64,000 nucleotides of DNA from an uncultured delta proteobacterium (GTDB lineage: Bacteria; Desulfobacterota; Binatia; JACPRU01). Of this stretch, positions 1 to 64,000 are shown one piece after another; positions within the stretch are counted from its first letter, which is position 1; the number at the start of each line of letters is the position of its first letter. A model generated the notes under the pieces. That model saw only the letters and a list, made by a program, of their open reading frames with translations. It was not told where the DNA came from and made no database searches. Made by a program: the position numbers and the translations under genes. Location of the stretch: assembly GCA_963745025.1 (NCBI GenBank), contig CAVUWD010000006.1, positions 160,001-224,000 on the forward strand, in the 5' to 3' direction.

Positions 1-1331
1 TCCTGATCGACCTTGACGCGGAACGACGGATCCTCGGTGGCGAGCTTTTGTAGACTCACTCCGAGCCGCTCCTGATCGCTCTTGGTCTTCGGTTCGATCG
101 CGACCGCGATCACGGGCTCGGGGAACTCGATCGACTCGAGCAGCACCGGATGGTCGTCGTCCGACAGCGTGTCTCCTGTCGTCGTATCCTTGAGACCCAC
201 CGCCGCGGCGATGTCGCCCGCCCACACCTCTTCGATCTCTTCGCGCTTGTTGGCGTGCATCTTCAGGAGGCGTCCGATGCGTTCCTTCCTTCCCTTGGTG
301 GCGTTCAGTACGTACGAACCCGTCTTCAAACAGCCCGAGTACACGCGGAAGAAGCTCAGCGTGCCGACGTACGGATCGCTCATGATCTTGAAGGCCAGCG
401 CCGAAAACGGCGCCTTGTCGTCGGCAGGACGCTTCTCGACGCGCCCGTTGTCGGGATTGATGCCTTCCACCGGTGGAACGTCGGTCGGAGAGGGTAGATA
501 GTCGACGACGGAGTCTAGCAGCGGTTGCACGCCCTTGTTCTTGAAGGCGGAGCCGCAGATCACCGGAACGATCTTCATCGCCAGCGTACCCTTGCGGATG
601 GCGCCGCGAATCTCGTCTTCGGTGATCTCCTGACCCTCGAGATACTTCTCGAGCAACCGCTCGTCGCTGTCGGCCGCCGCTTCGACCAGCTTCTCGCGAG
701 CGTGCTCCGCGACCGCGACCATGTCCGCCGGGATCTCTTCTTCGTGGTACTTCGCGCCGAGACTCTCGTCGTCCCACACGAACGCCTTCATGCGCACGAG
801 CTCGATCACGCCTCGGAAGGAATCTTCCTTGCCGAGCGGCAGCTGGAGGAGCACGGGCCGCACCTTCAGCCGCTCTTCGAGCTGGCGAACGACCCGGTCG
901 AAATCGGCACCGACCCGATCCATCTTGTTGACGAACGCGATGCGCGGCACACGGTACTTGTCTGCTTGGCGCCAGACCGTCTCCGATTGCGGCTGCACAC
1001 CCCCGACCGCGCAGAAGACCGCCACGGCGCCGTCGAGGACGCGCAGGCTGCGCTCGACCTCGATCGTGAAGTCCACGTGGCCGGGCGTGTCGATGATGTT
1101 CACGCGGTGGTCGCGCCAGAAGCAGGTGGTCGCCGCAGAAGTGATCGTGATGCCGCGCTCCTGCTCCTGGACCATCCAGTCCATGGTCGCGGTTCCCGAG
1201 TCGACTTCGCCGATCTTGTAGTTGATACCCGTGTAAAAAAGGACTCGCTCGGTCGTCGTCGTCTTACCGGCATCGATGTGCGCCATGATGCCGATGTTTC
1301 GGGTTCTCTCGAGGGGTGCCTGACGTGCCAT
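1..1331 (-). CDS. fusA: Elongation factor G, N-terminal part (runs off the window edge)
   Basis: Manual minus-strand translation from CAT at 1329-1331: [35 protein letters not shown]...DTPGHVDF...NKMD; lies directly downstream of rpsG. Confidence 0.97.
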
Positions 1332-1339
1332 GACGTTTG

Positions 1340-1424
1340 TTCGGGTTTCGGCTTTCGGTCTTCGGCGTTCGGCAGAGGCATTCGAAGATTCCTCTGCGGA
1401 AGCCGGCGGCTGACAGCCGACAGC
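1340..1424. repeat. Heptamer-repeat hairpin element (TTCGGNN x5 ... AGCCGAC-like units)
   Basis: ttcgggt ttcggct ttcggtc ttcggcg ttcggca followed by a roughly complementary arm agccggcggctgacagccgacagc, between rpsG and fusA. Confidence 0.75.
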
Positions 1425-1426
1425 GA

Positions 1427-1897
1427 TTACCAGCGGTAGTGCGCGAAGGCCTTGTTCGCCTCCGCCATGCGATGGGTGTCTTCCTTCTTCTTGACCGCCG
1501 CGCCGCGGTTCGCCGCAGCATCGAGCAGCTCGCCCGCCAGCCGCTCTTCCATCGACTTCTCGCCGCGGGAGCGTGCGTTCTGGACGATCCAGCGCATGGC
1601 CAACGAGGCCCGGCGCGAGGGCCGGACTTCGACGGGGACCTGATACGTGGCGCCGCCCACCCGCCGTGACCGCACCTCGACCACCGGCTTGACGTTTTCG
1701 ACAGCCTTGCGGAAGAGGCCGAGCGGCTCCTCCTTCGCCCGCTGACCGACGACGTCGAGCGCGTGGTAGAGAAGCCGCTCAGCGACGCTGCGCTTGCCGT
1801 CTTCCATCATCGAGTTCACGAACTTCGATATCAGCCGGTCGTGATACTTCGGATCGGGAAGAATCTCTCGCTTGGAAACGGCACCTTTGCGCGGCAT
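1427..1897 (-). CDS. rpsG: 30S ribosomal protein S7
   Basis: MPRKG...[14 protein letters not shown]...[13 protein letters not shown]. Confidence 0.99.
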
Positions 1898-1903
1898 GGG
1901 TTG

Positions 1904-2011
1904 ATCGGCTTTCGGTTATCGGCCTTCGGTCTTGGACAAACGCGAATTCGCTCTTGCAAACTTGTGGTATCGATCGGAGCCTCGCCAGCCGACAGCCGAC
2001 GGCCGAGAGCC
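1904..2011. repeat. Heptamer-repeat hairpin element
   Basis: atcggct ttcggtt atcggcc ttcggtc ... agccgac agccgac ggccgag agcc, between rpsL and rpsG. Confidence 0.75.
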
Positions 2012-2012
2012 C

Positions 2013-2384
2013 CTACTTCGGTCTCTTCGCTCCGTATTTCGAGCGACCCTGGCGACGGTCCTGCACGCCGATCGAATCCAGCGTGCCGCGCACGATGTGG
2101 TAGCGCACTCCCGGCAGATCCTTCACTCGCCCGCCGCGGATCAGCACCACCGAGTGCTCCTGCAGGTTGTGCCCGACGCCGGGAATGTACGCGGTGACTT
2201 CGATCCCGTTGGTGAGGCGGACGCGGGCGACCTTACGGAGCGCCGAGTTTGGCTTCTTTGGCGTCGAGGTGTAGACGCGCGTGCACACACCTCGCTTCTG
2301 CGGCGAGCCCTGGAGCGCCGGCGCGCTCTCCTTCGCGCGCACGCGGATTCGCCCTTGCTTCACAAGCTGTTGGATCGTCGGCAT
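2013..2384 (-). CDS. rpsL: 30S ribosomal protein S12
   Basis: [17 protein letters not shown]; [13 protein letters not shown]. Confidence 0.99.
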
Positions 2385-2426
2385 CCCGTCTTTCGCCTTC
2401 TCAAACGGCGCTCAAGTGAAACCGGC

Positions 2427-2454
2427 ATCTTAGATAAACCTCGAAAACTGTCAA
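2427..2454 (-). promoter_or_regulatory. Sigma70-type promoter for rpsL-rpsG-fusA
   Basis: Minus strand TTGACA (2454-2449), 16-nt spacer, TAAGAT (2432-2427), about 40 nt upstream of the rpsL start. Confidence 0.7.
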
Positions 2455-2460
2455 GTTAAA

Positions 2461-2537
2461 GGGACGTTCTTAACTTTCGAGGCTTTGCTCAGCGTCCCTC
2501 CGCGATTGGACGAAGCCTCTAAAGTTAGGAACGTCCC
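2461..2537. repeat. 27-bp near-perfect inverted repeat downstream of rpoC (terminator, structured RNA or MITE-like)
   Basis: GGGACGTTCTTAACTTTCGAGGCTTTG (2461-2487) versus CGAAGCCTCTAAAGTTAGGAACGTCCC (2511-2537); 24/27 Watson-Crick. Confidence 0.8.
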
Positions 2538-2547
2538 CCGTCCCCGA

Positions 2548-6744
<4,197 letters not shown>

Positions 6745-6748
6745 GGTC

Positions 6749-10867
<4,119 letters not shown>

Positions 10868-10983
10868 TCAGACTCCCGAATAGAGGTTGAGGACGCACTC
10901 GTGCGGCGCCCGATCGCTGGCGCGCGACGCGAGCCGGATGTGTTCTGCCGCGGCCGCGACAGAACTCGTGGAGAGCGGCATCT

Positions 10984-11379
10984 CTACTTGATCTCCACCG
11001 TGCCGCCAGCCTCCTCGAACTTCTTCTTCATCTCTTCGGCCTCCTTCTTCGACACGCCTTCCTTCACGGGCTTGGGCGCGCTGTCGACTAGGTCCTTGGC
11101 TTCCTTCAGGCCGAGGCTGGTGAGTTCGCGGACGACCTTGATGACCTGAATTTTCTTGTCACCGGCTCCGGTGAGCACGACGGTAAACTCGTCCTTCTCC
11201 GGCTCCGCCGCTGCTCCGGCCGTCGCCGCGCCACCGCCCGCCGCCGCCACCGCAACCGCGGCAGCCGCGCTGACTCCCCACTTTTCCTCGAGCGTCTTCA
11301 CGAGGCCCGAGATCTCGAGCACGGTCATCCCCGAAAGGGTGTCGACGAGCTCGGTCATCTTCTCTGCTGAAAGCGCCAT
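10984..11379 (-). CDS. rplL: 50S ribosomal protein L7/L12
   Basis: Ala-rich hinge; [23 protein letters not shown]. Confidence 0.98.
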
Positions 11380-11436
11380 TTCTCTATGCCTCCCTCTTTT
11401 CTGCTGAGAATTCGTCTCCTCGAAACATGGCGATCC

Positions 11437-11970
11437 TCATGGGCCCGCGTCCGGGCCCAGTTGATCCTTCCGCGAGCTCATGAGCCGGGCGAGCTGCGCT
11501 CCGGGCTCGGCAAGCAGCCGCACCAGCTGTTGCGCCGGCGCTTGGAGCACGCCCAGGAGCCGAGCCCGCAGGGCTTCCTTGGACGGCACCTTGGAGAGCG
11601 CCACGACCGCGTTCGGCTCGAGCACCTCACCCTCGAAGACTCCGCCCTTGATCCAGAACTTCTCCGTCTCGGTCTCGGCCCATTTGGCGACGATCTTGGC
11701 GATGGCGATCGGATCGTCGTAGCCAAACACCAGAGCCGTTTGCCCCTCGAGCCAGCGCTCCGATGCCTGATACGACGTATCGGCGAGAGCGCGTTTGGCC
11801 AGGGTGTTCTTGGTGACTTTGCACTCGCCGCCCGCGCCTCGGAGCTCGCGGCGCAACTGATTCGTCTGCGCGACCGTCAGACCTTGGTAGCGCGCGAGCA
11901 GCGCGACCTTCGCGGCCCGGAGCTTCTCGCCGAGTTCGGCGACCAGCTCGGTCTTCTCTTGCCGTCTCAC
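11437..11970 (-). CDS. rplJ: 50S ribosomal protein L10
   Basis: YQGLTV...LRRELR...VTKNTLAKRAL; position between rplA and rplL. Confidence 0.96.
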   Translation of the reverse strand: MRRQEKTELVAELGEKLRAAKVALLARYQGLTVAQTNQLRRELRGAGGECKVTKNTLAKRALADTSYQASERWLEGQTALVFGYDDPIAIAKIVAKWAETETEKFWIKGGVFEGEVLEPNAVVALSKVPSKEALRARLLGVLQAPAQQLVRLLAEPGAQLARLMSSRKDQLGPDAGP

Positions 11971-11984
11971 GACTCCTCCTGTTC

Positions 11985-12698
11985 CTATGCCGCTGATGCC
12001 GTCGCGCGCGCATCGAGCGGATCGATTTTCACGCCGGGACCCATTGTCGTCGATACGGCGATGGACCTCAGATAGTTGCCCTTGGCAGCCGCAGGCTTGG
12101 CGCGGAGCACGGCAGCGAGAAGCGCATGCGCATTCTCCGCGAGCTTGTCCGGGCCGAACGACGCCTTGCCGATCGGTGCGTGGACGATTCCCGCCTTCTC
12201 CACCCGAAATTCCACCTTACCCGCCTTGATCTCTTTGACGGTCCTGGCGACGTCCATCGTCACCGTGCCCACCTTCGGGTTGGGCATGAGCCCGCGTGGA
12301 CCGAGGATCTTACCGATGCGTCCTACCTGGGCCATCATGTCCGGCGTAGCGACGACCTTGTCGAAGTCGAGCCAGCCCTCCTCCTGGATCTTCTTGACCA
12401 GGTCTTCGGCACCGACGAAATCGGCATACGCCGCCTCCGCCTCCTTCGCCTTGTCGCCCTTGGCGAAGACGAGGACGCGCTGCGCCTTACCGATCCCGTT
12501 CGGCAGGACGACGGTGCCGCGCACGTTCTGGTCCGCTTGCCGCGGGTCGACGTTCAGACGGATCGCGATCTCGACGGTCTCGTCGAACTTGCATCGCGTT
12601 CCGCCGATCGCGAGTGCGATCGCCTGCGCGAGCGGATAGCGCTTCTCGTGGTCGATCGTCTCGTTCCCAGCGCGATATCGCTTGCTGTGCTGCGCCAT
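11985..12698 (-). CDS. rplA: 50S ribosomal protein L1
   Basis: KFDETVE; [15 protein letters not shown]; TTMGPGV. Confidence 0.98.
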
Positions 12699-12711
12699 CG
12701 CAGTCTCTCCT

Positions 12712-13140
12712 CTACTTCCCTTCCACGGTGAGCCCCATGCTACGGGCGGTGCCTTCGACGGTGCGAATCGCGGCGGCGAGGTCCTTGGCCGTGAGATCGG
12801 GAAGCTTCTGCTTGGCGATCTCCTCGACTTGCGCCTTGGTGACCTTGCCGACCATCTTCTTACGCGGCTCCCCGGAACCCTTTTCGAGGCCCGCGGCCCG
12901 CTTGAGCAGAACCGACGCGGGCGGGGTCTTGGTGATGAAGGTGAAGGAGCGGTCGCCGTACACGGTGATGATCACCGGGATGATCAAACCCTGCTGCGCC
13001 TGGGTCTGCGCGTTGAACGCCTTGCAGAACTCCATGATGTTGACGCCGCGCTGGCCGAGCGCCGGACCGACGGGCGGGCTCGGGTTGGCCTGTCCGGCGG
13101 GAATCTGCAGCTTGATCTCGGCGATGATCTTCTTCGCCAT
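12712..13140 (-). CDS. rplK: 50S ribosomal protein L11
   Basis: [26 protein letters not shown]. Confidence 0.99.
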
Positions 13141-13671
13141 CTAGGCTTTCTCCACTTGCACGAAGTCGAGCTCGACCGGCGTCGAACGCCCGAAGATGCT
13201 GATCAGCACCTTGAGCTTGCCCTTTTCCGGCCGGACTTCCTCGACCACTCCGTTGAAGTCCTGGAAGGGGCCGTCGATGACCTTCACGCTCTCGCCGGTC
13301 TCGAACTGCATCTTGGGCTTCGGGCGCACCGCCCCTTCTTCCATTTGATGCGCGATGCCCGCCACTTCCTCGTCGGGAACGGACGCGGGCTCGGTGGCGC
13401 CGCCGACGAACCCCGTCACTTTCGGCGTGGATCTCACCAGGTGCCAGGTGTCGTCGTTGAGCTCCATGTTGACGAGGATGTAGCCCGGGAAGAACTTGCG
13501 CGAAGAGATCTTCGGCTTACCCTTTACGAGCTCCTTCACCTTCTCGGCCGGAACCAAGATCTCGCCGAAGTATTGGCCTTTACCGAGCGCCCTGACGCGC
13601 TCTTCGAGCGCGGCCTTGGCCTTCTGCTCGGAGCCCGAGTAGGTATGAACGACGTACCACTTCTTCGCCAT
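13141..13671 (-). CDS. nusG: Transcription termination/antitermination factor NusG
   Basis: [10 protein letters not shown]; FFPGYILV; KOW motif VKVIDGPF; [10 protein letters not shown]. Confidence 0.98.
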
Positions 13672-13694
13672 AGGGATCACGGTGAGTCAGACGG

Positions 13695-13910
13695 TTACGA
13701 AAGCCTGGGTGCCAGCAGCCTCTGGATGACATGCGACAGACTGAAATCGACCAGTCCGAGGAGCAGCGCGAACACCATGACGACCACCACCACGACGATC
13801 GTGGCCGCGCGTGTCTCCTTCCAGCTCGGCCAATGGACCTTCTTCAGCTCGATCCAAACCTCCCTGAAGAATTGAACCGATTGGTCCACCCATTCCTTCG
13901 CGTTTGCCAT
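13695..13910 (-). CDS. secE: Preprotein translocase subunit SecE
   Basis: ELKKVHWPS plus one TM helix; between tRNA-Trp and nusG. Confidence 0.95.
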   Translation of the reverse strand: MANAKEWVDQSVQFFREVWIELKKVHWPSWKETRAATIVVVVVVMVFALLLGLVDFSLSHVIQRLLAPRLS

Positions 13911-13951
13911 CCTCGATCGTCTCTTGGACTCCCTCGTTTCCGGATCGGTAG

Positions 13952-14025
13952 CGGGCCAGGCAGGGCTCGAACCTGCAACCCCCGGATTTGGAGTCCGGTG
14001 CTCTACCAATTAGAGCTACTGACCC
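13952..14025 (-). tRNA. tRNA-Trp(CCA)
   Basis: GGGTCAGTAGCTCTAATTGGTAGAGCACCGGACTCCAAATCCGG...GGTTCGAGCC; cloverleaf with anticodon CCA. Confidence 0.96.
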
Positions 14026-14031
14026 TCGTTT

Positions 14032-14100
14032 GGCTTCCGGCTACCGCCTTCCGGCTACCGGCAAAGACTTCACGGTGTCTCTTGCGGTAGCCGGTAGTCC
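14032..14100. repeat. Heptamer-repeat hairpin element (GGCTACC-type)
   Basis: ggcttcc ggctacc gccttcc ggctacc ggc-aaagacttc...ggtagcc ggtagtcc. Confidence 0.75.
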
Positions 14101-14107
14101 GTCCTCT

Positions 14108-14263
14108 TCAGACCTTACTCTCCTTGTGTACGCGGTGCCCCCGACACACCGGACAGAACTTCTTGAGCGAGATCTTGTCCGACTTGGTCTTCCTGTTTTT
14201 CGTCGTCGTGTAGTTCTTGCGTTTGCACTGGTCACAGACCAGGGAGATGATTTCACGGATCAT
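14108..14263 (-). CDS. rpmG: 50S ribosomal protein L33 (zinc-binding type)
   Basis: Manual translation MIREIISLVCDQCKRKNYTTTKNRKTKSDKISLKKFCPVCRGHRVHKESKV; absent from the supplied ORF track. Confidence 0.96.
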   Translation of the reverse strand: MIREIISLVCDQCKRKNYTTTKNRKTKSDKISLKKFCPVCRGHRVHKESKV

Positions 14264-14274
14264 GGCTATGTCCT

Positions 14275-14342
14275 GGCTTCAGGCTACGGGCTACGGGTAA
14301 AGACTTCGCGATTCCTTTCCTGTAGCCCGTAGCCTGTAGCCG
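14275..14342. repeat. Heptamer-repeat hairpin element (GGCTACG-type)
   Basis: ggcttca ggctacg ggctacg ggt-aaagacttc...cc tgtagcc cgtagcc tgtagcc. Confidence 0.8.
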
Positions 14343-14349
14343 TTGTTCT

Positions 14350-15540
<1,191 letters not shown>

Positions 15541-15577
15541 GTCTCAGCTCCTCCCCGCGCCCCGCCCCTCGGGGCGT

Positions 15578-15641
15578 CCGGCTACCGGCTGCCGCCTACC
15601 GGCTAAACACTCCTGGCTCCTCTCGCGATAACCGGTAGCCG
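15578..15641. repeat. Heptamer-repeat hairpin element
   Basis: cc ggctacc ggctgcc gcctacc ggcta ... taaccggtagcc, between tRNA-Tyr and tuf. Confidence 0.7.
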
Positions 15642-15653
15642 TTTTCTTCCTCA

Positions 15654-15736
15654 TGGAGAGGGGAGGATTCGAACCTCCGAAGGCATACGCCGGCAGATTT
15701 ACAGTCTGCTCCCTTTGGCCGCTTGGGTACCTCTCC
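15654..15736 (-). tRNA. tRNA-Tyr(GTA)
   Basis: GGAGAGGTACCCAAGCGGCCAAAGGGAGCAGACTGTAAATCTGC; long variable arm. Confidence 0.96.
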
Positions 15737-15794
15737 TCACCGACTCTCGCTCCGCATCCGCTTTGGACGGGCCCTCGACCCTCGCAGTTCAACA

Positions 15795-15867
15795 AGCCCA
15801 GGAGCGGGATTGAACCGCCGACCTCGTCCTTACCAAGGACGTGCTCTGCCGACTGAGCTACCTGGGC
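15795..15867 (-). tRNA. tRNA-Thr(GGT)
   Basis: GCCCAGGTAGCTCAGTCGGCAGAGCACGTCCTTGGTAAGGAC...GGTTCAATCC. Confidence 0.96.
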
Positions 15868-16015
15868 ACTCCGCGAGCGCAGATCGTAGGGCATCTCGCC
15901 GCGTGCTCGCGCTCCGCTCCTCAGCGTACCGGAAGTACGCTTCCGTCGCTCCGCGCTGTGCGCGCGACGATCTGCCCCACGCTCCGCGCTCGCGAACTCC
16001 CGGCCAACGTTCGAG

Positions 16016-16088
16016 AGCGGGAGACGGGAATCGAACCCGCGACGTTCAGCTTGGAAGGCTGATGCTCTACCAACTGAGCTACTCCCGC
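16016..16088 (-). tRNA. tRNA-Gly(TCC)
   Basis: GCGGGAGTAGCTCAGTTGGTAGAGCATCAGCCTTCCAAGCTGA. Confidence 0.96.
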
Positions 16089-16175
16089 AGAGGCAAAGGC
16101 ACCAAGCGCGGCCCACCTCGGCCCTTCCTCGCTCGACGCCCGCCGAACCAGTCTCGCCATTTCGCTCGCGGGGAG

Positions 16176-16248
16176 AGCCGACGGCCGGAATCGAACCGGC
16201 GACCTGCTGATTACAAGTCAGCTGCTCTGCCATCTGAGCTACGTCGGC
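16176..16248 (-). tRNA. tRNA-Thr(TGT)
   Basis: GCCGACGTAGCTCAGATGGCAGAGCAGCTGACTTGTAATCAGC. Confidence 0.96.
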
Positions 16249-16523
16249 CCGTTGGCAGCGTGCCTGTGAATGTCGTCGTGTGAGGTTCAACTGGCTTTCG
16301 ACTCCGACACCCGCGCTACGGAAAGCGCTTGACTCCCCAGCCCGCTGCTTGTCCTTCGGGACCGAGGTGGACGTGTTCGAGCAGGCGATCAGCTGGCTCC
16401 CAGGGGCGGGGTCTGACACCGCTTCCCAGGCTTGTGAATCAGAAAGGAAAAACGCTCGTCGGAAACCACCGTTCCAAGTCTATGTCGCTTAAATTGCGAA
16501 ACAACATGGCTATCACCCGTATC

Positions 16524-17291
16524 TCAGGGTGTCAATCCGTTGACGCCTTCTCTCGAGGCCGCTTGCCGGAAGCGCTCGTAGAGAGCCACAGCGGCGGCGA
16601 CGGAGACGTTCAGCGACCCGACCCGGCCGACCATTGGAATCGATATCAGATGGTCGCACTTCGCGCGAGTGAGCGGCCGTAGACCCCTGCCCTCCGCTCC
16701 GACGACTAGAGCGCAGCGCTCGGGGAAGGAGAATTCGAAGAGATTTTGCGTCGCCGCGCCGTCGAGCCCGACGATCCAGTATCCGGTACGCTTGAGCTCT
16801 TCGAGGGCCCTCGCCAGGTTGACTACTCGGGAGATCGCTACAAAAGCAGTCGCGCCCGCGGCTGCCTTAGCCACCACCGCGGTAACCGATACGGAGCGGT
16901 CCTGGGGAATCACCACACCACCCACACCGGTGGCATCCGCTGAGCGGACGAGCGCACCGAAGTTTCGCGGGTCGGTGACCTGGTCGGCGAGGAGCAGACA
17001 GGCGGGCTTCCGTGCCACTAGGTCGTGCCAGTCTGCGTATTGATAACCGCGCATCAGGGCGACGACTCCCTGGTGAGCAACGCCGCGAACGAGTTCATGG
17101 AGATGGCGCACATCCTCGCGCTCCACCTCCAGGCCGGCGCGCCTCGCTTGCTCGGCGACTGCGGCGGCGCCGCCGCTCACACCACGCGCGACGACCACCT
17201 TGCGGATGGCACGGGGGTCGCGACGGAGCTGCTCGAGAACCGGGTTCACGCCCGCAAGCCAGTCGCCGGTGTTCGCTTCCTTCCTACTCAT
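16524..17291 (-). CDS. rlmB: 23S rRNA (G2251-2'-O)-methyltransferase, SPOUT/TrmH family
   Basis: HQGVVA; DQVTDPRNFGALVRSA; VGAEGRGL; IPM..SLNVSVAAAV. Confidence 0.92.
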   Translation of the reverse strand: MSRKEANTGDWLAGVNPVLEQLRRDPRAIRKVVVARGVSGGAAAVAEQARRAGLEVEREDVRHLHELVRGVAHQGVVALMRGYQYADWHDLVARKPACLLLADQVTDPRNFGALVRSADATGVGGVVIPQDRSVSVTAVVAKAAAGATAFVAISRVVNLARALEELKRTGYWIVGLDGAATQNLFEFSFPERCALVVGAEGRGLRPLTRAKCDHLISIPMVGRVGSLNVSVAAAVALYERFRQAASREGVNGLTP

Positions 17292-17314
17292 CCGGAAGTT
17301 ACACTCGCGAATCG

Positions 17315-18505
17315 ATGGGGAGAATCCTCAATCGCTATCTATTCGTGGAGATCCTCGTCCCGTTCTTTCTCGGCCTCGCCGTCTTCACCTTCGTGCTGCT
17401 GATCGCCCGCATCTTGAAGCTCGTCGAACTGGTCGTCAATCGCGGAGTTCCTCTGCTCGACATCCTCGAGACCTTCGCGCTGATCTTACCCGGCTTCCTC
17501 GAGGTGACGGTGCCGATGGCACTGCTGCTCGCGATTCTCCTCGGATTCGGTCGCCTCGCGTCGGACAGCGAGGTCGTCGCGCTCAAGACGTCGGGCGTGA
17601 GCCTCTATCAGATGACGGTTCCGGTAGTGGCCTTCACGGTCCTGGCTTCGCTCGCGACGTTCGTGATCGCAATCTGGGTCCGTCCTTGGGCCAATGGGGC
17701 ATTGCGCGAGCAGCTCTTCGAGGTCGTCAAGAGCCGCGTCTCTGCCGGTTTCAAGGAAAAGGTGTTCAACACCGATTTCCCGGGGCTCGTGATCTACATC
17801 GAGGAGATCGAGCCAGGCGGCGGCACCCTGAAAGGAATGTTGATTTCCGATGTGCGCCGAGCCGACAGCCGGAACACCGTCATCGCCAAGATCGGCTTGC
17901 TAGTACCGAACGAAGACGCCAAGACGGTCACGCTCCGCTTGCTCGACGGAACCATCTACGGCGTCGGCGGGAGCGAGAACGCGTTTCAGAAGACCGATTT
18001 CACGGTCTACGACGTCAGCCTCAATCTCACCAACATCGGGGAGATGCGCCCCAAGGAGAAGGATCCGAAGGAGATGACGCTCGGGGAGCTCCGTCGCCGC
18101 ATCGCCGACCGGTACGCCCAGCACCAGCCCGCGAACGAGGAAGAGATCGAGCTCCACCGCAAGTTCTCGATCCCTTTCGCCTGCGTGGTCTTCATGCTCG
18201 TGGGGATTCCGCTGGCGATTCCACCTTCGCGTGCGGTACGGTCGCGTGGCTTCGCAGTGAGCCTCGTGCTGATCTTCCTGTATTACATTCCCCTGACCGT
18301 CGGACAGACGGTGGCCGAGAAGGGATACGTGCCTGCGGCGCTCGGGCTCTGGTCCCCGAATCTCCTCTTCTTCGCGCTCGGCAGTTTCCTGTTCGTCAAC
18401 GTGGCCCGAGAGGCGCCGATCCGCCAGTGGGAGCGCCTGGAAGCCCAGTGGGTGCGGGGCCGTGCAATCTTCACGGACGCGCTGAGGAAGCTCGGCGGAT
18501 CATGA
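17315..18505 (+). CDS. lptF: LPS export ABC transporter permease LptF
   Basis: RILNRYLF...GRLASDSEVVALKTSGVS...ELHRKFSIPFAC; YjgP/YjgQ family, first of a tandem pair. Confidence 0.9.
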   Translation: MGRILNRYLFVEILVPFFLGLAVFTFVLLIARILKLVELVVNRGVPLLDILETFALILPGFLEVTVPMALLLAILLGFGRLASDSEVVALKTSGVSLYQMTVPVVAFTVLASLATFVIAIWVRPWANGALREQLFEVVKSRVSAGFKEKVFNTDFPGLVIYIEEIEPGGGTLKGMLISDVRRADSRNTVIAKIGLLVPNEDAKTVTLRLLDGTIYGVGGSENAFQKTDFTVYDVSLNLTNIGEMRPKEKDPKEMTLGELRRRIADRYAQHQPANEEEIELHRKFSIPFACVVFMLVGIPLAIPPSRAVRSRGFAVSLVLIFLYYIPLTVGQTVAEKGYVPAALGLWSPNLLFFALGSFLFVNVAREAPIRQWERLEAQWVRGRAIFTDALRKLGGS

Positions 18506-19605
18506 ACAGCGGCCCACGCAATCCCTTCGCGAAGATTCTGTCTCGCTACCTGGTGAGCGAGTTCCTGCGCGTCGTCGCGCTCTGCCTCGTCGCGTTCATC
18601 GTGGTCTACCTGATCGCGGACTTCTCGGATCGCATCGACGACTTCCTCCGGCACCAGGCTCCCGTCGGCGCCATCGTCCGCTACTTCTTGGTGAGAATTC
18701 CGCTGATCGTGAATCAAGTCCTGCCGATCGCCGTCCTCGCCGCCATGTTGCTCAGCCTCGGGGGGTTCTCGAGGCACAACGAGCTCACGGCGATGCGCGC
18801 GTGCGGCGTGTCCTCCGCGCAGATCGTCGCACCACTGCTCGGCGTTTGCCTGGCGCTGTCCGCGTTCATCTTCGTGTGGAACGAGAAGGTGGTACCCTAC
18901 TTCGCGACCCGCGCCCACTACATCAACACGATTGAGATCAAGAAGCGTCAGATGCAGGGGTTACTCGGCGACCAGCAGGTATGGGCGCACGGCCAGGACA
19001 CCTTCTACAACATCCAATCGTTCGACGCGCGCAGTCGTACGCTCGTCGGCATCACCATCTATCCGATCGACCCGGAGTTCCACCTCAAGGGCCTGGTGGA
19101 GATCCCCAGGGCGCACTGGAACGGCACGCAGTGGGCATTCCGCCAGGGTGTGCAGCGTGTCTTCGGCTCCGACGGCGAGATTCAGACCGTCGCGCTCGAA
19201 CCGGGGACGCTCGACTTGCGAGAGAAGCCCGCCGACCTCATGGCGGCGCGGCGCGACGCCGAGGAGTTCAACTACAGCGAGCTCAGCGCTCTGATCAACA
19301 ATCTCCGCAAAAAGGGCCTCGACACGACCGAGTATCTGGTCGACCTCCACCTCAAGTTCGCCGTGCCCTTCGTCTGTACCGTGATGGCGCTGATTTCGAT
19401 GCCGCTCGGCATGCGCAACCTGCGCTCATCGAGTCTCGCCAACAACATCGGAGTGGGTCTCTTGATCGGAGCGAGCTACTGGTTCGTGCTCGCGCTCGCG
19501 GTATCGCTCGGCCACAGCGGCGCTCTGCCGCCAATCGTCGCTGCGTGGACTGCGAACGTGATCTTTGCCGGGATCGGGTCGTTTCTGTTGCTCGGAACGA
19601 CTTGA
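18502..19605 (+). CDS. lptG: LPS export ABC transporter permease LptG
   Basis: ILSRYL...SRHNELTAMRACGVS...LPPIVAAWTAN; ATGA overlap with lptF. Confidence 0.9.
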   Translation: MNSGPRNPFAKILSRYLVSEFLRVVALCLVAFIVVYLIADFSDRIDDFLRHQAPVGAIVRYFLVRIPLIVNQVLPIAVLAAMLLSLGGFSRHNELTAMRACGVSSAQIVAPLLGVCLALSAFIFVWNEKVVPYFATRAHYINTIEIKKRQMQGLLGDQQVWAHGQDTFYNIQSFDARSRTLVGITIYPIDPEFHLKGLVEIPRAHWNGTQWAFRQGVQRVFGSDGEIQTVALEPGTLDLREKPADLMAARRDAEEFNYSELSALINNLRKKGLDTTEYLVDLHLKFAVPFVCTVMALISMPLGMRNLRSSSLANNIGVGLLIGASYWFVLALAVSLGHSGALPPIVAAWTANVIFAGIGSFLLLGTT

Positions 19606-19607
19606 AG

Positions 19608-19659
19608 CGGGCTACAGGTTATGGAACGGCACCACGAAGTCTGTTCCCGTAGCCCGTAG
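19608..19659. repeat. Heptamer-repeat hairpin between convergent lptG and argC
   Basis: cgggctacaggttatggaac ... gttcccgtagcccgtag. Confidence 0.7.
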
Positions 19660-19664
19660 TCTTC

Positions 19665-20696
19665 CTACGGCACCGCCGCGATTTGATCGAGCCCCGTCCG
19701 CTCGTCGAGACCGAAGCGCACGTTCAGGTTCTGTACCGCTTGGCCGGATCCTCCCTTGCCGAGGTTGTCGATCGCCGTGACGACGATCGCCAACGGCTTC
19801 GGGTCGAGAACCGTCCAGCCGATCTGCGCGAGGTTCGTGCCACGCACGTCGCGCACCTGCGGAAACTTCCCTTCCCCGAGAAGCTGTACGAATGGCTCGC
19901 TCGCGAAGCTCGACGCGAACGCGGGCGCGAGATCGGCGACCTTTCGGAGCGGAACGTAGAGCGTGCTCAGAATCCCGCGACGAATCGGCAGCAGGTGCGG
20001 CGTGAAGATCACGTCGGATCGGCAACCGGCGGCGGCGAGCTCCTGCTCGATCTCCGGCAGGTGGCGGTGGCGTCCCACGCTGTACGCGCGGACGTTTTCC
20101 TGGATCTCGCCGAACAAGAGCTCGGTCTTGGCGACTCGCCCTGCTCCACTCGCGCCCGATTTCGAATCGACCACGATCGGGCCGTCGCCGACGATCCCAG
20201 CCCGGACGATTGGCACCAGCCCGAGCAGTGCTCCGGTCGGATAGCAACCGGGCACGGCAATGATCCTCGCTAGGCGAATACGCTCGCGTGCAAACTCGGG
20301 AATACCGTAGACGGCGTCCGCCAAGAGTCGCGGTGCCGGATGGGCTCCGTACCAGCGCTGAAACTCCGCCGCATCCTTCAAGCGGAAGTCCGCGCTGAGA
20401 TCGAAGACGACGACGTCACTCTTCAAGGCCTCGACGATCGTGGCAGCAGCGGCGCCGTGCGGCAGCCCCGAGAACACGACGTCGACGCCTTCGGCCAGCC
20501 GACTACGATCGAGCTCTTCAAGCCGGAGATCGAGACGGTCGCGAAAGGCAGGATATACGTCGGCGAGGCGCTCGCCTGCATACTGTTCGGAGGTTGCACG
20601 GCGAATGTCGACTCGTGGATGGAGCGCGAGCAGCCGCAGCAGCTCGACCCCCATGTAACCGGTTCCCCCGGCGACGGCGACGCGAATCTTGGACAT
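19665..20696 (-). CDS. argC: N-acetyl-gamma-glutamyl-phosphate reductase
   Basis: GGTGYMG; DLSADFRL; PGCYPT; SGASGAGR; IDNLGKGGSGQAVQNLN. Confidence 0.97.
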   Translation of the reverse strand: MSKIRVAVAGGTGYMGVELLRLLALHPRVDIRRATSEQYAGERLADVYPAFRDRLDLRLEELDRSRLAEGVDVVFSGLPHGAAAATIVEALKSDVVVFDLSADFRLKDAAEFQRWYGAHPAPRLLADAVYGIPEFARERIRLARIIAVPGCYPTGALLGLVPIVRAGIVGDGPIVVDSKSGASGAGRVAKTELLFGEIQENVRAYSVGRHRHLPEIEQELAAAGCRSDVIFTPHLLPIRRGILSTLYVPLRKVADLAPAFASSFASEPFVQLLGEGKFPQVRDVRGTNLAQIGWTVLDPKPLAIVVTAIDNLGKGGSGQAVQNLNVRFGLDERTGLDQIAAVP

Positions 20697-20710
20697 GGCA
20701 ATTCACAAGA

Positions 20711-20786
20711 AGGCTACGGGCTGCGGGCTACAGGCTACAGGAAAAGGTCTGTTGTGCCTCTCCCGTAACCCGGAACCGGTAGCCGG
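20711..20786. repeat. Heptamer-repeat hairpin element
   Basis: ggctacg ggctgcg ggctaca ggctaca gg ... cc cgtaacc cggaacc ggtagcc, between rpsI and argC. Confidence 0.75.
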
Positions 20787-20791
20787 AGACG

Positions 20792-21190
20792 CTACCTCTT
20801 CGAGTACTGCGGACGCTTGCGGGCCTTGTGCCGGCCGTACTTCTTGCGCTCGACCTCGCGGGAGTCGCGAGTGAGGAAGCCTGCCTTCTTGAGCGGCAAA
20901 CGATGTTCTCCATCCGCCACCAAGAGAGCGCGGGTGATGCCGTGACGGAGCGCCTGGGCCTGCGCCGCGATGCCGCCGCCATGAACGTTGGCGATCACGT
21001 CGAAGCGGTTTCGCGTGTTCGTGACCTCGAAGGGCTGATGAACGACCATGCGCGAGGTCTCGCGGCCGAAGTAGTCCTCGAGGCTGCGATCGTTGATGTG
21101 GAATTTTCCCTCGCCCACCATCAATCGCACGCGCGCGACCGACGTCTTGCGCCGTCCCGTCGCCCAGAATCTTCCTTCCTGTTCCGCCAT
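20792..21190 (-). CDS. rpsI: 30S ribosomal protein S9
   Basis: [11 protein letters not shown]; [14 protein letters not shown]; PQYSKR. Confidence 0.98.
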
Positions 21191-21313
21191 TGCTTCCTTC
21201 CTCGCAGTCGCTGGAATCCTCAGCGCAGCCTCGCGGCCGCAACCAAAACGCGCCAGTATGGGATCTCGTATCTCATTTCTTCGTGCGAAACCGTCAAATG
21301 CCGCCCGAGTCGC

Positions 21314-21760
21314 TCAGCAGACCGCGGCCAGCGGTTCGGGTTGCTGTGCTTGATGCGGATGCTCGGCGCCAGCGTAGACTTTGAGCTTCGTCGCCAGAGC
21401 CCGCGAGAGACGATTCTTCGGCAGCATGCCCGCGACCGCCCGTTCGATGAGCCGCTCCGGATGGCGGGCGCGCAGCTCCTCCGCGCGAATCGAACGCACA
21501 CCGCCCGGGAAACCGGTGTGGTGATGATAGATCTTGCCGCTCTCCTTCTTGCCGGTGAGCTTCACCTTGGCTGCATTGATCACGATCACGAAATCGCCGC
21601 AGTCCACATGGGGCGTGAACGAAGGCTTGCCCTTTCCGCGGAGCAAATTCGCCGCACGCGTCGCGAGCCGGCCGAGCACGACTCCGTCGGCGTCGAGAAC
21701 GAACCACCGCCGATTCTTGAGAGCCTGTTCCTTCGGCATGTGCACGGTCGTCTTCTTCAT
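21314..21760 (-). CDS. rplM: 50S ribosomal protein L13
   Basis: LGRLAT; [16 protein letters not shown]; GMLPKNRL; HPHQAQQP. Confidence 0.98.
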
Positions 21761-21794
21761 ACGGGTTCCATCTCTTCGGTTGCTTCGACGAAAA

Positions 21795-21869
21795 CGGGGT
21801 CGACGGGACTCGAACCCGCGACCTCCTGCGTGACAGGCAGGCGTTCTAAACCAGCTGAACTACGACCCC
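21795..21869 (-). tRNA. tRNA-Asp(GTC)
   Basis: GGGGTCGTAGTTCAGCTGGTTTAGAACGCCTGCCTGTCACGCAGG. Confidence 0.96.
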
Positions 21870-21973
21870 TCGCATCGACTGCAATAAATACCCATGAGTT
21901 CATCGACAGCCGCTGCGGCTCGCTTCGCGACCATCGACTCCTGACTCTCGAATCGCCAACTCGGTTTCTCCAA

Positions 21974-22045
21974 TGGGCGGTATCCGATTCGAACGGATGA
22001 CCCTCTGCGTGTAAGGCAGATGCTCTCCCGCTGAGCTAACCGCCC
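21974..22045 (-). tRNA. tRNA-Val(TAC)
   Basis: GGGCGGTTAGCTCAGCGGGAGAGCATCTGCCTTACACGCAGA. Confidence 0.95.
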
Positions 22046-22082
22046 TATTCGTTTCGATCCCGCGCGGGACGCGAAACTGAGT

Positions 22083-22111
22083 TTCTTAACACCGGGCGGC
22101 GGCAGGGTCAA
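22083..22111 (-). promoter_or_regulatory. Putative sigma70 promoter for tRNA-Val/Asp-rplM-rpsI
   Basis: Minus strand TTGACC-17 nt-TAAGAA with a TG extended -10. Confidence 0.5.
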
Positions 22112-22117
22112 CGAATT

Positions 22118-22192
22118 GGCTTCGGGCTTTCGGGATTCGGGCGGCAGCAAAGGCTCGAGAAAGATCTTGCTAGCCCGACACCTGAAGCCCGA
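22118..22192. repeat. Heptamer-like repeat hairpin element downstream of HU
   Basis: ggcttcgggctttcgggattcggg ... tagcccgacacctgaagcccga. Confidence 0.65.
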
Positions 22193-22468
22193 TCAGATGC
22201 GCAACGCTTCCTTGAGACTCTTCCCGGTCTTGAACTTGGCGGAGCGCGAAGCCGGGATCTCGATCGGCTCTCCGGTCTTCGGGTTACGGCCCGTCCGCGC
22301 CTTGCGCGTGGACACCGTGAACGTGCCGAACCCCGAGATGTTGACCTTTTCGCCCCTCTTGAGCGCTTCGGTGACGTCGCTCAGCAGAAAATCGACGAGC
22401 TCTTCGGCACGCGGGCGCGTCATCTCCGCCTTGGCAGAAAGCCGCTCGACCAGGTCCGACTTCGTCAT
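22193..22468 (-). CDS. hup: HU family DNA-binding protein
   Basis: MTKSDLV; ISGFGTF; [13 protein letters not shown]; canonical position after lon. Confidence 0.93.
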
Positions 22469-22482
22469 CGTACCCCCTTCCC

Positions 22483-24957
<2,475 letters not shown>

Positions 24958-24989
24958 AGACATTCGTTTCCTCGGCCCTCGACCGACGC

Positions 24990-26248
<1,259 letters not shown>

Positions 26249-26257
26249 CGGCGCCCC

Positions 26258-26861
26258 CTAGACCTTCACCTTGCCCGGCCGGGTCACGATGACCTCGTCG
26301 ACGAGCCCGTACTCGACCGCCTGCTTCCCGGTCATGAAGAAGTCGCGGTCGGTGTCCTTCTCGATCTTCTTGAGGCTCTGCCCGGTGTGCTTGACGAGGA
26401 TGTTGTTCATCTGCTCGCGCAGCGCGCAGGATCTCGCGCGCCTGGATGTCGATGTCGGTCGCCTGCCCCTGCACGCCGCCGAGCGGCTGGTGGATCATGA
26501 TGCGCGCGTGCGGCAGCGCAAAGCGCTTGCCCTTCGCCCCGGCCGCCAGCAGCCACGCCGCCATGCTCGCCGCCTGCCCGAGGCAGAGCGTCGACACCTC
26601 CGGCCGGATGTACTGCATGGTGTCGTAGATCGCGAGGCCGGCGCGTCACCGAGCCGCCCGGGCGAGTTGATGTAGAGGTAGATGTCCTTCTCCGGGTCCT
26701 CGGACTCGAGGAAGAGGAGCTGGGCGACGATCAGGTTGGCGACGTCGTCGTCGATCGGCGAGCCCGAGGAAGACGATGCGGTCCTGCAGCAGCCGGGAGT
26801 AGATGTCGTAGGCGCGCTCGCCCCGACCGGTCTGCTCGATGACGATCGGAACTAGGTTCAT
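26258..26861 (-). CDS. clpP: Clp protease proteolytic subunit ClpP; frameshifted
   Basis: [23 protein letters not shown]; GQAASMAA; [10 protein letters not shown], split over several frames. Confidence 0.92.
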
Positions 26862-26893
26862 GCGCGGGTTCGCCTTGTCTCCGCATACGAAGG

Positions 26894-28228
26894 TTAACCT
26901 TTTTCGGCTGTCGGAGCAACGACGTTCCCCGCCACCTCCGCCACCTCGATGTCCTCGATACGCGCCGAAGCGACGACTTGCTCCAGCGCGCGCTCACGAG
27001 CAATCCGGCCACGCAGCTCGGCGCGGGCGGCGGGATCGCGGTAGGCTTCGCGCAATCGCGCCGCCTGCTCTCCGGCGCGCGCTACCAGATCGGAGATGCG
27101 GCTGTCGACGTCACCCTCGGCAACTTCGATGCCGTTTTGCGTCGCGAGCGCATCGAGCGCGAGCACGGCGCGCACCTGCCGCTCCGCGCGCGGACGATAC
27201 TCGTCACGCAGCTTCTCCAGCCGCTGCGAATCACGCTCGAGCTCCGCGCGCTGCTCTCCCATGCGCGCAAGCAGATCTTCGATGAACGAGTCGACCTGGC
27301 GCTCGACGAGCGACTTCGGGACCTCGAATGCGTTGCGCGTCACGAGCTCCTCGATCAGCTGCTCGCGAACCTGCTCGTCCGCCTCACGACCGAAAGACTC
27401 TTTGAGCCGCTCGCGGAGCTTGCCACGCAGGTCCTCGAGCGTCGAGCACTCGCCGTGCTCCTTGGCGAGCTCGTCGTCCGCACGCGGCAGGACTTTCTCG
27501 CGTATGCCGCGCAGCGCGAGCTCGAAGCGCACCGTCTTGCCAGCGACGGCGTGATCCCCATGCTCCTTAGGGAATTCGACCTCGACGTCGTTCTGCTGGC
27601 CGACCTTCGCACCGATGAGCGCACGCTCGATCTCGGCGGGCACCGCGCCCTTGCCGAGCACGACGAGACGGTTCTCGCGCTTGCCGTTCGGGAGCGGCTT
27701 GCCATCGACCGAGGCCACGTAGTCGATCGCGACGAAGTCGCCCTCTTGCGCCTCGTCGCGACCCTCGAGGGGCCGCAGCTCGGCGAGCGACTCGCGAAGA
27801 TGGTCGACCGCGCGATCGACGTCGTCCTCCGAAACCACGCGACGTGGACGCTTTGCGGGCAGACCACTCGAATCGGCGATCTCGATCTTCGGAAGCACAT
27901 CGATAGTCGCGCTGTAGCGCAGCGGCTTTCCCGCCTCGATCGTCTCCGGAACGATCTCTGGAGGACCGACCGGACGGAGGCCCGTCTGTTTGACGGCGTC
28001 GGAATAGGAGTGCTCGATCAGATGCGAAAGAACGTCGGTTCGGACCTGGTCACCGAAGAATCTCTCGAGCACCGCTCGGGGGGCGTGGCCGGGCCGGAAG
28101 CCTTTGAGCTTGGCCTGACGTTGCACGCGACCGAAGGCGCGGTCGATCTCCGCGGTGACAGCATCGACCGGCACCTCCACGGCGAGCTTCCGCCGCGTCG
28201 CATTCAGTTCCTCGATTGTCACCTGCAT
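26894..28228 (-). CDS. tig: Trigger factor
   Basis: MQVTIEEL; GFRPGHAP ribosome-binding motif; FKBP-like middle domain; upstream of clpP. Confidence 0.95.
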
Positions 28229-28276
28229 GCGTGTCGTTCTTCCTCTCTCGAGCCAACTTCGATCGCGGGCGCTTAG

Positions 28277-28358
28277 TGCGAGAGGGGGGATTTGAACCCC
28301 CATCCCTTACGGGGCCAGATCCTAAGTCTGGTGCGTCTGCCAGTTCCGCCACTCTCGC
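28277..28358 (-). tRNA. tRNA-Leu(TAG)
   Basis: GCGAGAGTGGCGGAACTGGCAGACGCACCAGACTTAGGATCTGG; variable arm. Confidence 0.95.
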
Positions 28359-28568
28359 GCTCGGCCTTCGACCCTCGTTTCATCGTATTTAACTTCTCGT
28401 CTGTCGAAAGCAAGTTGGAACGTCGTTCGCGCCGCGTCGTCACGCCGGCTCACGGCGAAAGCGGGGCAGTCCGCGCGCGAGTCTCTTCGTCTTGCTTTCG
28501 AGAATTCACCGTGTTAGCCGACTTCGGTCGGGTGCGGAGCCCGAGAATCGAAATGGAGATCGGACTCG

Positions 28569-28642
28569 CGGGGTGTAGCGCAGCCTGGTAGCGCACCTGC
28601 CTTGGGCGCAGGGGGTCGGAGGTTCAAATCCTCTCACCCCGA
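28569..28642 (+). tRNA. tRNA-Pro(TGG)
   Basis: CGGGGTGTAGCGCAGCCTGGTAGCGCACCTGCCTTGGGCGCAGG. Confidence 0.95.
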
Positions 28643-28672
28643 TCTTCGCAGCCGCTCCGTCGTCTCTACGCC

Positions 28673-28746
28673 GCGCCAGTAGCTCAGTTGGATAGAGCAA
28701 CGGCCTTCTAAGCCGTAGGTCGGGGGTTCGATTCCCTCCTGGCGCG
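28673..28746 (+). tRNA. tRNA-Arg(TCT)
   Basis: GCGCCAGTAGCTCAGTTGGATAGAGCAACGGCCTTCTAAGCCGT. Confidence 0.96.
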
Positions 28747-28865
28747 TATTCTCGATTCCGACGTAGATTCGGTCCGCACCAGACTCTCGACAAGCCCCAG
28801 GGCGATGCGTAAAGAGCATGGTTACGCGACGCAGGGGATAATCGTCGACGATCTCTCGCGTGGAT

Positions 28866-28938
28866 GGTGAGTGTAGCTCAACGGTAGAGCATTGGACTGT
28901 GGCTCCAAGGGTTGTGGGTTCAAATCCCATCACTCACC
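28866..28938 (+). tRNA. tRNA-His(GTG)
   Basis: G-1 plus GTGAGTGTAGCTCAACGGTAGAGCATTGGACTGTGGCTCCAA. Confidence 0.95.
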
Positions 28939-29001
28939 CTTTGTCTCCTCGGAGCGCCAGTAGACGAATCGATTCGTACTATATAGAGGATAAGGGTTGA
29001 C

Positions 29002-29074
<73 letters not shown>

Positions 29075-29075
29075 T

Positions 29076-29104
29076 AAAAAAGGCCAGGTCATCCTGGCCT
29101 TTTT
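29076..29104. terminator. Bidirectional rho-independent terminator
   Basis: AAAAAA-GGCCAGG-TCAT-CCTGGCC-TTTTT after tRNA-Lys, facing the convergent glycosyltransferase operon. Confidence 0.9.
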
Positions 29105-29231
29105 CTTTGTCTGGCGCCCTGTGGCCACGCCGCCGCTGCTTCTCTTGCCGAATACCGTTCGTCGGTTAACTTCGAGCCCCCTCCGATCCACGGCTCGTAG
29201 ACGGGCAGGAACCTTCTGCGCCTTTGCGCCT

Positions 29232-31796
29232 TCAAGGAACGCTCCCAACCGTCACCGAATCGCCCGCCGCAATGATGCGGCAGAAGGGCGCGGTGCGCGG
29301 GCCCCACCAGCGGCCGACCCTAACGTGACGCCGCGAGTGCGGTACCCAGACGCCGACCTCCGCATCGTAAGTTCCGTCCGCCGCAAGCGTAAGAACGCGG
29401 CGGTCCTTGACGATTTCACCCGCGAGCCAACCGGTAGTGGTGCGCGGCGCGCCGAGTAAGGAATCGTCCTGCAAAGACTGATTGGCTGCGCGCAGGCGCA
29501 CGTACGAAGCGTATTCCTCGTCCATCGATCGCATCGCTTGCCAGTAATAGCTGATCTCGACCCGGCGCGAGCCCAAGGCCCGCCAATCGTATCCGAGGAG
29601 CTTCAAGTCGCGTCCGAAGCGCCAGCCGAGCGGAATCCGCGGCCGAAAACGCGCGGCGTCGAGGCGCTCGATCTCGCGCGCCTTCTCGGCTTCGCCGAGC
29701 GACCGATAGAGACGGCTAAGCCCAACGAGGGCCGCATCGTTCTCAGGTTCGAGCAGGCTTTGCAGGCGCAGGCGGCGCTCGGCGAGCGCAGGCGACGTCG
29801 GATCGGCGAACTCGGGCTCGACGAAAGCCACGCCCTCGGCGCCGCGGCCATACACGCCGAGCTCGCCGATGGACCACGCGTACTGGCCTTCCCCTTCGAG
29901 GCGCGTCAGTCGCACGAACCGAGCGGTCATCGGAGGGAACAGCACGTCCTGTCGCGCGCGGACGACGGTGGTGATTTGGCCGCTCCGCTCGAAGGAAAGC
30001 GGCAAGCCCGCCTCGGCCTCTTTCACGAGGCGCCAGTCGAGACCGTCTGTCGACGACTCGACGCGAAGCCTGACGAAGCCGTCGTGGGCGCGCTCGCCGC
30101 CGTCCAAGAAGACGCCGTTGACCGTCTCGAGCCGGCCTAGGTCGAGCGTTATCGAAGGGGCGGGAATCTCCGGGGGAACGGACCAGTACGTCCAGGGATC
30201 GCCGTCGATCACTTGTTCGGCCGCCGCGCTGTCCACGCTCGCGGTGATCTTCCAACCGCCGCGTCGTAGCGGCGCACGTGGTACACCGTCGTAGCGGATC
30301 GGCCAGTGGATGGCATAGCCTGGGGCATTCTTCACGGAGGCCTGGGCGTTCAGCGCGGCGAGCGTTGGCCCCGCCGGGGGCGCGCCCTGGCGGACGATGA
30401 CCGCGGGGTCGCGAAACTCCACCTCGTCCAGTGGATAGTGAGCGGCGCCATAGTCGGTGAGCACCACGCGGTCGTGCGTGAGGTACGTGGTGATCGTCGC
30501 ATCCGCGTAGTCCGCATAGCCGAAACGGACGCCGGTCTGCAGCAGCGCGTGCGCGAGCTTGTCGACCGGGCCGATGGCGCCCGGGCGCTCTCGCGACTTC
30601 TTGAAGCCGGCGCCGAGCGCGAAGATCTGTGCGCCGTAGAGCAAGATCAATCCGCTCAGTGCCATGACGCCTAAGGCCCGCGACCGGTTGGTCAACCAGG
30701 CCAACGCACCCGCGAGCAGCACCAGCGTCGAAGTGACGATCGGCAGCAGGTAGCGGGGGACGTGGAAGCGCCCCGGAAGGCCGACGGAGTAGATCGCCAC
30801 CATCGCGACGATGAGCAACACGAGCGCGAGGATCGGTTCGCTGTCCCGCACCCGCCCGCGCAACAGCGCTCCCCAAGATCGACGCAGGCCGACGATCAGG
30901 GCAATCGCGGCGATCGCTGAGCCTGCCGTCAACGCCCCCCCGAGCCAGCCGTAGACGAACCGGCCGTCGAGATCCCGAAATCCGAGCAGCATGGGAATCG
31001 CGCCCCGGATCGCGAAGTCGAAGGCGATCGCGCGACTCTCGGCCGTCTGCACGCCGCTCACGAACGAAAACGTCGGGAAGCCGTGCTGGATGTTGTAGAT
31101 CCAGAAGGGGAGACTGCCGAGCAGGAAGAACGCGAGCATCGGCACGAACGCGGACCGCAGCGGCAACCGTGGATCGTGCAGCCAGAGATAGACGCCGACC
31201 ACGGCGAAATACGGGAAGACGAGCCAGTTCGTCCAGAACGCGAGGCCGGCGACGAAGGCGATTGCGTCGAGGTGTCGGCGCTCGGAGTCGGTGGTGAGGG
31301 CGCCGTGGGTGACCCGCAGCACGAGCCAGAGAAGGATCGTGCCGAGCGCGAGCGTCTCGGGATAGTCGCCGCGGGGCGCGATCTGCTGGTACTGCACGTA
31401 GGGCGGGGCGACGGCGAGGAGCCAGGGCGCGATCGCTCCGGCAAGCTCGCCGGCGCACCGGCGGGCGACTCGACTGAGAGCGATCGCGAACAGCACGTAC
31501 CAGGGAAGCAGGCCCATCGAGAGCGTCACGTCGTTGACGCCGAAGAGCGCGAAGAACGGCGCCACCCCGAGAGCTTCGAGCGAGCCCATGTAGGCCTGTC
31601 CCCAGTAGAACGTGTAAAACTTGCCGGAGAGCGCATGCATGGCCATCAGCGCGATGACGGCGCTGTCGCTCCAGCTCTTGCCGTTTGCCGCGAAGGAAAG
31701 CGCGATGCGGATTGCCACGCCGACCACGATCGCGGCGATCAGAGAAGCGAGGGAAGCGCGATGGCCGCGAAGCGGGTTGCCCGGGAACTTCGTCAC
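29232..31796 (-). CDS. GT-C fold (ArnT/PMT-like) membrane glycosyltransferase with F5/8 type C (discoidin) domain and C-terminal beta-sandwich
   Basis: GTG start overlaps the upstream stop; SDSAVIALMA..FYWGQAYMGSLE, about 11-13 TM segments, PRYLLP; then IDGDPWTYW...ITLDLG...SSTDGLDW...ARFVRLT...WSIGEL. Confidence 0.75.
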   Translation of the reverse strand: MTKFPGNPLRGHRASLASLIAAIVVGVAIRIALSFAANGKSWSDSAVIALMAMHALSGKFYTFYWGQAYMGSLEALGVAPFFALFGVNDVTLSMGLLPWYVLFAIALSRVARRCAGELAGAIAPWLLAVAPPYVQYQQIAPRGDYPETLALGTILLWLVLRVTHGALTTDSERRHLDAIAFVAGLAFWTNWLVFPYFAVVGVYLWLHDPRLPLRSAFVPMLAFFLLGSLPFWIYNIQHGFPTFSFVSGVQTAESRAIAFDFAIRGAIPMLLGFRDLDGRFVYGWLGGALTAGSAIAAIALIVGLRRSWGALLRGRVRDSEPILALVLLIVAMVAIYSVGLPGRFHVPRYLLPIVTSTLVLLAGALAWLTNRSRALGVMALSGLILLYGAQIFALGAGFKKSRERPGAIGPVDKLAHALLQTGVRFGYADYADATITTYLTHDRVVLTDYGAAHYPLDEVEFRDPAVIVRQGAPPAGPTLAALNAQASVKNAPGYAIHWPIRYDGVPRAPLRRGGWKITASVDSAAAEQVIDGDPWTYWSVPPEIPAPSITLDLGRLETVNGVFLDGGERAHDGFVRLRVESSTDGLDWRLVKEAEAGLPLSFERSGQITTVVRARQDVLFPPMTARFVRLTRLEGEGQYAWSIGELGVYGRGAEGVAFVEPEFADPTSPALAERRLRLQSLLEPENDAALVGLSRLYRSLGEAEKAREIERLDAARFRPRIPLGWRFGRDLKLLGYDWRALGSRRVEISYYWQAMRSMDEEYASYVRLRAANQSLQDDSLLGAPRTTTGWLAGEIVKDRRVLTLAADGTYDAEVGVWVPHSRRHVRVGRWWGPRTAPFCRIIAAGDSVTVGSVP

Positions 31797-34590
31797 GAAG
31801 CGACCCGGACCGTGAATGCGCGCACCTCGTCGGGTCCGAACCACCCGCGGCGCAGGTGGCGCCGGTGAGCTGGGTCCCACAGTCCGACGGTCGCTGTGTA
31901 TTCGCCGGCTGGAACGTTTCCAGGCACCGTCGCGGTGAACTCGTCGCGGACGATCTCTCCCTTCACCCACTGCGACGTCGGCAGCCGACCACGAGCCGGC
32001 GAATGGTCGGCCTGGAAGTGAGACGGCCCCGTGAAGTGCACGAACACCGCGTAGTCTCGACCCACGCGCTCGACGCACTTCCAGAACAGCGGGACGGTGA
32101 AGGTGCCGCCGGGCTTCACTTCCGCGGGCAGCGGGCCGTAGCCGAGCAGGTCTACGGCGCCGAAGTCCGCTTCGAGTGGCGTCACCGGCGTGAAGCGCTC
32201 CTGCCGCAACGCTTCGAGACGGTCGCGCTCCGCGTCGTCTGCCGCTTGCGAAAGCACGCGATCCACGCAGAGTGAGTCGAGCGTGTCCTCTTCTGCGCAC
32301 GCCCTGAACTCACGCGAGGCGAGATCGCCGAGCCCGAGCGACTGGTACCGCAGCCCGTCGTGGCCGCTCGGCTCGCCGCCGACGAAGCCGTTGATCCACA
32401 GGGCCCGCGCCAGCCGATAGCTGAACTCGACGTTGTCCGGGTCGGCGCGGATCGCGCGCTCGTAGTCAGCGATCGCCTCGCTCCAAGGCGTGGTATCCGC
32501 GTCGGGCGCGAAAGCGGCGTGGATCGAATGGTAGTTGATGCCCATGAAGCCCCGCCGCTCTGCGAGCATCCCTTGGAGGAAGTCAGACAGGCCCGCAGTG
32601 GTCTCGGGCACGTCCGCGGCGCGCACGAAGATCTCGGCCACGGACCAGTCCCAGCCGACACTGTCTTGCAGCAGCCGCACGCGAAGGTGACGAGCCTCGA
32701 CCGGCTCGAAGTAGAACGACGCCCGCCCGTCGTCGTCGTGCTTGGGGTGTCCGTTCCACCAGTACCAGGGCAGGGCGACGAGGCGCTGCCGCACGGTCCA
32801 CGTCGCTCCGTCGAGCGAGGTCTCCACCACGGCTTCCCCCGGCAGGTCGTGAATGCGCACGCCCGCGAGCAGATGGACCTCTTCCACGCGGTGCACGCGC
32901 GCCGAGGTCGACGGCGATCCAATCCTCGGCGCGTCCGACCCGATTCGTCGACCACACCGTGAGCGGGTCACGATCGACGATGGCCTCCACGCGTTCCGCT
33001 TCGGTGGACGCGCTGAGCTTCCACTCCGCGGGGGAAAGCCATCCCCCCGAGCGCTGCGGCCGCTGGAAATCGTAGAAGATGACGTACGGCCCGGCCTCTG
33101 CGCGCCGGTAGCGGCCGTCAAGGACGCGCAGCGAGCGGCTGACGTCCTCGGGCGAAGGGATCTTGAGCACCTTGTGCGTGACGATCGCTGCCGAGGAGGC
33201 GTCGTCCACGGCGTCGAGGTACGGCTCGTAGGGGATGCCGTAGTAGTCGGAGACGATGATGCGCTCGCGCGAGGCGAGCGTCAGCGGCAGCGAGATGCGG
33301 TCGTGGGCATAGGCGCGGGTGATGCCGAGTCGTTCGAGCGCGGCCACTCCGAGTCGCGCGCCGTTGTCGTGCAAAGGCTTTGCCCATTCGGCGTAGTGGC
33401 GGCGGTCGTTGATTCCGGGCAGGACCATCACTACGAGCAGCGCCGCCGCAGCGGTTCGCGAGCGGCGTCCGAGCATCGCCACCGCCCCTCCGACCAGGAT
33501 CGGCAGGGGGAAGCACATGGGGATCAGATAACGAGAGAAGCCGGCGCTCACTCCCCAGCGGCTCTTGGAATAGAGGATCGCGGTGGTCGCCACGAGCACG
33601 AGCAGCATGCCGCAGCCGACGCGCGCGGCACGCTCCGCGCGAAGCCACTGCCAGATCGCGAACAGCATCAGCACGACGAACAAGAGTTGTCCTACGTACG
33701 AGCCACGGCCAGGCGCTCGGGGGGTTCGTCCAGAACTGAGTGTTCGCCGCCAGCAAGCTGCCGATCGACTCCCAGAAGCCTTCGACCGACGCCTCGATCG
33801 GTCGCGCCGCGTAGTCGGACGAGGTGAAGTTGCGCAGCACGATCCAGTGGAAGACCGCGTTCCAGCCGATCAGCGGCGCGGCGCCGATAGCCATGCCGAG
33901 GGCGAGGCGCCAGGCATCGGCGCGAAGGAACGAGCGGCCCGAGACCGCGATGAGCGTCGCGCCGACCGCCGCCACGAAGCAAACGCCGAGCTGATGGCAC
34001 CACACGGAAGCGCCGAGCATAACGCCCGCGAGCCAGATCCAGCGCGGACGCGCCGGCGCGCTGACGAGATGTTGCAACGCGGCGAAGCAGCCGAGGCCGC
34101 CGAGGGTGACGAATAGCGCGTAGGAATTGACGTCGTAGAACGGGAAGTAGGCGGGGGCGAGCGCGAGGTAGACAAGTGTGGCGATCCCCGCCGTATCACC
34201 CCACAAGCGCCTCGCGAAGAGGTAACCCGCGAGGGTGCCGAGGAGGTTCAGACCGACGCTGACCCAGCCGTAGGTGCGAATCGGATCGCCGCCGAGCGCG
34301 TAGAAGGGTGCCAACAGGTACGAGAACACGGTGCCGTGATAGGGTTCGCTCCAGTTCATCACCGGGGTCTCGCCGCGCAGGATGGCGAGGGCTTCGAGGC
34401 CCATCGGTGCGCGCTCATACTGGATCTCCTCGAAGTACGGCGAGTCGAGCATCGCGACGCGCGACGCGGCCACCGCCGCGAAGCCCGCGAGCGTGGCGAG
34501 CGCCACGAGCAACACTCGGCCTCTCCGCCCCCGTGCCTCAGCGAGGACCAGCAGCCCCGCCGCCATCGCCCATGAAGCTCTTGGTCTCAT
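31793..34590 (-). CDS. Paralogous GT-C glycosyltransferase with discoidin and TPR-like domains; two frameshifts (about 33700 and 32900)
   Basis: Joined from ORFs 33118-34590, 32583-33683 and 31793-33121: TM region, SRYLIP, VDRDPLTVW..IAVDLG, SLDGATW, ARHLRVRL..WSVAEI, YERAIRADPDN. Confidence 0.65.
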
Positions 34591-34701
34591 CGAGCGTTGG
34601 TCAAGTCGAGGCCCGGGTTACCGAGTCGTCCGGCGACATCGTGAGCCGCGTGCAAGGCGAATGACCGAGACGAGGGAGGGCGGGCCACGGGCGACACGTT
34701 C

Positions 34702-37296
34702 CTACGTAGCCATCTGGAGGCGGCGACGCCACCCCGAGTTGGCGGTTGCGACAGGCACGCCCGCGGGGCCGACCTCGAGATCGAGGAGGTCGCGACTCTT
34801 GGCGGGATGCCACCATGGGCCGAGAGCGAGGTGGTGGTGGTCTGAGGGGTCCCACACGCCGATCTCTAGGGCATAGCCGCCCACGGGCAGCTCTTGCGGA
34901 ATCGTCACGCGCTCGGTCTGCTTCACGATCTCCCCCACCTCCCACGTACGGGTGGAATGACCGGCATCGCCGAGGACGTAGTCGGTGGGGAACTGCCCGT
35001 GCGGTCCACGCACGTGGACGAAGGCCGCGTAGTCGCTCTGCATGCGCCGCTGCGCCTTCCAGTAATACGTGAGCTCCACCGCGCGCGGCCCGACGCTCTT
35101 GCGGTCGTAACCGACGAGCTTCAGCGCCGTCCCGAAGCGCCAGCCCAGAGGCACCGCCGGAGAAAAGCGCTCCCTCTCCATGCGGTCGATGGCCGCCAGC
35201 CGCTCGGCGTCGCCGTGACTGCTGTAGAGCTCGCGCAGCGCCAGCAGCGCGGCGTTGCTCTCGGGGTGACGGTCGGCCTCGCGAAGCAGACGGCGCTCGG
35301 CCACCTCGAAGGAGCTCGGGTCGGCGAACCGCGGCGGCTGAAGGATCGGGCCCGCGGAGGCCTGCCCGAACACGTCGAGCTCGGCCACCGTCCAGCTCTG
35401 CCCGGGGAAGGCTTGCAGCAGCGTCAGGCGCACCCAGCGCGCCGGGCGCGGCGGGAAGAGCACCATCTGCACGTCATCGGGCATCACCGACACCTGGCCG
35501 TCGGAACGGAAGCTGATCGGGGAATCCCAACTCGCGTCCTTCACCAGCTCCCAGCTCTCGCCATCGCCCGAGGCCTCCACGAGCAGGCGGCGAAAGGCCG
35601 TGGTCGGCTGCCCGCCGAGGCCGAGGTAGATTCCCGTGATCGTTTCGCTGCGGCCGAGATCGAGCGTGAGCGCCGGGCGGAACGCCGTCGGCGGCACCGA
35701 CCATCTCGTCAGCGGATCGCCGTCGATCACCAGGTCCGCGTCTTCGGCGTCGGTGGTGGCGGAGACTTTCCAGCTCTCGCGCGCCAGCGGCGCGCGAGGC
35801 ACGCCGTCGTAGTGGATCTGCCAGTAGATGCGATAGCCGCGGACGTGCGCCCGCGCGAAACCGGCGTCGAGGGATGCGAGCGTGCTCTCGGCGCCGCTGC
35901 CCGGATCGTCGTGCAGGATGACCGCCGGATTCTCGATCCTCTCCTCGTCGATTGGATAGCGGCGGTTCTGGTAGTCCGTGACGATGACCCGGTCGCGGGT
36001 GAGAAACGTCGTGATCATCGCATCGCCGTAGTCGGCGTACGCGAAGCGGATCGGGCTCTGCAGCAGGTACTTGCTGAGCTCCTCGACCGGCCCGGCGAAG
36101 AACCGCGCCGGCATCTTCACGAAGTCGCGGTGAAGCTCCAAGACCTCGCGGGCGTAGAGCGCGAGGGCGAGACCGAGGACGGAGAGGCCGAGCGCTCGCT
36201 TGCGCTCGAGGAGCCACTCCACGGCGAGCGCCGAGAGCGGGATCGTCGCGGTCGCGAACGGTACGAGGTAGCGCTCGAGCCGAAGCGTCGTCGGCCGGCA
36301 CTCGGTGTAAACGACGACTGTCACGAGCGCGAAGAGGAAGAGGCTCGCGACGGGGCTCATTCGCGCGACACGTCCGCGCACAAGATCGAGCCAGGACCCG
36401 CGCAGGGCGACGAGAGCGGCACCCGCGCCGGCGGCGGCGAGCGTTGCGAGCGCCAGGCCGGGCGCGCCCTCCGAGAACTCGCCCGTCAGCTCGCGTACGC
36501 CGAGCACGTTGGGCAAGCCGCGCGTCAGCACCCAGTAGAGATCCGCTCCCCGTCCCGTTGCCCCCGCCAGCGCGGCCTCGTGGGTCAGCAGGTGGAACGT
36601 GCCAAACCCGTGCCGGAGGTTGTAGGCCCAGAAGGGAAGGCTCGCGACGAAGAACGCGGTGATCGCCAGCCACGCCGCGGGGCGGCGCAGGATCCGCCAA
36701 TCCCAGAGCACGAGGTAGAGGCCGGCGACGACGAAGTACGGGAGCACCAGCCAGTTGGTCCAGAACGCGAAGCCGCCGATCGCACCGATCGCGAACAGGT
36801 ACGCCCCCTGTGCACGGGGTGAGAGCGGGCGGTAGATCAATCGCAGTGTCAGCACGAGCAGCCACGTGCCGAGCGCGAGCGTCTCGGGATAGCCACCGAG
36901 CGGCATCATCTCGTGATACTGCAGGTACGCGGGCGCGATGGCCGAGAGCAGCGCGGCGATGATCGCAGCGCGCTCGCCGCCGCACAGCTCGGTGAGCGCG
37001 TAGACCGCGATCGTGAACAGCATGAACCAGGGGAGCAGGCCGAGCGACAGCGAGAACTCGTTCACGCCGAACAGAGCGAAGAACGGCGCGATCGACAGGG
37101 ACTCAGTCGAGCCCATGTACGATTGTCCCCAGTAAAACGCGTAGAAGCGCCCGGCGAGCTCGTGCATCGCCATCAAGCCGACGATCGCCGTATCGTTGAA
37201 CGCCTTCCCGTCGAGGGCCGCTGCGACGTAGAGTCGGACGAGGATCCCGACGACGAGGATCGCGACGAGGCCGATCTTGCGGGTCCGATCTTTCAT
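34702..37296 (-). CDS. Paralogous GT-C glycosyltransferase with discoidin domain
   Basis: NDTAIVGLMA..FYWGQSYMGSTE; GYPETLALG; ERYLVP; IDGDPLTRW..LTLDLG..SGDGESW..ARWVRLT..WTVAELDV. Confidence 0.78.
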   Translation of the reverse strand: MKDRTRKIGLVAILVVGILVRLYVAAALDGKAFNDTAIVGLMAMHELAGRFYAFYWGQSYMGSTESLSIAPFFALFGVNEFSLSLGLLPWFMLFTIAVYALTELCGGERAAIIAALLSAIAPAYLQYHEMMPLGGYPETLALGTWLLVLTLRLIYRPLSPRAQGAYLFAIGAIGGFAFWTNWLVLPYFVVAGLYLVLWDWRILRRPAAWLAITAFFVASLPFWAYNLRHGFGTFHLLTHEAALAGATGRGADLYWVLTRGLPNVLGVRELTGEFSEGAPGLALATLAAAGAGAALVALRGSWLDLVRGRVARMSPVASLFLFALVTVVVYTECRPTTLRLERYLVPFATATIPLSALAVEWLLERKRALGLSVLGLALALYAREVLELHRDFVKMPARFFAGPVEELSKYLLQSPIRFAYADYGDAMITTFLTRDRVIVTDYQNRRYPIDEERIENPAVILHDDPGSGAESTLASLDAGFARAHVRGYRIYWQIHYDGVPRAPLARESWKVSATTDAEDADLVIDGDPLTRWSVPPTAFRPALTLDLGRSETITGIYLGLGGQPTTAFRRLLVEASGDGESWELVKDASWDSPISFRSDGQVSVMPDDVQMVLFPPRPARWVRLTLLQAFPGQSWTVAELDVFGQASAGPILQPPRFADPSSFEVAERRLLREADRHPESNAALLALRELYSSHGDAERLAAIDRMERERFSPAVPLGWRFGTALKLVGYDRKSVGPRAVELTYYWKAQRRMQSDYAAFVHVRGPHGQFPTDYVLGDAGHSTRTWEVGEIVKQTERVTIPQELPVGGYALEIGVWDPSDHHHLALGPWWHPAKSRDLLDLEVGPAGVPVATANSGWRRRLQMAT

Positions 37297-37364
37297 TGCG
37301 ATTGCGCGATCGGGGTTCTTACGTTAAAACCCTCAATCATGGCTGATATTACGTAGGAACTTGA

Positions 37365-37913
37365 ATGGCTTCAACGGGCAAAGGCGGCGGCAGACCGCCG
37401 AAGTTCGACGAGCCACGAAGGCCGGTGACGGTGACGCTGCCCAAACGCACGCTTTCTGCGCTCGCCGCGGTCGACACCGACCGCGCCAGGGCGATCGTCA
37501 AGCTCGTCGACGCGGCGCTGTCCGGCAAGAGGAGCGGCAAGCCTGTGGAGGTCGTCGAGGTCGCTCCGGGAGCGGCCGTCATCCTGGTGGCACCGAGTCG
37601 ATGTCTGCGCCGTATTCCCTGGCTGAAGCTCGCCGAAGTGACGCCGGGCCGCCATCTGCTGACGATCGTTCCCGGCACGGCGATCGAGTCGCTCGAAGTT
37701 GCGATGCTCGACATTCTCGAGCGCTTGGCACCCGACGAAGACTACGAACGGAAGATCCTCGAGGAGCTACGGCAACTGATCGGTGCGAGCCGGCGCGGGC
37801 ACACCATCCGCAAGTTCGAGATGCTCTACGTGCGCCCCTTTGCCGCACGCCGCCGCCCGGCCTCTTCGCGCCTGCGCGGTACGCCGGCGATCCGAGATTC
37901 ACACGTCAGATGA
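37365..37913 (+). CDS. Putative DNA-binding regulator (N-terminal GRPPK plus ribbon-helix-helix-like segment)
   Basis: GGGRPPKFDEPRRPVTVTLPKRTLSALAAVDTDRARAIVKLVD; divergent from the GT operon; coding-like codon usage. Confidence 0.6.
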   Translation: MASTGKGGGRPPKFDEPRRPVTVTLPKRTLSALAAVDTDRARAIVKLVDAALSGKRSGKPVEVVEVAPGAAVILVAPSRCLRRIPWLKLAEVTPGRHLLTIVPGTAIESLEVAMLDILERLAPDEDYERKILEELRQLIGASRRGHTIRKFEMLYVRPFAARRRPASSRLRGTPAIRDSHVR

Positions 37914-38032
37914 CCACGGTTGCGGCTTGATATGACCCGACCGAACGGGCCGTCCCGGATCGGGCCGCGGTGATTTGTCCTTTCGGTGCGCCTTCGGCTG
38001 AGATAAGGAGCCTGAGAGAAAGGGGAGCGAGC

Positions 38033-39229
38033 ATGGCAGCGACCGTTCTTTATCGTGACCAGGTTTCGGAAATCGCAGTGGCGTCAGCTGAGGGAGAGCA
38101 CCTCTGGGTTCCAGTCGCGGACCTGGAGCGGGCGAGCGGCTGGCAACTCAAGCCCGAGGGGGCCTGCAAGGGTGAGGTGTGCGTGCCGCTACCTCGAGAC
38201 CGGTCGTGGCTCCGCGGAGATCGATTCGATCTCGCCGCGCTCGCGCGCCATGTCGGCGAGCCGGTCGTTCACGACGACGAGGGTCGCGTCTGGCTGTTCG
38301 CCGAGCCAGCTGACACCAAGCGCAGCCGGCTTCAGTCCGGCGAGGCACCCGACTTCGCGCTGCCGGATCTGAGCGGGCGCATCCATCGTCTGTCCGACTA
38401 CCGGGGCAAGAAGGTCTTACTCTACGCCTGGGCCTCCTGGTGAGGATGCCGCTTCGACTTGCCCGTGTGGCAGGCGATCTACGAGGAGCTCCGGGGCCAG
38501 AACTTCGTCGTCATCGCGATCGCGCTCGATAGCGCCGGCCCCGCGGCGGCGCGTGCCGCGATCGAGGCCGACGGTCCGCCGCCCGAGCTTGCGCCAGTCG
38601 CGAAGAACCTGATGGGCTGGGACGACGACATCTGGAGCCGTGCCGGACGGCCGACGTATCCCTGCCTGATCGACGCGCAACACGTCGTCGCCGAGCTCTA
38701 CGACATGGTGAACGTGCCGACCGCCGTGTGGATCGACGAGAAGGGACGGATCGTCCGTCCCCCCGAGAGCGGTGGCTCGAACGACGCTTTCCGCAAGATG
38801 GATCCGGCGACGTTCGCGTTGCCCGAGGACGCCGCGGCGTCGGGGCGGAAGGCCCGGAGCGTCTACGTCAACGCGCTCCGCGATTGGGTGAAGAACGGCG
38901 AGCGGAGCCGGCACGCGTACAAGCTCAAGGAGGCGATTCACCGCACGCGCATGCCGACGGACGCCGCCGCGCTGGCCACGGCGTGGTTCCGGCTCGGCAA
39001 GTACTTCCACGAGAAGGGCGACCTGGCCGCGGCGCAGAAGTATCTCAAGAAGGCGGTCGCGCTTCGGCCCGAGAGCTGGAACTTCCGACGCCAGACATAC
39101 GTGCTCGCTGACCCGGCGTTGACCGGACAGCTGAACGCGCAGCCCGAGTTCTTCGCGGACGTGGCCGCGCTCGGTGATCGGCACTACTACGAGCCGATCG
39201 ACATGGAAGGGATGCCCAAGCCGGATTGA
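38033..39229 (+). CDS. TlpA/ResA-like thioredoxin-fold selenoprotein (WASW-U-GC), with C-terminal TPR-like helices
   Basis: ORFs 37970-38443 and 38459-39229 are in the same frame, separated only by TGA at 38441: APDFALPDLSGRIHRLSDYRGKKVLLYAWASW*GCRFDLPVWQ; SECIS-like hairpin follows. Confidence 0.88.
38454..38477 (+). promoter_or_regulatory. Putative bacterial SECIS hairpin
   Basis: TCG-a-CTTGCC [CGTGT] GGCAGG-CGA; the loop starts 20 nt after the TGA and has G at loop position 2. Confidence 0.7.
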
Positions 39230-39424
39230 TTCGCGTCCAGACCCCCTGACGCATCGAAATCGATCGCGCGTCGGCTCCCACCCGGCGCCTTCGGTCTCGT
39301 CCATGGCTGGCTTCTGCAGACGCTCGCCTCGTGCGGTAACTACGCGGCGCTCCGTCCTTCAACGCGGAGGCCCATTCGCCACCGTCCCGACCGGAGAACG
39401 GAAGACGCGGCCGAGAATGGCGCC

Positions 39425-40039
39425 TCATGCCGGGCGCGCGATCCCCTCGTACGTGTATGTGAGCAGCGGGATCCCGCCCAGGTAGAAGTTCTCCAGCTCC
39501 GCGATCTGAAATCCCGCTCGCCGTAGGAGATCGTCGGTCTTGCGGTTCATGTTGCATCCGCCCGAGAGCCGCCGCCAGACAGGATTCAGGCGCTCTTGCC
39601 AGGTCCGCACGCGATGGTCGGGAGCGAGGCCATGCTCGATGAAGAGCATCCGCCCGTCGGGTTTCAACACGCGGCGGATCTCTTGGAGCGCCCGCAGTGG
39701 ATCGGCGATGCTGCAGAGCACCCAGGTAGCGACCGCCGTGTCGATCGAGCGGTCATCGAGAGCAAGCGCCTCCGCCGATTGGTGGAGGAGCTCCACCGGA
39801 AAGGGAAGCCCATCGATCTTCCGCCGCGTCATGTTCAGGAGGTCGGCGGAGGGATCGACGCCGAAAAGTCGCTGAACGCCGCGCGAGTAGAAGGGCAAGT
39901 TCAGTCCCGAGCCGATGCCGATCTCGAGCACTCGACCGCTCGCCGCTGGGACGACCTCCGCGCGGCGGCGCCCCGCCTCCTTGTTCCGCATCACCAGGTC
40001 GATGACGCGGGGGATCACTCGATCTCGGTAGAAGCCCAT
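39425..40039 (-). CDS. Class I SAM-dependent methyltransferase
   Basis: VLEIGIGSGLNL; GVDPS; EIRRVLKPDG; FIEHG. Confidence 0.9.
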   Translation of the reverse strand: MGFYRDRVIPRVIDLVMRNKEAGRRRAEVVPAASGRVLEIGIGSGLNLPFYSRGVQRLFGVDPSADLLNMTRRKIDGLPFPVELLHQSAEALALDDRSIDTAVATWVLCSIADPLRALQEIRRVLKPDGRMLFIEHGLAPDHRVRTWQERLNPVWRRLSGGCNMNRKTDDLLRRAGFQIAELENFYLGGIPLLTYTYEGIARPA

Positions 40040-40663
40040 CTTTCAGGATTCTTTCAGGATGCGGCAGGTTGCCTTGCGGCCGATCCTTCAGCAGATGACG
40101 CAATCGATCAAGATCGGAGGCCGGCGCGCGCCGCTCGCGGGTACTGCCGAGATCTTTCGCGCGTTTGCAGAGTGCGTCGACCAGACCGCATGGATGAAGT
40201 GCTTACCAAGACCGACGAAGGAGAGAAGGAGTTCGTATGAGCCACACCGGTACTTGAAAGTGCCGCCCCGCTTCGCGCAGCTGGTCGAGCACGAGATTGA
40301 CTCATGTTGGGGGCGTTGACCTCCTCACAACCAGCCAACGGCGCAGACGCTCGAAAAGATCAGCTCACCCATGTCGCGAGCGCACGCCTCGTACTTGCGG
40401 GTTTCCTCAGCTCAGGCGTAGGCACGTCGCGCCATCGGCGGTCGGCGCCTCGGTTCCTGAAGGTCTTCGCCCCGCCGATTGTTGGACCCGTTTACTCCTC
40501 GACCGCTATCGCCGGTCGTGCTGGTCGTGAGCGCCCGCGACGACTGCGCCATGCGGGCCGCCCGGGATAGTCGCAGTTCCGCCGGGTTCGCTTTTGCGTT
40601 GCCCGCGCCACGCGTGCTAGGTAGCCGGCTGCACGCACAGGCCAACGAATCGGGAGGCGGACG

Positions 40664-41677
40664 ATGTTGCCAGTAGGCTATTTCTCGCCGACGCAGGACC
40701 CGCCCAACGTCAAGAAGACCGCGGTCCTGATCGATGAAATCATGGAGCAGGCGGTGCTCGCCGAATCGGTCGGCTACGACGGCTTCTTTTTCCCGGAGCA
40801 CCATCAGCAGGCCGACGCCTTCCTGCCCAACCCGGTGCTGCTCGCCGGTCTCGTCGGCATGCGCACGAAGCGCATCAAAGTCGGCCCGTCGGTGCTCCTC
40901 GCGCCGCTCTACCACCCGATCCGGCTCGCCGAGGACGTCGCGATGATCGACCTCGCGACCAAGGGGCGGTTTATCTGCGCGCTCGGCGTCGGCTACGTGC
41001 CCGAGGATTTCGATGCCTTCGGCATCCCGTTCAAGCAGCGCGCGCGGCGCACCGAGGAATGCATCGAGATCCTCCGGCGCGCCTGGACCGGCGAGCGGTT
41101 CAGCTATCCGAGCAAGTACTACACACTCGAAAACATCCGCGTCACGCCGACGCCGTATACCGAGGCCGGCCCGCCGATCTGGGCGGCCGGCTGGTCGCGG
41201 CCGGGAATCGAGCGCGCCGGGCGCATGGCCGACGGCCTAATTGCGGATCCAATGCAGTCGTTGCAGGTGATCAAGGAGCACGCCCGCGAATACCGCGAAG
41301 TCGCGAAGCGGCACGGGCGCACCCCCTACTACGTGTTGATGCGCGACTGCGTGATCGGCGAGAACCGCGACACGGTCCTTGCCAAGAGCGTGCCGGCGAT
41401 GACCAAATACCGCTGGTACTACGAACACGGCGCCTATGTCGCCGACCAGTACCTGAAGGACGTCAAGAGCCCGGCTGATCTGACCTTCGACCTCTGCGCG
41501 AAAGACCGGCTCGTTGCTGGATCGCCCGAGCAGTGCCGGGACCAGTTGCAGATGTGGAAACAGGAAACCAAGCCCGACTATCTGATCCTGCGCATGCGCC
41601 ACGCGAGCGGCCCGCCCCTGCCCGAGGCCCTCGCCGATGTCCGGCGCATCGGCGAGAAGGTCATCCCGCACCTCTAG
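40664..41677 (+). CDS. LLM-class flavin-dependent oxidoreductase (luciferase-like)
   Basis: AESVGYDGFFFPEHH; PLYHPIRLAEDVAMID; GVGY. Confidence 0.9.
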   Translation: MLPVGYFSPTQDPPNVKKTAVLIDEIMEQAVLAESVGYDGFFFPEHHQQADAFLPNPVLLAGLVGMRTKRIKVGPSVLLAPLYHPIRLAEDVAMIDLATKGRFICALGVGYVPEDFDAFGIPFKQRARRTEECIEILRRAWTGERFSYPSKYYTLENIRVTPTPYTEAGPPIWAAGWSRPGIERAGRMADGLIADPMQSLQVIKEHAREYREVAKRHGRTPYYVLMRDCVIGENRDTVLAKSVPAMTKYRWYYEHGAYVADQYLKDVKSPADLTFDLCAKDRLVAGSPEQCRDQLQMWKQETKPDYLILRMRHASGPPLPEALADVRRIGEKVIPHL

Positions 41678-41684
41678 CCGCGAG

Positions 41685-42458
41685 ATGGCCGATCCGGTCC
41701 TCTACGACGCCCGCGCTCGCGCGGCCTGGCTCACGCTCAACGCTCCCGCCGTGCACAACGCGCTCGGCCCGGAACTGGTCGGTGGGCTCGACACGGCTCT
41801 CGCACGGGCGGTCGCCGACGAGGCGGTGCGCGTGATCGTGCTGACAGGCGCCGGACGCAGCTTCTGCGCGGGGCTCGACCTCAAGGGCGGCTCCGATGCC
41901 TTCCGGCGCCCGGGCGACGGCGACGCGCCCTCGCCCTACGAGCGCCTCGTGCGGGCGTTCTGGGAGTGTCCGAAGCCGATCATCGGCCGCATCCAGGGCG
42001 GCGCCTTCGGCGCGGGCTTCGGTCTCGTCTTGTGCTGCGATCTCGCGGTCGCTGCCGAGACCGTGGAGTTCGCCGTCACCGAGCTGCATTTCGGCATGCC
42101 GCCGACCCTCATCCCGCTGATGCTGCACCACCGCCAGCTGCTCGGCGCGGTGCGGCCGCTGCTCTTCACGGGCGAGCGTTTCGACGCGCGCCGCGCCCAC
42201 GCGCTGCACATCGTCCACGAAGTGGCCGCCGCACCGCAACTCGACGAGACCGTCGCGGCCTGCGGTGCGCGCCTGCTGAAGTGCGCGCCCGGCGCGCTCG
42301 CGACCGCCAAGACCATCCAGCGCGCGCTGCCGGCGATGACCTTTGCCGAGGGCCTCGCGTTCGCCGCCGGCCACCTCTCGCGCGCCCTGTCCTCGAGCGA
42401 GGCGCGCGAGGGGTTCGCGGCGTTCGGCGAGCGCCGCGCGCCGCGCTGGACCGCCTGA
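41685..42458 (+). CDS. Enoyl-CoA hydratase/isomerase family protein
   Basis: FCAGLDL; PKPIIGRIQGGAFGAGFGL; EAREGFAAF. Confidence 0.88.
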   Translation: MADPVLYDARARAAWLTLNAPAVHNALGPELVGGLDTALARAVADEAVRVIVLTGAGRSFCAGLDLKGGSDAFRRPGDGDAPSPYERLVRAFWECPKPIIGRIQGGAFGAGFGLVLCCDLAVAAETVEFAVTELHFGMPPTLIPLMLHHRQLLGAVRPLLFTGERFDARRAHALHIVHEVAAAPQLDETVAACGARLLKCAPGALATAKTIQRALPAMTFAEGLAFAAGHLSRALSSSEAREGFAAFGERRAPRWTA

Positions 42459-42825
42459 TGCCCCCGCCGGATGAGCCTCCGCCCCGCGGAGGGCGCCGCT
42501 GAGGCCTGCCGTTTCGCGGTGGCGGCCACCTCGGCGACGGCGTCGGGGTTGACGAGACCGATTTTCCCAGAAGGCCCGCGGGCCGGTAACCGACCGCGGC
42601 TCGGTCGCGCCGCACGGCCCCGCCCCGGCGTGCTCTGCGGCAAGGCCGTGTTTTCCCGCACCCCGGAGCGTTGAATCCATCACAGGGTCGTGCGAGAGTG
42701 CCCCCGTTGCCCGGCGCGAGCTCCCGCCGGTACCCCAGGCTGCAGATGAGCGCGGCTGTGGCGGTCCCCAGCGAGGTCCCGCGCCGGAAGAGCGAGACCA
42801 GCACAAAGAGGATCGAGGATCACTG

Positions 42826-45006
42826 ATGACGAATCCCTCGATGATGATCGCGATCGATGCCGGCGGCACGATGACCGACGCGTATCTGACCGATGAGCAC
42901 GGCAATTTTGCCGTCGGCAAGGCGCTGACCAACCGCGCCGCCGAGCACGAGAGCTATCTCGAGGCGATCGAGGACGCGGCGCGCGTCTGGGGCATCGACG
43001 GCCGCACCGTGCACGAGCGCGCGATGCTGTCGGTCTACACCGGAACGGCCATGCTCAACGCCATGCTGATGCGCCGCGGCAAGCGTGTCGGCCTGTTGGT
43101 CACGCGCGGCTTCGAGCATTCGACGATCCAGGAGCGCGGCCTGACCTATCTCGGGCAGTCCTACGCCGAAATCCTGCACCAGCGGCTGCATGAACACACC
43201 GTACCGCTGATGGACCCGCGGCACGTGCGCGGCATCACCGAGCGCATCGAGAGCGGCAGCTATTACGGCCTGTCGCCGGCCGGCGGAGTGCTGATCCCGA
43301 TCAACGAGAACGACGTCAGGCGCGAGGTCGCCTTCCTGCTCGACGAGGGTATCGAGGCGATCGGCATCGTGTTCCTGTTCTCCTATCTCAATCCGGCGCA
43401 CGAGCGGCGCGCGGCCGAGATCGCGCGCGAGGTGATCGCGGCGCGCGGCGCCGACGTGCGGGTCATCACCTCGGCCGAGCTGATCCCCGTGATCAAGGAA
43501 AACCAGCGTTTGAAGAGCGTGCTGATCGAGGCCTTCACGGCCGACGAAGCCCGCAAGCAGCTCGGCGCGGTCGAGCGCGCGGCCCAGGACAGCGGCTTGA
43601 AGTCGAGCCTGCTGACGGTGACGAGCTACGGCAGCGTGGTCAGCATCAACACGCCGCGGCTCTACGAGACGATCATCTCAGGGCCGGTGGGCGGGCTGAT
43701 GGGGGGCAAGTGGATCGCCGAGCTCAAGGGGCTCGACAGCATCGTCTGCTGCGATATGGGCGGCACCAGCTTCGACGTCGGCCTGATCGTCGGCGGCAAC
43801 ATCGGCATCCGTCACGAGCCGGATTTCGGCGGCCATCGCCTCGCCCTGCCGATGGTCGCACTCGACTCGATCGGCGCCGGTGCCGGCAGCGTCATTCATG
43901 TCGATCCGGTCACCAAGAGCATCGAGCTCGGTCCGGACTCGGCCGGGGCCGAGGTCGGGGTGTGCTACAAGTACCCCGAAATCACGGTCTCCGATCTCGA
44001 TGTCGCGCTCGGCTACCTGAACCCCAATTACTTCCTCGGCGGCAAGATCACGCTCGACCGCGAGCGCGCGCTCGGCATCCTCGAGGAACGCCTCGCCAAA
44101 CCCCTGGGGCAGGATCTGTTCCACGCCGCCGAGGGCGTGCTCGAGGTCATGCACACGCGCATGAAGGAGTTGATCTATTCGATGCTGCTCGCGCGCGGCT
44201 ACGAGCCGAGTTCCTACACGCTGTTCATGTACGGCGGCGGCGGGCCGCTGCACATGTGGGGCGTGACCGAGGGGATCCCGCTGGCCAGCATCGCGACGTT
44301 CCCGTGGGCGGCGGCCTTCTCGGCCTTCGGCGCGACCGCGGCCGAGTACTCGCACCGCTACCAGGCCGGCGCGAGCCTCTTGATCCCGCTGCATCCGGAC
44401 CGCGACACGCAGCGCCAGGCCGCGGCGCAGTTCAACCGCGTGTTCGAGGAACTCGAGGAGCGCGCCTACCAGGAACTGCAGGACGAGGGATTTCGCCGCG
44501 ACCAGGTGCGCTTCAACTACGGCATGCAGGCGCGCTACACGGGTCTGCTCGAAAGTCTCGAGGTCGCGCTGCCCTTCGGGCGGCTGGCCGAGCCCAAGGA
44601 CCTCGATCGGGCGATCGCGGCGTTCGAGGATCGCTACGAGAAGGTCTACGCGCGCGGCGCCAAGTACCGCGAGGCCGGCTATTTCATTTCCGAGTTCTTC
44701 ATTGAAGCGTTCGCCGAAAAACCCAAGCCGGCGCTGCGCCCGCAGCCGCTCGGGCCGGCGGCGCCGCCGCGCAAGGCTTACAAGCAGAAGCGCAAGGTCT
44801 TCCATCGGCGCCGCTGGATCGACTTCGAGATCCTCGAGATGGCGCACCTCGGCCCCGGCAACTGCGTTGCCGGGCCGGCGATCATCGAGGATCCGATGAC
44901 CACGCTGGTAATCCCGCCCGGCAAACAGGTATCCTTCGATGAGCACGGGCTCATCTGGTATCTGGGGTCAGAACGCGCAGGCCTAGCGCGGAGGAGAGTC
45001 TCATGA
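42826..45006 (+). CDS. Hydantoinase/oxoprolinase A family; acetone carboxylase beta-subunit-like ATPase
   Basis: IDAGGTMTD; SGPVGGL; DMGGTSFDV; SIGAGAGS; AAAFSAFG. Confidence 0.88.
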   Translation: MTNPSMMIAIDAGGTMTDAYLTDEHGNFAVGKALTNRAAEHESYLEAIEDAARVWGIDGRTVHERAMLSVYTGTAMLNAMLMRRGKRVGLLVTRGFEHSTIQERGLTYLGQSYAEILHQRLHEHTVPLMDPRHVRGITERIESGSYYGLSPAGGVLIPINENDVRREVAFLLDEGIEAIGIVFLFSYLNPAHERRAAEIAREVIAARGADVRVITSAELIPVIKENQRLKSVLIEAFTADEARKQLGAVERAAQDSGLKSSLLTVTSYGSVVSINTPRLYETIISGPVGGLMGGKWIAELKGLDSIVCCDMGGTSFDVGLIVGGNIGIRHEPDFGGHRLALPMVALDSIGAGAGSVIHVDPVTKSIELGPDSAGAEVGVCYKYPEITVSDLDVALGYLNPNYFLGGKITLDRERALGILEERLAKPLGQDLFHAAEGVLEVMHTRMKELIYSMLLARGYEPSSYTLFMYGGGGPLHMWGVTEGIPLASIATFPWAAAFSAFGATAAEYSHRYQAGASLLIPLHPDRDTQRQAAAQFNRVFEELEERAYQELQDEGFRRDQVRFNYGMQARYTGLLESLEVALPFGRLAEPKDLDRAIAAFEDRYEKVYARGAKYREAGYFISEFFIEAFAEKPKPALRPQPLGPAAPPRKAYKQKRKVFHRRRWIDFEILEMAHLGPGNCVAGPAIIEDPMTTLVIPPGKQVSFDEHGLIWYLGSERAGLARRRVS

Positions 45007-47246
45007 ACCCGACTGAATCGACCTTGCTCGATCGCCCGGCGACCGCCACGCGGCCGGCCACGACGGCGAATCTGCGCCGCCTGCTCGCCGAGCGCGACCG
45101 GCTCTCGAAAGATTGCTACTACGGGTTGCGCAAACTGCGGCTCAAGGACGCCGACCCGACGCGCTACGAGCGTTTTCACTCGGCGCTGCGCGTCGGGCTG
45201 TTCTCGGCGCGCGAGGTCTCGAAATTCGTCTCGGCCTCGCCAGGCTCGCGCGAGATGGGCGAGTTGCTGTTCGGTCTGTTGACGCCCGAGGGCGACCCGG
45301 TCGGCATCTCGCAGGGACTGGCTGGCAGCATCGCGTCCTTCCCGATTGGCGTGCGCTGCATGATCAACAACGACTACGAGGACAACCCCGGGATCCGCGA
45401 GGGCGACATCTTCTCGGGCGACGACCCGCAATCGATGGGTGCGATCCATCCGGGCGACTGTTTCACCTATCTGCCGATCTTCCACTCGGGGCGGGTCGTG
45501 GCCTGGGCCGCGGGCATGAACCACATCATCGACGTCGGCTCGATGATTGGCGGCAGCTGGCCGCCGTTCTCGCAGGACACCTTCACCGACGGCTTCGTCG
45601 TTCCGCTGACCAAGACCGGCGAAAACTACGAGTACCACGCCTGGTGGCTGACGATGTGGAAGCGCCGCACGCGCGCCGCGGTGTTCAACATCCTCGACGA
45701 GAAGATGCGCCTCTGCGGCTGCCAGATGATCGAGCGCAAGGTCCACGAGGTCATCGCCGAGTTCGGCCTCAAGTACTTCGTCGAAGGGACCCGCGAAATC
45801 ATCGAAGACGGCCGGCGCGCGGTCAAACGCAACGTCCGCGAGCTCGCGGTGCCGGGCCGCGCGCGCAACGCCACGTTCCGCGCGGCCGGCTACAGCGGCG
45901 TCGGCGTGCTGTTTCCGCTCGCGGCGCGCGAGTACTTGATTCACGTGCCGGTCGAATCGCGCGTCGACGGCGACGCCGGTCTGATGATCGATACCGCCGG
46001 GGCGAGTCCGTGGGGTTTCCATTCCTATAACGGCTACAAGGGCGGGCTGTCCGGAGCGGTTTATCTCGGGGCCATGGACGGCTACGCGCACAACACCAAG
46101 ATCAGCGCCGGCCTCATGGAGCACGTCCAGGTCGGGGCGGACCTGGGGTCGGTCCTGAATCCGGACTACGAGCACGCGAGCGCCTCGAACCCGTGGGCCA
46201 CGACCGTGTCGGTGATCTCGTGCTCGATCAGCAACGCGAGTCGCGGGTTTCTCGCCCGCGGTTACCTCGAGGAATGCTGGACCGGGGAAGCCTCGTGGGA
46301 CGGCGTGCAGGGCAGCGGCATCCTGCCGAACGGCAAGGGCTGGGGCTTCACCAATTTGCAATACGTCGGCGCTTCCGGCATGGGCGCGTTCTGTTACAAG
46401 GACGGGCTGCCGACCGCCTGGACGAACTGGAACCACCGCTCCGACATCGGCAACGCCGAGGAATGGGAGTACGTGACCCCGGCGCTCTACTACCTCGGCC
46501 GGCGGCTGGTGCCCGAATACTGCGGGCACGGCAAGTACCGCGGCGCGATCGGCCACAGCGCGGTCTACGTGATCCTCAATCCCGGGCGTCTGGCGATCAA
46601 TCGCGGTGGCGGCACCGGGGCGCGCAACACCGTGATCGCGAACGGCATGTGCGGCGGTTATCCGGCGCCGGGCGTGTTCATCAAGACGCTGCACGGCACC
46701 AACATGCGCGAACTCATGGCGCGCGGCGAACCTTATCCGAGTTCGCCGTGGGAACTCGACGAGTTCGTGGCGAGCGGCCGTCTCAAGGCCGCGCGTTCGA
46801 CGGCTTGGAAAAAGGACTTCCCGCCGCACGAGATGAAGGACGGGGACGTCTACGCCCAGGCCGCGGGCGCCGGCGGCGGCTGGGGCGATCCACTCGAGCG
46901 CGATCCCGGGCTGGTCCTCGACGACTTGCAGAACGAGTGGCTCGACGCCGACACCGCGCGCGAAGTCTACGGCGTGGTGTTTGCCGGTGCCGGGCGCGCC
47001 GCGACAGTCGACGAGTCGGCGACCGCCGCGCTGCGCAAGGCGATCCGCGTGCGCCGTCTGGCCCGCGGTGTGCCGGTCAAGGACTGGTGGCAGGCGACGC
47101 GCCGCCGCGTGCTGGCCGGCGACTTCATCGAGCCGGTGCGCTCGATGCACCGCGATAGTCTCGGGTTTGCGCATTATCGCGACGAGTTCACGAGTTTCTG
47201 GGCGCTGGACCCCGCGTTCAGCTACGACCAGGAGGCCTCGCTATGA
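45003..47246 (+). CDS. Hydantoinase B family; acetone carboxylase alpha-subunit-like
   Basis: DYEDNPGIREGDIF; IHPGD and MNH metal-ligand-like motifs; GHGKYRGA; GAGGGWGDPLERDP; ATGA overlap. Confidence 0.88.
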   Translation: MNPTESTLLDRPATATRPATTANLRRLLAERDRLSKDCYYGLRKLRLKDADPTRYERFHSALRVGLFSAREVSKFVSASPGSREMGELLFGLLTPEGDPVGISQGLAGSIASFPIGVRCMINNDYEDNPGIREGDIFSGDDPQSMGAIHPGDCFTYLPIFHSGRVVAWAAGMNHIIDVGSMIGGSWPPFSQDTFTDGFVVPLTKTGENYEYHAWWLTMWKRRTRAAVFNILDEKMRLCGCQMIERKVHEVIAEFGLKYFVEGTREIIEDGRRAVKRNVRELAVPGRARNATFRAAGYSGVGVLFPLAAREYLIHVPVESRVDGDAGLMIDTAGASPWGFHSYNGYKGGLSGAVYLGAMDGYAHNTKISAGLMEHVQVGADLGSVLNPDYEHASASNPWATTVSVISCSISNASRGFLARGYLEECWTGEASWDGVQGSGILPNGKGWGFTNLQYVGASGMGAFCYKDGLPTAWTNWNHRSDIGNAEEWEYVTPALYYLGRRLVPEYCGHGKYRGAIGHSAVYVILNPGRLAINRGGGTGARNTVIANGMCGGYPAPGVFIKTLHGTNMRELMARGEPYPSSPWELDEFVASGRLKAARSTAWKKDFPPHEMKDGDVYAQAAGAGGGWGDPLERDPGLVLDDLQNEWLDADTAREVYGVVFAGAGRAATVDESATAALRKAIRVRRLARGVPVKDWWQATRRRVLAGDFIEPVRSMHRDSLGFAHYRDEFTSFWALDPAFSYDQEASL

Positions 47247-47854
47247 GCGGGACGAACGAACGACCCGGAGACGGCGCCGCCGGCGCCGAGGACCTCCATG
47301 CCGAGGAGGTCAACGAACATCTCGTCGAGCGCATGGTGGCCGATGACCTGGCGTGGGAGGAGTGGCGGCAACTCCTCAAGCTGCCGCGCAAGGACGCCGA
47401 CCGGATCCACAAGTACCTCAGGGTTCTGCAGCAGCGCGTCGGTTTCGCCGAGCCGATCCTGCTGCGCATCGCCGATCACCTCTACATCGTGCGCGCCGCC
47501 GATGGCCGCGTCGTGAAATGCGACTGCGGGCATGTGTTCGGCGATTACCGGGTCAACTGGAAGCTCGGTGCGCTGGTGCACGTGCGCGAGACCGCCGCGA
47601 GTATCGCCGAGGTCTACCGCCGCGAGAACTTCGCGCCCGAGCCCGGTTGGTCGGAGGTCCGCGAGTACTATTGTCCGGGCTGCGCGACGCAACTGTGCGT
47701 CGAAGTCGTGCCGCCGGGCTACCCGCCAATCTTCGAGTTTCTGCCGAATCTCGACACCTTCTACCGCGATTGGCTCGGGCAGCCGCTCGCCGACGCCGCG
47801 CCGGACTGGTTCGAGGATCGCACGCGCAGGGTCACGGCCAGCTGGCGCGAGTGA
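47243..47854 (+). CDS. Acetone carboxylase gamma-subunit-like protein
   Basis: KCDCGHVFGDYRVNWK; REYYCPGC; EVVPPGYPPI; FYRDWLG. Confidence 0.88.
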   Translation: MSGTNERPGDGAAGAEDLHAEEVNEHLVERMVADDLAWEEWRQLLKLPRKDADRIHKYLRVLQQRVGFAEPILLRIADHLYIVRAADGRVVKCDCGHVFGDYRVNWKLGALVHVRETAASIAEVYRRENFAPEPGWSEVREYYCPGCATQLCVEVVPPGYPPIFEFLPNLDTFYRDWLGQPLADAAPDWFEDRTRRVTASWRE

Positions 47855-47915
47855 GGCGCGGCGCGCGGGTCCGAGCCCGGCCTGGCGCAGACGCAGAGAT
47901 CGCGAGGAGGCCCGC

Positions 47916-49100
47916 GTGAGCGGTGTGCTCGAGGGGCTCAGGGTGCTTGACTTCGGGCGCTACGTCGCCGGCCCGTTTTGCGCCACGATGCTCGGCGACA
48001 TGGGCGCCGAAGTGATCCGCGTCGAGCGCGTCGACGGCAGCGAGGACCGCTACATCGCGAGCGTCGCCGCGACCGGCGAGGGCAGCGCCTTTCTGCAACT
48101 CGCGCGCAACAAGCTCGACCTGACGCTGAACCCGATGAAGGCCGAGGGCCGCGAAGTCGTGCGCCGTCTCGTCGCGACCGCCGACGTGGTGGTCGCCAAC
48201 CTGCCGATTTCGACCCTCAAGGCCATGGGCATCGATTACCCGACGCTCACCGGGATCAAGCCCGACATCATCCTCACGCACGTCTCGGCCTTCGGCAGCG
48301 AGGGTCCCTACGCGGAGCGCGTCGGTTTCGATCTGCTTGGCCAGGCGATGTCGGGCATGGCTTACATCTCGGGCACCGCGGAGCAGCCGATGCGCTCGCA
48401 GGTCGCCTATGTCGACTACAGCACCGGCCTGCTCGCGGCCTTCGGGACGATGGCGGCGCTGATGGAGCGCCAGAAGACCGGGCGCGGCCAGGTCGTCGAG
48501 GCCTCGCTGCTCGCCTCGAGCATCATGCTCAACAACAACTTCCTCGTCGAGGAGGGTGTGTTGCGCCTCGGGCGCAAGCCGCACGGCAACCGCGGCCACC
48601 ACATCGCTCCGAACGACATCTTTCGCACCCAGGACGGCTGGATCATCCTGATGGTCGCGGGCGATCCGATTTTCGAGCGCTGGGCGAAGCTCATGGGCGA
48701 AGAGCACTGGCTGACCGATCCGCGGTTCTCGTCGGACGGCCGGCGCGCGGAACACGGCGCGGTGATCAGCGAGCGCACGGCGGGCTGGTGCGCCGCGCGC
48801 TCGACCGCCGACGCGCTGCGTGAACTCGAGGAGGCGCGGCTGCCCGCCGGGCCGCTCTACACGCCCGCGCAGGTGCTCGAGGATCCCCATGTGCGCGAGC
48901 AGGGAATTTTCCGCGAGGTCGACTATCCCGGACTGCCGCGGCCGGCGCCGCTCGTCGACACCCCCGTCCGATTGTCCGCGACCCCGGGCTCGATCCGCAG
49001 CCGTCCGCCGACGCTCGGCGAGCACACCGATCGGATCCTGGGCGAACTCGGCTACGGTGCCGCCGAGATCGCCGAGCTCAGACGCAAGCGCGTCGTCTGA
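47916..49100 (+). CDS. CaiB/BaiF family (class III) CoA-transferase
   Basis: LEGLRVLDFGRYVAGPF...GAEVIRVE; RNK; PPTLGEHT; GAGGAGG RBS before the GTG. Confidence 0.9.
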   Translation: MSGVLEGLRVLDFGRYVAGPFCATMLGDMGAEVIRVERVDGSEDRYIASVAATGEGSAFLQLARNKLDLTLNPMKAEGREVVRRLVATADVVVANLPISTLKAMGIDYPTLTGIKPDIILTHVSAFGSEGPYAERVGFDLLGQAMSGMAYISGTAEQPMRSQVAYVDYSTGLLAAFGTMAALMERQKTGRGQVVEASLLASSIMLNNNFLVEEGVLRLGRKPHGNRGHHIAPNDIFRTQDGWIILMVAGDPIFERWAKLMGEEHWLTDPRFSSDGRRAEHGAVISERTAGWCAARSTADALRELEEARLPAGPLYTPAQVLEDPHVREQGIFREVDYPGLPRPAPLVDTPVRLSATPGSIRSRPPTLGEHTDRILGELGYGAAEIAELRRKRVV

Positions 49101-49254
49101 CCCGCCTCCCGGAGCCGCTTTTGTGCGAAACTGTCACCATGTTCCCGCTCTGCACCGCGTTTCGGCCTAACGGTTGGTCCAGACCGGCGCACAAGCGGCT
49201 TGCCGCCGCCGAGCGACTTTGCGCGCCACACGTGTATCGAGAGGAGGACTCATC

Positions 49255-49767
49255 ATGGACGCTGACGAGTTGCGCGCCGTCCAGGCGCCGTTGAAGGAGC
49301 GTTATCGCCAAGCCCCTGAGGCAGCACTCATCACGCTGCATGCGAAGGGGCGCCTCGGTGAAGGCGTTAGTTGCAAGATCGAGACGGGTAAAGCACTCGT
49401 CGTCGCTGGGTTGCACCCCGCCACCGGCGGAAGCGGACTCGGCGCATGCTCCGGCGATATGCTGCTGGAAGCGCTCGTTGCCTGCGCAGGAGTGACCCTC
49501 AACGCCGTGGCGACCGCACTTGGAATCGCGTTGCGCGATGCCACTTTGCTCGCGGAAGGCGATCTCGATTTCCGCGGCACTTTGGGCCTGTCGAAGGAGG
49601 TGCCGATCGGCTTCCAGAACATCAGACTTCAGTTTACGCTCGACACTGATGCTTCGGAAGAGCAAGTCGACACGCTGCTGCGCCTGACCGAAAGGTACTG
49701 TGTCGTGTACCAAACGCTCGCACATACACCCGCGTTGTCGGTAACCCGGAAGGCCGCCAGTGTCTGA
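49255..49767 (+). CDS. OsmC-like protein
   Basis: AGLHPATGG..CSGDMLLEALVACAGVT; LTERYCVV. Confidence 0.88.
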   Translation: MDADELRAVQAPLKERYRQAPEAALITLHAKGRLGEGVSCKIETGKALVVAGLHPATGGSGLGACSGDMLLEALVACAGVTLNAVATALGIALRDATLLAEGDLDFRGTLGLSKEVPIGFQNIRLQFTLDTDASEEQVDTLLRLTERYCVVYQTLAHTPALSVTRKAASV

Positions 49768-49982
49768 GTGCATAGCGAGAACGGAGCGGGGCTGCCTCAG
49801 TCAGGTGTCCAAGGAAATCGTGGGGCGGGGTCCCGAAAGAATTCACTGGGTTTACGGCGCGGTTTCTGAACCCCATCGACACGCGCTCGACCGCTCGGAT
49901 CGGAGCGTACTGCCGCAGCGGCCGCAGAACGCGGCGTCGTCAGGCAGCTGAGCATCGCAGGAGGCGCAGTTCACCACCCTAC

Positions 49983-50924
49983 TTACCGCCAATCATCGAT
50001 GACGAACATGCCCGGCCGATTGAAACCCTCCTCGTTGGGCCGTTGCATCGCGACGCCCTGTAGAAACGTGCGAAATCCTCGATCGACCATGATTCGATAC
50101 GCTTCGTGACGCGCCATGTTGACGCCCGCGTCGATCTTCTGAGCGCCCCGTGTGGCTGCAAAGCCCTCACACGCATCCAGGAGGTGATTGAAGCGATCTG
50201 CCGCGTTCGTGCCGGGCCGGACCGCTCCGAACTTCACATAGCACGCGCCGCTGCGGGCCTCGGTTCCCGGCCCGCAATGACATACCGCCAGTCCCGCGAT
50301 CCCCCCTTGATCACGAACCAGGACCGTGTCGCCGAGCTTCTGCTTCTCCACCGATCGGACCTCGAGCTCGAGGTCTAGTCCATCGAAGACGGTGTTGGTC
50401 AGATCCCGGCACTCGCGGAGGTAAGCGTCGTGCTTGCTCGCCGGCACCTCCGAAAAGCTCGACCATTCCACCTGACGGGCCGATGACTGCACGGATTTGG
50501 ACATGACCGGAGTGAGGAACCGCGCCGCGAAGCCGAACTTCTGATAGAGGGCGATGTGCTTCGGACTGTGGGAGAAGGTGAAGAGTCCAAGATGCTTCGT
50601 ACCCCGCTCCGCGAAGAGATCCATCGTCCGGCGGAGCAGCCGCCGGGCAACGCCCTGCTCCCAGAGATCGGGCCGCACGGTCAGCGGACCGAAAAACCCG
50701 AAGCTGCCCCAGCAGGTGACGAAGTTCGAGCCCACGAGCTCGCCGTTGCCTTCCGCCGCGACGGCGGCCGCTGGATCGGCACGCCACCGCGTTTCCACAT
50801 AGCCGGCATCGCCCATGAACGCCATCGGATCGGGAAGCCCGAGGAAGGTGCCGAAGGCCAGGCGGCAGATTCGATCGGCAGTAGGCAGGTCCCGTTCTTC
50901 GAGCCCGCGGATGACAATGTTCAT
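49983..50924 (-). CDS. GNAT family N-acetyltransferase (two-domain)
   Basis: FGPLTVRPDLWEQGVARRLL; ALYQKFGF. Confidence 0.85.
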   Translation of the reverse strand: MNIVIRGLEERDLPTADRICRLAFGTFLGLPDPMAFMGDAGYVETRWRADPAAAVAAEGNGELVGSNFVTCWGSFGFFGPLTVRPDLWEQGVARRLLRRTMDLFAERGTKHLGLFTFSHSPKHIALYQKFGFAARFLTPVMSKSVQSSARQVEWSSFSEVPASKHDAYLRECRDLTNTVFDGLDLELEVRSVEKQKLGDTVLVRDQGGIAGLAVCHCGPGTEARSGACYVKFGAVRPGTNAADRFNHLLDACEGFAATRGAQKIDAGVNMARHEAYRIMVDRGFRTFLQGVAMQRPNEEGFNRPGMFVIDDWR

Positions 50925-51061
50925 AGGGTGCTTCGATCACGCACGATCAACTATTGACAAGAATTTGGCTCTTGCGCGCCCGCATGTCCTCGGCGCTGCT
51001 GAGAGAAAATTGGTTTTCGGTTCCACTCATCATGATCCGATGCTCCCAAAACGGGAGCCGT

Positions 51062-51094
51062 GCCGTCAACCGGCAAGCTTTGCCGGTTGACGGC
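51062..51094. repeat. Perfect 15-bp inverted repeat
   Basis: GCCGTCAACCGGCAA-GCT-TTGCCGGTTGACGGC. Confidence 0.85.
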
Positions 51095-51300
51095 GTTTGT
51101 GCCCGGGGAAGGCTGTTGGCCGGAAGCAAACAGTACCGCAGATCAGCTTCCCACAATCGAGAGAGGCTCACATGTCCAGGGTCGGTCGTTGAACACGAGG
51201 GGCAGACTTGGCGCGTCACCCGCCCCGCTTCCATCCCCCTGCGGAGGAGAATCGCGCTGCCGACCTTGCCCGCCACTGCGCGCTCGGCTAACTGCTCGGC

Positions 51301-52455
51301 ATGGCGAACGAGCCCGTGATCGACGGCCACTGCGACCCGCGCTTCGCCTCGGTGCGAGACGCCTTCATCGCGAACTTCGAGGCAGGGCGGGAGGTCGGCG
51401 CATCGTTCGCCGCGACGGTGAACGGTGAGTTCGTGGTAGACCTCTGGGGCGGCTACGCCGACGCGGCGAGCACGCGGCCGTGGGAGCGCGATACCCTCAT
51501 CAACGTGTTCTCGACGACGAAAGCGATGACGGCGCTCTGCGCCCACATCCTCGTCGATGGCGGCGCACTGGACGTGGATTCCCCCGTCGCGCGTTACTGG
51601 CCTGAGTTCGTGCAGGCGGGGAAAGAGAGGATCACGACGCGCCAACTCCTGAGCCACACAGCCGGGCTCGCGGGGATCCGGCAGCCGCTCCCGACCGAGG
51701 CGCTGTACGATTGGAAGCGAATGATCGAGGTGCTCGCCGCCGAAGCGCCCTGGTGGGAGCCCGGCACCGCCAACGGCTACCATCCTCTGACCTACGGCTA
51801 CCTGGTCGGGGAGGTGATCCGGCGCATCAGCGGAAAAACACCGGGAGCATTCTTTCGCGACGAGGTCGCCGCGCCCCTCGAGGCGGACTTTCATATCGGT
51901 CTCCCCGAATCCGAAGACGACCGCGTAGCGGAGATGGTGCCCCCGACCACGGGAGAGCTTGCGGCGGTGGGGGCACCGACGACTATCGACCCTGAAACGC
52001 TCAGCGGCCGGGCGATCGCCAACCCGCCGCTCCGAGCCGAGTTTGCCAACCGGCCCGAGTGGCGGCGAGCAGAGATTCCGGCGGCGAACGGCCACGGCGA
52101 CGCCCGGTCGGTGGCGCGGGTGATGGCGCTCCTCGCTTGCGGCGGAAAGCTTGATGGCGTGCGGCTGCTCAGCGAGCAGACGATCGCCAAGGCAATCGCA
52201 GAGCAGCGCTACGCCAAAGATCTCGTCCTCGGGTTCAAGATGCGCTGGGGCCTCGGCTTCATGCTGACCAGCCGACAGCTTCCAGTTGGGCCGAACCCGC
52301 GGACGTTCGGCCACGGAGGATGGGGCGGCTCACTCGGCTTCGCCGACCTCGACGCCCGCGTGAGCTGGTCCTACATTATGAACAAGATGTCGCCCGGCAC
52401 GGCAGGCGACACGCGCGTCGCGGGGATGCTCGCGGCGCTCTACGGCGCGCTGTAG
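51301..52455 (+). CDS. Serine hydrolase, beta-lactamase-related (family VIII esterase-like)
   Basis: FSTTK (SxxK); LLSHTAGL; GYH; FGHGGWGG. Confidence 0.9.
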   Translation: MANEPVIDGHCDPRFASVRDAFIANFEAGREVGASFAATVNGEFVVDLWGGYADAASTRPWERDTLINVFSTTKAMTALCAHILVDGGALDVDSPVARYWPEFVQAGKERITTRQLLSHTAGLAGIRQPLPTEALYDWKRMIEVLAAEAPWWEPGTANGYHPLTYGYLVGEVIRRISGKTPGAFFRDEVAAPLEADFHIGLPESEDDRVAEMVPPTTGELAAVGAPTTIDPETLSGRAIANPPLRAEFANRPEWRRAEIPAANGHGDARSVARVMALLACGGKLDGVRLLSEQTIAKAIAEQRYAKDLVLGFKMRWGLGFMLTSRQLPVGPNPRTFGHGGWGGSLGFADLDARVSWSYIMNKMSPGTAGDTRVAGMLAALYGAL

Positions 52456-52632
52456 CGACCGCACCGTCGTCGTCGCGTTCATGCGCCGAGCGATCAAGAC
52501 ATGAGGTGACGGTCGAGGCGCACCGTCGGATTTTCTCGCGGTTGGAAACGCCATCCTCGTTTCATTCTCACTGCCGGGAAGGAATACCGAGACGTGGCTA
52601 TAGAATTCTCGCCGATTCCGAGGGTTGAGCGC

Positions 52633-52647
52633 TGGCACGGAATTTGG
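52633..52647 (+). promoter_or_regulatory. Putative sigma54 (-24/-12) promoter of the hydrogenase operon
   Basis: TGGCACG-GAAT-TTGG versus consensus TGGCACG-N4-TTGC, 26 nt before the hypA start; one mismatch at -12. Confidence 0.5.
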
Positions 52648-52673
52648 GAGTCGAGGTGTTCGGAGGCTCGGCC

Positions 52674-53060
52674 GTGCACGAGCTGTCGATCTCGAGCGGG
52701 ATCATCGAGGTAGCGCGACGGGCAGTCACGTCGCCGCCGCTTTCGGCTGCGAGGGTTCTCCGGGTGGATGTCCGGATCGGGCGTCTCACCGGGATCGTTC
52801 CCGACATCCTTCGGCACTACTACGCGCTCCTGACGGTCGGTACCGAGCTCGAAGGGTCCGTCCTGGCCGTCGAGGTGGTTCCGGTCCGTGGCCGGTGCAG
52901 CGACTGTTCGGCGGCCTTCGAGATCGATGACCTGAGCTTCGGCTGCCCATTTTGCGGCTCGGGATTCTCGGAGATCTTCTCGGGGAAAGAGCTCGAGGTC
53001 GTTTCGCTCGAGACCGCCGAGGATGGCAACGAGAATCGCGAGGTGGCGTATGGAAATTGA
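52674..53060 (+). CDS. hypA: Hydrogenase maturation nickel metallochaperone HypA
   Basis: MHELSI; CSDC...CPFCGS; GKEL. Confidence 0.95.
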   Translation: MHELSISSGIIEVARRAVTSPPLSAARVLRVDVRIGRLTGIVPDILRHYYALLTVGTELEGSVLAVEVVPVRGRCSDCSAAFEIDDLSFGCPFCGSGFSEIFSGKELEVVSLETAEDGNENREVAYGN

Positions 53061-53742
53061 GATTGGGCGCAAGGTTCTCGAGACGAACGACCGGATTGCC
53101 GATCAGAACCGGAGGGTCTTCGACGTACTCGGCGCCTTCGTCGTGAACCTGATGAGCGCTCCGGGAAGCGGCAAGACGTCGCTCCTCGAGCGCACGCTCG
53201 CCGCCGTCGACGGCACCCTGCGCACCGCCGTGATCGAAGGCGACGTGCGCGGCTCGCTCGACGCCGATCGGCTGGCGCGCTTCGAGCTGCCGATCGTCCA
53301 GATCAACACGGACCCGCTCTTCGGCGGCGAGTGTCATCTCGACGCGCCGATGGTGCGTGATGCGCTCGAGCGGCTTCCCCGCGAGTGGTTCGACCTCGTC
53401 GTCATCGAGAACGTCGGCAACCTGGTCTGCCCGGCGGAGTTCCGCGTCGGGGAGGATCTCAAGGTGATGGTGCTCTCCGTCGCCGAAGGCGACGACAAGC
53501 CGCTCAAGTATCCCTTGATGTTCCAGGAGTCCGCGTTGCTGCTGCTCAACAAGATCGATCTCCTCCCTCACGTCGACTTCGACGTCGCGCGCTTTCGCGC
53601 CAACGCCGCGCGAGTCAATCCGCGCCTCGAGGTCATCGAGACCTCGGCGCGGACGGGAGAAGGCATCGATCGGTGGATCGACTGGCTTCGTGCTCGAGTC
53701 GGCGAAGCCGCGAGCGGGAGGCGCTCATGTGGCGAGACCTGA
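53050..53742 (+). CDS. hypB: Hydrogenase nickel incorporation GTPase HypB (short form)
   Basis: SAPGSGKTSLLE; ECHLDA; ENVGNLVCPA; NKIDL. Confidence 0.96.
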   Translation: MEIEIGRKVLETNDRIADQNRRVFDVLGAFVVNLMSAPGSGKTSLLERTLAAVDGTLRTAVIEGDVRGSLDADRLARFELPIVQINTDPLFGGECHLDAPMVRDALERLPREWFDLVVIENVGNLVCPAEFRVGEDLKVMVLSVAEGDDKPLKYPLMFQESALLLLNKIDLLPHVDFDVARFRANAARVNPRLEVIETSARTGEGIDRWIDWLRARVGEAASGRRSCGET

Positions 53743-54890
53743 ACGGTTCGATCGTCCCTCGAGCGGCTGAGGCCGAGGACTGGGAGGGCTGGCCCGGCTC
53801 GCGCTGGCAGGAGCGTGGCGTCTCGCGCCGCGCCTTTCTGCGCTTCTGCGCTGCGATGACTGCGACGCTCGCCTTGCCCGAGCGCTACTTGATGCGCGTC
53901 GCGCACGCGCTCGAAGCGGTTCGCCGCCCCCCGCTCGTCTGGCTCGAGTTCCAGGATTGCGCCGGCTGCACGGAGTCGTTCCTGCGCGCGAGCCGACCCT
54001 CGGTGGGCGACATCGCGTTGGACATCCTCTCGGTCAATTACCACGAGACCATCATGGCGCCGTCGGGAAAGGCTGCCGAAAAATCGCTCCGCGACACGAT
54101 CGAACAAGAGAAGGGCAAGTACCTCGTGGTCGTCGAGGGATCGATTCCGACCAAGGAAGGTGGCGTCTACTGCACCATCGGCGGGCGCACCGCGCTCGAC
54201 ATCGCCCGCGAGGTATGCGGCCAAGCGGCCGCCACGATCACGGTCGGCGCCTGTGCCTTCTACGGCGGCTGGCCCTCGGCACGGCCGAACCCGACGGGCG
54301 CGGTCGGCGTCGCGCAGGCGGTTCCCGGCATCACGCTGATCAACCTACCGGGATGTCCCCCGAACGCGGTCAACATCACGGCGACGGTCGTCCACTACCT
54401 GACCTTCGGGGCACTGCCGGCGACGGATCAGCAGGGGCGACCGCTCTTCGCTTACGGAGAGCGGATCCACGACCGCTGCGAGCGTCGGGCGCATTTCGAC
54501 GCCGGCGAATTCGTCGAGGAGTGGGGCGACCAGGGGCACCGGCAGGGCTGGTGCCTCTACAAGATGGGCTGCAAGGGCCCGGAGACCTACCACAACTGCC
54601 CGACGGTGCGGTGGAACGACGGCACGAGCTGGCCGGTCGGCTCCGGACACGGCTGCGTGGGCTGCGCCGAGCAGTACTTCTGGGACACCATGTCGCCCTT
54701 CTACCGCCGGCTCCCGGAGGTCCCGGGTGCGGGGATACAGACCACGGCGAATCGAATCGGCGGGTGGATCGTCGGCGGCACGGCCGCTGCCTTCGCCGCC
54801 CACGGCGTGGCATCGGCCGTGCGGGCCAAGCTCGTTCCGCGCGCGCCGCAGCAGGATGCTGAGGAGCCCTCGACGAAAAGCGAATCGTGA
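53727..54890 (+). CDS. Membrane-bound [NiFe]-hydrogenase small subunit (Tat signal, C-terminal anchor)
   Basis: SRRAFLR; DCAGCTES; GACAFYGG; PGCPP; HDRCERR; CLYKMGCKGP; CVGCAE; C-terminal TM segment. Confidence 0.95.
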   Translation: MWRDLNGSIVPRAAEAEDWEGWPGSRWQERGVSRRAFLRFCAAMTATLALPERYLMRVAHALEAVRRPPLVWLEFQDCAGCTESFLRASRPSVGDIALDILSVNYHETIMAPSGKAAEKSLRDTIEQEKGKYLVVVEGSIPTKEGGVYCTIGGRTALDIAREVCGQAAATITVGACAFYGGWPSARPNPTGAVGVAQAVPGITLINLPGCPPNAVNITATVVHYLTFGALPATDQQGRPLFAYGERIHDRCERRAHFDAGEFVEEWGDQGHRQGWCLYKMGCKGPETYHNCPTVRWNDGTSWPVGSGHGCVGCAEQYFWDTMSPFYRRLPEVPGAGIQTTANRIGGWIVGGTAAAFAAHGVASAVRAKLVPRAPQQDAEEPSTKSES

Positions 54891-54909
54891 CCCAGGAAGG
54901 AGTCCAATC

Positions 54910-56619
54910 ATGGCGAAGATCGCGATCGATCCGATCACCCGCATCGAGGGACATCTGCGCATCGAAGCCCAGGTCGAAGGCGGAAAGGTCGCCGACGCCT
55001 GGAGCTCGAGCACGATGTTCCGCGGCATGGAGCTCGTGCTGAAGGGGCGCGATCCGCGCGACGCTTGGCTCTTCGCGCAGCGCATTTGAGGCGTTTGAAC
55101 GACGGTTCACGCCAACTGCTCCGTGCGAGCAGTAGAAAACGCCCTCGGTATCGAGATTCCGGACAACGCCCGGATCATCCGCAATCTGATTGCGGGCATC
55201 CAGTACGTCCAGGACCATGTGGTCCACTTCTATCATCTGCACGCGCTCGACTGGGTCGATATCACGAGCGCGCTCCAGGCCGATCCTGCCGAGACCTCGA
55301 AGCTCGCGCAGTCGCTTTCGCCTTGGGCGAAATCGAGCGCGGTCTACTTCAAGAGCGTGAAGGACCGTCTCAAGAAGTTCGTCGATTCCGGCCAGCTCGG
55401 GCTCTTCGCCAACGGTTATTGGGGGCACCCGGCGTACAAACTGCCTCCCGCCGCGAATCTCATGGCGGTCGCTCATTACCTCGAAGCGCTGGACTGGCAG
55501 CGCGAGGTCATTCGCATTCACGCGATCCTCGGCTCGAAGAATCCCCACCCGCAGACCTATCTGGTGGGAGGCATGGCGATCCCACTCGACCCGAACAGCT
55601 CGGCGGCGCTGAACGCCGACAAGCTCGCCCTTCAACGCCAGCTCCTGGTGCAGGCGAAGCAGTTCGTCGATGAGGTCTACGTGCCCGACCTCCTCGCCGT
55701 CGCCTCGTTCTACAAGGAATGGGCGGGGATCGGTGCGGGGATCGGCAACTACCTCGCCTGCGGCGACTTTCCCCTTGATTCGAGCGGCGATCCGTCGCGG
55801 CTGTGGCAGCCCGCGGGAGTGATCCGGAACCGCGACCTCGCCAAGATCCATCCCTTCGAGCACCAGAAGGTGACGGAGTACGTGACACACTCCTGGTACG
55901 AATACTCAGGCAGCGACGGCGCTTCGAAGCACCCGTGGGACGGCGAGACGAATCCTCGCTACAGCGGCCCCAAGCCGCCCTACGAGTTCCTCGACACCGA
56001 CGGCAAGTACTCTTGGCTCAAGGCGCCGCGCTACGAGGACGAGCCCATGGAGGTGGGGCCTCTCGCGCGCATGCTCGTCGCTTACGCTTCGGGGCACGGA
56101 GCGGTCAAGACGGCGGTAACCGGCGTCCTCGCTCATCTCGGCGTGGGCCCCGAGGCGCTTTTCTCCACCCTCGGACGAATCGCGGCTCGCGGCATCGAGA
56201 CCCAGGTGACCGCGGCCGCGCTTCTCGACTGGCACGATCAGCTCGTCGCCAACATCCGGCGAGGCGATCTGCGCATCCACAACGGTGCGAAGTGGGATCC
56301 ATCTCGCTGGCCTCCCGAAGCGCGCGGCTTCGGCTTCCACGAGGCGCCGCGCGGTGCGCTCGGTCACTGGGTGCGGATCGAAAAGGGTGCGGTGTCGAAC
56401 TACCAGTGCGTGGTGCCGAGCACCTGGAACGCCTCGCCGCGCGATGCCAAGGGAAAGCGCGGTCCCTACGAGGCGGCGCTGCTCGAGACGCCGGTCGCGG
56501 ACCCGGAGAAGCCTGTCGAGATCCTACGCACCGTCCACTCCTTCGATCCCTGCATGGCGTGCGCCGTTCACGTGAGCGGAGTCGGGCGCCGGCCAATCAC
56601 GCGGATCCAGGTGGCGTAG
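54910..56619 (+). CDS. [NiFe]-hydrogenase large subunit, 569 aa, with two in-frame TGA (predicted Sec60 and Sec63) in the L1 motif
   Basis: IDPITRIEGHL...RGME...DPRDAWLFAQRI*GV*TTVHANCSVRAVENAL in one continuous frame; EAPRGALGHW; VVPSTWN; L2 motif SFDPCMACAVH plus a 15-aa cleavable tail. Confidence 0.92.
55115..55133 (+). promoter_or_regulatory. Putative bacterial SECIS hairpin for the hydrogenase UGA codons
   Basis: ACTGCTC [CGTGC] GAGCAGT, perfect 7-bp stem; the loop starts 23 nt after the second TGA and 32 nt after the first. Confidence 0.72.
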
Positions 56620-56621
56620 TC

Positions 56622-57308
56622 ATGACGGACACGACACAAACGACGGCCCCGACAGTCCCGGTGGCTCCCTACCGGCAAGTCTACGTATGGGAGTTCCCGG
56701 TGCGTCTCACGCACTGGGTGAATTTCGCGGCGATCGGCGTACTCTCGGTGACCGGCTTCTACATCGGCCACCCATTTCTAGCCGGCGGCGGCTCGCTCAT
56801 GAGCTGGATGAGCGCCGTTCACCGCCTGGCCGGGTACGCGCTCGTCGCGAGCCTCCTCCTCCGCGTTTATTGGGCCTTCGCCGGGAACCAGTGGGCGTCC
56901 TGGCGGGCGCTATTCCCATGGCTCACGCCCGATGGGCGAGCAGCGATGCGGCAGACCTTCCTCTATTACACCTTCGTGCGGCGCGAGCCGCCGCGCGAGG
57001 TCGGTCACAACCCTCTCGCCGGCATGGCGTACTCGGCGGTCGTGGCGCTCCTCGCGGCGGAGGTGGCGAGCGGGTTTGCCCTCTATTCGATGGGGCGGGG
57101 CGGGGGCTGGACGATCGCCTTCGGCTGGGTCTTCTGGATCGCCAGTCCGCAGATCGTGCGCCTCGCGCATCATCTCATCATGTGGCTGCTCCTGGGCTTC
57201 GCGGTCCACCACGTCTACAGCTGTGTGCTGTTGGAGGTGGAAGAGCGAAACGGCCTCGTCACCAGTATCTTCTCGGGTTACAAGCTCGTCCGCAGGAGCG
57301 TGCACTGA
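56622..57308 (+). CDS. Ni/Fe-hydrogenase b-type cytochrome subunit
   Basis: YVWEFPVRLTHW; TGFYIGHP; GHNPLAG; HHLIMW; HHVY; SIFSGYK. Confidence 0.93.
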   Translation: MTDTTQTTAPTVPVAPYRQVYVWEFPVRLTHWVNFAAIGVLSVTGFYIGHPFLAGGGSLMSWMSAVHRLAGYALVASLLLRVYWAFAGNQWASWRALFPWLTPDGRAAMRQTFLYYTFVRREPPREVGHNPLAGMAYSAVVALLAAEVASGFALYSMGRGGGWTIAFGWVFWIASPQIVRLAHHLIMWLLLGFAVHHVYSCVLLEVEERNGLVTSIFSGYKLVRRSVH

Positions 57309-57838
57309 AGACGTTGGTGCTCGGGTGCGGCAACGTTTTGCTCGGCGACGACGGGGCCGGCGTGTGGGTGATCGAGCAACTGCGGTGCGCCTACGTGTTT
57401 CCGGCGAACGTGTCGCTCGTCGAAGCGGGAACGCTCGGCCTCGATCTCCTCGCGGAGTTCGATGGCGTAGAGCGTCTGTTGGTCGTGGACGCGGTCGCCG
57501 CCGGCCGCGCGCCCGGAGACCTCGTCCGCCTGGAGGGAGACCAGGTGCCCTCGGTGCTCGAGCTCAAGACATCGCCTCACCAGGTGGGGCTCGCGGATCT
57601 CTTGGCCGGGGCCAAGCTCCTCGCCCGCTGGCCGCGCCAAGTCGTGCTCTGGGGCGTCGAGCCGGCGCTTCTCGATCCGGGAACGAGGTTCTCGCCCGAG
57701 GTCCAGCGCATGCTGCCGTCCCTGGAGGCGGCGGTACTCGACGAGCTCGCCCGCTGGGGGATCGAGGTCATGCCTCTCGAGGATGCACCGCCGCCGGCTC
57801 TGTGGTGGCTTCCGCCGACGACGGAGGGGGCGCGGTGA
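57305..57838 (+). CDS. Hydrogenase maturation protease (HyaD/HybD family); probable CTG start
   Basis: KTLVLGCGNVLLGDDGAGV; GTLG; VVDAV; SPHQVGL; AGGAG RBS 6 nt before the CTG. Confidence 0.9.
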   Translation: MKTLVLGCGNVLLGDDGAGVWVIEQLRCAYVFPANVSLVEAGTLGLDLLAEFDGVERLLVVDAVAAGRAPGDLVRLEGDQVPSVLELKTSPHQVGLADLLAGAKLLARWPRQVVLWGVEPALLDPGTRFSPEVQRMLPSLEAAVLDELARWGIEVMPLEDAPPPALWWLPPTTEGAR

Positions 57839-60114
57839 GCCAGCCGACCGCATGCCGCGTCTTGGTCGAGGGCATCGTCCAGGGAGTCGGATTCCGCCCC
57901 TTCGTGCATGCGATCGCGCGCCAGTACCAGCTGGCCGGCCGCGTGCGCAACACGAGCCACGGAGTGGAGATCGAGGTCGAGGGAGAGCGCGAGGAGATCG
58001 GTGAGTTCGTCGCAGCGCTGCGCGATCGCCCGCCGCCGCTCGCGCGCATCGAGCGGATCGAAGCGCAGGAGATCGTGCCCTCCGGGGTCGAGGGCTTTCG
58101 CATCGATCCCTCGGCCGACGGCGATGGCTTCCTTCCGATCTCGGCTGACATCGCGACTTGCGAGGAGTGCCTGCGGGAGGTCGAGGACGTCTCCGATCGC
58201 CGCTTCGGCTACGCCTTCACGAACTGCACGAGCTGCGGGCCGCGCTTCACGATCCTCCGCTCGGTTCCCTACGACCGGCCGAACACGACGATGGCCGAGT
58301 TCGCGATGTGCTCCGCGTGCCGCGCGGAGTACGAGGATCCAACCGACCGCCGTTTCCACGCGGAGCCCATCGCCTGCCCGCAGTGCGGGCCTTCGCTGGC
58401 CCTGCTCGACGCCACCGGACGCACACTGCCGGGTGACCCGCTGACCGGGATCCGCCGCGCGCTCGCGGACGGGCGTATCGTCGCGATCAAGGGAATCGGC
58501 GGTTTCCATCTCGCTTGCGACGCGCGGCAGGAGATGGCGGTGCGGCGACTGCGCCGCCGCAAGGTGCGCGAGGGCAAGCCGTTCGCCCTGATGGCGGCGG
58601 ACCTCGCCGAGGCCGAGCGACTCTGCTTCACCTCTGCGCGGGAGCGGCGCCTCCTCGAGTCGCGTGCGCGGCCGATCGTGGTTCTACGCGAGCGACCCGA
58701 TTCGGGGATCGCCGCCTCGGTCGCCCGGCCGCTTTGCCATCTCGGCGTCATGCTGCCCTACTCGCCGCTCCATCCTCTGCTCTTCTCCGACGCCGCCTGT
58801 CCGCGCGCGCTCGTGCTCACCAGCGGGAACCGCTGCGGCGAGCCGCTCGCTCGCGACAACGGCGAAGCGCTCGGGCGGCTCGGCGGAATTGCCGACCTCT
58901 TTCTCGTCCACGACCGCTCGATCGAGGTGCGCTGCGACGATTCGGTCGTCCGCGTGGTGGGCGGAGAGGAGCTGCCGATCCGACGCTCGCGCGGCTACGC
59001 CCCGTATCCAGTCCGTCTACCCCTCGAATCGCCGCCGCTGCTCGCGTGCGGGGCCGACCTGAAGAGCACGGTGTGCGTCGCGCGCGGCCGCCACGCGTTC
59101 CTCTCACCACATGTCGGTGACCTCGAGGACGCGGAGACCTGGCGGTCGTACGCGCGGATGGCAGCGCACATGGAATCCATCTTCCGCGTGCGGCCCGAGG
59201 CAATCGTCCACGACGCTCACCCGGACTACTTCTCGACCCGCTACGCCCTCGGGCGCGATCGGTCGCTGCCGCATCTCGCCGTGCAGCACCACCACGCCCA
59301 CGTGGTCTCCTGCATGATCGAGAGCGAGCTGGCGGGAAGCGTGATCGGCGTCGCTTTCGACGGCACGGGTTACGGCGCCGACGGGGCGATCTGGGGCGGC
59401 GAGTTCCTGGTGGCGGACTACGCGTCTTTCGAACGTGGCGGCCACCTCGCTTACGTGCCGATGCCGGGAGCTGCCCGGGCCGTCCATGAGCCCTTCCGCA
59501 TGGCACTGGCGCACCTGATCGCGGGATGCGGTTCCACGCGGGGCATCGCCGCGGCTGCGGTCGGGGCGACGGAGGCGGAGATCGCCGCCGTCCAGTGGCA
59601 GATCGCTCACGCCGTGAATGCGCCGCTCACCTCGAGCATCGGGCGGCTCTTCGACGCGGTCGCCTCGCTCGCCGGCATCCGTCACCGTGCGCTGTACGAG
59701 GGTCAGGCGGCGATGGAGCTCGAGGCTTGCGCCGCCCGCGGAGAGACGGGGTCGTATCCGTTCCCGATCACCGGCGAGCGGCCGACGGTCGCCGATCCCG
59801 GCCCGCTCGTCGCCGCGGTCGTGGAGGAGATCGCACGGGGGATCGCGCCGTCGATCGTGAGCGCCCGCTTCCACAACTCGGTGGCGCGGATGGTCGTCGA
59901 GATGTGCGAGCGGATCCGCGCCGCGACCGGTCTCTCCCGCGTGGTCTTGACCGGAGGAGTATTCCAGAACGCGACGCTGCTCGAGCAAGCCGTCGAGCGG
60001 CTCGCGGCGCGCGGCTTCGCGGCGCACCGCCACCGCAAGGTGCCCCCGAACGACGGCGGCATCGCGCTCGGTCAAGCGGCGATCGCCGCCGCGCGCCTGA
60101 CGGAGGACCGCTGA
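57835..60114 (+). CDS. hypF: Carbamoyltransferase HypF
   Basis: GIVQGVGFRPFV; CEEC/CTSC/CSAC/CPQC zinc fingers; QHHHAH; DGTGYG; PPNDGGIALGQ. Confidence 0.96.
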   Translation: MSQPTACRVLVEGIVQGVGFRPFVHAIARQYQLAGRVRNTSHGVEIEVEGEREEIGEFVAALRDRPPPLARIERIEAQEIVPSGVEGFRIDPSADGDGFLPISADIATCEECLREVEDVSDRRFGYAFTNCTSCGPRFTILRSVPYDRPNTTMAEFAMCSACRAEYEDPTDRRFHAEPIACPQCGPSLALLDATGRTLPGDPLTGIRRALADGRIVAIKGIGGFHLACDARQEMAVRRLRRRKVREGKPFALMAADLAEAERLCFTSARERRLLESRARPIVVLRERPDSGIAASVARPLCHLGVMLPYSPLHPLLFSDAACPRALVLTSGNRCGEPLARDNGEALGRLGGIADLFLVHDRSIEVRCDDSVVRVVGGEELPIRRSRGYAPYPVRLPLESPPLLACGADLKSTVCVARGRHAFLSPHVGDLEDAETWRSYARMAAHMESIFRVRPEAIVHDAHPDYFSTRYALGRDRSLPHLAVQHHHAHVVSCMIESELAGSVIGVAFDGTGYGADGAIWGGEFLVADYASFERGGHLAYVPMPGAARAVHEPFRMALAHLIAGCGSTRGIAAAAVGATEAEIAAVQWQIAHAVNAPLTSSIGRLFDAVASLAGIRHRALYEGQAAMELEACAARGETGSYPFPITGERPTVADPGPLVAAVVEEIARGIAPSIVSARFHNSVARMVVEMCERIRAATGLSRVVLTGGVFQNATLLEQAVERLAARGFAAHRHRKVPPNDGGIALGQAAIAAARLTEDR

Positions 60115-60116
60115 CC

Positions 60117-60419
60117 GTGTGCCTCGGTGTTCCCGGCAAGGTGCTCGAGGTCCAGGGAAACGTTGCCGTCGTGGATTTCTTCGGCCTGCGTCGGCCGGTA
60201 CTGCTCGACGTCGTCGACGAGCCGGTGGCTCCGGGCGACTTCGTGCTCAATCACGTGGGCTACGCCATCCGCCGGATCCCGCCCGACCAGGCGCAGGCGA
60301 CGCTCGCGTTCTACCAGCAGTTGCTCGGCGAGGCGGCCGAGGACGCGATGGCCGCCGACGTTCGTGGAGAGATCACAGGCACCGGCGAGCCAAAGGGACC
60401 CGACGATGGATCCGACTGA
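60117..60419 (+). CDS. hypC: Hydrogenase assembly chaperone HypC
   Basis: MCLGVPGKV; GDFVLNHVGYAI. Confidence 0.95.
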   Translation: MCLGVPGKVLEVQGNVAVVDFFGLRRPVLLDVVDEPVAPGDFVLNHVGYAIRRIPPDQAQATLAFYQQLLGEAAEDAMAADVRGEITGTGEPKGPDDGSD

Positions 60420-61545
60420 GCAGGCGCGTCGCGAACTGAAGTTCCGCGATCCCGGGAAAGGTCGCGCGCTCGCCGCAACGCTCGCCCGCGTGGTCGCCGA
60501 CCTCGGGCGGGCTCCGGTTTCGGTCATGCACGTCTGCGGTAGCCACGAGCAGGCAATTGCGAAGTTCGGATTGCGCGCCACCTTTCCGAAGGGGCTCGAC
60601 GTGATCATGGGGCCGGGCTGCCCGGTGTGCGTGACCGACGTTCCGGAGGTGGACGAGGCGGTGGCGCTGGCGGAGCAGGGAGTGCGCGTCGCCACCTACG
60701 GCGACATGCTGCGGGTACCCGGGAGCGCCGCCTCGCTCGCCGACGCCCAGGCGGAAGGCGCGAGCATCGACGTCGTCTATGGCGCGGCGCAGGCGGTCGA
60801 GGTCGCGCGTCGCACCGAGGACGAGGTGGTATTCTTCGCCTCCGGCTTCGAGACGACGGCGGTGGCGACCGCGGCCGTGCTGCTCGGCCATCCGCCCACG
60901 AACTTCTCGGTGCTGTCGGCGCACAAGTACATTCCCCCGGTCATGGAGATCGTTGCCGAGATGCCCGGGACGCGCATCGAGGGGTTCCTCGCCGCCGGCC
61001 ATGCCGCAACCATCACCGGCTGGGGGGTCTTCGAGCCCTTCGTCGAGCGCCACGGGATCCCGGTGGTCGTGGCCGGGTTCGAGCCGCTCGACATCCTGGC
61101 GGGGCTCGTGAAGCTGGTCGATCTCATCGCCGAAGGTCGGCCGCGCGTCGAGAACATGTATCCGCGCTGCGTGACGCGAGAGGGGAATCGGAACGCCCAG
61201 GAGCGACTCTGGCGGGTCTTTCGGCCGACCGGGGGATGCTGGCGGGGGATCGCCCACGTCCCCAACGGGAACCTGAGACTCCGCGACGAGTTCGCCGAGT
61301 TCGATGCGCGCCGCCGCTTCATGATCGACCTCCGCGGCGTCCGGATGCGCGCTCCGCGAGCGCTCGTCGACCAGTGCCGCTGCGGCGAGATCATGTCCGG
61401 CACCGCCTCGCCACGCGATTGCCGACTCTTCGGGAGAGAATGCGTGCCTGAGACGCCCGTCGGCGCGTGCATGGTGAGCAGCGAAGGCACGTGCAAGATC
61501 TGGCACCTGTACGGCGGCCACCCGGATCTCGGGAGCCGGGCATGA
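60406..61545 (+). CDS. hypD: Hydrogenase formation protein HypD
   Basis: HVCGSHE; GPGCPVCV; GFETT; CRCGEI..C..FGREC.P..PVGACMVSSEGTC. Confidence 0.96.
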   Translation: MDPTEQARRELKFRDPGKGRALAATLARVVADLGRAPVSVMHVCGSHEQAIAKFGLRATFPKGLDVIMGPGCPVCVTDVPEVDEAVALAEQGVRVATYGDMLRVPGSAASLADAQAEGASIDVVYGAAQAVEVARRTEDEVVFFASGFETTAVATAAVLLGHPPTNFSVLSAHKYIPPVMEIVAEMPGTRIEGFLAAGHAATITGWGVFEPFVERHGIPVVVAGFEPLDILAGLVKLVDLIAEGRPRVENMYPRCVTREGNRNAQERLWRVFRPTGGCWRGIAHVPNGNLRLRDEFAEFDARRRFMIDLRGVRMRAPRALVDQCRCGEIMSGTASPRDCRLFGRECVPETPVGACMVSSEGTCKIWHLYGGHPDLGSRA

Positions 61546-62585
61546 CGCTTCGGTCGGCGGCGCGCGACGAGCGCATCGGGCTCAAACACGGTGCAGGTGG
61601 CCGAGCCATGCGCGCGCTCATCGAGCAGGTTCTCGCCCGCGGCTTCATCGACCCCGCGGGCGCGAACGGCTTCGGTCTAGCGGCGATGGACGACGGTGCC
61701 GCCTTGCGCATTGGGGATCGCTGGCTCGTGATCACCACCGACTCGCACGTCATCCACCCGATCTTCTTCCCCGGGGGTGACATCGGGCGACTCGCCGTCG
61801 CGGGTACGGTCAACGACCTCGCGGTGATGGGGGTGACCGATATCCTCGGCCTGACCTGTGCGGTGATCGTCGAAGTCGGCTTCCCGCGTGCGGATCTCGA
61901 GCGCATTCAGCAATCCATGCAGGCGACTTGCCTGGAGGCCGGCACGACCGTGCTGACCGGCGACACCAAGGTGATGGGGAAAGGGGAGATCGACGGTATC
62001 GTCATCAACACCACTGGAATCGGTCTCACCAGCCGAGTGGTCCCCGACCGCGGACTCGGCCCCGGAGATCGCATCCTCGTCAGCGGAACGATCGGCGATC
62101 ATGGGCTCGCCATTCTCGCCACTCGCCACGGCTTGGAGCTGGAAGGCGAGATCCGTTCCGACGTTACTCCGCTCGGAGGTCTGGTGCAGACGGTGCTCGC
62201 CGCCGCCGGCGATGGGGTCGTGGCGATGAAGGATCCGACGCGCGGGGGCCTCGCGAGCGCCCTCCACGAGATGGCGGAGAAGAGCGAGGTCGGCGTCCTC
62301 CTCGACGAGGCGGCGATCCCGGTTTCGCCGGCGGTTCGTTCGGCCGCCGAACTCCTCGGCATCGATCCGCTGCACGTGGCGAACGAAGGCAAGGCGGTGA
62401 TCGGGGTGCACCCCGAGGCGGCGGAGAAGGTTCTCGCGGCGCTACGCGCCCACCCCGCGGGCCTCGACGCCGCGATCGTCGGCACCTGTGTCGCGGAGCC
62501 GATCGGGCGGATCATCGTCGACACAGGCTTTGGGCGACGCCTGCTGGTCGAGCCGGAGGGCGAGCCTCTGCCTCGCATCTGCTGA
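61542..62585 (+). CDS. hypE: Carbamoyl dehydratase HypE
   Basis: HGAGG; FFPGGDIGRLAVAGTVNDL; GDTKV; DPTRGG; ANEGK; C-terminal PRIC. Confidence 0.97.
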   Translation: MTLRSAARDERIGLKHGAGGRAMRALIEQVLARGFIDPAGANGFGLAAMDDGAALRIGDRWLVITTDSHVIHPIFFPGGDIGRLAVAGTVNDLAVMGVTDILGLTCAVIVEVGFPRADLERIQQSMQATCLEAGTTVLTGDTKVMGKGEIDGIVINTTGIGLTSRVVPDRGLGPGDRILVSGTIGDHGLAILATRHGLELEGEIRSDVTPLGGLVQTVLAAAGDGVVAMKDPTRGGLASALHEMAEKSEVGVLLDEAAIPVSPAVRSAAELLGIDPLHVANEGKAVIGVHPEAAEKVLAALRAHPAGLDAAIVGTCVAEPIGRIIVDTGFGRRLLVEPEGEPLPRIC

Positions 62586-62599
62586 GAGGACGGGGCGGC

Positions 62600-63433
62600 A
62601 TGGAGCACATCCGCACGGAGCGTGACGGCGCCGTCGGCGTGATTACGATCTCGCGGCGCGAGCGGTTCAACTCACTCGACGTGAAGACGGCGCAGGATCT
62701 CCGCAAGGCGGGGCTCGGCTTCGCGCGCGACGAGTCGGTGCGCGCCGTGATCTTGCGCGGAGAAGACGGAGTGTTCTGCAGCGGTGCCGACCTCAAGTAC
62801 ATCGGCGAGCGAGGCGACGAGACTGATCTCGGTTACCTGCAGCCCTCGTCGCCGCCCGCCGGACGCGGGTACGGGGAAGTCTTCAAACAGATCCTCGAGT
62901 ACATCCACAGCACGATCTCCGAGATCCGGCGTGCTCCGAAGCCCTTCATCGCCGCGGTCGACGGCGTGGCCGCGGCAGGAGGCTTCGGGCTCGCCATGGC
63001 GTGTGATCTCGTCCTCGCCTCGGAGCGTGCGAGCTTCGAGTGGGCGTACGGAAAGACGGGCCTCACTGGTGCCGAGAGCTCGACGTTCTTCTTGCCGCGG
63101 CTGATCGGCCTGCGGCGGGCCCTGGAACTCGTCTTCCTGAACCCCCGAGTCGATGCCCGCAGAGCGCTCGAGATCGGCCTCGTGACCGCAGTCCATCCGG
63201 TCGAACGGCTCGAGGCGCAAGCCCGGACGCTGGCGAGCCGGCTCGCCGCGGGCCCGACCGGCGCCTACGGCGTGGCCAAGCGGCTGCTCAACCTGGCGGC
63301 GGGAGGCGATCAGCTCGACGCCCACCTCGATCAGGAGCTCGAGAGCTTGGCTCGCATCGCCGATGGAGCGGACTTCGGCGAAGGGCTGGAGAGCTTTCTC
63401 CTGAAGCGTGAGCCGCGATTCGGCGGGCGCTGA
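62600..63433 (+). CDS. Enoyl-CoA hydratase/isomerase (crotonase) family protein, probably co-transcribed with the hyp genes
   Basis: FCSGADL; PKPFIAAVDGVAAAGGFGLAMACD; 14 nt after the hypE stop. Confidence 0.88.
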   Translation: MEHIRTERDGAVGVITISRRERFNSLDVKTAQDLRKAGLGFARDESVRAVILRGEDGVFCSGADLKYIGERGDETDLGYLQPSSPPAGRGYGEVFKQILEYIHSTISEIRRAPKPFIAAVDGVAAAGGFGLAMACDLVLASERASFEWAYGKTGLTGAESSTFFLPRLIGLRRALELVFLNPRVDARRALEIGLVTAVHPVERLEAQARTLASRLAAGPTGAYGVAKRLLNLAAGGDQLDAHLDQELESLARIADGADFGEGLESFLLKREPRFGGR

Positions 63434-63661
63434 GCTAGTAATAAGAGATACTCACTGCGCTGATTGCCAGGGAACTAACACGGACCAACAGGATACCCTT
63501 GGCGTCAATCGCTGCGAGCGTCCCCTACCCCGCTCGGCTTCACGCGCTCGGAGGACGGTAGCGGCTCCCTCCCCTCTTTCTGCTACCGCAACACCATGGC
63601 GGACGTGAGTATGGTGGATCGCGTCGCCGCCACAGGATGAGATCGGCGTCCGCGGGCGCCA

Positions 63662-64000
63662 TCACGCCGCCTCCAAGGAGGCTCTTCCTTCCGCGTTGGG
63701 TGCGATCTTCCAATGCCGGTCGTGGTAAGCAGCGACCTCCGGCCGATGCGCCACCGAGATCACCGTGGTGTGCGGTAACCGCTCGGCAAGCAGCGCATAG
63801 ACGCGCTTCTCCATCTCCTCGTCGAGCGTGGAAGTCGCCTTGTCCAGGAACACCCACTCGGGCTCGTTGAGGAGCACACGCGCGATCGCGAGGCGCTGCT
63901 GCTCGTGGGGCGAGAGTTGCTGATCCCACGCCGCCGTCTCGTCCAGACGCGTCGAGAGACGATCGAGCCCGAGCAGCCGCAGCACCTCGCGGATCCGCAC
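63662..64000 (-). CDS. ABC transporter ATP-binding domain, C-terminal fragment (ABCD/YddA/BacA-like); 5' part outside the window
   Basis: WDQQLSPHEQQRLAIARVLL..P.WVFLDKATSTLD..ISVAHR. Confidence 0.8.
   Translation of the reverse strand: MRIREVLRLLGLDRLSTRLDETAAWDQQLSPHEQQRLAIARVLLNEPEWVFLDKATSTLDEEMEKRVYALLAERLPHTTVISVAHRPEVAAYHDRHWKIAPNAEGRASLEAA

Follow-up and report, generated by a model that had tools for sequence, protein, structure and literature searches.

A hydrogenase operon whose large-subunit gene contains two in-frame TGA codons

The window, by which we mean the whole stretch of 64,000 nucleotides analysed, belongs to a metagenome-assembled genome (MAG; hereafter G000) of 92.65% completeness and 7.6% contamination, and it carries on the forward strand the structural and maturation genes of a [NiFe] hydrogenase (Table 1). 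As determined by translation, the only internal stops of the large-subunit frame are the TGA codons 60 and 63, and the frame is otherwise intact. Positions 55081-55110 read CGC ATT TGA GGC GTT TGA ACG ACG GTT CAC, which gives the motif R-I-U-G-V-U-T when selenocysteine (Sec, U) is placed at each TGA. The best solved full-length relative is the membrane-bound [NiFe] hydrogenase of Allochromatium vinosum (PDB 3MYR; 3myr_B, 748 bits, residues 3-554), which has Cys at all four ligand positions; in the alignment, the two TGA fall on the two Cys of its RICGVCT motif, and its DPCxACAVH motif aligns with the C-terminal motif of the window enzyme. The hydrogenase operon of A. vinosum has Isp-type partners and is not known to include a cytochrome b.

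Table 1. Features of the hydrogenase locus, in positions of the window
Feature	Position	Strand	Evidence and remarks
hypA, nickel metallochaperone (ORF limits)	52644..53060	+	TIGR00100 66.3 bits, E 2.3e-18, under curated cut-off 88.1
hypB	53023..53742	+	TIGR00073 264.5 bits, above cut-off
[NiFe] hydrogenase small subunit	53727..54890	+	TIGR00391 446.8 bits; PF14720 and PF01058; Met at 53727; stop TGA
[NiFe] hydrogenase large subunit	54910..56619	+	569 aa with both TGA read through; PF00374 790.8 bits
UGA1, codon 60	55087..55089	+	at first Cys of RxCGxC motif, terminal Ni ligand
UGA2, codon 63	55096..55098	+	at second Cys of RxCGxC motif, Ni-Fe bridging ligand
SECIS-like hairpin within coding sequence	55116..55132	+	stems 55116-55121 and 55127-55132; loop 55122-55126, CGUGC
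C-terminal Ni-binding motif DPCMACAVH, all Cys, residues 546-554	56545..56571	+	
b-type cytochrome membrane subunit	56622..57308	+	TIGR02125 140.9 bits, above cut-off
HyaD/HybD-type maturation endopeptidase (start approximate)	57308..57838	+	TIGR00072 140.5 bits, residues 210-354 of ORF 56687-57838
hypF (start approximate)	57865..60114	+	TIGR00143 774.6 bits, residues 312-1052 of ORF 56932-60114
hypC (matched stretch)	60120..60311	+	PF01455 76.5 bits, genome family search, G000:C6:220120-220311
hypD (start approximate)	60430..61545	+	TIGR00075 388.5 bits
hypE	61467..62585	+	TIGR02124 380.7 bits

Three features that define Group 1 enzymes are present in this locus. The large subunit is a PF00374 protein with N- and C-terminal metal motifs, in which TGA replaces both N-terminal Cys. 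It is encoded beside a twin-arginine small subunit (TIGR00391, 446.8 bits) that carries the Tat-type signal SRRAFLRF ahead of the mature domain and a hydrophobic tail at its C-terminus. A membrane electron-acceptor subunit, cytochrome b, and a dedicated C-terminal endopeptidase of the HyaD/HybD type are also present, and the latter would cleave off the 15-residue extension that follows His554 of the large subunit. The Hyd-1 and Hyd-2 equivalog models gave 637 and 624 bits on the large subunit, under their cut-offs of 1101 and 969. The Group 4 criterion was not met, the NuoD-type models reaching only about 32-34 bits against the large subunit. Neither was the classical HysA-type criterion of a DPUxxC motif, as the motif here is DPCMACAVH; NF045518 scored 398 against a cut-off of 780 and NF033181 scored 545 against 600, and HysA-type structures matched the large subunit at ~320 bits vs 748 bits for the standard [NiFe] enzyme. 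The two supernumerary proximal-cluster Cys of O2-tolerant Group 1d enzymes are absent from the small subunit, which has C-A-G-C and G-G there. This was read by position only, and the chains in the alignment (Hyd-1 and Ralstonia MBH) appear to be Gly variants; the native residues of Hyd-1 and Ralstonia MBH at those positions are what we take to be the extra Cys. The gene product is the large subunit of a Group 1 [NiFe] hydrogenase, most likely a functional periplasmic, membrane-anchored uptake enzyme, and no other gene of the genome matches PF00374.

The first-pass annotation had described two TGA at the Cys positions of the N-terminal (L1) motif in an otherwise unbroken frame, with an all-Cys C-terminal motif; sequence and translation bear this out. 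It had further listed a flanking small subunit, cytochrome b, protease and hypABCDEF, all of which are present, with hypA scoring below its curated cut-off. Of its claim that TGA is a normal stop and not recoded genome-wide, the ordinary-stop part held, since the small-subunit gene directly upstream ends with TGA at 54888-54890.

The two TGA codons recur across genomes and lie in a gene under purifying selection

A genome of the same genus (G001, ~91% DNA identity) retains both TGA, its orthologue aligning as two pieces (query residues 1-417 and 410-569). Scanning species-representative genomes for the motif pattern returned 101 matches, of which 81 are hydrogenase genes with QRIUGVUTTVH and 20 lack a hydrogenase context; the 81 genes come mostly from Anaerolineae and Nitrospirota MAGs and extend over several phyla, and this count rests on one narrow DNA pattern. 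The recurrence in the same-genus genome and in 81/101 pattern matches shows that the presence of both TGA goes well beyond chance. In a sample of 401 genomes of the phylum, UxxU was found in G000, G114, G193, G293 and G295 and CxxU in 10 more, with an all-Cys C-terminal motif in every case. CxxC, CxxU and UxxU alternate at precisely the two N-terminal motif columns, so that the selenoprotein criterion of UGA set against Cys homologues is met, and the second position is TGA in UxxU as well as CxxU relatives. The UxxC form, with UGA1 alone, was represented by two hydrogenase genes (L173 and L177) among the 15 matches of a metagenome-contig scan, a count that cannot be compared with that of UxxU because the sequence collections differ.

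Independent sequences and substitution patterns were then considered together. Contigs bearing both TGA come from four runs. Both codons are spanned, with no listed difference there, by the DNA contig X1 (54936-56351) and by the RNA-library contigs X13 (54992-55529) and X16 (54936-55391) from two different studies. The RNA-library contigs may originate from DNA, and 16 further differences fall outside the listing, so identity at 55087-55098 means that no difference is listed and is not proven. The comparison is confined to the parts of the window with contig cover, and runs with small word shares were left out of it and of any inference on habitat. By hand count of the contig comparison table, 28/31 of the listed variable sites in the gene lie at the third codon position. 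In the comparison with G001, codons 1-59 had a dN/dS of 0.03 and codons 64-417 one of 0.14; across five comparisons codons 1-59 gave 0.03-0.07.

As a separate observation, one relative, L058, carries a TGA at a conserved Trp that resembles damage or error.

These data bear on the possibility of a pseudogene or assembly error, in which two nonsense changes or miscalls would have inactivated the gene. In its favour are the 7.6% contamination of the MAG, the two-piece orthologue of G001 and the TGA at Trp in L058. Against it, the same TGA pair occurs in 81 species-level genomes and in independent contigs from four runs, nothing else breaks the frame and dN/dS is 0.03-0.14, and the hyp operon is intact in a genome that has no other large-subunit gene to use it. 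The comparative data contradict this reading, which is all but ruled out.

A second possibility is N-terminal truncation, whereby translation would begin past the TGA codons (a 498-aa ORF from 55123), leaving the first 59 codons either untranslated or as a short ORF of their own. Public gene calls do treat the family in this way: 45 of the best 120 database matches, including the window's own ORF, are truncated to 495-498 aa and start with (M/V)RAVE or (M/V)EDAL. Against it, a protein made in this way would be without the N-terminal RIEGH region and without either N-terminal Ni ligand, and so would be unable to bind the metal site; strong purifying selection acts on codons 1-59 (the dN/dS of 0.03-0.07 given above) and the ATG at 54910 is preceded by a Shine-Dalgarno-like GGAAGGAG; and the covariation of the hairpin described below would be left unexplained. 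We regard truncation as very improbable. Comparison with many genomes makes it likely that the two TGA on the nickel-binding Cys positions are selenocysteine codons and not damage; Sec insertion itself is inferred, without protein or selenium data.

The source genome encodes the selenocysteine machinery

The genome of the window encodes selA (571 bits), selB (397 bits), a Sec-type selD (385 bits) that has one in-frame TGA of its own, and a tRNA-Sec(UCA) (76.5 bits) that ARAGORN also calls as SeC. All of five further UxxU genomes gave a selA match and three of the five a tRNA-Sec match, the two without the latter being fragmented. The tRNA-Sec model gave 11 matches in G000, one of them the genuine tRNA-Sec and the rest ordinary Leu, Ser, Tyr, Gly, Thr, Arg and Lys tRNAs, and ARAGORN reported a single ordinary tRNA-Cys(GCA). 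A tRNA(ReC), sought without a dedicated model as any extra tRNA-Sec-like tRNA or one with a UCA/GCA anticodon, was not found in this 92.65%-complete MAG; such a gene could be absent from the assembly.

A covarying SECIS-like hairpin lies downstream of both TGA codons

The hairpin within the coding sequence has a stem of 6 bp and begins 17 nt past UGA2 and 26 nt past UGA1. Across 80 distinct sequences, 98.3% of its cells are paired vs 82.5% in shuffles, none of 500 shuffles reaching as high, and hairpin positions slid as controls had just 22-64% of cells paired. Cells altered on both sides numbered 60, where 17 were expected. Compensatory exchange was seen at three pairs: 45 sequences have UA at 31-45, 19 have GC and 13 have AU; at 32-44, 58 have GC and 20 have CG; and at 33-43, 71 have CG and 8 have UA. 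In the same alignment G37 and U38 of the loop never vary, and fixation reaches 90% or more at each of the synonymous sites 36, 39 and 42. The codon-pair type underwent at least nine changes along the tree. The 80 sequences share kinship, so the shuffle controls overstate the significance. All six pairs form in 84/87 UxxU loci vs 1/27 CxxC (Cys-type) loci, and the hairpin has the same position in CxxU and UxxU relatives. It is also kept in L177, one of the UxxC loci.

The hairpin also fits what is expected of a bacterial selenoprotein gene, a conserved stem-loop shortly downstream of the UGA whose apical loop holds a conserved G. The conservation of the hairpin is established by these alignments, and it is likely to be a SECIS-like element, SelB binding being inferred without binding data. 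Other analyses of the region gave weaker signals: the fold of 64 nt alone had a z of only -1.99, and an Rfam search of 54900-55400 returned no SECIS-type match, the sole match being a chance snoRNA-like one with an E of 7.2. In the selD of the same genome 17 nt separate the UGA from the start of the loop; in the hydrogenase the corresponding distance is 23 nt from UGA2 and 32 nt from UGA1. The hydrogenase hairpin is thus farther from its UGA codons than that of selD, and decoding of UGA1 across 26-32 nt is therefore an assumption.

Two other structures were rejected as candidates. A hairpin right after UGA1 (columns 4-14 with 19-27) looked plausible in the window sequence and in the minimum-energy fold, but the alignment does not support it (paired cells 88.1% vs 87.6% in shuffles, with 59/500 shuffles as high). 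A long-range helix in the fold, between GGCGUUU after UGA1 and a downstream AAACGCC, is not kept in other sequences as judged by inspection of the alignment.

A di-selenocysteine site is the favoured explanation

Taken as a whole, the explanation that we consider likely is a functional Group 1 hydrogenase with two Sec residues served by a single SECIS. In this explanation, both Cys of the N-terminal nickel motif would be UGA-encoded selenocysteine (UxxU), and one SelB-binding SECIS hairpin in the coding sequence would bring tRNA-Sec to both UGA. The mature site would hold a terminal Ni-selenolate, a Ni-Fe bridging selenolate and the two usual C-terminal thiolates, and electrons from H2 would run via the standard small subunit to the b-type cytochrome and from there into the quinone pool. 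Of all this, the codons, the machinery, the conservation of the hairpin, the selection and the wide distribution are established; Sec at both codons, the use of one hairpin for both and the chemistry of the site are inferred.

The main alternative is mixed or Cys decoding, in which one or both UGA would be read as Cys, by a SelB-dependent tRNA(ReC) or by near-cognate read-through, to give CxxU, UxxC or CxxC, with the SECIS serving recoding generally. In support of it, tRNA(ReC)-like genes occur in ~56% of the genomes with UXXU Group 4 hydrogenases, and the authors of that study consider that either UGA there may give Cys (PMC13582414). The hairpin is moreover placed as in CxxU relatives, seemingly tuned to UGA2, with UGA1 9 nt farther, and Sec/Cys switches are frequent and recent, as illustrated by L075 and P0023, which are identical at 542/551 positions. 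Against it, G000 shows one genuine tRNA-Sec and one ordinary tRNA-Cys(GCA), with no tRNA(ReC) seen; a one-base change to TGC or TGT would be neutral or favoured if Cys were inserted, yet TGA at UGA1 is kept in 81 species-level genomes; and forms with UGA1 only exist, of which L177 has the same hairpin. We consider this alternative unlikely.

The di-selenocysteine reading had already been proposed by the first-pass annotation, and it is supported here with the reservation that the choice of Sec over Cys at either UGA rests on inference. The checks which that annotation named were favourable: selA, selB, selD and tRNA-Sec were all found; relatives showed conserved TGA and Cys/TGA alternation at exactly both positions; DNA and RNA-library contigs, although not reads, spanned both codons with no listed difference; and selection was purifying on either side of the TGA codons, against a pseudogene. 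Its claim that gene callers split or truncate the gene held as to truncation, in the 45 of 120 database matches mentioned above. Its remark that no characterised enzyme is like this one still holds for characterised enzymes, but the idea itself is no longer unprecedented (PMC13582414). The covarying SECIS-like hairpin is evidence beyond that annotation.

A bolder reading can also be framed, towards which we lean only slightly when its parts are taken jointly. It holds that a large unrecognised Group 1 uptake lineage has a natural di-selenolate Ni-Fe site and would be common in uncultured Anaerolineae and Nitrospirota, occurring also in Acidobacteriota, Methylomirabilota and Desulfobacterota-type MAGs. 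One coding-region SECIS would serve Sec codons 9 nt apart, and SelB would therefore act at two spacings; the SECIS stem would force coupled replacements (Cys/Ala, Ala/Ser, Ala/Gly and Ser/Ala) at residues 70 and 74; and the lineage would have toggled repeatedly between CxxC, CxxU and UxxU.

Relation to known selenium-containing hydrogenases

The closest precedent is the in silico prediction, in September 2026, of UXXU-type Group 4 [NiFeSe] hydrogenases (Takano et al. 2026, PMC13582414), a survey that left out Groups 1-3 by HydDB. Its UXXU set shares with the window gene a single downstream SECIS-like hairpin with a G near the start of the apical loop, and shares with the window family a mosaic distribution of Sec and Cys and concealment by gene callers. 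The Group 4 UXXU enzymes are energy-converting and Nuo-like, whereas the window enzyme is a Tat-exported Group 1 enzyme with cytochrome b; that set comprises 16 UXXU sequences, compared with the 81 species-level genomes found here with one pattern. According to the same paper, UXXC and UXXU were unrecognised before it, and N-terminal CXXU variants of Groups 1 and 3 had been described by Baltazar et al. 2011 (as cited in PMC13582414). The CXXU variants have Sec at the bridging position, as would the window enzyme at UGA2, but at the second position only. No report of Group 1 UxxU was found in the open-access literature searched, and its occurrence in Group 1 is probably unreported, the UXXU motif being already known in silico for Group 4 only; Baltazar et al. 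2011 and the supplementary tables of PMC13582414 were outside that search.

Classical [NiFeSe] hydrogenases, of the Desulfovibrio/Desulfomicrobium HysA type and the methanococcal Vhu/Fru type, have one Sec, at the first position of the C-terminal motif. They and the window enzyme belong to the same PF00374 superfamily and have selenium in place of a Ni sulfur ligand, which is inferred for the window enzyme; the latter differs in having its Sec codons in the N-terminal motif and an all-Cys C-terminal motif. Sec has been engineered at these two ligand positions in another Group 1 enzyme, E. coli Hyd-1, whose variants C76U and C79U were active at 3% and 13% of native, respectively, and had a lower KM for H2 (Evans et al. 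2021, PMC8020662). Each of those variants has one substitution only, introduced by an EF-Tu/UAG system into an O2-tolerant enzyme (6-Cys proximal cluster), whereas the window gene would combine both substitutions, through UGA and a SECIS, with a standard small subunit.

Group 1 [NiFe] hydrogenases are the best understood structurally and electrochemically, and active-site selenium is a classic case of natural tuning; before 2026, natural Sec was known almost exclusively at one C-terminal ligand position. If the di-selenocysteine reading is true, natural selenium at both N-terminal ligands, the Ni-Fe bridge included, bears on the role of selenium at other positions, which has hitherto been approached only via engineered single variants (PMC8020662). 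With respect to translation, two UGA codons at a distance of 9 nt would depend on a single bacterial SECIS. Annotation truncates such genes, so that Anaerolineae, Nitrospirota and related lineages of sediment and soil may be misjudged in their capacity to oxidise H2. CxxC, CxxU and UxxU are found within one family (L034, L030/L031 and L035/L059), and this repeated Cys/Sec switching constitutes a natural comparison series.

A complete hydrogenase operon with two in-frame TGA codons

The large-subunit gene belongs to a complete hydrogenase operon, and its reading frame is interrupted solely by two TGA codons, UGA1 and UGA2, which are a real feature of the gene. Around them the frame reads R-I-U-G-V-U-T-T-V-H, and towards the C-terminus it carries the motif DPCMACAVH. 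The product matched PF00374 with 790.8 bits, the only such match in the 5.65-Mb genome of the window (G000, a MAG), and both TGA codons aligned with the Cys pair in RICGVCT of 3myr_B, which scored best among solved relatives (748 bits). Hereafter UxxU, CxxU, UxxC, and CxxC denote Sec (TGA) or Cys at these two positions of the N-terminal nickel-binding motif.

The first-pass annotation had described the two TGA codons, the motifs and the frame, and this description held at the coordinates in the table. Its claim that TGA is a normal stop held for the operon: because the upstream small-subunit gene terminates with TGA (54888-54890), TGA is an ordinary stop there. The small subunit, cytochrome b, protease, and hypABCDEF that it placed around the gene were also confirmed, with hypA falling under the curated cut-off.

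Features of the operon and public contigs spanning both TGA codons
Feature	Position	Strand	Remark
hypA	52644-53060		NCBIfam 66.3 bits, curated cut-off 88.1; match spans entire model
hypB	53023-53742
Small subunit	53727-54890		twin-arginine signal SRRAFLRF
Large subunit, [NiFe] hydrogenase	54910-56619	+	569 codons, one frame
UGA1	55087-55089	+	codon 60
UGA2	55096-55098	+	codon 63
SECIS-like stem, 6 bp	55116-55121 with 55127-55132		alignment columns 30-35 with 41-46; 5-nt loop CGUGC
b-type cytochrome	56622-57308
HyaD/HybD-type endopeptidase	about 57308-57838
hypC	60120-60311
hypF, hypD, hypE			also in operon
X1, DNA contig	54936-56351		16 differences; possibly the source sample
X13, RNA-library contig	54992-55529		11 differences
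X16, RNA-library contig	54936-55391		11 differences; different study from X13

As read from the alignment, the small subunit is without the additional cysteine pair found in O2-tolerant enzymes; given this and the cytochrome-b operon, the enzyme is assigned to the standard type of Group 1 membrane-bound uptake hydrogenases. HysA-type [NiFeSe] structures matched the large subunit much more weakly (about 320 bits), and all NiFeSe-specific NCBIfam models stayed under their cut-offs. Directly upstream of the hyp genes lies an ORF (51301-52455) with an esterase/beta-lactamase fold, LipL-like at 232 bits against a far higher cut-off of 650, which is probably unrelated to the hydrogenase.

Capacity of the genome to decode UGA as Sec

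All four components of the Sec machinery looked for were present in G000. One tRNA-Sec with anticodon UCA was detected (76.5 bits; called SeC by ARAGORN), the remaining matches to the model being tRNAs of the usual kind for Leu, Ser, Tyr, Gly, Thr, Arg, and Lys. The genes selA (571 bits), selB (397 bits), and selD (385 bits) are immediate neighbours on contig 20, outside the window. The selD gene (20417-21343) has a TGA in frame at its G-U-x-x-K site, the usual place, and 9 nt after it a hairpin of 8 bp with a GGC loop; judging from sequence alone, selD is itself almost certainly a selenoprotein gene. The genes present leave little doubt that the organism is equipped to decode UGA as Sec. A rival explanation holds that the UGA codons are decoded as Cys or in a mixed fashion. 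tRNA(ReC) is enriched in UXXU genomes (Takano et al., PMC13582414); the G000 assembly (92.65% complete) yielded no gene resembling tRNA(ReC), and its one tRNA-Cys is ordinary. We consider such decoding unlikely and infer that both UGA codons are probably read as Sec.

Selection and independent sequences

Compared with the same-genus genome G001, dN/dS was 0.03 over codons 1-59 and 0.14 over codons 64-417, and against four other UxxU genes it was 0.025-0.066 over codons 1-59. These low values indicate that the segment before UGA1 is translated as protein, and the alternative that the gene is truncated or decaying is very unlikely.

Part of the window was found in 24 public runs from 23 studies of sediment, soil, wetland, bog, and rice-paddy metagenomes, and contigs of four of these runs were compared with it. 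Three contigs spanned both TGA codons, with no listed difference at 55087-55098 (16 further differences are unlisted); by our count, third codon positions make up 28 of the 31 variable sites listed within the gene. For X13 and X16, it should be noted that DNA can be present in RNA libraries.

Among 5.8 billion clustered proteins, the best 120 matches comprised 75 full-length CxxC proteins (69-77% identity) and 45 proteins of only 495-498 aa (80-100% identity) starting with (M/V)RAVE or (M/V)EDAL. The latter are gene calls that begin directly past UGA2, one being the window's own ORF and some being NCBI-sourced, which bears out the earlier claim that gene callers hide such genes.

Conservation and distribution of the UxxU motif

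Both TGA codons are kept in G001 (85% protein identity) and in 81 species-level genomes. The 45 nt past UGA2 are identical between G001 and the window, with synonymous sites differing elsewhere. The G001 orthologue (G001:C11:8378-10085) matched in two pieces, query residues 1-417 and 410-569, possibly because the G001 assembly contains a frameshift or an indel error; its two TGA codons are intact.

In a sample of 401 genomes of the phylum, 197 had a match at E <= 1e-100. UxxU occurred in at least G000, G114, G193, G293, and G295, and CxxU in at least ten additional genomes, all with an all-Cys C-terminal motif. A scan of one genome per species with the degenerate DNA pattern R-x-U-G-V-U-T-x-x-H-(5)-R returned 101 stretches, against about 9 expected by chance by our estimate; 81 were hydrogenase large-subunit genes with QRIUGVUTTVH, and 20 lacked hydrogenase context. 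Since the pattern misses variants such as R-T-U-G-V-U-T-M-T-H of G293 (AGG for Arg), 81 is a lower bound. All 81 genes come from MAGs. Apart from one at a contig end (L097), they were assigned by record title to Chloroflexota (59 of 80, 39 of them Anaerolineae), Nitrospirota (14), and Acidobacteriota, Methylomirabilota, Deferrimicrobiota, and Thermodesulfobacteriota (1 each), with one 'delta proteobacterium', one record named as an archaeon and probably mis-binned, and one unnamed. UxxC, with TGA at the first position alone, was found in 2 of 15 metagenome-scan matches (L173 and L177), both hydrogenase genes on metagenome contigs. The window gene is a member of a large, conserved, and mis-annotated UxxU lineage of Group 1 uptake hydrogenases.

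A covarying SECIS-like hairpin in the coding region

The 66 nt from UGA1 onward were aligned for 80 distinct UxxU genes. In the 6-bp stem, 98.3% of cells were paired, compared with 82.5% for shuffles, none of 500 reaching the observed value; both partners had changed in 60 cells versus 17 expected, the covariation score was 0.374 versus 0.103, and in slid controls just 22-64% of cells paired. Three pairs are compensatory: 31-45 (UA 45, GC 19, AU 13), 32-44 (GC 58, CG 20), and 33-43 (CG 71, UA 8). Together these columns spell the two whole codons of residues 70 and 74, so pairing in the RNA ties the amino acid at one site to that at the other, in the combinations Cys/Ala, Ala/Ser, Ala/Gly, and Ser/Ala. 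The codon-pair type switches at least 9 times on the protein tree (60 UxxU rows). Within the loop, G37 and U38 show no variation; the synonymous sites 36, 39, and 42 show 90% fixation or more. The UxxU Group 1 lineage therefore very probably carries a SECIS in its coding region, an inference from comparative data only. An alternative hairpin adjoining UGA1 had no comparative support.

The full complement of six pairs is present in 84 of 87 UxxU loci (among them a few duplicates of one gene), in 1 of 27 CxxC relatives (L034 of G370), and, when read in the same register, in 2 of 11 CxxU relatives; by inspection, 8 of the 9 remaining CxxU relatives have an equivalent hairpin in a shifted register. 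The UxxC gene L177 has the same hairpin as UxxU genes. The stem starts 17 nt past UGA2 and 26 nt past UGA1, and the loop 23 and 32 nt past them, respectively, versus 17 nt past the UGA of G000 selD. This spacing indicates that the element is positioned as in the CxxU relatives, and its placement suggests that UGA1 was probably added upstream of a SECIS already in place.

Relation to known Sec-containing hydrogenases

The interpretation of the first-pass annotation, a UxxU di-Sec hydrogenase, is supported. Its statement that no such enzyme has been characterised held; the motif type itself is already published, as UXXU predicted in silico in Group 4 hydrogenases, where one SECIS was proposed to serve both UGA codons (Takano et al., PMC13582414). 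That survey left out Groups 1-3, whereas the window enzyme belongs to Group 1; the same paper places Sec variants of Groups 1 and 3 at the C-terminus, with the exception of three sequences with an N-terminal CXXU, for which it cites Baltazar 2011. In two reviews of prokaryotic selenoproteomes, hydrogenases appear with UxxC or CxxU motifs only, and an Anaerolineales single-cell genome paper mentions Sec for formate dehydrogenases alone. The open-access literature searched (supplements not covered) contained no description of a Group 1 enzyme with UxxU, and the occurrence of the motif in this group appears to be what is new. In E. coli Hyd-1, replacing one Cys by Sec left 3% (C76U) or 13% (C79U) of native activity; each of the two variants had a lowered KM for H2 and was almost inactive when exposed to 10% O2 for a prolonged time (Evans et al. 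2021, PMC8020662).

Evolution of the Sec and Cys forms

A FastTree phylogeny of 173 rows (60 UxxU, 11 CxxU, 102 CxxC), excluding incomplete loci, L113, and every truncated database protein, required 20 changes of the UxxU label, at least 13 of them forced by well-supported branches. A quick IQ-TREE search on 66 rows, chosen by hand after the FastTree result was known, gave 18 changes, at least 11 forced, and the AU test on this subset rejected a tree with every Sec-type in one group (delta lnL 1411, p 7.9e-55). Nearest to the window gene were UxxU genes L152 (83% identity), L145, L121, and L139; the nearest CxxC protein was P0004 (77%). The contig of L152 sits in a MAG titled as an ammonia-oxidising archaeon and is probably mis-binned, since the hydrogenase is of bacterial Group 1 type.

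The UxxU gene L075 and the CxxC protein P0023 share 542 of 551 positions, and the nine at which they differ are confined to residues 1-99; the N-terminal segment with the Sec/Cys switch may have recombined or be strain-chimeric. One family unites CxxC (L034 of G370), CxxU (L030/L031 of G267 and G347), and UxxU (L035/L059 of G114 and G295), and could represent either successive steps of change or a recent reversion.

Nine genes (L057, L058, L060-L066) of eight genomes (G293, G263, G348, G175, G366 with two genes, G109, G183, G116) form a clade of their own on a long branch and encode Group 1 enzymes of about 550 aa. Eight are CxxU and L057 is UxxU. The SECIS-like hairpin of the clade is longer and lies in a shifted register; this mostly CxxU clade might correspond to the Group 1 CXXU forms of the literature. 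In its CxxU member L058 (G263), a second TGA interrupts the frame at a conserved Trp (relatives read Y-W-G-H-P-A-Y), for which error or damage is a likelier cause than Sec.

Follow-up and report, generated by a model that had tools for sequence, protein, structure and literature searches.

Group 1 [NiFe] hydrogenases are structurally and electrochemically the best-studied hydrogenases, and selenocysteine (Sec) at a C-terminal ligand alters their oxygen tolerance and their bias towards H2 production. Engineered Cys-to-Sec variants of Escherichia coli Hyd-1 retain activity, but in altered form (Evans et al. 2021, 2024; PMC13582414). Two Sec codons in the N-terminal motif (U-x-x-U) were described by Takano et al. 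(Front Microbiol 2026, September 2026; PMC13582414). In the parts of that article on which we draw, U-x-x-U is reported in Group 4 hydrogenases only. The authors call UXXC and UXXU previously unrecognised and set Groups 1 and 3 apart, noting an N-terminal CXXU in only two Group 1 sequences and one Group 3 sequence (citing Baltazar 2011). They describe the first N-terminal Cys of the homologues as a ligand of Ni only and the second as a ligand bridging Ni and Fe, and they propose that a single SECIS could serve both codons of the Group 4 U-x-x-U enzymes (PMC13582414).

Outside the hydrogenases, UxxU is listed for a Prx-like thiol:disulfide oxidoreductase, for a putative mercuric reductase-like metal-binding protein and for an FmdB-family protein (PMC13188914). 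The bacterial SECIS model in the same source (Fig. 2 legend) allows 3-9 nt for the apical loop and 4-16 bp for the upper stem; it asks for a G at loop position 1 or 2 that is usually followed by G or U, a UGA-loop spacing of 16-37 nt and a minimum free energy of -7.5 kcal/mol or lower (PMC13188914).

We analyzed a hydrogenase locus in a 64,000-nucleotide stretch of bacterial DNA (the window). All positions are those of the window unless a genome position is given.

A hydrogenase gene with two in-frame TGA codons

Judged from its sequence, the product of the gene at 54910-56619 is the large subunit of a periplasmic, Group 1-type [NiFe] hydrogenase (Table 1). Its translation matched Pfam PF00374 with 790.8 bits (E = 8.5e-238), and the closest solved relatives were 3myr_B (E = 4.6e-224), 4c3o_A and 3uqy_L (E up to 1e-188). 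The traits of Group 1 found here were PF00374 relatives of the membrane-bound/periplasmic uptake type, a small subunit with a Tat signal (SRRAFLR, read in the translation near the N-terminus), an adjoining gene with a HycI domain and a C-terminal tail (15 residues that follow DPCMACAVH, in which both Cys are kept). The family match of the small subunit begins at residue 142 of its reading frame, so its true start is probably near 53800. The neighboring genes are those for the small subunit and hyp genes, not genes for membrane-complex subunits, and NuoD-type models, which would mark Group 4, gave only ~33 bits against cut-offs of 360-459. In Hys-type enzymes, Sec takes the place of the first cysteine in the C-terminal DPCxxC motif; this gene has DPCMAC and scored 398 bits with NF045518, below the cut-off of 780. 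No second PF00374 match, and so no other hydrogenase of this family, turned up in the genome.

Both TGA codons belong to the reading frame opened by the ATG at 54910, and the N-terminal motif reads R-I-U-G-V-U-T-T-V-H. Both cysteines of the C-x-x-C motif are replaced by candidate selenocysteine codons, each of which would be read as Sec.

Table 1. Positions of the genes, codons and RNA pairings discussed in the text
Feature	Position	Strand	Remarks
HypB-like gene, 5' of the hydrogenase genes	53023-53742		Pfam match
Small-subunit reading frame	53385-54890	+	Pfam PF14720 and PF01058; TIGR00391, 446.8 bits
[NiFe] hydrogenase large subunit gene	54910-56619	+	569 codons; translated with TGA as U
Base preceding UGA1 (T here)	55086	+	A/T in U-x-x-U, mostly C elsewhere; unexplained
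UGA1, codon 60	55087-55089	+	Aligns with first Cys of N-terminal Ni motif
Hairpin (b)	55090-55113	+	In minimum-energy fold; probable by-product of conserved codons
Pairing (c)	55090-55096 with 55137-55143 (3' half)	+	Probable by-product of conserved codons
UGA2, codon 63	55096-55098	+	Aligns with second Cys of N-terminal Ni motif
Third base of Thr65 (G)	55104	+	Near-invariant in U-x-x-U only; unexplained
Codons 69-70 (N-C here)	55114-55119	+	Supply most of the putative SECIS 5' arm
Hairpin (a), putative SECIS core	55116-55132	+	6-bp stem 55116-55121/55127-55132; 5-nt loop 55122-55126 (CGUGC)
Loop G-U	55123-55124	+	G invariant, U in 96% of the 107 Sec-type sequences
Rare Arg73 (CGA) and Ala74 (GCA) codons	55126-55131	+	Form the putative SECIS 3' arm
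Maturation genes (HycI-type endopeptidase, HypF, HypD, HypE)	56687-62585	+	Pfam matches

The genome contains selA, selB and selD (571, 397 and 385 bits, respectively), the last with a TGA of its own, as well as a tRNA-Sec. It also contains prfB (RF2), so UGA is otherwise a stop. The presence of selB does not tell the two types of genome apart: four of the five U-x-x-U genomes had it over the cut-off, and so did four of the five Cys-type sister genomes. For a comparison of SECIS elements inside this genome, we looked in it for a Sec-containing formate dehydrogenase and found no match above the cut-off. The one hit with two TGAs (C13, at about 231-233 kb) was rejected as a selenoprotein because its reading drifts between frames. 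The SelD SECIS, the sole other one readable in the genome, has an 8-bp stem and a GGC loop 17 nt after the UGA; it has the loop G in common with hairpin (a) and little else.

We compared the gene to homologous loci drawn from the best 80 genome matches plus relatives. There were 32 Sec-type loci (24 U-x-x-U and 8 C-x-x-U) and 54 Cys-only loci (C-x-x-C). A pattern scan of metagenomes added at least 33 U-x-x-U and at least 43 C-x-x-U sequences (at least 75 further distinct sequences), giving an extended set of 107 distinct Sec-type sequences, 57 of them U-x-x-U and 50 C-x-x-U. The in-frame stops of the Sec-type loci were always TGA and were placed only at the two N-terminal ligand positions, except in L025 and L080, which have later in-frame stops that resemble frameshifts and a C-terminal motif that is unreadable. 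The other 30 of the 32 were otherwise open across the whole gene. The C-terminal motif with both cysteines was present in 84 of 87 homologous rows; it was not found in L025, L029 or L080. Contigs from three RNA-labelled public runs span both TGAs and hairpin (a), with no base difference from 55066 to 55259 among the matches listed; the evidence is weak, as DNA can occur in such libraries.

The hairpin downstream of the TGA codons and its cost

The initial annotation of this DNA had described hairpins (a) and (b) and an alternative long-range pairing (c), with (a) 32 and 23 nt downstream of the two UGAs and therefore in range of both as a SECIS. Read again from the sequence, the three pairings and the two spacings were exact. 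Hairpin (a) as a whole consists of 7 nt, the loop CGTGC and 7 nt (55115-55133) and folds on its own at -9.2 kcal/mol. The seventh pair (A-U, 55115/55133) forms in this gene, but in only 6 of the 32 Sec-type loci. Each spacing is counted from the final base of the UGA to the start of the loop (55122); counted to the loop G, there are 33 nucleotides in between for UGA1 and 24 for UGA2. In E. coli fdhF the spacing tolerates little change. We take the loop G-U to be the contact with SelB; in Cys types, the column of the loop G holds A nearly as often (48%) as G (50%).

Hairpin (a) fits the published model in its 5-nt loop, its stem of 6-7 bp, a loop that starts C-G-U, its energy and its spacing from both UGAs, as had been proposed. 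A passage in PMC4605307 places the conserved loop G ~20 nt after the UGA, compared to 33 nt for UGA1 here, so UGA1 lies close to the outer limit that the model sets. On these sequence features, hairpin (a) is a bacterial SECIS-type element, and SelB would be expected to bind it.

RNAfold had been suggested as a check, and we ran it on 55080-55160. Hairpins (a) and (b) were both in the minimum-energy structure, but the energy itself was unremarkable (-27.4 kcal/mol, z = -1.63, with 12 of 200 shuffles folding as well or better). This single-sequence fold is not significant; the case that the hairpin is beyond chance comes from the comparisons of homologues. A scan of 54900-55300 against Rfam (E up to 10) found no SECIS or relevant family; there was one 14-bit chance match on the opposite strand.

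In the comparison of TGA and Cys homologues called for at the outset, the stem of hairpin (a) covaried and went with TGA. Among the 32 Sec-type loci, the 6-bp stem was paired in 95.3% of cells and 3 of the 6 pairs had compensatory changes; none of 500 shuffles reached this score. In the extended set of 107, 89.1% of cells were paired and 4 of the 6 pairs were compensatory (again 0/500 shuffles), and slid registers were paired in 29-59%. The same columns in the 54 Cys-only homologues were paired in 55.9% of cells. All six pairs formed in 8 of 8 C-x-x-U and 20 of 24 U-x-x-U loci (28/32 of the Sec type) versus 1 of 54 C-x-x-C loci. The four U-x-x-U exceptions have a bulged variant fold whose register is off by 1 nt and whose loop is GGU. 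The mean energy was -8.78 in the 32 Sec-type loci and -3.79 in the 54 Cys types. Of seven phylogenetically independent contrasts, 6.8 had the hairpin together with TGA and 0 had the reverse (median p = 0.0156). That is, there is both compensatory change and a tie to in-frame UGAs that align with the cysteines of the homologues. The position of the hairpin is identical in C-x-x-U and U-x-x-U genes.

The initial annotation had also claimed that the structure is paid for in codon choice and in protein sequence, and this held for hairpin (a), whose arms use unusual codons and altered residues 69-70. The A/T-ending codons that it had called rare have low synonymous shares in a nine-gene reference set of this genome (ATT 0.11, GTT 0.06, CGA 0.08, GCA 0.06 and GTA 0.02). 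Third-position A/T was 0.474 over the 19-codon stretch (the two TGAs included) versus 0.172 over the whole gene, and 2 of 550 windows were as high as the stretch. The Arg73 codon was CGA in 16, AGA in 14 and AGG in 2 of the Sec types, and CGC in 31, CGG in 10, CGT in 6, CGA in 4 and another codon in 3 of the Cys types.

At residues 69-70, this gene has N-C where the 54 Cys-type loci have mostly I-A (26) or L-A (19; other pairs, 9); the 32 Sec-type loci have 14 different pairs. The departure from HALASVRA that had been pointed out is therefore there, but the consensus of the Cys types is really HA-[I/L]-A-S-[V/I]-RA. The cost in codon choice and at residues 69-70 is real. The stem is written into codons 69-75; it imposes rare codons for Arg, Ala and Val and releases residues 69-70 from I/L-A.

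Ways of reading the two UGAs

We think it probable that this gene encodes a U-x-x-U Group 1 hydrogenase in which hairpin (a) is the one SECIS for both UGAs, and in which (b) and (c) are by-products of the codons. One SECIS serving both would be the most economical reading. RNAalifold on the 57 distinct U-x-x-U sequences found no shared structure besides hairpin (a), which is why we favor one SECIS that loads SelB twice. (RNAalifold gave no consensus on the 50 C-x-x-U sequences, since the register of the hairpin differs in several of their subfamilies.) SelB with Sec-tRNA(Sec) would bind hairpin (a) at the mRNA entrance of the ribosome and, with UGA1 in the A site, the hairpin-bound SelB would deliver Sec. 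Two ordinary codons later, Sec would be delivered at UGA2 by a second SelB complex on hairpin (a) or by the first one reloaded. The ribosome would then melt hairpin (a) and translation would continue.

Two preferences of U-x-x-U genes have no explanation in the single-hairpin model; an additional signal acting on UGA1 may exist. Position 55104 is G in 98% of the 57 U-x-x-U sequences, 42% of the 50 C-x-x-U and 50% of the 54 C-x-x-C, although the independent contrasts were not significant (3.0 in the same direction, 0 in the other and 3.0 with no difference; median p = 0.25). Position 55086 is A in 82% and T in 9% of U-x-x-U (91% A/T, versus 32% in C-x-x-U) and is C in 68% of C-x-x-U and 85% of C-x-x-C; its contrasts were 4.4 in the same direction and 0 in the opposite. 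It is possible, although we doubt it more than we believe it, that these genes represent a widespread Group 1 lineage with an Ni(Sec)2(Cys)2 site, in which one 6-bp SECIS would direct two Sec insertions 9 nt apart and UGA1 would be aided by the U-x-x-U-specific A/U before it and by the G at 55104, outside the described SECIS models.

It is also possible, but unlikely, that UGA1, UGA2 or both have a meaning other than Sec, leaving one Se or none: as Cys by a selC*-type tRNA (tRNA-ReC) together with SelB and the SECIS, or, for UGA1, by near-cognate suppression. The position of UGA1 at the far edge of the SECIS range would fit this, and tRNA-ReC-like genes are reported in ~56% of Group 4 U-x-x-U genomes in a passage that itself names the caveat (PMC13582414). 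However, this genome has one strong Rfam match to tRNA-Sec only (76.5 bits, of the 8/5 form). The weaker matches were all ordinary Leu, Ser, Tyr, Gly, Arg, Thr and Lys tRNAs as called by ARAGORN, and the one tRNA-Cys has the normal 72-nt form. ARAGORN also called two odd tRNAs, 'Ser' of 98 nt and 'Pro' of 90 nt, which we rejected as selC-like because of their poor folds. At a genome completeness of 92.65%, a second selC-like tRNA may have escaped notice. On the tree there are at least 12 changes of state among U-x-x-U, C-x-x-U and C-x-x-C, which would not easily be kept up if TGA stood only for Cys; this argument is not decisive.

A third reading has two elements acting in turn, with (b), or a small structure near 55104, serving UGA1 and hairpin (a) serving UGA2 only. 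Hairpin (a) is distant from UGA1, and two bases favored in U-x-x-U genes, G at 55104 and U at 55107 (the partner of the A of UGA2; 74% of U-x-x-U versus 42% of C-x-x-U), are both inside (b). The contrasts for these bases were weak, however (for 55107 T, 1.5 versus 0.9, p = 1). The loop of (b) begins 11 nt past UGA1, short of the minimum of 16 nt in the model, and UGA2 is within its stem. Loop position 1 or 2 of (b) holds a G only if 55101 is G, as in 40% of U-x-x-U; codon 66 is GUG in several Chloroflexota U-x-x-U genes, which breaks the central pair of (b); and, to judge from the size of the ribosome footprint, (b) would have to melt once UGA1 is in the A site.

In the Cys-only homologues, 82.7% of the cells of hairpin (b) were also paired, compared to 89.9% in the Sec types, and 80.4% of those of pairing (c) compared to 84.4%. 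Most of their pairs fall on codon positions 1-2 of the conserved G-V-[C/U]-T-T-V-H-A and E-N-A residues. The sole fully free pair of (b), 55098/55107, is A-U in 21 of 32 Sec-type loci and C-G in 14 of 54 Cys-type loci. Because Cys-only homologues form (b) and (c) about as often, which is an outcome that the initial annotation had named as refuting, these pairings appear to follow from the conserved codons. They are not supported as special, and the decoding role once suggested for them falls away: they are probably side effects of the protein code. We consider the two-element reading quite improbable.

Finally, it is very hard to believe that the gene is dead, with a stop after 59 residues and a hairpin that is a relic or chance: a homologue from the same genus (G001) does have a later frameshift and another gene of this genome reads as frameshifted, but the 24 U-x-x-U and 8 C-x-x-U loci span several phyla with at least 75 metagenome sequences besides, their stops are TGAs at ligand positions in otherwise open genes (30/32), hairpin (a) has compensatory changes, and this sole PF00374 hydrogenase of the genome adjoins intact hyp genes.

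Comparison with known systems

We searched the literature for a Group 1 U-x-x-U clade (Nitrospirota, Chloroflexota, Methylomirabilota) and found no report of one. The clade is not rare, with 24 U-x-x-U and 8 C-x-x-U genome loci in addition to the metagenome sequences. Gene callers split such genes at the TGAs, so the capacity to oxidize H2 is probably under-counted in the Nitrospirota, Chloroflexota and Methylomirabilota of sediments and soils. The locus is also a clean natural test of two questions, the maximal SECIS-UGA distance and the use of one SECIS for two codons.

The canonical Group 1a [NiFeSe] hydrogenases (Hys of Desulfovibrio and Desulfomicrobium; PDB 1cc1, 2wpn and others) are likewise periplasmic, with a Sec ligand to Ni that is encoded by TGA and an in-gene SECIS. 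They differ in having a single Sec, at the first C-terminal Cys, where this gene has two N-terminal Sec codons and DPCMAC. The match of Hys large subunits to this gene covers only residues 178-558 (E about 1e-93).

Like the SECIS of E. coli fdhF and the bSECISearch model, hairpin (a) is a short in-gene hairpin after the UGA with G-U at loop positions 2-3. Unlike them, it is one hairpin for two UGAs that are 9 nt apart, with UGA1 near the upper limit, and it has no bulged base; one subfamily of Nitrospirota has a variant with a bulge. The UxxU proteins listed in PMC13188914 resemble this gene in having two Sec codons three codons apart, with a SECIS that is necessarily in-gene. As described there, they are redox or metal-binding proteins of the CxxC type and not hydrogenases.

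The Hyd-1 variants are Group 1 enzymes with Sec at individual Ni ligands, as here, but they are single substitutions made in the laboratory, compared to a natural lineage with two Sec ligands (PMC13582414). A natural clade with one or two N-terminal Sec ligands provides ready variants to set against those engineered mutants.

The closest parallel is with the Group 4 [NiFeSe] enzymes (CXXU, UXXC and UXXU), which, in the parts of the study that describe them, also have N-terminal Sec codons, a SECIS-like hairpin with a loop G and Sec and Cys types mixed across the tree (PMC13582414). Those enzymes are energy-converting and NuoD-like; the enzyme here is Group 1-type with a Tat-signal small subunit. 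This gene works like the Group 4 U-x-x-U enzymes without being one of them.

Hydrogenase gene and selenocysteine machinery

The window has a G+C content of ~65%. A frame starting at the ATG at 54910 reaches 56619 when two TGA codons, UGA1 and UGA2 (Table), are read through. The 569-residue product covers the full profile of Pfam PF00374 (nickel-dependent hydrogenase large subunit; E = 8.5e-238). Its best solved relative is the membrane-bound enzyme of Allochromatium vinosum (3myr_B, E = 4.6e-224), followed by Hyd-1-type and periplasmic Desulfovibrio enzymes. The TGAs occupy both cysteine positions of the N-terminal nickel motif R-x-C-G-x-C-x-x-x-H. The C-terminal motif, DPCMACAVH, keeps both cysteines, and 15 further residues follow it as a tail. 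No other PF00374 gene occurs in the genome (5.65 Mb, 92.65% complete). The structural genes are flanked by hyp maturation genes only, with no adjoining cytochrome b or Isp-type partner gene at 53023-63433, so the locus does not make the electron acceptor apparent.

Features of the hydrogenase locus, in window positions
Feature	Position	Remark
HypB-like gene		upstream of large subunit
Hydrogenase small subunit gene		upstream of large subunit; TIGR00391, 446.8 bits; SRRAFLR twin-arginine signal
Large subunit gene	54910-56619 (+)	[NiFe] hydrogenase
Base before UGA1	55086	silent
UGA1	55087-55089	codon 60
UGA2	55096-55098	codon 63
Hairpin (b)	55090-55113	
Pairing (c)	55090-55096 with 55137-55143	
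Third base of Thr65	55104	silent
Hairpin (a)	55115-55133	six-pair core 55116-55121/55127-55132; loop 55122-55126
HycI-type endopeptidase, HypF, HypD and HypE genes		downstream of large subunit

The organism has the parts needed to read UGA as selenocysteine (Sec). We found one tRNA-Sec (ARAGORN and Rfam RF01852, 76.5 bits) of the bacterial 8/5 acceptor/T-arm form, and selD, selB and selA (385, 397 and 571 bits, all above cut-offs) clustered outside the window at G000:C20:20417-25012 (contig C20 of the window's genome). selD carries its own in-frame TGA, SelD being a selenoprotein (G-U-A-A-K), and has an 8-bp hairpin with a GGC loop 17 nt 3' of that UGA. prfB is present (518.6 bits); thus UGA is otherwise a stop. 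No second selC-like tRNA was seen in the genome, and the weaker RF01852 matches all coincide with ordinary tRNAs. A normal tRNA-Cys lies ~6 kb from the selD/selB/selA cluster. A molybdopterin-oxidoreductase-like gene outside the window (G000:C13, ~231000-233000), marked as having two TGAs in a family search, runs through several frames and looks frameshifted, not Sec-encoding.

Near-identical sequence occurs in public sediment, wetland, paddy and soil runs. Both TGAs and hairpin (a) are bridged by contigs from three RNA-labelled runs (X10, 54992-55529, and X16, 54936-55391, each with 11 differing letters; X21, 55012-55171, with 5) and likewise by one DNA run. Among the rows listed, the bridging contigs have no base difference from 55066 to 55259. 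Transcription of the gene is only weakly hinted at by these contigs, because DNA may occur in RNA libraries and the differences were read among the rows listed.

Homologues with and without TGA codons

A genome of the same genus has the same two TGAs (protein identity 85%). The best 80 loci of a one-genome-per-species scan, plus loci from an earlier search, gave 87 loci in which tblastn placed the motif; L028, a C-terminal part only, had no match. L029 was left out (same place as L025). The resulting 86 loci comprised 24 with U-x-x-U and 8 with C-x-x-U (Sec types) and 54 with C-x-x-C (Cys types). In-frame stops in the Sec types were all TGA and were confined to the two ligand positions in 30 of 32 loci. 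L025 and L080 have later in-frame stops resembling frameshifts, and the C-terminal motif was not found in either; it had both cysteines in every locus where it was readable. A frameshift at about residue 410 breaks the L025/L029 gene (G001:C11, same genus), and L080 has one close to its C-terminus; faulty assembly or gene decay may account for them.

By database taxon labels, the Sec types belong to Nitrospirota, Chloroflexota, Methylomirabilota and Thermodesulfobacteriota. The closest named relative among the matches listed is a Candidatus Methylomirabilia genome (83% identity to the window's gene). A rapidly built maximum-likelihood tree (LG+G4 model, branch support from SH-aLRT alone; ligand positions set to gaps, codons 69-75 kept in) placed all Sec types in one 54-row clade (support 94) that also holds 22 Cys types, and it needs at least 12 changes of state. 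We also scanned metagenomes with the degenerate pattern R-I-[C/U]-G-V-U-T-T-V-H, which matched at least 120 stretches. Of the 80 loci listed, 79 had the full 72 bases; 76 of these were distinct (33 U-x-x-U and 43 C-x-x-U, among the matches listed) and 75 of those were new. The alignment of all regions needed no gaps, and its column k corresponds to window position 55080 + k.

Hairpin (a) as a SECIS

The initial annotation had drawn pairings (a), (b) and (c), and all three can be read from the sequence, as can the spacings of 32 and 23 nt from the two UGAs to the loop of hairpin (a). RNAfold (55080-55160) placed (a) and (b) in the minimum-energy structure, but the energy was ordinary (z = -1.63; 12 of 200 shuffles fold as well). 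On its own, this fold is no proof.

Comparison of homologues was informative for hairpin (a). Its six inner pairs were formed in 95.3% of alignment cells in the 32 Sec-type genome loci, vs 55.9% in the same columns of the 54 Cys-only homologues. Three of the six pairs change on both sides (for example, 55117/55131 is A-U in 12, U-A in 12 and G-C in 4), and 0 of 500 shuffles reached the covariation score. The outer seventh A-U pair proposed initially is found in 6 of 32 Sec-type loci only. When the set was widened to 107 distinct Sec-type sequences, in-register pairing stood at 89.1% of cells (29-59% in slid registers), four of six pairs showed compensatory change, and again 0 of 500 shuffles reached the score. 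All six pairs are formed in 8/8 C-x-x-U, 20/24 U-x-x-U and 1/54 C-x-x-C loci. Of seven phylogenetically independent contrasts, 6.8 had hairpin and TGA going together and 0 had them opposed (median p = 0.0156). Mean local folding energy was -8.78 kcal/mol in Sec types vs -3.79 in Cys types (Mann-Whitney p = 6e-14, uncorrected for kinship).

Unpaired cells in Sec types are mostly recognizable variant hairpins. In a Nitrospirota subfamily (L033, L043, L048, L053 and 10 metagenome sequences, e.g., L119:33-104) the SECIS lies 1 nt off the main register, closes on a GGU triloop and has one A bulged from its 3' arm. Several C-x-x-U subfamilies have the hairpin a few bases up- or downstream of the main register; loops in the metagenome variants L120:645-716, L124:3658-3729, L133:7076-7147 and L136:4027-4098 begin ~18 to 27 nt after UGA2. 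The SECIS position has thus drifted in single-UGA genes. One sequence, L180, has a weak hairpin only.

The bacterial SECIS model (PMC13188914, Fig. 2 legend) has a loop of 3-9 nt, a stem of 4-16 bp, a UGA spacing of 16-37 nt, an energy of -7.5 kcal/mol or lower, and a G at loop position 1 or 2, in most cases with G or U next. Hairpin (a) falls within every numerical constraint of that model (5-nt loop, 6-7 bp, C-G-U, 23 and 32 nt, -9.2 kcal/mol). The covariation, the single fully paired C-x-x-C locus and the fit to the model bear out the proposal of a SECIS-type element that is not equally present in Cys-only homologues. Judged by comparative sequence evidence, hairpin (a) is an ordinary bacterial SECIS.

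The element has costs in codons and residues, as had been proposed. In the window's genome, ATT, GTT, CGA, GCA and GTA each make up between 0.02 and 0.11 of the usage among their synonyms, and the 19-codon stretch that includes both TGAs ranks first or second in the gene for A or T at third codon positions. Residues 69-70, in the 5' arm, are N-C in the window gene; the 32 Sec-type loci show 14 different combinations there, vs I-A or L-A in 45 of the 54 Cys types. The altered residues went with TGA in 4.1 contrasts vs 0 (median p = 0.125). Val72 is GTG in all 32 Sec-type loci, and Cys types use seven codons there (six Ile/Val, one Cys). Arg73 is CGA in 16, AGA in 14 and AGG in 2 Sec types, and CGC in 31, CGG in 10, CGT in 6, CGA in 4 and other in 3 Cys types; of 7 independent contrasts, 5.8 linked an A at its third base to TGA and none showed the opposite (median p = 0.031).

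The sister Caldilineales loci L056 (U-x-x-U) and L046 (C-x-x-C) are the closest Sec/Cys pair on the tree and differ at 13 of 72 aligned bases. Among the differences are both TGA/TGC positions, the nucleotide preceding UGA1, third positions in the Thr65 and Val66 codons, a Leu-to-Val change at codon 69, and changes in the codons for Ser71, Arg73 and Ala74. The two loci offer a natural and compact illustration of what changes when a SECIS is gained or lost.

Decoding of two UGAs and comparison with known systems

The position of hairpin (a) is shared by U-x-x-U genes and by C-x-x-U genes, where UGA2 is the sole UGA. Therefore, on this comparison, it is certainly the predicted element for UGA2; it is also the sole candidate found for UGA1. 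One SECIS for both UGAs would be the economical model, and it is the most probable one. SelB with Sec-tRNA would bind hairpin (a) at the mRNA entrance and decode UGA1; two codons on, UGA2 would be decoded via the same hairpin by a reloaded or new SelB complex. PMC4605307 describes SECIS stems of 6-8 bp with a conserved G ~20 nt after the UGA, and a hinge between SelB winged-helix domains 2 and 3 that can take up spacing differences. In the window gene the loop G is 24 nt from UGA2 and 33 nt from UGA1, which puts UGA1 at the outer limit of the SECIS range.

Separate elements are an improbable alternative, with (b) or a structure near 55104 serving UGA1 and hairpin (a) serving UGA2 only. We do not rate it lower mainly because of two preferences specific to U-x-x-U genes, which a single hairpin leaves unexplained. 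At 55086, 91% of 57 U-x-x-U sequences have A or T vs 32% of 50 C-x-x-U sequences; at 55104, 98% vs 42% have G. Independent contrasts point the same way and are too few for significance (4.4 vs 0, p = 0.125, and 3.0 vs 0, p = 0.25). We found no pairing partner or mechanism for either base; both may act as context signals for UGA1, the more distant of the two codons. RNAalifold on the 57 distinct U-x-x-U sequences gave no structure besides hairpin (a), whichever 5' end was chosen.

Pairings (b) and (c), also drawn initially, appear not to be signals. Pairing is nearly equal in Sec and Cys types (89.9% vs 82.7% of cells for (b), 84.4% vs 80.4% for (c)), and the pairs fall mostly on first and second codon positions of the never-changing residues G-V-[C/U]-T-T-V-H-A and E-N-A. 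In the core of (b) a single pair is fully free; 21 of 32 Sec types have A-U there, and 14 of 54 Cys types have C-G. This hairpin's loop begins 11 nt after UGA1, below the model minimum, and UGA2 lies inside its stem.

For a single SECIS serving both UGAs there is a parallel: the authors of a Group 4 hydrogenase study (PMC13582414) take the same tentative view of their own U-x-x-U genes, and warn that tRNA-ReC could insert Cys at such codons. The window enzyme is not a Group 4 member. The retained cysteines of its C-terminal motif also set it apart from the canonical [NiFeSe] hydrogenases, whose large subunits align to it over residues 178-558 only (E ~1e-93). PMC13582414 (September 2026) describes N-terminal CXXU, UXXC and UXXU for Group 4 only, calls UXXC and UXXU previously unrecognised variants, and mentions CXXU from two Group 1 sequences and one Group 3 sequence. 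PMC13188914 lists UxxU motifs for a few other bacterial selenoprotein families. Full-text searches outside subscription journals and the PMC13582414 supplements turned up no Group 1 U-x-x-U hydrogenase. Given this and the Group 4 precedent, what is new is a predicted Group 1 clade in which Sec replaces one or both of the N-terminal Cys ligands, putatively decoded via a standard SECIS.
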